NCBI GenBank assembly: GCA_043228905.1
Contig: JBHGNT010000003.1
Coordinates: 17,236,001-17,300,000 of the forward strand
Reading direction: 5' to 3'
Length of the DNA stretch: 64,000 bases
DNA from: Azolla caroliniana
Taxonomy: Eukaryota > Plantae > Polypodiophyta
Made by a program: the position numbers and the translations under genes. Under the pieces are notes generated by a model. It saw only the letters and a program-made list of their open reading frames with translations. It had not been told where the DNA came from and made no database searches. Positions 1 to 64,000 of the stretch are shown here, in pieces; positions within the stretch are counted from its first letter, which is position 1, and each line of letters starts with the position of its first letter.

Positions 1-549
1 AAGCTACTGCCTTCGTTGGAGAATTGCTGACTCCGGAACTGGAATGCTTCTTTTGCGTCTCCCTCGTTCGGTAATGTGGTTGTTGTTCGGTCTAGACATC
101 CATCCCCTGGTGTTCTCTGCACTCTGCAGGAATCGTAGTCGCGAAAATAGTGTTGCCTTCTGGCCGGACTAGCCACAACACACGTGTCCTTCCAAACACT
201 TCTCCAAAGGGGTGGTAAGGTTAGGATGTTAGACCACACGCATAAGATAAGGATTATAAGCACAGACGGTAAGACAATACAGATGCAAAGATACAGAATA
301 AGTGCTCCAGTATAATTCATATTACTTCCGTAAAATCATTACATCCAATCGGATCGTTTTATAGGCATCTGACAATATTACAAAACGGTGTCCTTTAGGC
401 AACCGGCTCCGAATCGGTCTGGATCTGGATCGGCACAACTGTACCGGATCTGTCCCTCCGAATAATAATTCTAATAATAATTATACTATATATATATATA
501 TATCCGGTTCGGCTTTCCCACTTGTCCTTCAGCCCTTGACCGGCCAACA
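1..549 (-). mobile_element. Ty3/gypsy element G0: 5' LTR plus gag start; continues left of the window; inserted in the extra ORF of G1
   Basis: LTR-like 151-549 (TGTTG...CCAACA). On the minus strand it is followed by a degenerate PBS (TCGCGACTACG) and MSRPNNNHITERGRRKR, similar to the G3 gag start MTRPTNNPITE*ARR. Confidence 0.75.
151..549 (-). repeat. 5' LTR of G0 (about 399 bp)
   Basis: TG...CA termini, CTATAAAA on the minus strand near 357-364, layout similar to G3 LTR 34323-34784. Confidence 0.75.
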
Positions 550-2527
550 GTTCTTCAAGCGCGGCCGACCTTTTAGCAAGCAGTTGCTTGAGGGCCGCTT
601 CGCGGCTCGCGGCTTGTTCATGTAGCTGGCCAAGAATGTGGTTGTGGTTCTGTTCTACTAACTCGGCCAGAGCGGTCTGGGCCTTAAGCTCCTCCTGGTA
701 GTCCCGAAGGGGAGGCCTTGTCTGGGTTGCCGCTTGTTGGATTCAGGGAGAGGGTTCCCTGTCTGTCTGTGTAGATCGTTCCATGATGACCGGGGGTGGA
801 GGCTTGGCTGGTTTGGGGTTGCGGGCTGCTATCTGCCCGTGACGATGGCTCACTTGTCTGTACCAAGTCCGTCAGTGTGCTGGCATCGACTGTGGGTACC
901 CTGGGGTGGGTGGTGTCATCTTTCTGTGTGTCGGTACCTTCAGCACTGGGGCTCGGGTTCGGAAGGGTGGCTGGTGAGACAACGTCACTCGGCACAGGGA
1001 GGCTTAAGGGCGGCTATTCTGGATGTTGCTGCTTGAATGTCGCCAGTTTCTCCTCGGTGGCTTGCCATAGCTTGGTAGCCCGTTTGGCTTGCTGACGCGC
1101 CGTTTTGATATGTCGGGCCATGTCTTTGGCTACCCGAGTAGTGTGGTGCAAATTGCAATATGCCTCAACTAAGACAATGTTCAGATCTAGTAGTTCCATG
1201 AGGAGCGATGCATTTTGTGCTTGCTTCTTCCGTCCTATCTTCTGTAAGGCTCGATCCTCGTGAGGTTCGATTTCACCCATTAGAGCACGTTGAATCATCT
1301 TTGTTTCAGCGTGCTCCTCGGCCATACAAGTGGCGGCAGCTACTTGGGCGCGCGCGAGGAAATCCATTAACTCATATGTTGTGCCCAGTCAAAGTAGTGC
1401 ACTGAACTCGTATGCCTCCGTGGGGAGATCTTTGTAACCGAGGACTTCCTCCTCTGATATCTGCGTGGTTTGTCCATGCTCGATCCAACCGCCTTGGAGC
1501 CATGACTCTGCTGGTACCATGTCCATGGAGGTCGGGCTGGCCTCTTTTGATTTCTGATGATAGTCGCCCTCGGTTTCTGTGGTTGCCTCTCAAATGATGC
1601 GGCGTCTTTTTGGCGGCTCATCCTGTGCGTTCGGGGCCGATGGTGTTGGCTCCTCGGCCTGTTTCCTCTTTTGTTGCCGGATGGCCGAGGGCTACTGGTT
1701 TGTGGGCCGTGAGATCGATTGTGGAGAGGTCATTGATGTCCTTGGTGGTTTCTAGCGTATGGTAACATCCTCAGGGATGGGCTCCTCGGCCTCGTCACAT
1801 TTGACACGGGTTGTTGTGACCGCCCATTGTTTCTGTGTTTTTGGTGGGGGTGGTGCCGAGGCAGAAGTGGGGTTCCGAAGATCTGAGGGAGGTGGAGAAG
1901 GCGAGGGATCTTCCCATTCGTCCTGGGTTATCGCCAAAATCCTCTCCCGTTGTTTCCTTGGTGGTGGTGGAGAGGTCAAGACGCATCGAGGGGAAACCGA
2001 AGGAGGTGGGCAGAGGACTGTGAGGAAGTGATTGATCACAGGCAACAAACGCTTACCGGTTTGGAAGGATTCGAGCACCGCGCGGACTCCTTCGCCGGTG
2101 ATGATTCCCCAATCGATTTTGTTTCCCTCATATGCACTGATAATGATTGCCGCTTGGTTCTGTGGCATACTTGTAGGGTTGGTATGCACGAACACGTACT
2201 CCATCAGGATGCGAGCGATTTCTCCGAATGCCTTATTGGATCCACTGTAGGTGTGATAGGCCTACCAGATATGGAATACGCACCAAAGTATTCCTTCAGG
2301 ATTGTGGAAGGGGGAATCTCTACTTCATGATCACCTCCTCGCTTCAGGTCCAAGGCAGCACGAATCATATTGTTGTTGACTGTGTTTGGGTAGATTCGGC
2401 GTGTGACCGCTTGGGCATTAGGGTGTGCAGGGGCATCGATCACCTTTAAATAACCACCTAATCCTCGTTCCTGAAACCAGGAGCAGGTTTCCTGTGAAGC
2501 TGCAAGAGGTATAATGGACTCGGGGTT
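550..2527 (-). pseudogene. 3' extra ORF of G1 (frameshifted; conserved N-terminal domain plus helical/coiled-coil C-terminus)
   Basis: Fragments 2204-2443, 1752-2204 and 1014-1367 contain WFQERGLGGYLKVIDAPAH, YFGAYS, AYEGNKIDWGIIT and MAEEHAE, which align with the G2 ORF at 18737. Confidence 0.8.
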
Positions 2528-3048
2528 CTATTGTGTGGAAGATTGGGGAAGGAGGATGAAACCAGGCCAAGATAGAGTGAGGGAAGGAGATTGTTGTGGT
2601 GCGGCAGAGGGGCTACGAGGACAAGAGAGGGCTTGTGAGCAAGAGCGGTGGGAGCGATGAAAGCGCTGAGAGAGAGAGGAGGCTTGAGAGCATGGGAGCA
2701 ATGAAGTCTGGGTGTGCAAGAAAGCGTCTGTGTGTGAGGTGTGCTTGGGGTAACCGTTTTTTAGCAAATGCCTAAGGTTTTGTGCATGAAGAGGAGCCTG
2801 GAGATTCTTGGTCACGTGCCCTAGGGAGTTAGTGTCCTAGGGAGTTAGTGTTGTGCCTTGGATGTTGTGTATGTGCCTTTAAATACTTAAGTGAATGTGA
2901 AAGTGACTAGTGTTTGCCTCTAAACATGACACGATTTGGGTGATGTGGTAGGTGGTTTAGGTGGAACTAACTAATTGCTAAAACTATGCCTAATCCTACC
3001 TAATGTATGCTTTGGAATGTTGGTGGGTTCTTACCGAGGGGGACGTGT

Positions 3049-3451
3049 TGTCGCGTTGTTACGCGAGTGCGTGTAGAAGGGGCGGGACCACGGGGGTCTT
3101 GGACTAGGGAGTAGAGGAGAAAGAATAAGATATGAGAAGTGGTAGCTTAACACCGGATGAGAAGATGAAGAGTAGCACATAAGCATAGACCAAAATAGAT
3201 GGAAGCAAGATCCACAACAAGCTATATTAAAAACAAGCGAATGATTACAACAATGGTGGCCGCCATGGCCGCACCAAACGACTATATCAAAAACCCTAAA
3301 GGAAAACCCAAGAAGAAAACCCTAACCGAAACCCTAAAACTGAATAGGAAACCCTCGACCTAAGTGGTATGCCTCTCTCCCTCAAAATAGCCAACCCCTC
3401 ATAAGTGACCCCTCCCTTCCTTTTATAGCCCAAGGGGGGAGGGACCTTACA
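3049..3451 (-). repeat. Solo LTR of a tRNA-Trp-primed gypsy family inserted in G1
   Basis: TG...CA ends. Left end resembles 9853-9890 and shares a U5 motif (GTCCAAGACCCCCGTGGTCCCGC) with LTR 62099-62783. Possible 4-bp TSD gtgt/atgt; TATA near 3421-3428. Confidence 0.6.
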
Positions 3452-3550
3452 ATGTGGGATAGAATTTCCCCTCTTATTTCTATGCACCATTTTGGTGCAC
3501 ACCACCGATTTGCCTATTCCACCCCGGTTTCCGCCTATGGACGAAAATCT

Positions 3551-4093
3551 TCACCACAGCGTGGCCTCCTTCGTGGCATTGTCCGTGCCGTGAGACTCGG
3601 CGAAAGGGTTGGCTTGGGTATTTCCCTGGTACGGTCGCAATCGGAATCCATTCACCCAACTTTCGACAATTTCCCCGGCGTGGGTGCCGATCTGGAACGT
3701 GCCGTTAAACTCGTCATTAATCCAGAAGGAGCCGGTCCATCGGAATTGTAACTTCCCTGGCATGGCACCGAGTCATGTCTAGAAAACGAGGACCGGTTTG
3801 CCGGTGGTCAGTTCTTGTTCCAATCCTTTCCGATGTCGGTCCACAAAGGCTTTCCGTTGTCGTTGGCGCTGTTCAAGTTGGGCCATGCTCGCTACTCGGT
3901 CCTCGCCAAGTTCGAGGAGTTGTGCCAGCCTAAATTGTTCGGATTGGGCCTCAGGGAGCCTTGCTTTAACTTTAACTCGGAGACTTGGAACTTGGAACTC
4001 GATGGGCATAATGGCTTCGAGACCAAAAGCCATCCAAAAGGGGTTGGATTGAATGCTCATTTTGAATGTAGTGCGATAAGCCCATAGTGCACT
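3551..4093 (-). pseudogene. pol: Integrase C-terminus of G1
   Basis: ALWAYRTTFK...PFWMAFGLEAIMPIEF...GKLQFRWTGSF...VNGFRLRPY, an Athila/Tat-like integrase tail. Confidence 0.9.
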
Positions 4094-4532
4094 TGTTGTC
4101 CGCCGGAATTGTAACCGACAGCCAAAAGCGTAGGAATAAGAAACTATATAAGCATAACGTATGTAACGGTTCACGCGGGGAGCGTGAACGGCTAATTAGA
4201 CCCTGCAGATATAAAGGGCAGAAAACCTCTTAAGGAGGTGCGTGTAATTTTTGGGAAATGTAAAAGAACGCCTGATAATAAAATACTATCTTCTTTGTGT
4301 TTCTGTGTATAGCTGCGACTAATTCAGTGTCTATGTCTCGGATACGTAAGCGTAGTAGTACGTAAGTGCAACCTGTGATAAGGAGTCGGTTGTAGCCGTC
4401 TTCTCGTACACACGGAGGAATCACAGAGGTTCTCTCCTTACGCAATACGCTTAAGCTCTGTTCGTTGTTCCACACCCACCTTGGGGTCTAGGTCGAAGGA
4501 CTGACCACGGACCATGTTCCTAAGAGGCAACA
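4094..4532 (+). repeat. 5' LTR of G2
   Basis: TGTTG...GCAACA, direct repeat of 21538-21976, TATAAA near 4210. Confidence 0.95.
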
Positions 4533-4536
4533 CTTT

Positions 4537-4550
4537 TGGCATGCTTGGTG
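4537..4550 (+). promoter_or_regulatory. Primer-binding site of G2 (tRNA-Arg type, two C>T changes)
   Basis: TGGCATGCTTGGTG versus TGGCACGCCTGGTG, the complement of a plant tRNA-Arg(UCU) 3' end; 4 nt after the LTR. Confidence 0.7.
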
Positions 4551-4733
4551 ATCTGTGTTTCCTCACAGACAAGCAACAACGAATGGATGTTTAGCCGCAG
4601 ATGACCCAGAGAACCAACAAGACAAGACCGGCCAATAACAAGGTTCGTCACACGCCAGGCAAAAGAACGCGCCCGGCAAAAACCGTGCATCGGCGACCTC
4701 AGTAATACCTGCCAGTAGTGCAAAGGGGATTCC

Positions 4734-6240
4734 TTGCTCCCCAAATACCTCGACAAGGTGGGGGCACCACGCTTACCGCAGCCACCTGGTGACCTTTTCC
4801 GATCCGCCGTAGCTCCCACGATGGCCTTTGCCTACCCCCGCTTTAATGGCGAAACCGACACCGCAACTCATATTCGCATGTTCTTGAACGTTTGGAATGC
4901 AAACCACATGGCGCAGGACCTTTCCGAGACGGTGGCACACCAGTCGAAAATGATGGAGTTCGGATTAACATTAGATGGGCGTGCGGCGTTTTGGCATTCA
5001 CAGATGGATTTACCAGCCATAACAACCTTCGATCAGCTGCAGTCCGCCTTCTTGCGATTCTTCCACCGGAGGGTTCCACAACGCGAGATTCTCGGGCAGT
5101 TTTATACAATTAAGAAACTACCGACCGAGACGATAGCAGACTTCAGCTTACGTTTCCAAAATTTACGACGGAAACTGGATCGAAGCCCCGCGGAGGAGGA
5201 GGCTCGGGAGACATTTCTGGCAGTGTTACGCCGGCCCATCCGGGCAACGCTCAACAGCAATAGCGTGAAAGGGGAAACGACGGATATGGTGATTGAACGG
5301 GCATTACAGCTCGAGTTGGATGACGAGGAGGAGAGGTTTTCGATGTCATCCTTACGACAAGCGTTACCTCAGGATGAGGAACGCCAATTTTGTCAGGCAA
5401 TCCAGTGCACGATTTGCTTGAACTCAGGGCATTCCGCGGTGGAGTGCAATATGCGAATCCACTGCCCAATCTGCCACTCGAAGGTTCACACAGTCGACCA
5501 ATTCGAGTACAATACGTTAAACAGAGCCACTCCCGCGGTCCACAGCATGGACACACATTGGCAACCGCACCGGGTGGAACAAAGGAGGCAAGAAGACCGA
5601 CCTCGGTATAAGGATCGCAACCCGCAGGAGGACAGGTACAACCGGAATCGCCTGAATCACAACGAGTCCGAGGAGGAGGACACGGAGGACGAGGATTATC
5701 GTGGACATCCGAGTTACGCCAAAGGGGGTTGGCGATACGAACATCAACGCCCGACAAACAAACGGGGCGGCTTCAATGGCTATCGGGGTAAGCCACGACA
5801 ATATAGGGATCACCGGCGTTACGACGAATGCTCAGGGGATGAGCGGCACTAGGAACAACGACGGGACCAACAACAGCCACCGCGTACGTCCCGACAAACG
5901 AGGCCAGACTGCGAAGAGCAAGTAGCGCCCGGAGAACGGCACACTCCACCTGGGGCTGAGAAGGGAGAATCAAGCATCCATTGTTTTATTTGTCAGCAAC
6001 CCGGACACTATGCCACGCAATGCCCAGCACGCAAGGGAAAGGGGCCCATCGTCAACACGATTACGGCGGAGGTGCAACAAGTCACAACATGCCAGCAAAC
6101 GAAAACGGCGGATTGGGCTGCGCAGGACGAGGTACGACGACAAGCCCAAGCCTGAGTGGAAAAAGCAAACGCGACCAATACGGAACGTATGAGGCAGGAG
6201 TCCGCGAACACAATGAAGCGAACAGAGAACGAAAACCGGG
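4734..6240 (+). pseudogene. gag: gag of G2 (retrotransposon gag domain, three CCHC-type knuckles, premature stops)
   Basis: ORF 4734-5852 with YPRFNG...HIRMF, CTICLNSGHSAVEC and CPICHSKVHTVDQ; in-frame CFICQQPGHYATQC at 5982 after a TAG. Confidence 0.85.
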
Positions 6241-8270
6241 GCTGGACCCCATTTGGCAAGTGTTAGCGGGCTGTGAAATCACGCTAAGTATGGAAAAACT
6301 GCTACAGCTAGTTCCACGTTTCCGCCAGACCATGGAAGCACAGGTGGCGGGCATGACCGAGGCGAGCGTTGCCACAAACCTGAAAGACGTTAGCGAGGGA
6401 CCACCAGTGGTGGATCAGCACAACCCGGCCATTACAATAATATTGCACGGACAGGAAGTTCCTGGATGTGTAATCGACGGCGGCTCAGGCGTCAATGTGA
6501 TTAGTGTGAAAACTTGCGAACAGTTGGGCATTTCCGAATGGGAGGCGTGTCCATTTTGGCTTCGCATGGCAGATACCCGATCAGTGCGACCGTTGGGGCT
6601 ACTTCGCAAAATAGGCATCATCGTGGGCGGACACCGCTTCGACATATTGGTGGTCGTCCTCGCTTTGGACGCCCCAGGAGCGTACCCAGTGCTTTTGGGC
6701 AGACCATGGCTTCGGACAATAATTATGAAGCAGAGCTGGCAACACGAGTGTATCAGTTTCCGGCATGGACGCACCAAGGTTCGTGTACCTACGGAAGGCA
6801 ACACGCCACAACCTAAGGGGATAACACCGTTGTATTCGGAAGACATCAATATGTTGGCTGGGGTGGAGGATGCCGAATTGGAAGCGTACCTTGACGAACA
6901 TCCTCAGATTATTCCGATGTTCGAGATAGATGTCATCGCAACTGCGGCAGAATATACTACGGCCATTGTTCTGAACGAAGAGTCGTACGAACCAAACCCA
7001 GAGTCCATATTGGAACTCAGCAGAGCACGGGCGGGCTTCGAAAGGGAAATGGAGATTTCACGACGAGTCACCGCTTCCGCTCTCGACAAAGTGAATGTGG
7101 GTACGGGATCGGAACCCCGGTTCCTCTCCATAGCAAAGGAATTGAGGCCGGACCAGAGAACCACAATGATCGCACTACTCACGGAATATAAAGATGTGTT
7201 CGCGTGGGCTCACGAGGACATGAAGGGGTTAGATCCCAAGTTCTATCAGCATAAGATCAATTTAGCAACGGACGCGAAACCTGTCCAGCAGCGCCGCTAC
7301 CGCATGAACCCCAATTACGCGACTCGCGTGAAAGAAGAAATTGACAAGCTACTGAGGGCGGGGTTCATATGGCCAGTGAAACAAGTGACATGGCTTAGCC
7401 CGATAGTGGTTGTCCCAAAGAAAAACGGCAAAATACGGGTATGCGTGGATTACCGGAAATTAAACGTCGTAACCATTACGGACGCATTTCCCTTACCCTT
7501 CACCGATAGCGTGTTGGACGCCGTCGCAGGCCATGAGATGTACGGTTTCTTAGATGGCTTCAGTGGCTATAACCAAGTACGCATGCACCCCGAGGACCAG
7601 GAGAAGACGACATTTGTCACGGACTGGGGAGTATATGTGGCGGTCGTCTTGATGATCGGGCTAAAGACAGCACCGACAACATTCCAACGAACGATTATGG
7701 AGATCTTAGGGGAATACATTTCGGCGTTCATGCAATTCTTTTTAGATGATTTTGCGGTATATGGGTGAACAAAAGACCATTTCTCGCACTTACGTCTGTG
7801 CCTGGAACGTTGCCGCACTGCACGCTTAAGCCTGAATCCCGCGAAATGTGCCTTCGGTGTGACCAGCGGGACTCTCCTAGGCCACATTGTCAACAAGGAA
7901 GGAATAGCGGTCGACCCAAACAAAATCTCCGCTATTACGCAAGCTAAAACTCCGACAAATGCCAAATCACTTAGCTGGTTTCTAGGCCGAATACGGTGGC
8001 ATAGTCGGATGATACGGTATTTGGCGGACTTCGCCACGCCACTACACGCTGCCGTACATCCGACTCCTTTCCAATGAACTGCAACGAAGGATAAGGCCTA
8101 TGAGGCACTGAAGATAATGCTCACACAGGTCCCCGTCGTACAACCTCCAGTTTGGGCGAAGCCATTCCACGTGTTCGTCGACGCCTCAGACATAGCAATA
8201 AGAAGCGCACTAATGCAACTCACCGAACCAAACTGGTACAGGCGAGTATACTACGCAAGTCGAAAATTGT
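6240..8270 (+). pseudogene. pol: pol of G2: aspartic protease, reverse transcriptase, RNase H N-terminus
   Basis: IDGGSGVNVI, RVCVDYRKLN, FLDGFSGYNQ, FLDDFAVYG, VDASDIAI, YYASRKL; in-frame stops at 7766 and 8075. Confidence 0.92.
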
Positions 8271-8399
8271 TAGCCGATCGCGCAAGCCCCGTCTGGGCTT
8301 GCCTCTCCAATGACCGGGATCTCGGGCTGACACGCCCGAAACCGCTGGTCCCAACGTTCCGGTTCCGCGATTTGTATCTCGGCCTCGTCCTTGGCCGTT

Positions 8400-9815
8400 C
8401 TATCTCCGTAAGTCGAGAGGGCGTTTCGTTCCGCACCCTCTCCCATGGTACCATCGTACCGTGTTCTCGGCCTCTTCGTAGGCCGTTTCCCATCCATCTT
8501 CGCTGGCATCGTGCCAGGACTCCTCAGTACCGCCATCCATCTCCTCGGTCTTACATGGGCATACGGGCCCGAATGCCGAGTTCTCCGGAATCGGGTCCGT
8601 GGGCTTTCGTCCGTTCCTTCCCCGTATCGTCTCGCCGGTGATTCTTGGCCTTTCGCCGACGCCTTCCTCCACTTGGGACTCACGTGGGCACTCGGGCCCG
8701 ACTGCCATCGTCTCGGGAGCAAGTGTGGGAAGACATAAAGAATCGCTCGTCCGTTTTACGCCCTTGTCCGTAGCCACCGACTCTTCATGTTCGGCGGTCG
8801 TTTTCTTACCGATCGCGCAAGCCCCGTCTGGGCTTGCTTCTCCAATGATTGGGATCTCGGGTTGACCCACCCGAAACCGCAAGTCCCAACGTTCCGGTTC
8901 TGCGATCTGTATCTCGGCCTCGTCCTTGGCTGTTCTATCTCCGCAAGTCGAGAGGGCGTTTCGTTCTGCACCCTCTCCCGTGGTACCGTGGTACCGATCT
9001 TCTGTCTTCGCGTGGGGCAAGTCCGTCTTCTCAGTCTCGGCTTGCGGCCTCCGTCTTTCCTCTTCCTCGAGCATCGCCTCAAGAGCTGCGTACGCCTCCG
9101 CAATCTTGGCCCCAACGCCGACCCTTGCCGACTCTCTTTGCCGTTTGGCCTCTTCCCGCTGTGATGGCACGCCGTCGCGTACCTTCCTCTTAGCCTTCTC
9201 GGCTCGCTCGTTGTCTAGCCATTGGCACACCCTTCCGACCTTCGCCCAGTCCTCCGTAAGCCCATTCGCTCCATCATCGTCTTCGAGCTCAATCCCGATG
9301 GCCTCCCGTTCCGCTCGTTCGATCGACCTGACGAACAATAGGACCTTGTCCGCCCCCACCAAACCTTGTTCCCGCTCTGGGAGCCGAGCAAGCCGTCGCT
9401 CGAACTCTCGGAACGCCTTCGTTACACCCCGGTGGGTCTTTGCCGTTGCTACCCATTGGTCGAAGTCGTGTCGTCCCCGGCTCTTCCGCCATCCTCCGTA
9501 TGCCTTCAAGAGCGCCTCTTCGAAGGCCTCCCACGAACTATGAGCCTCACGAAGCTCCTTTATTTCCGCATGCATTTGGACAGCTACGACCCGACAGAAG
9601 AACTCCAGCCTCAACGCCTCGTCTACGCCATGCTCCTCCATTTCCGCATTGTAGGCTTCCATGTAAGATGGGACTTTGTCCCCGTTGAAACGGTCGACTC
9701 TTTCGACCACTCGCTCAACCGCTTGTTGCGCTGCTTCTCGCCTCATCACTACTCGTGCCGACTCCAACACCACTTCGGCCACCATCTCCGCAAGGTCGTC
9801 GTCTTCCGACTCCAT
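8400..9815 (-). CDS. gag: Gag-like protein (471 aa) of the tRNA-Trp-primed element, with a repetitive acidic C-terminus
   Basis: VERVVERVDRFNGDKVPSYMEAYNAEM...WEAFEEALLKAY aligns with VEKVVNCVVEIEGQFYGRNIRRFLDAYKREM at 62811; starts just after the PBS. Confidence 0.75.
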   Translation of the reverse strand: MESEDDDLAEMVAEVVLESARVVMRREAAQQAVERVVERVDRFNGDKVPSYMEAYNAEMEEHGVDEALRLEFFCRVVAVQMHAEIKELREAHSSWEAFEEALLKAYGGWRKSRGRHDFDQWVATAKTHRGVTKAFREFERRLARLPEREQGLVGADKVLLFVRSIERAEREAIGIELEDDDGANGLTEDWAKVGRVCQWLDNERAEKAKRKVRDGVPSQREEAKRQRESARVGVGAKIAEAYAALEAMLEEEERRRPQAETEKTDLPHAKTEDRYHGTTGEGAERNALSTCGDRTAKDEAEIQIAEPERWDLRFRVGQPEIPIIGEASPDGACAIGKKTTAEHEESVATDKGVKRTSDSLCLPTLAPETMAVGPECPRESQVEEGVGERPRITGETIRGRNGRKPTDPIPENSAFGPVCPCKTEEMDGGTEESWHDASEDGWETAYEEAENTVRWYHGRGCGTKRPLDLRR

Positions 9816-9830
9816 CCTCCCTTGCCGCCT

Positions 9831-9848
9831 TTCACGTCGGGTTCACCA
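9831..9848 (-). promoter_or_regulatory. tRNA-Trp primer-binding site
   Basis: Minus strand TGGTGAACCCGACGTGAA, the 18-nt complement of the plant tRNA-Trp 3' end (TTCACGTCGGGTTCACCA) as I recall it. Confidence 0.85.
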
Positions 9849-9887
9849 AAGATGTCGTGTTGTTACGCACGTGCGTGGAGAAAGGCG

Positions 9888-11070
9888 GGATTTTTTGAGC
9901 AGACTTGAGAATGGAGAAACACAGAAAGACGACGACGATTTTCCGGACGCCGACATCTGGCGAGTAGCGACATTTGCAGAAAAAACGGAATCCACCTTTC
10001 CGGATCGATGGCTTATGGAAATGATGTACTTTTTAACTACAGGACTACCTCCACCACAATTACGCACAGACGAGAAGAAACGACTAGCTGTCTGAAGCCG
10101 TCACTTCTGCCTGGTCGAAGGGAATTTATATCACAAAGGGAGTGACGGCATTTGGCGACGTGGAGTCCGTCAAAATGAAAAAGAAGCAGTTTTACGGGAG
10201 GCACACTGTGGCACGGCCGGCGACCATTACGCGAGCAACGTGACAGCCCGCAAAGTATGGCAGGCGGGCTTATGGTGGCCAACAATGCAGAAGGACGCAT
10301 CCGAGTATTGTAGAAAGTGTGATTTGTGCCAGCGGATGGGTCAGCCCGCGGAGGACGCAAGGATGCCACACCAGCCCGTATTACCGCTAGACCCCTTCCA
10401 AAAATGGGGATTGGATTTTGTGGGGCCCTTCATACCACCAGCAGCCCGTACGGGCAACAAATACATATTGGTAGCCACGGATTACTGTACCAAATGGGTA
10501 GAAGCAAAGGCACTATGGGAAAATACGGCGGCCGTCACAGCCAAATTTCTGTATGAGCACATCTGGTGCCGGTTCGGCTGCCCGATTGAGCTCATCAGTG
10601 ACCAGGGGAGCCACTTTCTCAATACGGTGGTTCGGGAACTAACACAGCATTACGCAGTAGTCCACAAGAAGAGCACGCCATACTACCCGCAGGCGAATGG
10701 ATTAGCGGAATCCACGAACAAAACTTTACAGACCATTTTGAAGAAAACCGTCAATGAAAATAGAACGGACTGGGATACCAAACTCCAGAATGTGTTATGG
10801 GCGTACAGAACTAGTTACAAAACAAGCATAAAGTCAACACCGTTCCGGCTAGCGTTTGGACTAGAAGCTGTGATGCCGGTCGAATTTCGGATACCTAGTT
10901 TGTGCATTCAGGTACGGAACCGATTATCAGAAGCCAAGTCAGAGGAGGAACGGCTCTACCAACTCCTCAAACTAAGGGAAAAATGCGTCCACAGCATGGT
11001 TGTGTTGGAAGAGGAACAACGACGGCGTAAAGAGTTTGTTGATCGACATCGGAGCGCAAGGGAAAAGGAG
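9888..11070 (+). pseudogene. pol: Integrase of G2 (HHCC zinc finger plus rve core), interrupted by C1 and resuming at 18145-18393
   Basis: AHCGTAGDHY...[45 protein letters not shown]; tail GKLRFRWTSPY...VNGFRLKPY at 18151-18393. Confidence 0.92.
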
Positions 11071-11127
11071 TGTTGGGAGACAGGTCCCTCCGGATGGGAA
11101 GGGAGAAGAACAGTGCCGACAAACAAT

Positions 11128-13119
11128 CTCGGTTACAGTGACGATGAGTTCGGCTACCGAGTGTGGGACCTGGTCGACAAGAAGGTATTCCGGAGTCAAC
11201 ATATTATCTTCATGGAGGACAAGACACTTGCCGACTGGGAGTCGGAGAAGAAGATAATGAACTCCGAGTCGACCGGTAAGGATCGACTCTACGATGAGCA
11301 GACCCAACCGGCGAGAGACTGGTTAGCACTTGAAGAACCAACCGGATACGGCGAGGATACCGAACCGATAGAAGAAGAAGTAGAGGAAGCTGAGACCGGA
11401 ACCGGCCAAGACCCCGAATCGGATTCGGATGAAGAGCAAGTGGAGGAGCCGGTTACCGAAGCCCGAAGACGGAGATATCCTTTCAGAGAAAGAAGGCCCC
11501 CCCGGAGATTTCTGGATGCAGAGCATGTTCTGCTGAAAGATGAGGGGGAGCCGGAAAGCTTCGACGAAGCGAAGGAAGACACCCACAGCCGAAAATGGTC
11601 AAGTGCCATGCAGGATGAGATGGATTCCCTGCATGAGAACCATACGTACGAATTGGTGGAGTTGCCGAAAGGAAAGCGGGCACTCCAAAACAAGTGGGTG
11701 TACAAGTTGAAACCGGGAGATGCCGGCAACCCCCCGAGATACAAAGCCAGGATCGTGGTGAAGGGGTTCCAGCAGAAGAAGGGCGTGGACTTCGACGAGA
11801 TATTTGCCCTGGTAGTAAAGATGACCTCCATCCGGACGGTGTTGAGTATAGCGGAAAGCATGGACCTCGAGGTAGAGCAGCTAGACGTGAAGACGACATT
11901 CCTTCACGGTGACCTCGAAGAGGAGATCTACATGCAGCAACCGGAGGGATTTGTGGAGAAAGGGAAGGAGCACCTGGTATGCCGGTTGAAGAAGAGCCTG
12001 TACGGACTGAAGCAGGCTCCCCGACAATGGTACCGGAAGTTCGACTCCTTCATGACCGATCAAGGGTACCACAAGACGCAGGCCGATCACTGCGTGTTTG
12101 TGAAGAAGTTTGAAGGAGGCGACTTCCTGATACTCCTTCTGTACGTGGATGACATGTTGATCATCGGACGTGACCAAGTCAAAATACGGATGTTGAAGAA
12201 GGCCCTCAACTGGACCTTCTCAATGAAAGACTTGGGTCAAGCAAGACAGATGCTAGGGATGCACATCATTCGGGACTGGTCAAAGAAGCAATTATGGCTG
12301 TCACAGGAGAAGTACGTGACAAAGGTGCTTCATCGGTTCAACATGTCAGAAGCGAAACCGGTCGGATCGACACTTCCGGCAAACTGCAGGCTATCCGGTA
12401 AGCAGAGCCCGAAGACGAAAGCAGAGAAGGCGGATATGATGAAGATTCCATATGCCTCTGCCGTCGGGAGCTTGATGTACGCAATGGTGTGTACCCGACC
12501 GGATATACGATACGCAGTCGGAGTGGTGAGCCGGTTCATGAGCAATCCCGGCAAAGAGCACTAGAACGCGGTCAAATGGATACTTCGGTATTTGAAGGGC
12601 ACTTCAAATATGTGTCTCCGATTCGGCTCCAGAAAACCTCAACTGGACGGTTTCACTGATTCGGACATGTCGGCTAATGTGGATACCAGCCGGTCTACAT
12701 CCGGGTATGTAATGACATATGCACGGGGAGCTGTTTCGTGGCAGTCGAGGCTGCAGAAGACGGTTGCGTTGTCAACCACAGAGGCGGAGTACATGGCGGC
12801 TGTGGAAGCCGGCAAGGAAATATTATGGATGAAGGACTTCATCGAAAAGCTCGGTATCCGGCAAGAGGAATACCGACTCTATTGCGACAGTCAAAGTGCC
12901 ATCCACCTTGCTAAGAATGCGGCCTACCATTCCCGGACGAAGCATATCCAGCGGAGGTATCACTAGATCTGGGAAAGAGTAGATGACCAGGAGTTCGCGC
13001 TGACGAAGATCCACACGGCCGAGAACGGGTCAGATATGCTGACCAAAGTTCTGATACCCGACAAGCTAGATGCATGCCGGAAGTGGATTGGACTGGTAAG
13101 ACACCCCATGCCGGAGTGA
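11128..13119 (+). pseudogene. pol: C1 pol: integrase tail, RT, RNase H (stops at 12562 and 12964)
   Basis: [79 protein letters not shown]. Confidence 0.92.
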
Positions 13120-13186
13120 AGGGGTAGTTTGTTGGGAGACAGGTCCCTCCGGATGGGAAGGGAGAAGACCAATGCCGACGAACAAT

Positions 13187-13321
13187 CCGAATGAGGAGTA
13201 CCCGGCTACGGAGAGCCGGATGGTGCAGACCCGGTGTGAACCGGATGAGGAGTACCCGGCTACGGAGAGCCGGATGGTGCAGACTCGGTGTGAACCGGAT
13301 CAGGAGTACCCGGCTACGGAG
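13187..13321 (+). repeat. 54-bp CCGG-rich tandem repeats in U3 of the C1 3' LTR (continue at 17588-17680 after C2)
   Basis: Unit CCGGATGAGGAGTACCCGGCTACGGAGAGCCGGATGGTGCAGACCCGGTGTGAA repeated. Confidence 0.9.
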
Positions 13322-16300
13322 TGTCGAATACATGTGTATAATGGACGTATTCACACTATCCCGTTTTGGCCATTTATGTAATTAGCATAAAGGGTAATTG
13401 CCCTAAGTCAGTCACTATATATAGTGACCTTGTAACCTTTTTGTAGGGTTGGATTGTTGTATTCTTGTCTATTGGAATATAGAGTTTTCTTGTGTCTCTC
13501 TCTCTCTCTCTCTCTGTGCAACGACCTACATTCTATCATACACAGGGAAGCAACGAAGATCGAATGCTTCTCGATCTTCCGCATTGACGACCTTCCTCGT
13601 CAACCACGGCTGTTAAATACTCCGAAGTCACGAGCGCAATCCTGACCGAAGCAGCTCGGAGAAAGTCCTTCGCCAAAGACTCAACAGACGACGCTTACGT
13701 AGTACAAGGTTCGACAGACCGATCGAACATACGAGGAAGAGATTCCTCACGGCCGCCGAACAATCAGCGAAGACGGAGCCAGTCACGGGATAACCGAATC
13801 TGCAATTATTGCAAGAAACCCGGACACATCAAAGCCGACTGCCGCGCTCAAGAACAAGAACAACAAGAAGAGTGGCCGGCATGAGGAGATCAATTATGTC
13901 AGCTTCTCAGCTGATGTACTACCGGACGACCCGAATATACTATCAATCGAAAATCCAGTCGGATCAGAAGTTCTGCTCACGACTGAAGAATCGAGCACAT
14001 GGCTCTTAGATTCGGGTGCGTCATTTCACGTGACTCCTCATCGATCCCAATTTCGGCAATATACGATCCGTCACTCTGACTCAGTTCGGGTCGGCAACTC
14101 ACAACACTGTGACATCATTGGAATCGGCACAGTAGAGCTCAACCTTGCAGGTGGCTCTACACTTGTACTCCACAATGTCCGACATGTACCCGAGCTCTCA
14201 AGACCATTGATCTCAGTCGGACAACTAGATGAAGACGGCATTCGTGCCGGTTTTTCTTCGGGAGGGTGGACACTCCACAGGGGGAACCTCCTGCTTGCTA
14301 GAGGACCCAAGATACACTCCCTGTATCCGTTACATGTTACGCTCAGAGAGGGTAACCTGTTTTTGGTGGATATTCCTGTGTCATCACTATGGCACCGAAG
14401 ATTAGGACACCTCAGCAAGGCCGGCATCACACACCTATCTAGAGCCGGATACATCCCCAAACTCTCCTTCTCGGACCATCAATTCTGCGAGCATTGCCAG
14501 TATGGCAAACAAGTAGCCGCATCACACCCGACATCAGCACCAAGAGAAACGAGACCTCTTGATTTGGTCCATTCGGACGTCTGTGGCCCAATGCCGCATC
14601 AGTCTCTAGGCGGTGCCTCTTACTTCGTCAGTTTTATTGACGATTCGACTCGAAAGGTGTGGGCTTATCCAATTCGCACCAAAGATCGGGTCTTCTCGAT
14701 CTTCACCGATTGGCTCGCTATGGTAGAAAATCAAACCGACCGAAAGCTGAAATGCCTTCGGACAGACAATGGGGGAGAGTTCAAATCCGAAGAATTCGTC
14801 AAATTCTGCCGACAACGCGGCATCCGACGTGAACTTACGGCACCACACAGTCCGGAGCAAAACGGGATTGCAGAACGAATGAATCGGACAATCCAAGAAC
14901 GGACAGTTTCCATGCTCCAACACTCCGGACTGTCGGATGGCTTCTGGGCAGAGGCTCTACTCACGGCAGTACACATAATCAATATGTCGCCAAGTAGACC
15001 TCTAGGACTTCAAATTCCTCAGGAACTATGGATCGGCAGTAAGCCGAATTACGACAAGCTGAGGATCTTCGGATGCGAGGCGTACGCCCTCATTCCGAAA
15101 GATGATCGCCGAAAACTTGCACCTCGGTCCAGGAAATGCATTTTCCTTGGATATGGATCCGACGGCGAAATGGGATACCGACTCTGGGACCCCGAACGCA
15201 GGCAAATCGTTCGAAGTTCGGACGTTGTGTTCAACGAGTCGGCTATGAACCCATCCGTCGAAAAACCAATCGAAGTCCGAAGGGTAACATTTTCCGATGT
15301 GCCGACCCTTCAAGAAGGCCCCGCTCTCAACACACGGTCAGCTTCACGGGTAGCTGAACCTTACTCTACCGACTCGGACAACTCCGACTCGGCACAGCAG
15401 AACAACTCGCTTTCGGACCATCCGACCACGATACCCGATGCGACCAGTCCAATCCTACCTCGACGATCCGAGAGACTGTCGCAACCTCCGGAGAGGTACT
15501 CTCCTGGAATTTTCTTCACCGACGCCGGCGAACCGACGTCTTACGAAGAAGCATCGACATCTGTCGATTCCGCCACCTGGCATCTGGCGATGGAGTCGGA
15601 AATGCACTCCATTCGGGCAAACAAGACTTGGGATCTGGTCGAATTACCTAGGAACCGACGTGCTCTTCCTTGCAAGTGGGTTTATCGACTAAAAGAGACG
15701 TCTGATTCGACCACCCCAAAGTACAAGGCCAGATTAGTTGCGAAGGGCTTCCGACAAGAATATGGCGTCGACTACGACGAGATTTTTTCACCAGTGGTGA
15801 AAATGACAACCCTTCGTTTTCTGCTCGGCGTCGTGGCAGCCGATAACTTGGAGCTGATTCAGCTAGATGTTAAAACAGCCTTCCTCCATGGTGATCTCGA
15901 GGAGGAAATTTATATGGAGCAGCCAAAAGGCTTCGTGGCAACTGGCCAAGAACATCTAGTCTGCCGACTCAGGAAGAGTCTATACGGCCTCAAACAGGCA
16001 CCGCGACAATGGTACAAGAAGTTCGACGACTTCATCCAATCGATCGGCTTCTCAAAAAGCGATGAGGACCATTGTCTCTTTACCAACACAGCTCAAGATG
16101 GATCACCCATCTTCCTCATCATTTACGTGGACGACATGCTAATTTCTGGACGCCACGCGGGCGAACTTGCCGATCTCGTTCGGCAACTGCGGTTGAAGTT
16201 TGCCATGAAGGACCTCGGTCCGGCACGACACATACTCGGCATGAAGATTAGTCGGCATCGCGATAAACGACATCTTTTTTTGTCTCAGACCGACTACATC

Positions 16301-17587
16301 GGACGTGTCTTGGAACGCTTCAACATGCAATCAGCCAAATCTGCTTCAACCCCGCTCCCCATGAATCTTCGGCTCTCTCAGTGAGACTGCCCGACATCCG
16401 GTCCGGAGGGGGAAGATATGAAGTCGGTACCGTATGCACCGGCAGTCGGCTCCCTTATGTACCTGATGGTCGCGACACGGCCTGATATCTCTCATGCCGT
16501 AGGAGTCGTTAGCAGATTTATGCACAATCCTGGCCGATCGCATTGGAACGCAGTCAAGCATGTGTTCAGATATCTGGCTGGCACAAAAGACCATGGCATT
16601 CTTTTCGGTCCGAACCGAACCTCAGGCGTAGTCGGTTACACCGACTCGGATTTCGCCGGCTGTATAGACAGTCGAAAATCAACAACCGGATACTGCTTCA
16701 AATTCGGCAATGGAGCAATCTCGTGGAAGTCGAAACTTCAGGAGTGCACAGCGACCTCAACAACCGAAGCAGAATATGTAGCTGCGTCCGACGCAGCAAA
16801 AGAAGCTTTGTGGCTCGGTCGGCTGGCGCACACGTTTCGACAAGTCGACCATGACTCAGCTCCAATTGTCTACAGCGACAGTCAAGGTGCTGTTGCCCTG
16901 TCGAAAAATCCGGTTCACCACAACGCCTCCAAACATATCGACGTTCGATATCACTTCGTTCGGGACTGCGTCATTTCAGGGAAAATCGGTCTAGAGAAAA
17001 TATCCACAACCGACAATGTCGCAGATGGAATGACCAAGTGTCTTTCGGCAGACCGTTTTCGGTCTCTTCGGCATCAGATGGGCGTAACGACAAACCAGTC
17101 CGGTTAGAGCCGGACACAGAGCAGGATGGTTCCCGACAACCGACATCAGTTCCTTAATGATCGGCTTCAACTGTTCCGACCCGACCAGTTCGGTCTTCTG
17201 CTTTCGGACCCTGCCGACTCGAACAAAGCTGATATGTCCGAGAACCCAAGTCTATACCTGTAATCTTAGATAACCCATGTATACGCCCATTACGGGGGAG
17301 TGTCGAATACATGTGTATAATGGACGTATTCACACTATCCCGTTTTGGCCATTTATGTAATTAGCATAAAGGGTAATTGCCCTAAGTCAGTCACTATATA
17401 TAGTGACCTTGTAACCTTTTTGTAGGGTTGGATTGTTGTATTCTTGTCTATTGGAATATAGAGTTTTCTTGTGTCTCTCTCTCTCTCTCTCTCTGTGCAA
17501 CGACCTACATTCTATCATACACAGGGAAGCAACGAAGATCGAATGCTTCTCGATCTTCCGCATTGACGACCTTCCTCGCCTACAACA
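13322..17587 (+). mobile_element. Ty1/copia element C2 (C3 family), lacking PBS and gag N-terminus, inserted in the C1 3' LTR
   Basis: Perfect TSD CGGAG. 5' LTR 13322-13599 is fused directly to gag (STTAVKYSEV). 3' LTR 17301-17587; PPT GGGGGAG ends at 17300. Internal sequence nearly identical to C3. Confidence 0.95.
13600..17107 (+). pseudogene. pol: C2 gag-pol remnant (frameshift near 13846, CGA>TGA at 16382)
   Basis: CNYCKKPGH, WLLDSGASFH, LWHRRLGH, DLVHSDVCGP, IYVDDML, ASKHIDVRYHFVRD. Confidence 0.93.
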
Positions 17588-18736
17588 CGGAGAGCCGGAT
17601 GGTGCAGACCCGGTGAGAACCGGATGAGGAGCACCCGGCTACGGAGAGCCGGATGACGCAGACCCGGTGAGAACCGGAGGTAGAGACATATTCGTAAATA
17701 TGTTTCTGAGAGCCCATCGAGGCTATATTTGTAAATAGCCGAAAAGTCATATTAGTATAAATATGACTTAGGGCAAACGCATTTTGTTATCGTTGTCATT
17801 TTCTTGTTGGTGCAAGAAGAAGAGAGAGCACATAACAGTGTACAGAGAGAGAGAGAGAGAGAAAGAGGTCGTTGCCTCTGTTGTAACTACCGCTTGTGGC
17901 GAAGATCGTGAGCACGAGGTCGTTGCCTCCGTGAACTCACTGTTTTGTGTATTCCAACATAGTGATAGTTTGCAGCCTGTGGGCTGCCGTGGTTTTTCCC
18001 TCTTTGGGTTTTCCACGTAAACATTCTGTGTACCTTTTCTCTCCTTTGTGTCGCGTGTTTTCGTTTCCTATTTTCTGTGTATGAAAAGAATCTCGGTTGT
18101 GGCCGAGCGTTGTGCATAGGGAGCGTTGAGTTCCCGTCAAGGAGTTCGCCGTGGGCCGAGCGGTGCTAGTTTTTCAAACGCGCATGGGCCAGATGTCGGG
18201 GAAGCTACGTTTCCGCTGGACCAGCCCATACTGGATAATCGGAGCGGAACAGGGCACGTTCCAACTAGGAAAGCTGGCTGGAGAAATAGTACGGCAAAAA
18301 GTGAATGGGTTTCGGCTCAAACCTTACCTAGGCCCTACGCCACCTAACCCATTCACCGCCGAACGGGACAAAGCCGGAGAACCAGCAACGTAAAAGAGAC
18401 AGTTCCATTTGTATTATAATGTAAATATAGGGTGTAAATAACCGTTACGAAAAAAGAAAAAAAAGAAAAAAAAGAAAAAGAGAAGATAGCGTCTATTAAA
18501 ACGACTAAAGGCGTGCACAAACTCCTAGTTCAAGAACACGCGGCACCACGATGGCTCACCGCCCAATGAACCCTAAGCCACAAAAAGAAGGAAACAGAAG
18601 ATTTTCTACACAAAGCTGAAACACATCGTCTAGCTATCAACGCTCCCATCGCTCCTCCTCACGTTCTTCCCCATCATATCTCAGAGCTCCAACTCACCAC
18701 TGCTACCCATCTCCTCTCCACGAACCTACTCTGGCA

Positions 18737-21193
18737 ATGCCGATCTTCATCTCTATTGCCCTACGCCGATGGCTTGTGGAGAAGCGCCTGGATGGTTACA
18801 TTCGAGTTGTAGAAGCACCTCCGCACTCGGACGCCATGGATATCGCCAGGCGGCTTAACATCGACACGGTCACCAACTCTTCCATTCAGAAGAAGTTAGA
18901 CCTATCCTCACTAGGCGAAAGACATTTCGAAATACCTCCTACAGAGGCGTTGCAATGGTATTTTGGCCCATATTCATCCTCCGCCAAGGCCTATAGAACA
19001 AAACAGATTCCAGATCCCTTCTTCCGTGAAGTTGCCAAGTTCCTACTGGAAGTCGGTTGCGTCCATGTCAACGCTTACGGGATGCCTAAACAGAAGGCGG
19101 ACATCATTATCGACACCTTTGAAGGGCGTATAGTCGATTGGGGGGTCATCACAAGGTCGGCGTTAAGGGAAGGCTTGCATGCGTACCAAGCAGGCAAAAA
19201 GCTCAGGCCAATCATCCAACAATACCTTATGGTATTGTTTCCAACCCGAGGCCTGCCAGCACCACAACCCAGCCAACCCACGGCCCCGCCCCGCTCTGCG
19301 AAATTCAGGTTAGCAGAGTTAGCGGCCCCAGAGTGGGAGGAACCCCAACCGGCCCAACCAGGCCCAAGGACAACACCTCCTACCGACCAACCGGACACAC
19401 GGGTGACGCAGGATGAACAGCCGAGACACCCCATGGAAGCATCCCCAGAACCAGACACTAAAGCACGGTGGGAAAGCCCTAGACCAAAACGGAGCAGATT
19501 GGATAGAAAAGATGGGCGGGGGTTGGTAAAAAACGCCCCCACGGATCCGGAGGCACCGACCGCAGGCGAAGGCCTCGCAACAGCAGAGCCGAATACCACC
19601 TTCGAAATCATCCGGGAGCCGCGGCCGATTATTATGACTCAGTCCCAACAAGGGAAAGCCGTATTGACGGCGGAAAGCGAGGTTTTGGCATATCCGGATA
19701 TTCCGGATACGGCCCACGAATTCAGCGCCCTCTTGCAGTTTGGTACCTCTTTCGAGCTCATGGAGTTCCTGGCAACACAACAGGTCAAAGCCGCCCAACA
19801 AATGGCCGAGGAGCATGCGGAACGTCAGATGATAGAGCGTGCCCTAACGCAAACAACGGAGAGCGACGATGAGGACCGGCTAGCCAGGGTCGGCAGACAG
19901 AGGAACGCCGGGGTACAGCGAGTAGGGATGGAGATACCACCCTTAAACACGGCCCTAGTCGAAGTCCATCGGGAACTGCCAAAGGTCAGCACGAGCGCCA
20001 AGGAGATGGCCATAAAAAATAAGAATGTCTAGAAGAAGGTGAAACTGATGGAAGCCGAACTACAAAAGGCCAACACACGCATCGCGGAGTTTGAAGCTCA
20101 CACGACTACGGCGCAACACGAAACTACGCCACCGAACCACGTTATCAACGCTCTCAAAGAAGAAATCGAGGCTCAGACCGCCATCGCCTCAAAAGCAAAA
20201 AGGGTCGTGCAGCTAGCGGAATACGAAATTGACTGTCTTCAAGCAAAACTACGCCAATCCTCCGACAGAGAAAAGGAGATACGGGCTAACGGACGAAAGG
20301 CCGTAAAAACGCTTGAAGAGAAACTAGCTACGGAGGTAGCCCAGCACATCCGAACAAAAGACAATGCCCAATTACGAGAGGACGCGAAGAAATCAGAGGG
20401 GGCAATAGCAGGACTTCGGGCCTTATTAGAAAAAAAGAAGGTATGGTTCGATGAGCAGTTGGTAGTCGAACAAGACAGAAGCCATCAACTCGAAATCCGC
20501 CTAAACAATGAAATGGGGAAATTAGAAGAATAGCATGAAAAGGAATCCCAGTTGTGGGCGGGCTTGAAAGCCACTTATGAGGAAGCGGCAACCGTTAAAC
20601 AGCAGGAAATCGCGAATCTCCAGAAGTCGATGGAAGACGCACGCAACTGCTGCCAGGCCATCACGGATAACGTGCGCATCCTTCTCCAGACCAACCGGGA
20701 AAGGTTCACAATGCAATTGAAAACGGCGCTGGACAAAGGATGGATGGCGTGGGCAACCCAAGCAGCGGAATTGCACGTGTATCGTGCGGACTGGGAGAAC
20801 TGGCGGAAAGACGGCCGAGGGTTTTATAAGCTAAACGAGGAGAGCATTGCGATCGTACAGGAGGACCTAGCGCAAGACTATCGCGCATTAGCAGGCCAAC
20901 ACTCCGAAGAACTCGCACAACTCCTAGAAGATTTTGGTGAAAGTCAGGAGGAGGTATTTCACCAGATCACACAAACCGGCAACACGCACACGAATGAGGA
21001 ACCCAGCGGGACACCAATTCCGGTCACAGCCGAAGAAGAGGAACCTCAGGCCCAATCACCAGAGAGGACAACGGGGGAGAATAGCGGGGACGAACGAGCG
21101 GAGTTCCCCATAGGACCAGACAGCGAAACCATTAACCAACAAGAGGTCCAACCCACACCATCTTCAAAAAATGCGGAAAATAGTGCGGACTAG
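18737..21193 (+). pseudogene. 3' extra ORF of G2 (about 818 aa, two premature in-frame TAG stops), function unknown
   Basis: ORFs 18737-20032, 20039-20533 and 20552-21193 share one frame. The N-terminal domain is homologous to the G1 and G3 extra ORFs, followed by a Pro-rich linker, an E/K/Q/A-rich heptad region and an acidic tail. Confidence 0.85.
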
Positions 21194-21519
21194 GCGGAAT
21201 CCTCGCCCCACGCCTAGGGACACACAAAAACGGCCAACACCGCGGAGGACGTAACAATAGAAGCTGAGCTGCAGCCGACTGCAAGCACGCTACCGGCGGA
21301 GCCCAACCCACTAACTCAAGAAGAGCCCACCGTACCCGAACCACCCGCACACGGCGAAGGCGACTCCGGGAGAAACCAGGCCGACCAAGCAGAGGAGGCG
21401 CACCACGATGCACCTACAGGCCTTACATCAACTCCGGACGAGGACACCACAACAGAGCCGAACATCCGGGCCATTTTGGAAGAAGATTAACGGGATGGGT
21501 CTGACGTGCAAAGGCACTA

Positions 21520-21535
21520 TCCCACAGGCGTGCCA
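21520..21535 (+). promoter_or_regulatory. tRNA-Arg 3'-end-like sequence (inverted PBS) at the PPT position of G2
   Basis: TCCCACAGGCGTGCCA, then GG, then the LTR TGTTG; no purine run adjacent to the 3' LTR. Confidence 0.7.
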
Positions 21536-21537
21536 GG

Positions 21538-21976
21538 TGTTGTCCGCCGGAATAGTAACCGACGGCCAAAAGCGTAGGAATAAGAAACTATATAAGCGTA
21601 ACATATGTAACGGTTCATGCGGGGAGCGTGAACAGTTAATTAGACCCTGCAGATATAAAGGGCAGAAAACCTCTTAAGGAGGTGCGTGTAATTTTTGGGA
21701 AATGTAAAAGAACGCCTGATAATAAAATACTATCTTCTCTGTGTTTCTGTGTATAGCTGCGACTAATTCAGTGTCTGTGTCTCGAATACGTAAGCGTAGT
21801 AGTACGTAAGTGAAACCTGTGATAAGGAGTCGGTTGTAGTCGTCTCCCCGTACACACGAAGGAATCACAGAGGTTCTCTCCTTACGCAGTACGCTTAAGC
21901 TCTGTTTGCTGTTCCACACCCACCTTGGGGTCTAGGTCGAAGGACTGACCATGGACCGTGTTCCTAAGAGGCAACA
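21538..21976 (+). repeat. 3' LTR of G2
   Basis: Direct repeat of 4094-4532. Confidence 0.95.
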
Positions 21977-21981
21977 ACACT

Positions 21982-24900
21982 CTAGAGCTTGTCATCCCAA
22001 TCGGTGCGGTTCTTGTTGACGATCTTCTTTAGGATTGTTTAGAGAATTCTGTTATTCACTTCTGCCAATCCATTTGCCTGCGGGTAGTATGGTGTACTTT
22101 TCTTATGTACAACCGCGTAGTGTGTCGTAAGCTCGCGTATTATATGGTTTATAAAGTGCCCACCTTGGTCACTAACGAGCTCTATTGGGCATCCATAACG
22201 GCACCATAGATGTTCGTACACGAATTTGGTTGTGGATGCTGCCATGTTGTCTCATAAGGCCTTTTCCTAGACCCATTTTGTGCAGTAGTCCGTGGCCACG
22301 ATGATATACTTATTACTGGTTCGGGCCGTGGCTGGTTTGAAGGGTCCCACAAAATCTAACCCCCATTTTTGAAATGGTTCCAATGGAAGAATGGGTTGGT
22401 GTGGCATTCGAGCTTGTTCCATCAGTTGTCCCAACCGTTGGCACAAGTTGCACTGCCGGCAAAACTCGTGGGCATCCTTTTTCGTTGTAGGCCACCATAA
22501 CCCACTTTGCCATACTTTCCTTGTCGTGGACTCTCCGGCGTAGTGTCCACCGGCGATTCCTAGGTGGGCCTCTTGGTGGATGGCCTTCTTCTCGAATTGT
22601 CGAATTGCCTAGCGCCATATTCCGTCCGAGCCTTTGTGGTAGAGGATGTCGGAAACGAGGCAAAATTTTTGACTTCGTACTGTGAGGCATTTCCGCGCAT
22701 CGAGGGGCATGTGGTCGGGAGGCAGGCCCGTACTAAGGAAATGGGTCATCTCCGTGATCCATTCATCTTCTTTGTCGTCTGGCAGCATTGTGAGATTAAA
22801 TAGGCCGGCATCGGGTAAATGGTCATACGTGGACTCGGTAGAGTCCCCTGAGTCGAGGCGACTTAGGTAGTCAGCGACGGCATGTTGGACTCCGGGTCGA
22901 TGTTGTATATGAAAATCAAACTCTTGTAACAGGAGCCTCCATCGAGCTAGTCGACCTGTCAGGGCTTGTTTATTGACCAAGTAAAGGAGGGCCGAGTGAT
23001 CGACGTGAAATGTGAATTTTTGGCCTAAGAGGTAATGCTGAAATTTACTGATGTTGTAGATCATACCGAGGGCCTCTCATTCGGTGGTTGAATAGTTCTT
23101 TTCCGTGGCCGAGAAACGTCGGCTAGCATAATACACTGGCCGATACCAATTTGGGGGTGTGCATTGCATAAGTGCGCTCCTGATGGCGATATCTAATGCG
23201 TCCACAAAGACGTGAAAAGGTTCCGACCATATCGGGGGCTGTACAACTGGGGCATGTGAGAGCATTAATTTCAAACCTTGGTAAGCCTCGTCCTCGATGG
23301 AAGTCCATTGAAAGGAAAGTCAATGCACCGCCGCATGGAGTGGTGTCACGAAATCGGCCAAGTGGCGTATCATCCGGTTGTGCCATCTGATTTGTCCTAG
23401 AAATCGGCTGAGGTCCTTTGCGTTCGAGGGTGCGGGGGCGTTTAGGATGGCTTGTACTTTATCCGGATCCATGGCGATACCTTCTTGACCGACGATGTGC
23501 CCGAGTAGGTTGCCGCTTGTGACCAAGAACGCGCATTTTGCCGGGTTTAAGCTTAACCAAGCTTGGCGACATCAATCAAGACAGAGACGTAACTGGGTCA
23601 TGTGTTCCAGTCGCTGGCCATACACGGCAAAGTCGTCAAGAAAGACTTGCATGAACGTCGGGATATACTCGTTAAAAATTTCGGTGATGATGGGCTGGAA
23701 CGTGACCGGCGCCGTTTTCAAACCGAACATCATTATTTCTGCCACGAAAACACCCCATTCCATGACAAATGTTGTTTTCTCCTGATCATCCGGGTGCATT
23801 CTGTTTTGGTTGTAACCACTGAACCCGTCTAGAAAGCTGTAACATTCGTGACCTGCCACCGTGTCGAGAACACCATTCGTGAACGGGAGAGGGAATCCAT
23901 CCGTGACCGTTGCAGCATTCAGCTTGCGGTAGTCGACGCAAACTCGGATTTTCCCGTTTTTCTTGGGGACGACTACGATTGGGCTTAACCATGGCGCGTT
24001 TTACAGGTCGTATGAACCCTACTCGCAGGAGCTTGTCTATTTTTTCCTTGACCCTAGCCGCATAATTGGGGTTCATCCGGTAGCGTCTTTGCTGAACCGG
24101 CTGAGCGTCAAGGAGAAGATGGATCTGGTGTTGGTAGTATTGAGGGTCCAAACCCTTCATATCTGTGTAAGACCATGTGAATAAATCCTGGTAATCGGTG
24201 AGTAAGCGTATGAGGGTTGCTCGTTCGCCAACTGGTAAGTTATTAGCAATGTGTAGGGGGCAAGGGTTCTCGTCCGAACCGAGGTTCAGTGTTTCGAGCG
24301 TTGATGCCTTCACCCGTTGGGAGATGGCGAGTTCACGTTCAAATGCATCCTGAGCGTGTCGTAATTCCGCGATGGTGGTGGGATCCGGCTCGTCCTGGGA
24401 AGGTGTATTCTCCGTGACCTCCTCGTCTAGAGGTGTGTCGACGGCCGATATGGCGTCGATTTCGAAGAGGGGTATGATAGTGGGATGGTCTTCAAGGAAG
24501 TCATCCACCTCGTCCTCGGCTAACCCGTCGAGCATGTGCACCCCTTCCGCATATAACGGGGAGGTGTTGTGGACCGTGGTTACGCGTTCTTCGGTTATGA
24601 TCCAAACCTTGGTCTTTCCTCGGCGAAATGAGATCATGTTGCGCTGCCAATGCTGTTTGATATTTGTTATGCGCAACCATGGTCTCCCAAGTAACATTGG
24701 GTAGGCGCCTTGTGCTTCGAGTCGTAATACAACGGCTGAGATAGTGAACATGTGGCCTCCTAGAGTAAAGTCGAGGTGGCGGATTAATCCAATGGGGCGA
24801 ACTGATCGTGTATCGGCCATCCGAAGCCAAAAGGGGCAAGGTTCCCATTGATTCAGACTGAGCTTATGACAAGTAGCCTCGCTGATGACATTCACGCCAG

Positions 24901-26820
24901 ACCGTCGTCGATTATGCACCCGTGCAGGTCCCGTCCTTTAATCATAATTTTTATGGCTGGATTTTGAGCATCCATCAGGGGTGGACCTGTTCCTGGCTCA
25001 GCCAGGTGCACAAGTGGCGCGGTGGAATGGGTGTTGGCCGTGAGTGTAGCCAATGTGTCCCGAAAACAGGCATGAGTGGTAACAGTTTATGCAGAGGCAG
25101 GGAGATCCTGGAACTGGTAAGGTTGCCCCATAGTTGGTCATCTTCTGTCAACGTGGATGGTGCCGAGGACTGTGGTGCTCCGAAGGTCGCATCTCCCATT
25201 TCTGTCTGCATCCGCACCACATTGTTTTTGTTAGCCGTATCAATCCATTCTTTGGCTGCTTGCCAGACTTCATCCTGTACTTGCCATGGAGTGGCCTGGG
25301 CTTTACTGCGTGTTGTGACGTTTTGCACGTCGGCCATAATATTATTCACGGCAGGAGCCTTTCCGCGGTCTGTTGTTGGGCATTGCGTAGCGTAGTGACC
25401 GGGTTGGTTGCACTTGAAGCATGTAACGACGGCTGAGTTGTTGGTGCCAACCCGATTTGTGTGTGTGGGGGGGTGTGATTGATTCTTGGCCTCGTTTGTT
25501 GGTGGTTTGGTCCAGGGCGCGTTCGAGCTGCGCGGTTCAATTTGAGGGGGTCCCGATGATGGTTGTCGTTATTCCTTCTGTTGTTACGCGATCCTCGGTG
25601 AGAGTTGCGTCGATCATTATGGGAATTTCTCTGATCGTATCGGTCATCCCGATCATCATTTGCCCGATACTGGTCATCGTGATAGCAATCACGACGGTCA
25701 GCCGATCTCCGTCGGTTGTCGTTTCGGTAATCATCGTCACGACGCCACCTATCTGGCGATTGGGGTCGTTGGTTATCCTGGTTCCGGTAGGATTGTATGT
25801 ATCCTTGGGCTCGATCTAGCGAACCAGGGTCGTCGTTGTGCGGTTGAGCATATTGTATTCACATTGCTCGACAGTGTGAGATCAGGACTGGCATATCAGA
25901 CACTATGGCTGGTGAGGACATTCTACGGCCAGATGGCCAGATCCCGAGCAAACTGTGCATTGGAGGGCTTGCCGGAAGCAATTTTCCTCCTGGGGAAGGG
26001 CGCTTTGCAGTGAACTCATAGAGAAAGCCGTGCTTTGCTGTGTCCAATCGAGGGCGAGGCCGCGTGCTATGATCTACTCGATCGTTGGTTGGCAAAATTA
26101 GTAAGTGTGAAAGTCGTCCATAGAGGCTCCCGTAAGTTGGACAGGAATGCGTCCGGAATGTGCTATGCAGAGACATCATCGGCCACTTGTCTGTAGAGAT
26201 CCTAGAACCGGATCGTGAATTGTGCGACCGTCTCATGCGGTTCTTGTCGCATGGAAAAGAACTATCAGAGCAGTTCGCATTTGGGCACCTCGCGATGGAA
26301 CAGTTCTAGGAATTGCGTGCGAATGTCTTGGAAGGTTATAAAATCCCCTGCGTCGAGGCGAGAATACCATCGCGCAGCTGGTCCATCGAGGGATAGCGTA
26401 AACTCGGCAATTTTTGAGGCCTCGATCTCGGCAGGCGAGAGTCGCTACGTTGAGTGGTTGGCCTGCTAGGTGGACACGAAGGCACGGATGTGCGACTCCA
26501 CATCGGGGCCGTCGGTGTATCATGGGTAAGGATACGACATGGTATTGAAATCGGGATCTTCCGGTAAAACCGGAAAAGGGTTAGGGTCAGGGTGGGTGAC
26601 CTCTGGAGGGCTTGGTGGAGAGGTTGGTGTGGAATCAACTAGCGACCAAGTAGCAGGTGGCGAGGATTGCAACCGGTGAGCCTCAGATATTTCTTGGAAA
26701 GATTGGTCCGTGACCGCCGAGTTCGAAGTTCCTTCGACTCGCTCAGGGCGTCGGCCAGATGGCCAAGACCGCTTGGTGCGATTGTGCGCGATAATGGCGG
26801 CTGAAGGTTGCCTTCAACAT
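21982..26820 (-). pseudogene. pol: G1 gag-pol (many stops and frameshifts)
   Basis: Gag knuckles CTVCSGSGHLAVEC and CFKCNQPGHYATQC; PR GVNVISEATC; RT SFLDGFSGYNQ and VFLDDFAVYG; RH VDALDIAI...RLARW; INT ELVSDQGGHF. Confidence 0.9.
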
Positions 26821-26845
26821 AGTTCGTTGTGATCTCACAACTATA

Positions 26846-26858
26846 ACCGGGCGTGCCA
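26846..26858 (-). promoter_or_regulatory. tRNA-Arg primer-binding site of G1
   Basis: Minus strand TGGCACGCCCGGT, a 13-nt match to the complement of the tRNA-Arg(UCU) 3' end, 5 nt from the LTR. Confidence 0.85.
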
Positions 26859-26863
26859 AATTG

Positions 26864-27356
26864 TGTTATTCGTTCCTCTCGAAAACACCTTCAATGAGCC
26901 CACAGGCTATCGGTGTCAAGGGATCGTGTTACGTGGAAGCTTCTTCTACACGGGGAAAAGAGAGGAGAACAAGGATCGTACACGGGCTACAACCCGTTAG
27001 GTATGAACGTAGCTTGATTTACGAGTACGGGGAGAATACACAAATAGAAGTTTAGAAAAGACGAAACTTATATTCCATGATAAAGCTTACAATGATTACA
27101 GTACTTGGCCTCAACCGGAAACAGTACGTATAGAGCTTGCTCCTATGATAGTACTTTCGCTCAGAATGATCTAGGTATCCCCCTTGTCGAGGTACACAGA
27201 CCTCGGTTTATATACTTTTTTCTTCATACAGAGCCGAGCCGTCGGTTGACTGTGAGGCTCGAAACTCAACGTTCTCCTAAACTCTACCTTCCTCACCTAC
27301 TCCCACTTAATGACGAGTTTACATAATATATTTATTTTTATGGCCTATGGACAACA
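26864..27356 (-). repeat. 5' LTR of G1
   Basis: TGTTA...ACAACA termini, adjacent PBS, TATA-like TATATAAA near 27207-27214; interrupts the G3 extra ORF. Confidence 0.8.
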
Positions 27357-28830
27357 CAGACGATTCATGAGTATCTGGACCCGCGGCCATCACCGGGGTT
27401 TGATCGTTCTGTCGAGTTACCAGGGCCACCGGTTTTGATTGTTGTGGTCCTTCAATGACCAACTTGGCCATGTCTGTTTTGGCCTTCTCTATGTCTTCTT
27501 CCATGCTCCAGATTCCTCAGTTGTGGCTAGCAATCGGGCTTCCTGCGCTTTTTCTTTCGCTTCTAACTGACCGACAACACTAGTCACTTGGTTTGCTTAC
27601 CATCGGAGCCATCGACTGCCAGTGCCTTGTGGTCGTGCTAGTTCTGGTCGTGGGATGGCATTTCCACTGGTCACAAGCCAACTATTGACGGTTACGTCAT
27701 ACAGCCACTCTCGTTCTGGCTGTTGTTGTTGCGGCGGTGATGCCTGCAATTCAATGACTGGTTCTTGATTCACCAGTACTGCCATGCCCTGGACCGCTAG
27801 TTCTGCGATGTCCTGCCGCAACCCTTGCTCCGTTCCCGATTCTTGTTGAGCCAATTTTGCCGCCTTCCTCGGCTGCGGCTCCTCAGGGGAGGGTTCCCGT
27901 CTATTGTCCTCCATTAGCCTTGATGTTCCCCCTTCGTGGCCCTTTTCTCTTGTCTGGCGACACCGTAGCAACCTCTCAGTCTGTCTGTCTGTCTTCCTGT
28001 TGTTCTTCTTCCAGGGTCTCGTTGCTGATTACCGCCGCCAAGGGGTCCTGCCCCTGCGTTTTCTCTGGTTGCTGCTCTTCTTGTTGTTCCGACATGCGCA
28101 ACTTGATTTTCAACGGTCTCCCCAAGGTGCCCACCGATGCCTCCTTCTCAACCAACCGCTTCCGATTAGGCCGTTCCTTCGCTTTGGTAGCCAGGAGTTG
28201 TTGTCATTTTGAAGATGTTTTGGGGGTCACTTCTGTCAGTCTTCCCGTCTTCCTTTGTTTGGGCTCCATTGGCGGTGCTAACAAAGTGAGCCATTGCGCC
28301 ACTGTTGTCCACATCTTTTCGCCATCTTTTATCGAGACGATGGCAGCACTCAGGCTGTCGGCAATCATTGCCGGGCAATCCACCTGTACTCCCTCGTAGG
28401 TGGCTATGATCAGACCGACTCTATTCCTGGGCATCGCCGGTGGTCGGAGGTACACATGGCCATATTCGTGGAGTACCCGAGCAATTTCCCGAAACAAGAG
28501 ATCTTCACCACCTTACGTGTGGTATGCCTTGTTGCCCAGGGAGTATTCCCCAAAATACCTCGTCAGCAACTCCGGTGAAGGGTTGTCGATCGAGTAGATT
28601 CCCCCTTCCAGTAGGCCGGTCATGGCTCGGATGGCTTCCTCGGTGATGACCTCCATGTCGATGTTTTTAACGACATTTTCCGCATCTCCGTGTGGCGGTG
28701 CTTCGACGATTCGCAAGAATCCCTCCAGACCATGTTGCTTCAGCCATTTCTTAGCCGCTTCTGAGAGTACCATGTATTCCATGTTGTCTTCAGAGTCAGT
28801 AAGTTGTGGTAATATGGGTGCGCCTACATG
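27357..28830 (-). pseudogene. 3' extra ORF of G3
   Basis: WLKQHGLEGFLRIVEAPPHGDA, YFGEYSLGNKAY, FREIARVLHEYG, ATYEGVQVD align with the G1 and G2 extra ORFs. Confidence 0.8.
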
Positions 28831-29299
28831 CTCTGCGTGCTCTCACTTGATCACTCGTAATCGTCTATGAACGCTGAGATCTCTGTGTTCGTGAAATGAA
28901 AGGGACTTACCGTGGCATGGGTTTTCTTTCTCCATGCATGCTGCCTTTTCTTGATTCCCGTGCATGCACTTCCTATACTAATATAGCAATCGGTTGACAC
29001 GTGGTGCGCCTGTCTTTAAAAGCTTTAATTAGCCACCCACCACCTTTTCAAAGTGTCCGTTCGCTCCTCGCCTCTGCATGATGACTTTTCTTTTTTCTTT
29101 TTTCCTTTTTCTTTTTTGATATTGAGGTTGAGTTAACCAAAAGCACCGGGTCCGTATCCTAATTTTTCCCCATATTCACTTTTGTCGGTAACCTATTTGT
29201 TGTTATCCGGTAACGCCGGCTTTTCCTGACTGTCGGGTAATTTTTTCGTGCTTCCTACTGTTGTATCAACCTCCGTCTATTCAAACGGGTTCTATGGCA

Positions 29300-32200
29300 T
29301 CGGTCCACAGTACGGTTTAAGATCGGAACGCTCGCCGATATGAACTGTTGAATTCCCGTGTTATCCAATACGGTCCGGTCCACCGGAATCGTAGCTTTCC
29401 TAGCATCTGACCCATCCGGGTCTGGAACACCAGTACCGGCTTGCCGATCTCGAACATCTTCTCATTGCCCTTCCGGTGCCGATCGACAAACGCCTTCCTT
29501 CGTCGTTGTTCTAGTTCCAACTACATGAGACTTGCTATCCGATGTTCCTCGAGTTCGCATAATGCGGCTAACCAGATTTTTTCCGATTCCTTTTCACTTA
29601 GTCGTTCTTTAACTTGTATCCGCAAACTCGAAACCTGAAATTCGATCGGCATTACTGCTTCAAGCTCAAATGCTAGCCGGAATGGTGTTGATCAGATACT
29701 TGTTTTGTATGCCGTCCGGTATGCCCATAGTGCACTATGTCGTCCGGTTTTCATTGACGATCTTTTCCAGGATGTTTTGGAGCGTTTTGTTCATGGATTC
29801 GGCCTGTGGATAATAAGGGGTACTACGCTTGTGTACCACTGCATAGATTGTCGTTAAGCTCTCTACTACTTGACCAAGAAAATGTCTGCCTTGGTCGCTA
29901 ATTAATTCGATCGGGCATCCATAACGGCACCAGATGTACTCATATAAGAACTTTGCCATTGATGCCGCAGTGTTGTCCCGCAAAGCCTCAGCATCCGGAA
30001 ACTCATCCGGGATTCCATCGCCGGTCTCACCGGAGTCTAACCGGCTCAGATAATCGGCAACCACATGCTGTATCCCCGGCCGGTGATATATTTTGAACTC
30101 GAACTCTTGTAGTAGCAATGTCCATCAGGCCAGCTTGCCGGTGAGTGATGCCTTTGAGACCAAATATAACAACGCTGAGTGGTCGACATGGAAAGAAAGT
30201 TTCCTTCCCAATAAATAGTGCTTGAACTTGGTAACATTGTACATCATCCCTAAGGCTTCTCTTTCCGTTGTTGAATAATTCTGTTCTGCCTGGGATAGTT
30301 TCCGGCTAGCATAATAGAGTAGTCAGTACCATTTTGGTTCAGTCAGTTGCATTAGTGCACTGCCGATTGCTATGTCAGACGCATCCACAAACACGTGGAA
30401 TTCTTTCGACCAGTCCGGTGGTTGCACCACCGGTGCTTGTGATAGCAGTACTTTCAGTGCCCGGTTAGCTTCATCCTCTGAATTCTTCCATTGGAATAGT
30501 GTCCAATGAACCGCGACATGCAATGATGTAGCAAGATCGGCCAAATACCAGAGCATTCGGCTATGCCACCGGTTTTGCCCTAGAAACCGAGTTAAGGCTT
30601 TGGCCGTCGATGGTGCCAGTGCTTCTAAGATTGCTTTCACCTTATCGGGGTCTACCGCGATCCCGTCCTTGCTAACCAAATGGCCCAACAATGCACCACT
30701 TGTTACTCCGAACACACATTTTGCTGGATTCAGGCTTAGCTGATAACTTCTGCATTTCTCAAGACATAGCTGGAGGTGTTGGAGATGTTCTCTTTCTCGG
30801 CTATACATGGCAAAGTCATCCAGGAATACCTGCACGAATGCCGAAATGAACTCGCCAAATATTTCCATGATTATTCGTTGAAAGGTTGTCGGCGCGGTCT
30901 TGAGCCCAAACATCATTATCACTACGACAAAGACTCCCCATTCGGTGATGAATGTTGTCTTGTCTTGGTCGTCGGGGTGCATCCTTATCTTATTGTAGCC
31001 GTTGAAACCGTCTAGGAAGCTATACACTTCATGTCCGGCTACCGTGTCCAACACTCCATCCGTAAACGGCAATGGAAAGGCGTTGGTCACTGTCGCCACA
31101 TTGAGTTTCCGGTAATCAACGCACACCCGGATTTTCCTGTTCTTTTTTGGCACGACGACTATGGGACTTAACCATGTAGCTTTTTTCACTGGTCGGATAA
31201 AATCGACCCGTAACAACTTGTCAATTTCCTCTTTGACCTTTGCCGCATAGTTAGGGTTCATTCAGTAACGTCGTTGGGCTACCAATTTGGCATCCTTACT
31301 AAGTTGTATTTGGTGTTGGCACAACTGGGGATCCAGTCCCCGCATGTCTTCATAGGACCAGGCGAATACGTCCCGGAATTCCTTTAATAAAGTGATCATC
31401 GTCGTCCTGTTGTCCGGTGACATTTCCTTAGCAATATGAACTGGCCTGGCGTCATCCCCGGTCCCTAAGTTCACTTCCTCTAACTAGGATGATTTCATGT
31501 GTTGGGATACCGCCATCTCCCTTTCCAGATCTTCCTGTGCTTGCCATAATTCTCTGATAGCTTCCCAATCCGGTTCCTCGATGGCGTCGTCCAATTGCAT
31601 TCTATATGGTGATATTGCTTCCGCCACATCGATTTCAAATAGGGTTACAATTTTTGGGTTTTCTTCTAAGTACTGGTCGACCTCTTCGTCCGCAAGCCCC
31701 TCGAACATGTTGACACCTTCCACATATAGTGGCGTCAGCTCCTTGCCAGTACTGGCTCGAGGGTGGGTAGGTACCCTTATTTTTGTCTTCCCTTGTCAGA
31801 AGGTAATCATGTTTTTTTGCCAGTTTTGTTTGATATGCGCCGTTTTTAGACATGGGCGGCCCAGCAACAGCGGGTAAGCCCCTTGCGCATTGAGCTAGAG
31901 AACCACTGCCAAAATGCAGAATGCGTGACCTCCGATAATTACATCTAGATCTGGTATCAAACCAGTAGGTCTTACCGAACTTGTATCCGCCATTCGGAGC
32001 CAAAATGGGCAAGGCTCCCATTCCTAGATTCCCAGGGTGTTACAAGTCCGTAAACTGATCACGTTCACGCTTGATCCTCCGTCCACAATCGTCCTTGGTA
32101 GTTCTCGTCCTTTGACGATGGCGGTGATTGCCAAACTGTTCGTGTCTACCACTGCTGGCCCTTCTTCCGGATTTGAGAAGAACGCAGGAGCCGGCAACGG

Positions 32201-34265
32201 AATTGATGTGGTCATTCCTGATGTCAGCCCTTTCGTAAACCGGGGCACTAGCTATAATAATCGACCCAATGGCAGCATAATCTGACATTTTTGTAACGCT
32301 TGGCATGTTGGGTTTTCCGGCTGAATCGTGTCGGTGGCCCCTTCCAGTTTCTACTTTTGTTGTTCAAGCTCAACCACATTTTGCTCATTTTCCTTCTTCA
32401 CCCACTTGGTGGCTTGCTTTCGGATTGCCTCTTGTGTTTCCCACTCCGTTGTTTTGCCTTTTGCCCTGGTGGTGACTTGTTGTATATCCGCAACTTCTGC
32501 TACCACCATATTTACGATTGGTCTTTTCTCGTAGCTTTTAACCAGACACTGATTACTGTAATGTCCTTCTTGTCGGCAATATTAGAAGTATGGCTTCCGG
32601 GTGTTGTTGGATTCAGCGTTCGCTCCGGTACTCGATTGAGGTCCTACTGGTGGTCGGTTAGGTGCTTGGTCCAGTTGGGTACTTGTCGTGCCCTTGCCTG
32701 GCTGCCACTAGCGGTCCTCCTTTCTAGCGTTCCATTTTTTGTTGAAGCGTGTTTTGTTTCGGTAACCCTCTCGCGGCCGGTTTTCATAGTTGCCTTGATC
32801 CTCCCTCCGCTGGTTGTAACCGAGGGAGTGATCCCGGTTGTATCGCCTGTATCGTTCACTATTGTAATCTCGGTAGCTATCCTACCGGTCTCGGTCGTGA
32901 GCGTCCTTTCTATTGTTGTTCTAGATCTCTTGCACTGGCCGGTAATGTTCGTCTCGCCGCCAGCGTTCTTCTTCCTCCTCCCGATTGCTCCGGGGTTCGA
33001 TTTGTCTTATCGGTGCTGCTTGTCAATTCAGCAAGTTATATTCGCATCGGTCCATTGTGTGTGTTCTGGAGTGGCATAACATGCACTCTGTCTGCATGGT
33101 ACATTCTATTGCTGAGTGCCCGGCATTGAGACAAGTCATAGATTGTATAGCTTGCCGAAACCGTAGGTCGTCTTCCGTCGGTAATGTACGCTGGAGTGCC
33201 CCCATTGTTAGCCACGAGCTTGTTTTCTCCATCTCCCTGACCCGTTCTATGACTTGGTCGATCGTGCTGGTGCGGAAATCGATCACTGCGCACAACGTAC
33301 ACAGGGGTTCCTTGAGTGGCTAGGAATATTGATTTCACCTCCTCCTCCGGTGGTGCCCGATTGAGCTGATTGTGCATTCGTTGGAACCGGATTACGAATT
33401 GTTGAATGGTTTCCGTAGGTTCCTACTGTATGGTGTAGAATAGGACGACCATCTCCCGTTGATCCACCTCTTTGTTGAAGAACTGTAAAAATCTAGTTTT
33501 TAAGTTCTCAAACGTCATGATAGTGTCGGGAGTGTGCGTCAAGGCCATCGTGCGGCTGGTCCTTCCAAGGTCATGCCGAACTTTGCAATCTTCGAGCGTT
33601 CTACTTCTTCTACTTCTGCGGCAGTCAAACATTACGACACATGGTTTGCTTCCCATGTTTGCAGAAATGCATAGACATGAGCTTCTGCGTCCGGATCATC
33701 CCGACACTTGGGATATTGGAACGGCATGTCATCGTCCGGTGTCGGAGGTCTCCCCTCCTCTTCTTTTGGTGACGGAGGTCTTTCCTCTTCTTTCGATGTC
33801 GGAGTTCTTGCCTCCTCTTCTTTCAGTGTCTCACGTGGTGGTGTCAGGAGCTGATCTGCCACCTGCCGATCTGGGGCTTCCAGTTCCGTTAACTCCGGTT
33901 CTAGTGTCGACAAGGTATCTGACTGCTAGTCCTCCGGTCTGTTTGGGGTGTCATGGCTGCTACGGTAATTCGAATGGGTGTTGCATTCGCCATCTGAATC
34001 TGATTCGAAGGCCGAGAATGGTTCCGAATCGCCTCCCCCTGTCGCTAGTGCCTGCAGAATGGATTCCGTGTTCCGGAGATTGCTCATGCTGCTTCCTTCG
34101 TCCAATTGGGAATTTTGTTGTCTGCAGAGTGACTCTGTGGCCACTTGCCGGATTGCCGGATCCGCAGAGATCTTTTTTGCCGCCTATTGGAAAGCCTCTC
34201 GCTTCTGCAATCGTTCGGCAAGTCTTCTTGCTCACTCCGTAATCGGGTTGTTTGTTGGTCTAGTC
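29300..34265 (-). pseudogene. pol: G3 gag-pol with an internal deletion of about 0.55 kb near 29990 (integrase zinc finger lost)
   Basis: IVDGGSSVNVI, RVCVDYRKLN, VFLDDF, VDASDIAIGSAL; PDEFPD is joined directly to AEALRDNTAA. Confidence 0.9.
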
Positions 34266-34322
34266 ATCCATGCCCGCCACTATTCGCTTTGTTTGTGCAA
34301 GAATCATGGTCGCCGAAAACTG

Positions 34323-34784
34323 TGTTATCGCTAGGGCCGGACAATGGCCTAACATAGGGTGTCCCTTTGAGACACTTCACCAACGGGGTGTTGTGGTGAG
34401 ATAGAGTTAGACCAACTATTAATGGAACCTTAATGGGTTACTAGCGGCAATATCATTAGTCACAATACACGTGTAGGATAAATTATGCTTAGCACAGAAC
34501 AGTAATTAACAATGATTAAGATACAGAACAACAACACTCTATTAATTATCCGCTGATGATTACAATCTAACCGGCTCTTTTAATAGGTTTCCGGTTTTAG
34601 GTACAAACCGGTGCCAACCGGCAACCAGCTACGAACCGGTCCGGATCCGGATCGGCATACCGATTCCGCGTCCTTCCGTTCGCTTCTCAAATCATAATAA
34701 TTCTATATAAATATATAATCAGCTCCTGGTTATTAATTATCCCCTCGTTTCCCATTCTGGACTTCCCTTGCCGGCCGGCTAACA
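34323..34784 (-). repeat. 5' LTR of G3
   Basis: TGTTA...CTAACA; a homologous solo copy lies at 35454-35898. Confidence 0.9.
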
Positions 34785-36029
34785 TTTCCCAGGCCTCCTT
34801 TGGTGTTTTTGCATCCTTGATGTAGCCGAGCATCTGATCGTGCACACCGGACGCGAGGCAGTACAATACTCGGCTCACTTCTTGCTCCCATGCCAGGAAG
34901 TCTATTTTCCGACTCTAGTGCTACCTTATTGGTTCCTTCCACATAGCTCCAATATCCATGCCCCAACAAGTACTGGTGCATTTTATATTTCTAGGATGCA
35001 TAGTTGCTCCGGTCGAGGTTTTCTGTGGGAAGCAAACTTGCCATACCTCTGTCCATTTCGGTTCTCTATTGTTCTTCACCGGGTGTTAGGGTTTGTCTTC
35101 GAAAACGTATGCCGACTGCAGAGGAGTCTCAACCCTCGCGCTCTAGTACCATGTAAAAGTTAGCCTACAGAAGCTTGACAACACCAGTTTAGCTGGGCAA
35201 CAACAGAGAATAGAATACACAAGTTCAATGGAAGCTAGAGAATATTTAGCATACACGGGAGAGACAGAGAGAGAGAGACCAGAACATAAAACGTTATTCT
35301 AAAATAATAATCCTCTGTGTACATAGAATGTGCTCAGAGAGCACTTTTATACAAGTCCATAAAGGACTGACAAAAGTACTGACAGGTACTTCAATGCTCA
35401 TACGAGCGACTATCATTGACTCCCAAAAATATGCCTATGTACTAGGTTGAATCTGTTATCACTAGGGCCGGACAATGGCCTAACACAAGGTGTCCCTTTG
35501 AGACAATTCACCATAGGGGTGTTGCGGTGAGATAGAGTTAGACCAACTATTAATGGAACCTTAATGGGTTACTAGCGGCAATATCATTAGTCACCATACA
35601 CGCGTAGGATAAATTATGCTTAGCACAGAACGGTAATTAACAATGATTAAGATACAGAACAATAGCACTCTATTAATTATCCGCAAATGATTACAATCTA
35701 ACTGACTCTTTTTATAGGTTTCCGGTTTTAGGTACAAACCGGCTACGAACCGGTCCGGATCCGGGTCGGCATACCAATTCCGTGTCCGTCCATTCGCTTC
35801 TCAAATCATAAAAATTCTATATAAATATATAATCAGCTCCCGGTTATTAATTATCCCCTCGTTTCCCATTATGGACTTTTCTTGCCGGCCGGCTAACAGG
35901 ATCAGTAGGCCTCTAACGGCCTACCGGTTTCAATCCGATCCGGTTCCTGGTTCTGGATATCATCCGGACACTGATTCAGCTCTGGCTTATTCAGCCGATC
36001 TGAATCCAGTTGAGTTGGCTTGTTCAACA
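34785..36029 (-). mobile_element. Ty1/copia element Ca: 5' LTR (about 35152-36029), degenerate Met-tRNA PBS and gag start; outermost host of the left nest
   Basis: MHQYLLGHGYWSYVEG and DAKTPKEAWE match the C5 gag; PBS TGGTACTAGAGC at 35140-35151. Confidence 0.8.
35454..35898 (-). repeat. Solo LTR of the G3 family inside the Ca LTR
   Basis: Near-identical to 34323-34784; TSD gaatc/ggatc; no PBS adjacent. Confidence 0.88.
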
Positions 36030-36499
36030 ATAGTTCAAATGCTCTTAAAATAAGGCCTAAGCAGAATTAAAACCCAAATGGATAGTTATTGTAACCGCAA
36101 AAACTTAACACCTCTATAAACGCACTAATCTAGTACCATAACCTCCCCACAAGAGAAGGGAAACCTACTTTCCACCTCTAACAACCCACTCTTTACACCC
36201 ACTTATTGAACAAGTGTATTCCACGTAGGATTCCTTGCTCTTCATATGTTTAACACTTAGTTGTTTCATGGTAGGAAGTGCTCTCATTATTTCTATGGAA
36301 ACCATCATCCAGTAGAAAGTATTATAATTCTTTGCAAAAAAAGTTACATGTGTCTTCTTTCTTATTATGTGGGCTTGGAAAAGAGAGATTACGCTCTTAG
36401 TTTAACAGATTATTTTGTTTGGGGGTCAAAGAGGTGGGAGCTATATAGTTGAGGCTTGATCTCAAAGAATTTTGGAGTTCGTTGAAGCACGACAATTAT

Positions 36500-37460
36500 T
36501 ACGCATCCCACCCGATTATGGGTTTTCTTTGGAACAACCACAAAATATTCCATTGATGCAAGGTCCTTTACCAAGTTACAAACAAAAGAGAAATCATGGG
36601 TTGATTAGTGTTTACATGGTTAGACATCGTTTCATCTAGTCTTCTCACTGAGCATGGAAGAGCACATTCAACATGTCCAATTGGTCCTTGCCAAGCTTTG
36701 AGTGCACAAATTCGATGCCAAATGAGAGAAATGTGGAATTCCTTGTCTATGTCATCTTTTACCAAGGAATTACAATGGATACATAGAAAATTAAGATTAG
36801 TCAAGAGTGGGTCACTCCAACTCCACTAAAAGATGTACAATCATTTCTAAGCTTTGCGAATTTCTATTGATGATTTATCTAGGGATTCTCAAAAATTGGG
36901 TAACTCTTGATAGTGCATACATGCAAAGATGGTTTTTTTCATTGAACTATATATGCCCAAAACACCTTCAACTTGCTTACACAAGCATTCATCACTATCC
37001 TAGTACTCATGTATCCCGAGTCAACCAAGGCCTTCTAGGTGGAAACCGATGTTTCTGATTTTGTAATTGGAACTTCATTTTATCCAAATCCGATGATGTA
37101 GTGGCATACTACTCTAGAAATCTGATTTTGTGTTATACAACAAGGATCTTGTTGCTATTGTCTCAGATTTCAAAGAATGATGACCTTATTTGGCTAGAGC
37201 ACAACACCATGTCCAAGTGATAACCGATCACAAGAATTTGCTCTAATTCTCAACCACCCGATGTTGAATGGGTGCCAAGCTCGTTGGCCAACTTTTTTAG
37301 CTGATTATTAATTTGAAATATTATTTCAACCTGGACCCAACTCATGAAGGATGATGTACTTTCTTGATGATCAATATTTGAGCTCCTGCCAAGGTATTAT
37401 GTCTATGTTAAAAAATCCCAATGTTTCTTGAAGCCAAATCAATTCCATTTCTTTGTGACA
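36500..37460 (+). pseudogene. Very old chromovirus-like gypsy RT/RNase H remnant
   Basis: Degenerate SFLSFANFY (about 36841) and VETDVSDFVIG (about 37040), paralleling 51920-52160. Confidence 0.55.
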
Positions 37461-37689
37461 TGAATGATACTAAAGAACTATCTATTCAAGGAGTAGGGGA
37501 ACCCAGTATTCGTTATTCCCATCTCACTGATGTTGAACTTCATGAATATATACCTCGTTCTCTTACCAACACTAGAAGAACACAAATGCCATAATGACCT
37601 CTTTACTCATGTAACTTTTCCTTATATATGCTCTAATGTGCAACAAGAACCCACTAAAACAAGAGAAGATACATCACAACAATTGGCCT

Positions 37690-38660
37690 ATCTTTCAAAT
37701 GGATGTCAAGTCAACCTTCCTTAATGGTGACTTGAAAGAGGAAGTTATGTAGAACAAGCACTAGGTTTCAAGATTTTAGACATGAAACAACATGGTGTAT
37801 ACATCTTATGAAAAGCATTTTATTCAATTGTGCATTCATTTTCTTTCCCAATAAAGGAAAATAACCAAAAGACAAATCAACTTTGTTACTTGTGGATTAA
37901 AGCAACGACTCTTGGGTTTCAACACCATTATTATGATTACAACAAACTCTATGTCTTTTCCCAAGATGGTATGTTATTCTTGACCATATTATATGTTGAT
38001 GACCTTCCAATTATAAGGTTCCTTTCTTCTAAAATAGACTAGCTCCACATTGACCCTAAAACCACATTGAGATGTTTCATTTAGGACTTCGCCACAACTT
38101 ATTAGGTATCGAGGTCAATAAATCACATAGGGGAATTTTCCTCAGCTAATAGGTATCTTTGTCAGCTCCTTGAGACCTATGACATGTCAAATTGCATGTC
38201 ACCCTCATGTTCCATGGATCCAAACTCAAAGCTATCTCATGAACCTGATTCTCTCATATTTGAAGATAACACAAAATATAGAAGGTTAATGGGTCTCTTC
38301 TTCACTAAACTTACACCAAGATTGTCCTATAATGTGAATATTCTCAACAAATTCTGAAGTGCTCCAAAACAAAGACATTGGCAAGCAACTATTCGGGTTC
38401 TTAGGTATTTGATCAATACACTCTTTTATACTCTCTCTTAGAGGCGGCATTGAGTTTGTTGGCTAATTGAACTATGATTGGGTAACTGAAATCAATTTTA
38501 GATGATTCACATCTAGCTAAATTGTTTTGTATTATGGTCAAGCTTAATTTCATGGAAATCAAAGAAGCAAAATTCAGTTTCTACCTAATTAACCGAAGCT
38601 AAATATCGAACCTATTTGGATACTTGTTGTGAGTTGCATTGATTAATGCAACTTTTCATA
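37690..38660 (+). pseudogene. Very old copia RT/RNase H remnant
   Basis: FQMDVKSTFLNGDLKEE (about 37694), LYVDD (about 37989), SWKSKKQ (about 38550), TEAKY (about 38592). Confidence 0.75.
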
Positions 38661-39129
38661 AAATGCCAATGCCAACCTTGGAACAAAATGTTTACACTCT
38701 AACCATTGCACCACTTACCTTTCAAATAAATATTGTGATTTCATATTATTATTCTTTATCATTATATGGCATTGTACACGATTGATGATCGCCAAGTGGC
38801 ACACATCATGTATGCCAAGTGGAGATCATGTTTGATCCCATGTATGATATATAAGTGGAAGATCCGGTCAACATTGAACCATTTTTATGTCAATTTCGAA
38901 GATAAGAAGATAAAAAGAAAGCAATAAGACAATAACATAACAAGAAAACAAGAATTTGCATTACCTTGAGAAAAAGACGACAAGAGCATTGAATATTTGT
39001 GATGTATGTTGTCAATCAAAGATTCCTCAACATCAAACATAGGTTTGTCACAACCATTTCCATATCTAGTTGGTCCATGGAAATCTTTTGAGTAACAAGC
39101 TCAACATGAAGCGAGATTGACTAAAGGCT

Positions 39130-39640
39130 ATAAGGTTGAATCAGTTGAAGAAGCCGAAAGCCAAACCAGCTGGTAGGATCGGGTGATAGCTAAAACAGGG
39201 CCATAGGGCCAGATCGACTAGAGAAGTCGTTAGGACACAAGGTTTTGGGAATTGAGCCTATAGAAATATTAAAGGTCAAGTAGTCAAAGCTCATTAATGA
39301 GCTTAGGGTACTTGTGTAAGTACTCTTTTGTATAAAAAGTGCTCTATGAGAACATTGTATGCACAAATTCTTTCTGTAATAGAAATTTTTGTGTATTGTC
39401 TGCTAACTCTGTATCTCTCTCATTGTGTACTTGCTCTCCACCCCCATTCTCTGTTAATATCTAACTGTCTACTGTTGTGGCTAAGTTGTTTTGTCTGTTA
39501 GCTTCCGCACTTTACTTTAACATGGTATCAGAGTGTGAGGGTTACAAAAATCGTCTACAACCCACCAACCATTCCGACACAGACAAAGCTTTCAACTTTC
39601 GGACAGAAAAAAGACAAGACCATTGACAAAGGTATGGGTA
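39130..39640 (+). mobile_element. Copia 5' LTR (to 39521) with Met PBS and a short internal stub (Ca/C5-related)
   Basis: ...TTTAACA TGGTATCAGAGT at 39522-39533; TATAAAAAGTGCTC as in the C5 LTR; left boundary approximate. Confidence 0.65.
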
Positions 39641-40159
39641 ATTCTCTATGGAAGCTTATGAACCGACAGTCAGTTGGTTATCTGGAAATTGAACAGAACA
39701 ATTTGTTAACACAAAACAGTTTGTTAACACAGAACACAGAGTACAAGGATAGAGACTAAGTGAGAGTAGACAACAAAAACTCTATTACCAAAAATGCTCT
39801 CTGGATTTTATAGAGTGGTTAAGTGCACTTTATATATACTAGCCCATCTATCATGGTTGTTATGAAGTACTAACATGTACTTCAAAGCTATTACCTACGT
39901 TGGACCTATTTAATATAATAGGTCTATTCGGCACGTGTGACATTCGATCATCAGGTTCGAAATCTAGGACTAGGCAACCGGATCCATTCCGATCTAACCT
40001 ACCGGCTTGTCCAGCCGGTCCGGCCCATGTTGGGCTTGCTCACTCAACACTCCCCCTCAAGTTGAGCTTGAGGTCGGTCCGTTGTGTTAAATGTAGCCGG
40101 TCCTTGCTACCGACTCCTCCTAGAGTCCTCCCGCCTGCCTCCCACCACGCTCCACATCC

Positions 40160-43100
40160 TGTTGGAGACAAAGTCGTCAGTGCGGAAGATCAAGGAGCAT
40201 TCGAGTCTTGCTGAATACCTGAGTATGACTGTTTCTATGTCGTTGCACAGAGAGAGAGTGAGAGAGAGAGAGGCACAAAAGAACTCTTTATTCCAATAGA
40301 CAAGAATACAACAACCCAACCTCACAAAGAGGTTACAAGGTCACTAAATATAGTGACCGACTTAGGGCAACTACCCTTTATGCTAATTACATAAATGGCC
40401 AAAACAGGATAGTGTGAATACGTCCATTATACACATGTATTCGACACTCCCCCGTAATGGGCGTATACATGGGTTATCTAAGATTACAGGTATAGACTTA
40501 GGTTCTCGGACATATCAGCTTTGTTCGAGTCGGCAGGGTCCGAAGGCAGAAGACCGAACTGGTCGGGTCGGGACAGTTGAAGCCGATCATTAAGGAACTG
40601 ATGTCGGTTGTCGGGAACCATCCTGCTCTGTGTCTGGCTCTAACCGGACTGGTTTGTCGTTACGCCCATCTGATGCCGAAGAGACCGAAAACGGTCTGCC
40701 GAAAGACACTTGGTCATTCCATCTGCGACATTGTCGGTTGTGGATATTTTCTCTAGACCGATTTTCCCTGAAATGACGCAGTCCCGAACGAAGTGATATC
40801 GAACGTCGATATGTTTGGAGGCGTTGTGGTGAACCGGATTTTTCGACAAGGCAACAGCACCTTGACTGTCGCTGTAGACAACTGGAGCCGAGTCATGGTC
40901 GACTTGTCGAAACGTGTGCGCCAGCCGACCGAGCCACAAAGCTTCTTTTGCTGCGTCGGACGCAGCTACATATTCTGCTTCGGTCGTTGAGGTCGCTGTG
41001 CACTCCTGAAGTTTCGACTTCCACGAGATTGCTCCATTGCCGAATTTGAAGCAGTATCCGGTTGTTGATTTCCGACTGTCTATACAGTCGGCGAAGTCCG
41101 AGTCGGTGTAACCGACTACGCCTGAGGTTCGGTTCGGACCGAAAAGAATGCCGTGGTCTTTTGTGCCAGCCAGATATCTGAACACATGCTTGACTGCGTT
41201 CCAATGCGATCGGCCAGGATTGTGCATAAATCTGCTAACGACTCCTACGGCGTGAGAAATATCAGGCCGTGTCGCGACCATCAGGTACATAAGGGAGCCG
41301 ACTGCCGGTGCATACGGTACCGACTTCATATTTTCCCCCTCCGGACCGGATGTCGGGCAGTCTCGCTGAGAGAGCCGAAGATTCATAGGGAGCGGGGTTG
41401 AAGCAGATTTGGCTGATTGCATGTTGAAGCGTTCTAAGACACGTCGGATAAAGTCGGTCTGAGACAGAAAAAGATGTCGTTTATCGCGATGCCGACTAAT
41501 CTTCATGCCGAGTATGTGTCGTGCCGGACCGAGGTCCTTCATGGCAAACTTCAACCGCAGTTGCCGAATGAGATCGGCAAGTTCGCCCGCGTGGCGTCCA
41601 GAGATTAGCATGTCGTCCACGTAAATGATGAGGAAGATGGGTGACCCATCTTGAGCTGTGTTGGTGAAAAGACAATGGTCCTCATCGCTTTTTGAGAAGC
41701 CGATCGATTGGATGAAGTCGTCGAACTTCTTGTACCATTGTCGCGGTGCCTGTTTGAGGCCGTATAGACTCTTCCTGAGTCGGCAGACTAGATGTTCTTG
41801 GCCAGTCGCCACGAAGCCTTTTGGCTGCTCCATATAAATTTCCTCGTCAAGATCACCATGGAGGAATGTTGTTTTGACATCTAGCTGAATCAGCTCCAAG
41901 TTGTCGGCTGCCACGACGCCGAGCAGAAAACGAAGGGTTGTCATTTTCACCACTGGTGAAAAAATCTCGTCGAAGTCGACGCCATATTCTTGTCGGAAGC
42001 CCTTCGCAACTAATCTGGCCTTGTACTTTGGGGTGGTCGAATCAGACGTCTCTTTTAGTCGATAAACCCACTTGCAAGGAAGAGCACGTCGGTTCCTAGG
42101 TAATTCGACCAGATCCCAAGTCTTGTTTGCCCGAATGGAGTGCATTTCCGACTCCATCGCCAGATGCCAGGTGGCGGAATCGACAGATGTCGATGCTTCT
42201 TCGTAAGACGTCGGTTCGCCGGCGTCGGTGAAGAAAATTCCAGGAGAATACCTCTCCGGAGGTTGCGACAGTCTCTCGGATCGTCGAGGTATGATTGGAC
42301 TGGTCGCATCGGGTATCGAGGTCGGATGGTCCGAAAGCGGATTGTTCTGCTGTGCCGAGTCGGAGTTGTCCGAGTCGGTAGTGTAAGGTTCAGCTACCCG
42401 TGAAGCTGACCGTGTGTTGAGAGCAGGGCCTTCTTGAAGGGTCGGCACATCGGAGAATGTTACCCTTCGGACTTCGATCGGTTTTTCGACTGATGGATTC
42501 ATAGCCGACTCGTTGAACACAACGTCCGAACTTCGAACGATTTGTCTGCGTTCGGGGTCCCAGAGTCGGTATCCCATTTCGCCGTCGGATCCATATCCAA
42601 GGAAAATGCATTTCCTGGACCGAGGTGCAAGTTTTCGGCGATCATCTTTCGGAATAAGGGCGTACGCCTCGCATCCGAAGATCCTCAGCTTGTCGTAATT
42701 CGGCTTACTGCCGATCCATAGTTCCTGAGGAATTTGAAGTCCTAGAGGTCTACTTGGCGACATATTGATTATGTGTACTGCCGTGAGTAGAGCCTCTGCC
42801 CAGAAGCCATCCGACAGTCCGGAGTGTTGAAGCATGGAAACTATCCGTTCTTGGATTGTCCGATTCATGCGTTCGGCAATCCCGTTTTGCTCCGGGCTGT
42901 GTGGTGCCGTAAATTCACGTCGGATGCCGCGTTGTCGGCAGAATTTGACGAATTCTTCTGATTTGAACTCTCCCCCATTGTCGGTCCGAAAGCATTTCAG
43001 CTTTCGGTCGGTTTGATTTTCTACCATAGCGAGCCAATCGGTGAAGATCGAGAAGACCCGATCTTTGGTGCGAATTGGATAAGCCCACACCTTTCGAGTC

Positions 43101-45624
43101 GAATCGTCAATAAAAGTGACGAAGTAGGAGGCACCGCCGAGAGACTGATGCGGCATTGGGCCACAGACGTCCGAGTGGACCAAATCAAGAGGTCTCGTTT
43201 CTCTGGGTGCTGATGTCGGGTGTGATGCAGCTGCTTGTTTGCCATACTGGCAATGCTCGCAGAATTGATGGTCCGAGAAGGAGAGTTTGGGGATGTATCC
43301 GGCTCTAGATAGGTGCGTGATGCCGGCCTTGCTGAGGTGTCCTAATCTTCTGTGCCATAGTGATGACACAGGAATATCCACCAAAAATAGGTTACCCTCT
43401 CTGAGCGTAACATGTAACGGATACAGTGAGTGTATCTTGGGTCCTCTAGCAAGCAGGAGGTTCCCCCTGTGGAGTGTCCACCCTCCCGAAGAAAAACCGG
43501 CACGAATGCCGTCTTCATCTAGTTGTCCGACCGAGATCAATGGCCTTGAGAGCTCGGGTACATGTCGGACATTGTGAAGTACAAGTGTAGAGCCACCTGC
43601 AAGGTTGAGCTCTACTGTGCCGATTCCAATGATGTCACAGTGTTGCGAGTTGCCGACCCGAACTGAGTCGGAGTGACGGATCGTATATTGCCGAAATTGG
43701 GATCGATGAGGAGTCACGTGAAATGACGCACCCGAATCTAAGAGCCATGTGCTCGATTCTTCAGTCGTGAGCAGAACTTCTGATCCGACTGGATTTTCGA
43801 TTGATAGTATATTCGGGTCGTCCGGTAGTACATCAGCTGAGAAGCTGACGTAATTGATCTCCTCATGCCGGCCACTCTTCTTGTTGTTCTTGTTCTTGAG
43901 TGCGCGGCAGTCGGCTTTGATGTGTCCGGGTTTCTTGCAATAGTTGCAGGTTCGGTTATCCCGTGACTGGCTCCGTCTTCGCTGATTGTTCGGCGGCCGT
44001 GAGGAATCTCTTCCTCGTATGTTCGATCGGTCTGTCGAACCTTGTACTACGTAAGCGTCGTCTGTTGAGTCTTTGGCGAAAGACTTTCTCCGAGCTGCTT
44101 CGGTCAGGATTGCGCTCGTGACTTCGGAGTATTTAACAGCCGTGGTTGACGCGTTGCACACGGTTGTGACGAAAGTTTCCCATGATGAGGGAAGGCTGCT
44201 CATGAGTATCATTGCTCTGAGTTCATCCTCGATTGCCGTCCCCTGTGACGAGATTTGGGAGCTTATGCTTTCGTACTCATTGAGGTGTGCTTGAACCGAA
44301 TCAGATTCTTTCATCCGCAAGTTGTAGAGGCGCCGGATCAGAAACATCTTCGTTGCGGCGACCTTCTTTTCGTAAGTGTCCGACAGTGTTTTCCACAGTT
44401 CGAATGCTGTCGTACACGATTGCACCGTAAAGTATACCGATTCCGATAGGTGCATCCGAATCGTGGCGCGGACGATTCTGTCCAGCTTCTGCCACTCGAT
44501 TGGTTTGTATCCTTCTGGAGGTTCTTCATTTTCGATGGGATCGATTTGCCCCTTGACTATGAGATAGTCCTGCATTTGTTCCTTCCAGAAGTTGAAGTTC
44601 GATCCATCGAACTTTCGTAGACTCATTTCTGACGAGCCGGATGTTGATGCCATCAAATTCGGTTTCGGTTGACGAAGCTCGGTTCGGAGTTGACTACGAA
44701 CCTTGTTGGAGTGCAGCCGGTTGGCTCACCCGATATCGTTCTAGTCGGATTTGAACCCGAGTCGGTTCGGCTTCGGAACTTGCTCGAATTGACTCCGGTA
44801 GCTTGAGGGACAGAACCGACTGGTCTTCCCGAATGTTGCCGAGTCGGAGTGAGCCCGGTTCGCTTCGGATATATATGCCGAATGCCGATTATTGAAACCG
44901 ATTATCTGGACCGATTCTGCTTCGGTTGACTGCAGCAACGAGAGAGACGGATCCAACTGATCCTCCCGAATGTCGATCAGCCAGATGAAGCACGAATTTG
45001 GGGTTGTTGTCTTGAGACCGATCTGCACCGAGTGGTTACAACGAGCAGCGAGCAGCGTTTAAAGACCTTTTCGGATGCCGTTTAACCGAATGGAGCACGA
45101 TCGTGTCAATGATGCACAAGGGGATTTCACCTCGAGCGGTTACGATCACAAGGAACAGAGTACAACCTGATGGCTTACTCCAAGCAAGAGGATCTAACGC
45201 GATGAGGTGCAAACCTCGTTTTTGTTCTTCTTCTCTCTTTCTTCGAATGACGCGAATACTGTGCAGGCCGTGATGAAGTGAAGAACCGAATGCTGTTCAG
45301 GCGGTGACGACGGCCGAACCTCTGCTCTGATACCAGATGTTGGAGACAAAGTCGTCAGTGCGGAAGATCAAGGAGCATTCAAGTCTTGCTGAATACCTGA
45401 GTATGACTGTTTCTATGTCGTTGCACAGAGAGAGAGTGAGAGAGAGAGAGGCACAAAAGAACTCTTTATTCCAATAGACAAGAATACAACAACCCAACCT
45501 CACAAAGAGGTTACAAGGTCACTATATATAGTGACCGACTTAGGGCAACTACCCTTTATGCTAATTACATAAATGGCCAAAACAGGATAGTGTGAATACG
45601 TCCATTATACACATGTATTCGACA
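40160..45624 (-). mobile_element. Intact young Ty1/copia (Tork/Tnt1-like) element C3
   Basis: Perfect TSD CATCC. LTRs 40160-40446 and 45338-45624 (287 bp, 2 differences seen). PBS TGGTATCAGAGC 45324-45335; PPT near 40447-40455; one uninterrupted ORF. Confidence 0.97.
40640..44656 (-). CDS. gag-pol: Gag-Pol polyprotein (gag, CCHC, PR, INT, RT, RNase H), 1338 aa
   Basis: KFDGSNFNFWK, CNYCKKPGHIKADC, LDSGASFH, HSDVCGP, TDNGGEF, YVDD, YTDSD, ADGMTK; no internal stops. Confidence 0.97.
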   Translation of the reverse strand: MMASTSGSSEMSLRKFDGSNFNFWKEQMQDYLIVKGQIDPIENEEPPEGYKPIEWQKLDRIVRATIRMHLSESVYFTVQSCTTAFELWKTLSDTYEKKVAATKMFLIRRLYNLRMKESDSVQAHLNEYESISSQISSQGTAIEDELRAMILMSSLPSSWETFVTTVCNASTTAVKYSEVTSAILTEAARRKSFAKDSTDDAYVVQGSTDRSNIRGRDSSRPPNNQRRRSQSRDNRTCNYCKKPGHIKADCRALKNKNNKKSGRHEEINYVSFSADVLPDDPNILSIENPVGSEVLLTTEESSTWLLDSGASFHVTPHRSQFRQYTIRHSDSVRVGNSQHCDIIGIGTVELNLAGGSTLVLHNVRHVPELSRPLISVGQLDEDGIRAGFSSGGWTLHRGNLLLARGPKIHSLYPLHVTLREGNLFLVDIPVSSLWHRRLGHLSKAGITHLSRAGYIPKLSFSDHQFCEHCQYGKQAAASHPTSAPRETRPLDLVHSDVCGPMPHQSLGGASYFVTFIDDSTRKVWAYPIRTKDRVFSIFTDWLAMVENQTDRKLKCFRTDNGGEFKSEEFVKFCRQRGIRREFTAPHSPEQNGIAERMNRTIQERIVSMLQHSGLSDGFWAEALLTAVHIINMSPSRPLGLQIPQELWIGSKPNYDKLRIFGCEAYALIPKDDRRKLAPRSRKCIFLGYGSDGEMGYRLWDPERRQIVRSSDVVFNESAMNPSVEKPIEVRRVTFSDVPTLQEGPALNTRSASRVAEPYTTDSDNSDSAQQNNPLSDHPTSIPDATSPIIPRRSERLSQPPERYSPGIFFTDAGEPTSYEEASTSVDSATWHLAMESEMHSIRANKTWDLVELPRNRRALPCKWVYRLKETSDSTTPKYKARLVAKGFRQEYGVDFDEIFSPVVKMTTLRFLLGVVAADNLELIQLDVKTTFLHGDLDEEIYMEQPKGFVATGQEHLVCRLRKSLYGLKQAPRQWYKKFDDFIQSIGFSKSDEDHCLFTNTAQDGSPIFLIIYVDDMLISGRHAGELADLIRQLRLKFAMKDLGPARHILGMKISRHRDKRHLFLSQTDFIRRVLERFNMQSAKSASTPLPMNLRLSQRDCPTSGPEGENMKSVPYAPAVGSLMYLMVATRPDISHAVGVVSRFMHNPGRSHWNAVKHVFRYLAGTKDHGILFGPNRTSGVVGYTDSDFADCIDSRKSTTGYCFKFGNGAISWKSKLQECTATSTTEAEYVAASDAAKEALWLGRLAHTFRQVDHDSAPVVYSDSQGAVALSKNPVHHNASKHIDVRYHFVRDCVISGKIGLEKISTTDNVADGMTKCLSADRFRSLRHQMGVTTNQSG

Positions 45625-45880
45625 CATCCAGTCCGATCCCACGTCACACGACCACTCTAGTGCGATGCGCCTAGTTTTGCGCTAACACACCTCGACCCTT
45701 ACGGTCAGCTTGTTCGCTCGTTAGGCCCTTCTCAGCTCTCTCGTTTTCACGGCATTGGCACCCCTCTCGTCCGCCTAGCCTTCATATGATTCAGCTCTAC
45801 TAAATCAAACTCCTTGAGTGAATCAATTGTGTCCGATTCGTTCGAAAATGGTCGGCTTTGTCCTTCTTGACTCTATCGCC

Positions 45881-46311
45881 TGTCATGATATGGCATGGTA
45901 TGGCTCTGAAAGGATTCGAACCCATGACCTTGTGTTACATGGGCTGAGCCCTTGCCATTAAAATGAATTGTACTACGAAAGATATTAGTTTCATTTATTA
46001 TTTCTATAGGAAATTCATGTATATTCTGGATTACTCGAGAACATTCTAGAAACTTCAAGAGTAATCTTGACAACACTATAAATAGAGGCATAAGGCATTA
46101 TTCCAAACTAATTCAGTTCAACGCCAGTCTTAAGCCTCCTACTTGTTCTTGTATCTTTCTTCATATAATATAATATACCTCTTGTTGTCATCATTATCTC
46201 TCTCTCCTCTCACATGATTCTCACACACTCTTTCCCTTCTTAGTACTAATCCTCATTCTTCTCCTCTATCTTTAGTACTAATTCTCCTTGGCTCTAGTAC
46301 TATCTCTGACA
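45881..46311 (+). repeat. Probable solo LTR of an unidentified family inside C4
   Basis: TGTCA...TGACA termini, CTATAAATAG near 46076, CT-rich 3' part; imperfect TSD tcgcc/ccacc. Confidence 0.55.
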
Positions 46312-47641
46312 CCACCTCATCTGGATCCACCAGATGTTTCGACTTCCTTAGTCAATTCAACTTTTTCTTCAGTTGGCTCTTTCTCCAGCTTGTTATCTTT
46401 GTTCTCCCCCCAAGTTGTCCCACCTGTTTCAGCTATGCAACTTGTTCTCCCTCTCAAGTGAGGCATGTCAAGATGTTGTATCCCAAGCAGAAAACTGTTG
46501 TAACTTCTTGAGTTTGAGAGCCTTGGTGAATATGTCAGCAATCTGCTGATCAGTTCGAACATACTGTAGTTGGACTTCACCACTCAGGACTTGCTCGCAC
46601 ACAAAGTGGTAATGCACTTCTATGCACTTCTATGTGCCGTGGCGATATAGGAGTCCATGATCCTTCATGTGGGTCACATATCCCAGTATCCGGTGTGCGC
46701 AGTAAAGGTGCTCGATTGTCAGCATCTACATAAACTGGCTTATCATGCTAATCGGATAGCTAAGATCGGGTCAGGTGATGGTTAAGTATATTTAAAGGCT
46801 TCCAATGATTTTTTAGAACCATTTCGCATTGCATGCCACTCCCGAGTCATGATGAAGCTTCAAGTTTCGATCAAGAAGGGTGGAGACGGATCAACAATCC
46901 ATCATGCCGAATTTGTACATCATATTCAAGACATAGTGTCGTTGAGTTAGCAATATGTCATCTCGTGTGTGGATCACTTCAATCCTGAGGAAATAATGAA
47001 GGTCACCTAAATCCTTCATTTCAAATGCTTCCAACATTTCAGGTGTTACTCAGCTGATTTCAACAAGGTCACGTCCGGTGACAACCAAGTCATCCACGTA
47101 CAACAATATGTGGACCGAACCTTTTGGACCTTTCCGGATGAACCACGAAGAGTCACACTTTGAGACCGCAAACCCCATCTTACATAGGCGTTGCATGATT
47201 TTCGAGTTCCAAGCACAGGGGGCTTGGTTGAGGCTGTAAAGGGACTTCTTTAACCGGCAAATTGCCAATTTGTTGAACTTTGACTAAAATCCGGGGGTTG
47301 GACCATAAATACTTGTTCTTCAATATCCCCTTGAAGAAATGCATTCTTGAGGTCCATCTGATGGAGGTGCCACCCCCTTGTCGTTGCTACCACCGGCACT
47401 ACACGGACCGTCGTCCTCTTCACCACCGATGCAAAGGTCTCATCGTAATCGAAGCCGTGAGTCTTTGCGTATCATTTTGCCACCAATCATTCGGTACATC
47501 GACCAAGTCCGACGTCTCATATTCCATGAGCGCGTGCATCTCTTCCTCCATAGCCTTCTGCCAATTCGGGTCCTTAGCTCTCTAGCTCACGCACGACTGC
47601 CACCTTCGCCATGTACGCATAATGATGCACCATATACTCGT

Positions 47642-50600
47642 TGTTGAGAGACAAGATCAATATTGGGTGCGTAAACCGGTGTGTAACTCAGTGCGTAGAC
47701 TGGGTGCATAAAACCGTGCGCACAACATGGCCGTAGCAGTGCATAAACCGAGAGGCCGTTAGAATGTTATTCCTCGTAAGGAATAATTTTGGGAGTAAGT
47801 GTAGGATGCTCATTTATGAGCGGTCAAGTACTGTCAGTACTTGTGTCAGCCCAATAATCAGGACTTGTATAAAAGGTGCTCACTGAGCACGAACTATGTA
47901 CAGAGAACATACAAAGAATTATTTTTTGAATATAGTTTCGTTTTCTGCCCTCTCTCTGTCTTTGTCTCTCCCTCTCCTCTATAATTTCTGTGTTTTACCG
48001 AACTGTCGTACTTCCAAACCGTGTACTCTGTGTCTTTCGCATACGGTTCCACACACGTATTCTTTTACCTGGTATCAGAGCGCGAGGGTTGAGACTCCTC
48101 TGCAGCCGACAGAAAAGCTTGGGATAAATACAGAGTTAAGTTATTGTTTTCGGAAAGGATGAGACAACAATATGGACAGAGGAATGGGAAGCTTGCTATT
48201 AACTGAGAAGCTCGACATGAGCAACTACGAATCTTGGTTGTACAAGATGCACCAGTACCTGCTTGGTCATGGTTACTGGAGTTATGTCGAAGGAGCTAAT
48301 GATACAACACCCGAATCGACACATAGAGATTTTTTGGCTTGGGAACAAGCGGCAAGGAGATTTCTTTATTGCTTCGCGTCCTGTGTGAGCGACCAGCTCT
48401 TGAGCTACATTCAGGATGCTAAGACGCCAAAGGACGCTTGGGTGAATCTCAAGGGAATTTTCACCGCTACCACAACGGCCAGGAAGTTGCAGCTCAGGCA
48501 GGAGCTCAACAATGTTCGATAGAAAGATCTGTTTGTGGCCAATTACACAACCCGAATCAAGGAGATATGCGACTCTCTCGCCTCCGTCAACGTGAACGTA
48601 GAGGAGGACGAAATGGTGCAGGTTTGTCTTGGAGGGTTAGTGTCAAAGTTCAGAGCATTCCGAACAACAGTCTGCACAAGGGAGAATACGCCTTCGTTCT
48701 TCGAGCTTCAGTCGATGTTGCTCATGGAGGAAAATCACGTGGGTGCATCGATGAGTATGCACACCGACAGTCGATGCACGGAGGAAGATAGGACCCGTAG
48801 TCATGGCGGACGAGGCAGATCGGCGCGTAGTGGAGGCAGCCGAAAAGAGCAGAATGTGCAGCATAATCGAAATGCAAGAAGGAATTCTGAACCCTCCGGA
48901 AGCAGGGGGAGTCATAGCAGCGCCGGAAGCCGGCAAGAGAAGGCCGTGACGGAATGCTGCTACTGTGGCAAGAAAGGCCACAAAGAGAGTGAGTGTTGGA
49001 AGAAGAGAGCCGATTCGGACAAAGCCAAATCGAGCGGAAGAGATGCAGGAAGGCGTCAGAAATCGCACTATGTCGAGGGCTCTGAACGAGCCGGGAATGG
49101 ATTGGGCCTAGCCTTCGTAATGAAGCACAAGCCCAATTTGATGGTTGTGAACACCTCGAAATCGAGCGAGCTGTGGTATGTTGATTACAGAGCATTGAAT
49201 CATATGACGAGTCACGAGGAATGGTTCTCTTATTTGGAGAAACCGGAAAAACAAGGAGTGGTCGTAACGGGAGACCACACTCCGCATACCATCGAACATG
49301 TCGGGTAAGTTCCCCTCAGCCAGGTTGGGCAGAAAGGGAAACTCATGAACGTGTTGCATGTCCCGACAATAACCAAGAACCTAATGTCAGTTGGTCAAAT
49401 CGTCAACCAAGGGATGCAAGTTCGATTCACACACCTCGGGTGCTACATCGAAGAGGAAGGCCAAGTTATCATGCAAGGGCGTCGTGAAAGGAGGATGTTC
49501 ATCCTTGACACCAACCAAGCCTGAACCGCGTTGTTCGCGAAAGGACAAAAGGTGGAATCGGATATTGACCTGTGGCACAAGAGGTTCAGCCATGTTAATT
49601 TCCAAGGGCTTCGTGAAATGCAAACGAAGAATATTGTTTTTGGATTGCCGAAATTTCGGGGCCGTAATAGCCAAGTCTGTGAAGCCTGCCAATTCAGGAA
49701 GTAGCACCGACTTCCATTCCCCAATGAGCGTAATCGTTGTCAAAATCCACTAGATTTGATCCATTCGGATGTGTGGGGACCGGCACAGAACGTGAGTTTC
49801 GGTGGTAACCGTTACTTCGTAACCTTCATCGATGACTTCACTCAGCATACCTGGGCATGTACGATCACGAAGAAGGGCGAAATCTTCGCATGTTTCTTGA
49901 AGGTAAATAACCTTGCAGAAAGGGAAACAAGGCATAAGATAAAATGCCTACGGTTCGATGGCGGGAAGGAGTACTTCTCTTACCAGTTCACGAGTTATCT
50001 ACAGAAGGAGGGAATTCTATGAGAATTCTCGTGTGGATATACGCCGTAGCCGAGCGGAAGAATCAAACAATCGAAGAAGCCGCTAGGGCAATGCTTGAAG
50101 AGAAGCATATGCCGAAGTTTTACTGGGATGAAGCCGTAAGGACGGCTATTTATTTGCAAGACCGGACTTCTACTAATTGAGGAGTGTCGCCACATGAGTT
50201 GTATTTTGGGAACACTTGAGATTTTCGGCAGCATTGCATATTTGCATGTGCTGAAGGAGAAGAGGAGGAAGTTGGACGCCAAAGTCGAGAAGTGTATCTT
50301 GGTCGGCTATTCAGACGAGCAGAAGGGATATAAGTGCTATAACCCCCGAACAAAGGAAGTTCACGTAAGCCAAGATGTCGTGTTCGACGAGTCCGCTTCG
50401 TGGTACTTGCCTTCACCTCCAATACCCCATGACTCCATTCCGAATTCTGAAGAAGAGGTCAGCAGGGACGAGCTGCCTCTGTGTGATGAGGAAATCGGAA
50501 CTCTAACAGAGAGTCCGATCTCAGTTCGGCTAAGTGGGCCGAATGAGGGGTTGGGCCGAGATGGCCAACCAAATGAAGAGCCGGTGAGTAATGGAGACTC

Positions 50601-50850
50601 GGTCATGTTGTCCCCGCGTAAAGAACTAAGGAGACAGTTTACCCGTAAAGAAAAAGGGAAGAAGAAAATGTCAGAATATGATTTCGGCAGTGTCGAGTCA
50701 GAACGGAGTGAATCTGAGGTCGGGCCAATCGAGCAGGAATATCCACGGAAGAAGTTGAAATCAGCCGAAAAGGCCGTGAAGTCAAGTAATCACGAATTAT
50801 GCCGATCTACCCACCTAAAGAACCCCGTAAAAAGATACGGGTACAATGAT
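47642..50850 (+). mobile_element. Decayed Ty1/copia element C5, 5' half (LTR 47642-48069, Met PBS, gag, PR, INT)
   Basis: PBS TGGTATCAGAGC 48070-48081; TEKLDMSNY...ARKLQLRQEL, CYCGKKGHKESEC, LWHKRFSH, IHSDVWGP, GYSDEQKGYKCY. Confidence 0.88.
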
Positions 50851-52305
50851 GGGCTCACACTAGGAGGAGCTCACCTTTTACCTCATCGCATCTCCTCGAC
50901 ATCCGATCGTCTTAGAACTAACATGGTTGGAGGCGCACAATCCAATTATGAATAGTGGATTTGTGCAACCGCGCAATCACATTTAGCGAGCCAGGATGCT
51001 CGCGCAAAACTATGAAGGTCAATTCAGTTTCCCATCCTTTGGAGAAGGTCGATTCCGACTCAGCTACCCCACCATCAGTCTAGGATGGGGTTGTTTGTGG
51101 CACCATTGACAACACACTCCATCTTATTCCTGACAAATACCAACACTTCTCCAACGTATTTGAAAAATGTAATGTTGATCGTTTGCCCAAACACCGGCTC
51201 TACGACTATCCGATTGATCTTCAAGAAGGTGCGTGTCCACCCTTTGGTTCACTATATGCGTTGTTTGCACCAGAGTTGAAGGCCCTTCGTGTGTATCTCG
51301 ATGAGAACCTCGATAAAGGATTTATTCAACCTTCTAAGTCGTCGTCTGGGACCCCCATTTTAGTCGTGAAGAAGGACAGTTCTCTATGCTTATGTGTCGA
51401 CTACCGAGGTCTCAACAAACTCATTGTGCGCAACCGCTATCCGCTACCTCTAATCCCCGAACTCCTTGATCGACTCTGAGTTGCGCGTGTCTTCTCCAAA
51501 GTTGATCTCCGTGGAGCATACAATCTAGTACGCATCAAGTCAGGGGATGAATGGAAAACCGCATTCTGAACACAGTATGGGCATTTCAAATACAAGGTAA
51601 TGCCTTTTGGTCTTATTAACGCCCCAACAATTTTTCAACATATTATGAACGATATATTCCAGGAATATCTAGATCATTTTGTTGTCATTTGCCTCAATGA
51701 TATTCTCATTTTCTCGCCAAACATGGAGGAGCACACTCGCCAGTTCTTGCCAAACTTCGCGAGCATGGCCTTTATGCCAAAGGCGAGAAATGTGAGTTCG
51801 ACCACACCTCGATCGAGTTTCTAGGCTACATCATCTCACCCACTGGCATTACCATGGATATGAAGAAGGTCTCTGTCATTCGGGCGTGGGCGACTCAAAC
51901 GCGACTTAAAGATGTGCAATCCTTCCTCGGCTTTCACAAATTTTTACCGTCACTTCATCAAGGGGTTTTCCACCCTAGCACAACCTCTTATCGCCCTCAC
52001 CCGTAAAGATACACCTTTTTTATGGACCTCGGAGGCATAAAATGCGTTCAACTCACTCACTCAAACACCCATTCATCATTGCCCCTCTGCTGCTACATGC
52101 CGACCCCACAAAACCCTTCCAAGTCGAAACAAATGCCTCTGACTTCGCCATTGGCACCATCTTATCCCAGGCAGACGACACCAACCTAACGCACCCAATG
52201 GCTTACTACTCTCGGAAATTCACGACCTCCGAAATCAATTATCCCATATACAACAATGAGTTTGCTGCCTGTGAAGAATAGCAACCCTACTTGGCCGGTG
52301 CACAA

Positions 52306-52979
52306 TGTTAAGCCCTGGGAGAGCACCACGACCAGTCATGAAGAAGAGCACATCAACAAGGACATAGTATGGCTAAAGGACCTACGAAGAGGCACAATGT
52401 TAAGCCCTGGGAGAGCACCACGACCAGTCATGAAGAAGAGCACATCAACAAGGACATAGTATGGCTAAAGGACCTACGAAGAGGGAATGACAAGAGGAAA
52501 GAGAGCTAAAGGACATCGAAGTGTGAAAGGTCCATACCCTAAATGTAAAGGCTATAGAAACCACATGGTGGTGGCATTGTAAGGGTTCTTCCATTGGTAA
52601 AGATCTCCCTATTGATTAAGAGCTAGAGCTTCCTCTCCTCCTTCTTGTAACCTTTAATCTTAAGAGAGATTAGTGAAGTGTTTAGTTAGAGAAAACTAAT
52701 CTCTCTTCCTTGTTGGTGCTAGACCTCTTAGCAAAGAGGGTTAATAACATATTCATTACTCTTATTGTCTATATTCATTACCCTATTGTCTATGAGAGCG
52801 AGCTTGAGAGAGTGAGAGAGATATCATGCTTAATCATCTATTAATCGTTAAGTGAGTGTGAGGCTTGGAGGTGTCCGACAACCATCTTCGCCCGATTCGC
52901 CATCAAAACGTTATACGTTGGTCCGAACACCACAAACGACATCGAGGAGTTAACTCCATCGATACATAGATCATACACA
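52306..52979 (+). repeat. Solo LTR inserted in the chromovirus RNase H, with a 92-bp tandem duplication at its left junction
   Basis: Host reads LAGAQ|[12 protein letters not shown]; TG...CA ends; TSD cacaa/tacaa. Confidence 0.7.
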
Positions 52980-54343
52980 TACAACATCGTGTCCAGGTAG
53001 TGATTGATCATAAAAATTTAGTTTATTTTTCCACCACTCATACTTTGAATCGAAGGCAAGCCCGTTGGTAGACATTTCTCACCGACTATGATTAAGAGAT
53101 CGTATTTCGACCTGGTGACCAACATGGGAAGGCCGATGCCCTTTCTCGTCGAGCTAACCTTACACTCCGCCTTGGGGATGCTGCTTATACTCAACAATCT
53201 AGACGTTTACTGAAACCCGACCAATTGCATCTTTTTGCCACTTTTATGTTGCAAGATGATTCATTACTCCAACAGATCACCGATGCATCCACGACCGATG
53301 CGTTCACCTACGACATTCGAGATAGTCTGCAAAACCCCTCCAAGGCAACCAAAATGAAGGATCTTGACACCTTCACCATACGAGAGGGTTTTCTATTCTA
53401 AGATCATCTCTTATACGTCCTAGAGGGCCCATGTCACACCCGGGTGTTGCAGGAATGCCACGATGACCCACTTGCAGGTCATTTCGGGGTCGCGAAAACC
53501 CTCGAGCTTATCTCTCAAGGGTACTGATGGCCACAACCATGGAAGTTAGTCAAAGAATACATCAAGATTTGTGAGGTTTGTGCTCACTCCAAATCCGCCC
53601 ATCATCAGTCATATGGCTTACTCTAGTCGATTACATACCCCCATCGTCCCTGGGCCTCTATCTCTATGGACTTGATAACTTATCTACCCTTCGTCAATAG
53701 CTATGACTCGGTGTTGGTCGTTGTCGATTGGTTTACGAAGATGGCTCACTTCACTCCATGCTCCAAAATCATTTCCGGAGAAGGAATGGTGCATCTACTA
53801 CTCAACAATGTGGTACGCTTGCATGGACTCCCCGATGATGTCATCTCTGATCGCGGACCCCACTTTGTCTCTCACTTCTGGCAGTGCCTGCTCCAAACTT
53901 TACGCATCTCTGTCAAGTTTTCTTCCGCGTATCACCCCCAAATTGACGGGCAGATGGAACACATCAACCAAATCCTTGAGCAGTATCTTCGGTACTCGGT
54001 TAGTTACCAACAAGATGATTGGGTCAATTTACTTTCACTCGCGGAATTCACCTACAATAATTCTCTCCATGCATTGATTGGCGTCACTCCCTTCTTTGCA
54101 AACTATGGTTTACATCCTCGCTTCAACATTTCCTGTCCTACCACTTCCGTGAACCCTTCGGCGGAGGATCACGCACGCATTTTAGAAGAGCTACCTCATG
54201 ATTTATCCTTGGAGCTTATTCTCGCTAGTGAATGATACAAGAAGCAGGTTGATCGTGTTGGGAGACAGGTCCCTCCGGATGGGAAGCGAGAAGAACAGTG
54301 CCTATAAACAAACTCGGCCGAGGCCGATAGGCCTCGGCCAAGA

Positions 54344-54570
54344 CTGGATGAGGAGTACCCGGCTACGGAGAGCCGGATGATACAAACCCAGTGAAGACCG
54401 GATGAGGAGTACCCGGCTACGGAGAGCCGGATGACGCAGACCAGGTGAAGACCGGATGAGGAGCACTCGGCTACGGAGAGCCGGATGGTGCAGGCCCGGT
54501 ATGAACCGGATGAGGAGTACTCGGCTACGGAGAGCCGGATGGTACAGGCCCGGTATGAACCGGATGAAGA
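54344..54570 (+). repeat. Four-plus 54-bp CCGG-rich tandem repeats in the C7 5' LTR (also about 59187-59412 in the 3' LTR)
   Basis: Repeated CCGGATGAGGAGTACCCGGCTACGGAGAGCCGGATG core at 54-bp spacing. Confidence 0.92.
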
Positions 54571-55050
54571 GACATATTCGTAAATATGTTTCTGAGAGCC
54601 CATTGAGGCTACATTTGTAAATAGCCGAAAAGTCATATTAGTATAAATATGACTTAGGGCAAACTTTTAGGATGTTGTTGTTGTCATTTTCTGTTTTGCA
54701 CGAGATTAGTGTGCGTAACTGTACAGAGAGAGAGAGAGAGAGAAAGAGGTCGTTGCCTCTGTTGTAACCGCCGGCTGTGGCGAAGATTTGTGAGCACGAG
54801 GTCAGTGCCTCAGTGAACTCATTGTTGTATATTCCTACATAGTGACAGTTTGCAGCTTGTGGGCTGCCGTGGTTTTTTCCCCTAGTTTGGGGTTTTCCAC
54901 GTAAACCTCCTGTGTATTCTCTCCTTCTTTGTGTCACGTTTTATTTCCCGTTTTTTTGTGTATCATTCTAAGCTCGGTTGTGGTCGAGCGTTGCGCATAA
55001 GGAACGTTGGGTTCCCGTCAAGTGGTATCAGAGCGAAATGGACACAGAAA

Positions 55051-58000
55051 ATGGACGAATCATTTGGCGGCATGTTCAAGCTCACCGGCTCCAACTATTC
55101 AGTGTGGAAGTCGAAGATGAGGGACATGCTCGTAGTTAAAGACCTCTGGCTGCCGGTTCAGTTCGGGGACAAGAGACCGGACAAAATCGACGCCGCGATA
55201 TGTGAGGTGATGCACATGAAGACAACGGCATACATACGGTGCTTCATCGACATGAGCCTGTACAATAACTTCAATGAGGAGAGCAAGGCTCATGAGCTCT
55301 GGGAGAAGATCGGCATAATGTTTCAGAACAAAAATGTTGTCAATCAGGTGTCGGTATTCCGGAAGCTAGTAAGACTCCGGTACCAAGATGGCTCCAGCAT
55401 GGCGGAGCACATGAATGCCTTCCAGGGGCTGATCCACCAGGCAACTTCATTGGAAGTACCTCTTGCCGATGAGGTACTAGCGCTACTCCTACTCGGTTCC
55501 CTCCCGGATAGCTGGGAGACGTTGGTTGTCACTTTGGGCAACGCCGGGCCGGAAGGAAAACGGTTATCCCTAGCAAGAGTAAAGTCGAGCTTGATAGATG
55601 AGGAGGCGCGTCGGAAAGACAAAGATACGAGCTCCGACTCCAAAGCGCTCCTTACCGAATCGGAACGCGGAAGACAGAGAAACCGTAGTCCCCAGAACCG
55701 GGAGAAGTCGGGGACACGGTCAAAGTCAAGGGGGAGGCCTACTTGCTGCTATTGCGGCAAGACGGGACACTTCCAAAAGAACTGTCGGCATTTCCGTAAA
55801 GACAAGGAAACCGACGATACCGATTCGAAGCAAACCTCGGACCGGAACGATAAAGACCACAACGGTAAAGACCGGAGGGGGGCGGACCGGAAGGGAACGA
55901 CGGCAATCGCGGCAAGTGAAGAAGAGTTGATGCTCATCACCGAGGAGAGTGAAATAAACCTTGCCGGCGACGAGATGACCTGGGTGGTAGACTCCGGAGC
56001 GTCGTTCCACCTTACCCCGGACCGAAAATGCTTCTCATCCTATTCAGCCGGTAATCACGGTTGTGTCCGGATGGGGAATGAAGGGACATGCCGAATTGTC
56101 GGCATAGGAGACGTGTGGCTGACAACACCAACCGGATGCAAGTTGCTGCTGAAGGATGTCTGACACGTTCCGGAAGTTCGTCTGAACCTGATATCAGCCG
56201 GTCGGCTAGATGATGAAGGCTACACGGGTAGCATCCGGAACGGTGTCATGAAGTTCAGCAAAGGGAGCCTGATTGTGGCTCTGGCCCAGAAGGTAAACAC
56301 ATTGTACCTGATGAATGCTCGGTTATGTCCGGAAGAAGTGAATGTGGCATCCGACACTGCCGGTGAGCTGTGGCACAAGAGGCTGTGTCATATGAGCGAG
56401 AAGGGGATGAAGAGGCTTGCAGACGACAACCTCATTCCAGTGAAGAACGTGCACTTAGAGAAGTGCACTGATTGTCTGGCCGGTAAGCAGAACCGGACCT
56501 CCTTCCGACCAAGGCCACCAATGAGACGTAATGCACCATTGGAGTTGGTGCATACGAATGTGTGTCAGGTAGACACGAAGTCACATGCCGGAGCGCAGTA
56601 CTTCGTGACGTTCATAGATGACCACAGCCGGAAGTTGTGGGCCACACCGTTGAAGACGAAGGAGCAGGTGTTATCCGTCTTCAAAGAGCTCCACGCGAGA
56701 GTGGAAAGAGAAACCGGCCGGAAGCTGAAGGCGGTTCGAGCAGATAACGGAGGAGAGTACCGAGGGCAGTTTGAGGAGTACTGCCGCTTGAAGGGAATCC
56801 GGCTCGAATTTACCGTGCCGAAGACGCCGGAACTAAACGGGCTGGCTGAGAGGATGAACCGGACCATAATGGAGAGGGTCCGGAGTATGCTAGCGCATGC
56901 AAAACTACCCAAGAAGTTTTGGGCTGAGGCATTGTCGACGGCGACATACGTGATAAACAGATCACCCTCAGTACCCTTGGACGGAGACACGCCACAGAGA
57001 GTATGGACCGGTAAGGAAGTGTCCTACTGGCATCTGAAGGTGTTCGGGTGTCTCGCGTACGTGCATGTAGCAAAGGACCGGAGAGGAAAGTTAGATCCAA
57101 AGACCCGGCCATGCATATTCCTCGGTTACGGTGACGATGAGTTCAGCTACCGAGTGTGGGACCCGGTCGACAAGAAGGTATTCCGGAGTCGAGATATTAT
57201 CTTCATGGAGGACAAGACGCTCGCCGACTGAGAGTCGGAGAAGAAGATAATGAACTCCGAGTCGACCGATAAGGATAGACTCTACGATGAGCAGACCCAA
57301 CCGGCAAGAGACCGGTTAGCACTCGAGGAACCAGCCGGTTACGGTGAGGATACCGAACCGGCAGAAGAAGAGGTAGAGGAAGCTGAGACCGGAACCGGCC
57401 AAGACCCCGAATCGGATTCGGATGAAGAGCAAATGGAGGAGCCGGTTACCGAAGCCCGAAGACGGAGATATCCTCTCAGAGAGAGAAGGGCCCCCCGGAG
57501 ATTTCCGGATGCAGAGCATGTTCTGCTGACCGATGAGGGGGAGCCGGAAAGCTTCGAAGAAGTGAAGGAAGACACCCATAGCCGAAAATGGTTAAGTGCC
57601 ATGCAGGACGAGATGGATTCCCTACATGAGAACCATACATACGAATTGGTGAAGTTGCCAAAAGGAAAGTGGGCACTCCGAAACAAGTGGGTGTACAAGT
57701 TGAAACCGGGAGATGCCGGCAACCCCCCGAGATACAAAGCCAGGATCGTGGTGAAGGGGTTCCAGCAGAAGAAGGGCGTGGACTTCGACGAGATATTTGC
57801 CCCAGTGGTAAAGATGACCTCCATCCGGACAGTGTTGAGTATAGCAGCAAGCATGGACCTCGAGGTAGAGCAGCTGGACGTGAAGACGGCATTCCTTCAT
57901 GGCGACCTCGAAGAGGAGATCTACATGCAGCAACCGGAAGGATTTGTGGAGAAAGGGAAGGAGCACCTGGTATGCCGGTTGAAGAAGAGCCTATACGGAC

Positions 58001-59112
58001 AGAAGCAGGCTCCCCGGCAATGGTACCGGAAGTTCAACTCCTTCATGACCGATCAAGGGTACCACAAGACGCAGGCCGATCACTGCATGTTTGTGAAGAA
58101 GTTCGAAGGAGGGGACTTCCTGATACTCCTCCTGTACGTGGATGACATGTTGATCGTCGGACGAGACCAAGTAAAAATACAGATGCTGAAGAAGGCTCTC
58201 AACCGGACCTTCTCAATGAAAGACTTGGGTCCGGCAAGACAGATGCTGGGGATGCACATCATCCGTAACCGGAAAGCGAAGCAATTATGGTTGTCACAGG
58301 AGAAGTACGTGACAAAGGTGCTTCACCGGTTCAACATGTCAGATGCAAAACCGGTCGGATCGACACTTCCGACAAACTGCAAGTTATCCGGTAAGCAAAG
58401 CCCGAAGACGAAAGCAGAGAAGGCGGATATGATGAAGATCCCATATGCCTCTGCCGTCGGGAGCTTGATGTACGCAATGGTTTGTACCCAACCGGACATT
58501 AGATACGCAGTCGGAGTGGTGAGCCGGTTTATGAGCAATCCTGGCAAGGAGCACTGGAACGCGGTCAAGTGGATACTCCGGTATTTGAAGGGCACTTCAA
58601 ATATGTGTCTCCGATTCGGCTCCGGAAAACCTCAACTGGACGGTTTCACCGATTCGGACATGTCGGCTGATGTGGATACCAGCCGGTCTACATCCGGGTA
58701 TGTGATGACATATGCAGGGGGAGCTGTTTTGTGGTAGTCGAGGCTGCAGAAGACGGTTGCATTGTCAACCACAGAGGCGGAGTACATGGCGGCTGTGGAA
58801 GCCGGCAAGGAAATATTATGGATGAAGGACTTCATTGGAGAGCTCGGTATCCGGCAAGAGGAATACCGACTCTACTGCGACAGTCAAAGTGTCATCCACC
58901 TTGCTAAGAATGAGGTCTACCATTCACGGACGAAGCATATCCAGCGGAGGTACCACTGGATCCGGGAAAGAGTAGATGACCAAGAGTTCGCACTGACGAA
59001 GATCCACACGGCCGAGAACGGGTCAGATATGCTGACCAAAGTGCTGATACCCGACAAGCTGGACACATGCCGGAAGAGGATCGGACTGGTGAGACACCCC
59101 ATGCTGGACTGA
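55051..59112 (+). pseudogene. gag-pol: C7 gag-pol, one frame with three premature stops (56161, 57229, 58735)
   Basis: KLTGSNYSVWK, CYCGKTGHFQKNC, VDSGASFH, LWHKRLCH, ADNGGEY, YVDD, STTEAEY. Confidence 0.93.
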
Positions 59113-60599
59113 AGGGGGAGTTTGTTGGGAGACAGGTCCCTCCGGATGGGAAGCGAGAAGAACAGTTCCTATCGGCCTCGGCCGAGACCGGATGAGGAGC
59201 ACCCGGCTACGGAGAGCCGGATGATATAGACCCGGTGAAGACCGGATGAGGAGTACCCGGCTACGGAGATCCGGATGACGCAGACCCGGTGAAGACCGGA
59301 TGAGGAGCACTCGGCTACGGAGAGCCGGATGGTGCAGGCCCGGTATGAACCGGATGAGGAGTACTCGGCTACGGAGAGCCGGATGGTACAGGCCCGGTAG
59401 GAGCCGGATGAAGAGACATATTCGTAAATATGTTTCTGAGAGCCCATTGAGGCTACATTTGTAAATAGCCGAAAAGTCATATTAGTATAAATATGACTTA
59501 GGGAAAACTTTTAGGATGTTGTTGTTGTCATTTTCTGTTTTGCACGAGATTAGTGTGCGTAACTATACAGAGAGAGAGAGAGAGAGAGAGAAAGAGGTCG
59601 TTGCCTCTGTTGTAACCGCCGGCTGTGGCGAAGATTTGTGAGCACGAGGTCGGTGCCTCAGTGAACTCACTATTGTATATTCCTACATAGTGACAGTTTG
59701 CAGCCTATGGGCTGCCGTGGTTTTTTCCTCTAGTTTGGGGTTTTCCACGTAAACCTCCTGTGTATTCTCTCCTTCTTTGTGTCGCGTTTTATTTCCCGTT
59801 TTTCTGTGTATCATTCTAAGCTCGGTTGTGGTCGAGCGTTGCGCATAAGGAACGTTGGGTTCCCGTCAGATCGCCATCGATCTGCCACTCCACACTTTTT
59901 CGTTGGAGACATGGTCTGGTTGTTATGCCAACACATCTCTACTACTCGTCCATGTGCGAAACTTGATTACAAGAAGTTGGGACCATTCCGTATCATCGAG
60001 TGCATCAATCTCGTTGCCTTTCGGCTCGCCCTTCCATCCCACGTCCGAATTCACAATGTTTTTCATGTCTCCCTCCTCGAACCCCATTATGCTTTGCAAC
60101 TCCCCAGATGTCAAGCTCCACCACCACCAACTGTGCAATTGACAATAGGGGAGGAATACGAGGTCGACCGAATCCTTGACTTGGGAAGGCGGCGTAACAA
60201 CCACAAACCGGCGGCCAATTTGGGAAGGCGGCGTAGGAGGGGGGATAATGTCAAGATTAGAACTCTTGACATGACCATGTTATAATAAAGTATTATGGGT
60301 TAACCAACATATCTAGTATACATTTATGTATATAATTGGTCCTTGTAGTTTTGGTTAGCATCATGTGCATAGTTGCTCCCTTGTAGTATTTACTCTTGAC
60401 ACATGCATGCGTACCTACATGCTCTATTGTAGATTCACATGTGTGCAACAAGTATGCATTTCGTGTAGTATAAATAGTTGAGTTCACCTTGAAGGAATTC
60501 AAGGTGAACAACACCAGTTATGGAGTCTTTCAATTAATACTACTCATCCATTTGGTTATCTTCTTTCTTGTCTCTTGAGCTTATGATCTATCCATGACA

Positions 60600-62098
60600 T
60601 TCCTCGTGCAAGGAACCAAGGAGACGGTTCACACGCAAAGAAAAGGGGAAGAAGAAGATGTCAGAGTACGACACCGAAACTGAAGAGTCGGATCGGAGCG
60701 AATCCGACTCCGGAGATGGACCTTCGGGAACGAAGTCCGAGTCAGCCAAGAGGGCCTTGAAATCGGCTAACGAGAAGTTACGCCAATCTACCCGCCAGAA
60801 GAACCCCGTAAAAAGGTATGGATATAATGAGTACATGGCACATCCCTATGAGTACATGACGAAAGTGGCAGAAGTGCGTGAGCCCGATAGCTACACAGAA
60901 GCAGCAAGGGACACACATTGGTGTGCTGCGATGGAGGAAGAGTTGCAGGCACTTGATTCTAATGACACATGGGACCTCTTTGACCCTCCCCGACATTGCA
61001 AACCAATCGGTTGCAAGTGGGTGTACAAGGTAAAATATAACGATGATAGTTCGGTCAACCAGTACAAGGCCCAGTTAGTGGCCAAACGATATGTGCAAAC
61101 CCACGGAATCAACTACGACGAGACCTTCGCTCCGGTAACGAAGATGACGACGGTTCGTGTGGTGCTAATGGTTGCTACAACAAGGGGGGGTCATCTTCAC
61201 CAAATGAATGTGAAGAATGCATTTCTTCAAGGTGACCTTGAAGAACAAGTCTACATGATCCAACCCCCCGGTTTTCAGTCGAAGATGAACAAGTTGGCAG
61301 TGTACTGACTCAAAAAGTTCCTTTACGGCTTGAAGCAAGCCCCCCGTGCTTGGAATTCGAAGGTCACACATAGGTTGTGTAAGATGGGGTTTGCGGCCTC
61401 GAAGTCAGACTAGTTGTTGTTCATCCGGAACGGTCCAGAAGGTTCGGTATGTATTCTTCTATATGTGGACGATCTTGTCATCACCAGACTCGGACTTGCT
61501 GAAATCAGCCGAGTGAAATCCCAATTGTCGGATGCATTCGAAATGAAGGACCTGGGATACCTTCATTATTTCCTCAGGATCGAAGTGTTCCATACCCTAG
61601 ACAGCATATTGCTCTCACAATGACATTATGTACTTAATATGTTGTACAAGTTCGGCATGAGGGATTGTCCACCAATCTCCACACCCCTGGACCGGAACTT
61701 GAAGCTTCGTCCCAACTCCGGACCGGCCTACGATGAGAAACGGTTTCGACAAATTGTCGCAAGCCTTCTTTATTTGACGATCACCCAACCCGACATTAGC
61801 TATCCGGTCGGAGCGATAATGCTACAAGGCCTCCGGATCGAAGTACCAACTCTGATCCCGATCTACTATGACAACATGAGCAACATGCTGCTAGCCAAGA
61901 ACCCTGTGTTCCATTCTCAGATGAAGCACATAGAAGTCCATTATCACTTTGTGAGTGAGCCGGACCTCAACAGTGAAGTAGAACTCTGGTAAGTCATGAC
62001 GAATCAACAAGTTGCTGACATCTTCACGAAGGCCCTTGGAACCGATAAGTTGCATCATTTTTCGGAGATGCTTGGTCTTCAACATCTCGACATGCCGT
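60600..62098 (+). pseudogene. pol: Decayed copia C6, 3' half (RT, partly deleted RNase H); original host of the chromovirus
   Basis: PIGCKWVYKVK, YDETFAPV, HQMNVKNAFLQGDLEE, LLYVDDL, KHIEVHYHFV, ADIFTKAL. Confidence 0.85.
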
Positions 62099-62607
62099 TG
62101 TCGTGAAGATTTTCGGCAACTGTGTGAAAATCACGTGGAAAGGAGAAAACCGAGAAGGTACAATGTGCACATGCATGAACGGGGTGATGGTTACACTCGT
62201 ATATTAGCACATTATTGTGTACGTGGGTTTTGAACCTTACACCCCCAATATAGGAAACAATTAATATACCATTAGGCTAAGATGTTTCTTTAAAGTTTAT
62301 TTTCATCATTCTACTTTTCACATGTAAATTCTCATACATGAGTGACATGGTCATCATGCATCACATCTTATGTATGAACACCAAATGGCAAATATGCATC
62401 GCATGCATTCCATGCATTGTATGGATGTCTTGTACCCTCACATGCATCATATGCATGGGGGGAAGCTATAAAGAAAGAAAAAGAAAAAGGATGAGGGCAA
62501 GCTATGTATTGAATGAAGAAACTGATAATTATAAAACTAGTTATTCTCATGGTGATGTATCTTGTCTCTCAAAACTAAAGGCAAGGGTTCAATATCTATC
62601 TCAATCT

Positions 62608-62652
<45 letters not shown>

Positions 62653-63800
62653 AATTGGAATCTTCGTCTCTCAATCTATCTTAAATACTTTCTCGCTAAA
62701 GCTAATACAAACTTTGAATCCTTCCGGTCCAGGACCCCGGTGGTTCCGCTTCATTTCGCCAACACGTGAGGATTTCCTCGACATCTCATTGGTGAACCCG
62801 ACATGAAGAATTGGTAGGAAGGATCAAGACGAGGATTGATCGATACTTGGAGATGGCATTATCAAGTGGGAGGTTCGAAAGGATGATGGTAATCATCAAA
62901 CAAATGATGAGATCTCTACACAACGATGCGAGCGTGGAGAAGGTTGTCAACTGTGTCGTGGAGATCGAGGGTCAATTTTATGGAAGGAACATTAGGAGGT
63001 TCCTTGATGCATACAAAAGGGAGATGAATCAGAGGAACGTTGTGAAGCACGTCAAATCTCAAGTTTCAAGAGAGTTGTCGCCAACAACATCCAAAGGCGG
63101 GTCATCGAGCGTCAAAAAAGGAGGACAACATGGTTCGAGTTCGAGAAAGCAATATTAGTGGATTTTGCGATGGAAGATTTGTCAAGGATGACTTGACGTG
63201 TCTTGATGAAGTGGATAGAGAAGAAAAATAAGAAGATGAGTGCCTCGAGGTGATCTCTGACAACCACAAGGTGTTCGTGGATAAAAAGAGAAAAAGAATA
63301 GAAGGGCAAGATACCCCATCAAAAAAACATGAAACAAGGAGTGCAAAAAAGAAAGAAGATGCAAAAGCAAGTCGAGCTTTACGAACGGAGGATGGAGACT
63401 CAAGCCGGAAAGGGGAGTCGAGCAAACAAGTCAAAGAAACGGTGCCCATGAGGGTTGATGTCGAAGACCCCTCTCAGAAGAGAAGAACTATGCCTACCTA
63501 TAAGCTAAGGTCAGATCTAAAGAAGATTCTCAAGGAACATGTTCTTGATAGCTACGTGACCTTGTCCTTGAGGGAATTGCTCGGCATTACGAAGAAGGAG
63601 TTCCATGATACGATCGTGAACCTCGTAAAGAGAAAAAGGAAACAATCGGACGAGGAAGAAGAGAAGCCACTAAAAGCAAAAGAAAATGTCATAACGATGT
63701 CAAGGGAAGAAGTCGATAAAGATATGGTGGACAGCCACTATACTCGGCCTCATTGGGCCCAAGCGACGACGGAGACGCCAGTAAAGTTGGGAGCATAGAT
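62099..63800 (+). mobile_element. tRNA-Trp-primed Ty3/gypsy element (Phygy-like): 5' LTR 62099-62783, PBS 62790-62807, decayed gag
   Basis: TGTCG...CGACA termini; TGGTGAACCCGACATGAA; gag similar to ORF 8400-9815; YKLRSDLKKILKEHVLDSYVTLSLRELLGI. Confidence 0.8.
62611..62650 (+). repeat. (TC)n microsatellite within the LTR
   Basis: About 20 TC units; shorter (CT)/(GA) runs occur in the C1, C2, C3 and C7 LTRs. Confidence 0.9.
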
Positions 63801-64000
63801 TGACATATTCGCATTCGTCTGGTTTCCCATTCGAATGCAAACGAATACGAATACGAATGGACAGTCAAGTATTCGTTAAAACCCCCCTCCCCCAAAAAAA
63901 AAAAATTAAAAATTCCTAGGATAAAAAGAAAGGAACTTAACAATAAATAGGGATAATAAAAGAGGGACTTTGGGGACTTGACAATTCTAAAATTTTATAA

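Follow-up and report, generated by a model that had tools for sequence, protein, structure and literature searches.

A tRNA-Arg(UCU)-type site occupies the position of the polypurine tract in a Ty3/gypsy lineage of a plant genome

Two sources regard priming of the plus strand by a polypurine tract (PPT) as the general rule in LTR retrotransposons and retroviruses (PMC5371799; 10.1101/2022.12.06.519325). In yeast Ty3, as described in PMC5371799, the minus strand is primed by a tRNA, the start of the plus strand fixes the end of U3, and most copies do not inherit the primer-binding site (PBS) from the tRNA. The lineage analysed here resembles Ty3 in all these respects and encodes a similar RT-RNase H (E 3e-74), but it has no PPT; a tRNA site stands at the plus-strand start instead, and priming would occur in trans, from a host tRNA. 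In the literature searched, most subscription papers lying outside the search, no account of a tRNA site in place of the PPT was found, and the available portions of PMC11963269 and PMC12312487 contain nothing on unusual plus-strand priming.

The G2 element and its lineage

The window, i.e., the whole 64-kb stretch of DNA that was analysed, belongs to a plant genome of 523 Mb. In its positions 1-36000, four families of the lineage are nested, with G0 and G2 inside G3 and G3 inside G4, and copia elements are inserted in G2 from about position 11070 on (Table 1). The two LTRs of G2 are 95.4% identical. The 3' LTR of the G3 element lies outside the window (G000:C3:17225268-17225761) and bears the same tRNA-like module as that of G2. 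The G0 LTR at position 549, considered as a 3' LTR without the motif, was rejected as such and is a 5' LTR.

Table 1. Features of the window and clear host tRNA relics elsewhere in the genome
Feature	Position	Strand	Remarks
G2 element, whole	4094-21976	+	LTR pair and target site duplication (TSD)
Left TSD of G2, GCACT	4089-4093	+	Right copy ACACT at 21977-21981
G2 5' LTR, 439 bp	4094-4532	+	
G2 minus-strand PBS	4537-4550	+	After CTTT spacer; one transition relative to family form TGGCACGCTTGGTG
G2 gag-pol, broken	4719-11069	+	Gag, RT, RNase H, integrase
G2 sense extra ORF, broken	18620-21490	+	Stop codon 21488-21490; no Pfam match
Copy of tRNA-Arg(UCU) nt 49-58	21495-21504	+	T-stem 5' strand and T-loop
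4-bp hairpin GTGC-AAAG-GCAC	21506-21517	+	Between A58 and G59 equivalents
Copy of tRNA nt 59-76 with CCA	21519-21535	+	One base missing; putative plus-strand tRNA-binding site, acting on the minus strand
Motif TCCCACAGGCGTGCCA	21520-21535	+	Followed by GG, then LTR TG at 21538
2-nt spacer GG	21536-21537	+	Putative left end of linear cDNA
G2 3' LTR	21538-21976	+	TG start at 21538
G3 PBS (neighbouring family)	26846-26858	-	13-nt match to CGGG isodecoder
G3 5' LTR	26864-27356	-	
G4 PBS (further family)	34303-34315	-	tRNA-Arg(UCG) type, first base changed
G4 5' LTR	34323-34784		
Relic	C2:12014869		57 nt identical to host gene plus CCA, then TG, LTR, Arg(UCG) PBS
Relic	C16:17527334		U5-spacer-T, exactly 18 nt of tRNA, AG, U3; three tandem LTRs at 5' end
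Relic	C20:881278		Partial U3, exactly 18 nt of CAGG isodecoder, TG, LTR, Arg(UCG) PBS
Relic	C2:12742724		nt 26-76, T at position 58, then LTR, Arg(UCG) PBS

The direct LTRs with TG..CA ends, the TSD and the domain order Gag-PR-RT-RH-INT place the lineage in Ty3/gypsy. A tRNA PBS follows the 5' LTR, and the tRNA module stands ahead of the 3' LTR in place of a PPT. No chromodomain was found in the lineage, and its RT falls outside the chromodomain-bearing clade; a second RNase H (aRH) was found neither in an uninterrupted polyprotein of 1,861 aa nor in one of 1,358 aa. In the RT tree, whose references carry no lineage labels, the lineage forms its own clade (100/99) in the non-chromovirus group, apart from the angiosperm clade, with liverwort (Riccia, Marchantia) and unnamed sequences as nearer relatives. 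Neither the motif nor a protein relative was detected in the viral contigs searched. A sense extra ORF is lineage-wide (also, e.g., at L398:1490-4156) and extends over 888 aa from stop to stop in one copy; the encoded protein has an acidic end and a charged part resembling a coiled coil, and has no Pfam match above the cut-off. In G2, its stop codon lies 47 nt ahead of the 3' LTR.

The tRNA-like module ahead of the 3' LTR

A preliminary description of the window had pointed out that G2 lacks a PPT-like G/A run and that a tRNA-like motif ends 2 nt ahead of the TG of its 3' LTR. Both observations hold for the family: in the 30 best G2 junction copies, the longest purine run within 25 nt ahead of the TG is 3 nt (29 copies) or 4 nt (one copy), and the motif with its 2-nt gap is kept in all 30 (18 identical, 10 with one change and two with two changes), the spacer being GG in 26, TG in three and AG in one. 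The G/A runs ascribed to copia 3' LTRs are likewise present, at three such LTRs in the window. Comparison across family copies, which had been suggested as a check, thus found the motif and the gap conserved and no normal PPT at this position.

What had appeared as a single visible copy is confirmed here as a lineage-wide feature, in sequence terms. The exact motif pattern has 2,244 matches in the genome compared with none for the reversed-pattern control, which excludes a chance match. In searches with the LTR only, which do not select for the motif, 15 of 30 G3 LTRs follow the module, nine are 5' LTRs and six are solo or partial, with no shared PPT-like sequence upstream in these 30; for G0, the module precedes seven of 30 LTRs, and the others have unrelated flanks. 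Clustering of 179 junctions by LTR start (91 from this genome and 88 from metagenome contigs of one record series) yielded 66 clusters, of which 65, related to each other and chosen by the motif, contain the whole module; the remaining one lacks the upstream part and was left out. LTR starts and upstream sequences diverge among the 65 clusters, and 63 of the 88 metagenome LTR starts have no match of at least 80% among the sampled loci of this genome. In two further organisms, the contigs align over the module and the LTR start only (organism C) or almost only (organism D). That the site is a one-off aberrant product, a chance match or a functionless relic has therefore a negligible probability in our estimate: the evident origin of the module from a captured tRNA is all that speaks for it, against conservation in the 65 diverging clusters and in the two further organisms, where only this stretch aligns.

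The host tRNA-Arg(UCU) genes end in GTCCCAC-C(A/G)GGCGTG, -CAAGCGTG or -TAGGCGTG, with isodecoder ends CAAG-, CAGG-, CGGG- or TAGG-CGTG, so that the motif can be identified as the 3' end of this tRNA including CCA, one base short, in agreement with the preliminary description. Its last 11 nt are exact. The whole module, ~45 nt, corresponds to tRNA nt 49-58, a hairpin insert at A58, and nt 59-76 minus one C. The part corresponding to nt 49-58 is on average identical at 8.2 of 10 positions over the 65 clusters (4.3 in shuffles). At the G59 equivalent, the window copy has A, whereas 27 of the 30 best G2 copies have G. The insert of 13-14 nt is placed exactly between A58 and G59, and the stem-loop described earlier for the window copy is not only present but formed by pairs that covary across families. 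Two-sided changes occur in all four pairs, in 34 cells compared with 9.3 in shuffled data (0 of 500 shuffles as high, with rows related to one another), and the stem types include GTGC/GCAC (22), GTAC/GTAC (11), GGAC/GTCC (5) and others. The window copy folded alone is not significant (z 0.38).

These properties bear on the possibility that the primer is made in cis, i.e., that the element's own module RNA survives RNase H as a tRNA mimic and is cut after CCA, acting as an atypical PPT, with the host tRNA relics discussed below as by-products of template switching. In favour of it are the end point of the module, which coincides with the primer position, its covarying hairpin and its potential to fold on the plus strand (mean -13.5 kcal/mol); such a primer would also require nothing beyond the canonical cis-primer logic laid out in PMC5371799. 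In the outer T-stem-like helix, on the other hand, compensatory and wobble changes are absent and 20% of the cells are broken, a count biased by the search pattern, which fixes the 3' arm. At R67, likewise constrained by the pattern, no bases occur other than the two seen in host isodecoders. Transitions in nt 49-58 that keep a wobble pair amount to 53/520 (10.2%) per site and pair-breaking ones to 10/130 (7.7%), similar rates that favour neither strand as the one on which the module works. The model duplex between tRNA nt 49-76 and the minus strand, with the hairpin looped out, has a predicted energy of about -46 kcal/mol, RNA parameters serving as a proxy. Given the outer helix, R67 and the relic evidence, we regard a cis-acting mimic as unlikely.

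Primers at the two ends of the elements

The PBSs reported earlier at 4537 and, on the minus strand, at 26858 are as claimed. The family form of the G2 PBS, TGGCACGCTTGGTG, is a 14-nt match to the CAAG isodecoder of tRNA-Arg(UCU) (25 of 30 loci parsed). At least 10 clusters carry a different PBS, TGGCGACCACGA, complementary to host tRNA-Arg(UCG), and yet have an Arg(UCU)-type 3' site. The isoacceptor of the 3' site, which was expected to covary with that of the PBS, thus does not. Copies exact to the tRNA, in several isodecoder forms, adjoin U5 and indicate that minus-strand synthesis starts from host tRNAs; at the level of sequence, priming by tRNA-Arg(UCU) or tRNA-Arg(UCG) is shown. Long retro-copies of tRNA-Arg(UCU) are found at the PBS of several loci (L103 at G000:C4:20101880, L104, L105, L107 and L091), and one of them is full-length and called as a tRNA gene by ARAGORN; copies of this sort may lead to overestimated numbers of tRNA genes. 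At L061, L068, L069 and L078-L080, tRNA genes (Lys-UUU with Asn, Ile-UAU and Arg-UCU) are arrayed in tandem, and there are head-to-head pairs of copies of the Arg(UCG) 3' end at G000:C8:19460356-19460389 and C597:62-116.

The second option of the preliminary description was that the 3' region of the RNA pairs with the element's own PBS, by circularisation or self-priming. In G2 and G3, the 3' site is indeed complementary to the PBS over 11 nt, with a predicted duplex energy of -21.4 kcal/mol for G2, and three loci (L465, L466 and L476) show that such pairing can occur by accident. In these loci, the 3' module is joined via 18 tRNA-exact nt to a reversed U5, in at least one case from another family, likely after erroneous transfer of plus-strand strong-stop DNA to the 3' site. 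Self-pairing is out as a general explanation because the Arg(UCG)-PBS clusters keep the Arg(UCU) site, the predicted energy dropping to -8.9 kcal/mol in those families. Furthermore, the PBSs match the host tRNA over 13-14 nt, further than they match the 3' site, the motif agrees with the tRNA where PBS and tRNA differ, and the host tRNA captures at U5 are evidence that the minus strand starts from a tRNA. We consider this option highly improbable.

The first option, in which tRNA-Arg primes the plus strand on minus-strand cDNA, makes a prediction about aberrant products. Should a tRNA primer stay attached to the plus strand, its sequence ought to be copied into the minus strand beside the U3 of the 5' LTR; such a relic would have the host sequence, without the missing base or the hairpin, and would stop at m1A58, a known RT stop on primer tRNA in HIV-1 according to PMC8599865. 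Four clear, independent aberrant insertions of this kind were found, each combining host-tRNA-exact sequence with the family's own spacer and the U3 of a 5' LTR (Table 1). Their tRNA parts measure 18, 18, 51 and 57 nt, CCA included, and two stop at A58. The relics on C16 and C20 differ from the 3' site of their own element (CGGG in the C20 element) and keep its spacer; the C16 element has a normal TSD. In the relic at C2:12742724, the T at position 58 is a typical misreading of m1A. Both C2 relics and that on C20, i.e., three of the four, belong to families with Arg(UCG) PBSs, so that the relic is not the minus-strand primer. The three local copies of the C2:12014869 relic count as one event, and contigs of four runs do not bridge its junction. 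The surroundings of this tRNA-bearing LTR (G000:C2:12003663-12024481) contain duplications of ~790 bp of host DNA and of a 6.9-kb block, a pattern that cDNA might leave behind if it integrated with one end unprocessed.

With two probable cases (C3:21697340 of the G2 family, 16/18 nt with a fold-back, and C3:8094145, a mosaic with the element hairpin and no PBS after it) and an ambiguous one (C781:14061), the tally at U3 is four clear, two probable and one ambiguous relic, all from aberrant products. Three further candidates, L195, L227 and L232, join reversed U5 and were rejected; L228 is unclassified. Captures of tRNA-Arg(UCG) join U5 in 20 of 20 cases examined (20 of 100). Among the tRNA-Arg(UCU) matches listed (30 of 72 rows), 24 distinct captures with longer spacers comprise 17 at U5, two at U3 and five unclassified.

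No element-type relic on a 5' LTR was found in a targeted search: of its 20 matches, 17 resemble ordinary 3' junctions with point changes and three resemble other LTRs inserted in the hairpin. Likewise, a PBS stands behind the LTR that follows an element-type motif in 0/30 among the matches listed (30 of 2,244). This absence, set against four host tRNA relics, speaks against the cis-acting mimic introduced above. In tandem arrays, the element-type motif, LTR and PBS do occur in succession (6/30 rows), so that relics are not alone in having a PBS behind the LTR. A G3-like array of this kind, with shared LTRs (module-LTR-PBS), spans G000:C2:15.20-15.36 Mb (L124, L128, L131, L133, L135, L136 and L138-L140), and several of its elements have the same 56-nt LTR deletion. 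The search for G2 LTR-LTR junctions gave 0 matches. In another family (L229 and L391, G000:C16:17526865-17528300), the 11-nt spacer from the U5 CA to the PBS is retained whole, with one additional T, in LTR-LTR junctions; the right cDNA end of this family may lie 12 nt past the CA and its integrase processing may be unusual, and its insertions have normal 5-bp TSDs.

The relics could arise in another way, by a template switch of RT from element RNA to tRNA over the 11 nt of homology. This route is still one that puts the tRNA 3'-OH in priming register, by annealing, although it would not amount to routine priming. In LTR replication, it is established that only plus-strand strong-stop DNA serves as the template for the U3 of the 5' LTR, and tRNA sequence beside that U3 therefore points to a covalent primer. 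Such a primer might usually be a 3' tRNA fragment (an 18-nt tRF or a 3' half) rather than the intact tRNA, as the two clear relics and the probable one of exactly 18 nt would suggest. We find this very unlikely: two relics reach nt 20 and nt 26, and captures of the minus-strand primer end at these points too, in keeping with RT halting on a whole tRNA.

Proposed mechanism and comparison with known systems

Since there is no PPT, the site is conserved and host tRNA relics occur at this very point, a tRNA likely starts the second strand. The lineage-wide site at the PPT position and the U3 relics thus support the first option, and we infer with good confidence that the plus strand is started by host tRNA-Arg(UCU) annealed to minus-strand DNA. 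In a more inclusive form, which we hold to be probable, the lineage is PPT-free and primes both strands from host tRNAs, many families using two isoacceptors (Arg-UCG for the minus and Arg-UCU for the plus strand), by means of a domesticated tRNA 3' half that would form a three-way junction with the primer at m1A58. Under this scheme, minus-strand synthesis starts from a tRNA bound at the 5' PBS; after the first transfer, RT would copy U3 and the module, and RNase H would clear the RNA. tRNA-Arg(UCU) would then pair with the exposed DNA via 11 nt or more of its 3' end (probably nt 49-76). The DNA hairpin would loop out at m1A58, tRNA C66 would bulge, and RT would extend the CCA-OH through the spacer into U3. 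RNase H would take off the plus-strand primer as it does with the minus-strand primer, and failed removal would let the minus strand read into the tRNA, leaving relics. The site itself would be inherited from element RNA, which would account for the persistence of the one-base gap. An argument against tRNA priming of the plus strand is that RNase H also accepts tRNA:DNA hybrids as substrates. In favour of the proposal, one uninterrupted copy retains the catalytic residues of RNase H.

If the proposal is correct, RT can start both strands on tRNA in a high-copy, successful PPT-free lineage, and the tRNA:DNA hybrid is spared long enough for extension. The two ends of the element would be mechanistically symmetric, and tRNA fragments would have a second target at which to control it. 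PPT-scoring annotation tools would misjudge the lineage. The relics give defined predictions, testable with short oligonucleotides.

Among known systems, the bipartite PBS of Ty1 and Ty3 is similar in that one tRNA pairs with split segments, the T arm included (available text of PMC5371799). There, the segments are complementary to the tRNA on the RNA and serve minus-strand priming, whereas the site described here is tRNA-sense on the RNA and can therefore bind tRNA only on minus-strand DNA. Self-priming elements (Tf1, Tcn1 and TAR) also depart from the standard primer rule, but according to the accessible parts of PMC6317226 and 10.1101/2022.12.06.519325 it is their minus-strand primer that is changed, the fission yeast elements keeping a PPT, whereas here the plus-strand primer changes; no PBS of the Tf1 type, complementary to the element's own RNA rather than to a tRNA, was found in the lineage. 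With Athila/Tat, as presented in the available portion of PMC6317226, the lineage shares the order GAG-PROT-RT-RH-INT, the lack of a chromodomain, 5-bp TSDs, an extra 3' ORF and a non-Met tRNA PBS. It differs from Tat (TatI-III, Ogre, Retand) in the lack of aRH; from Athila, with Asp, Asn or Ala PBSs, in its Arg(UCU) or Arg(UCG) PBS and sense extra ORF; and from Phygy and Selgy, for which 4-bp TSDs, Trp or Ala PBSs and no extra ORF are given, in its 5-bp TSD, Arg PBS and extra ORF. What sets it apart from Athila/Tat as a whole is that it has no PPT and forms an RT clade of its own, nearer to liverwort sequences.
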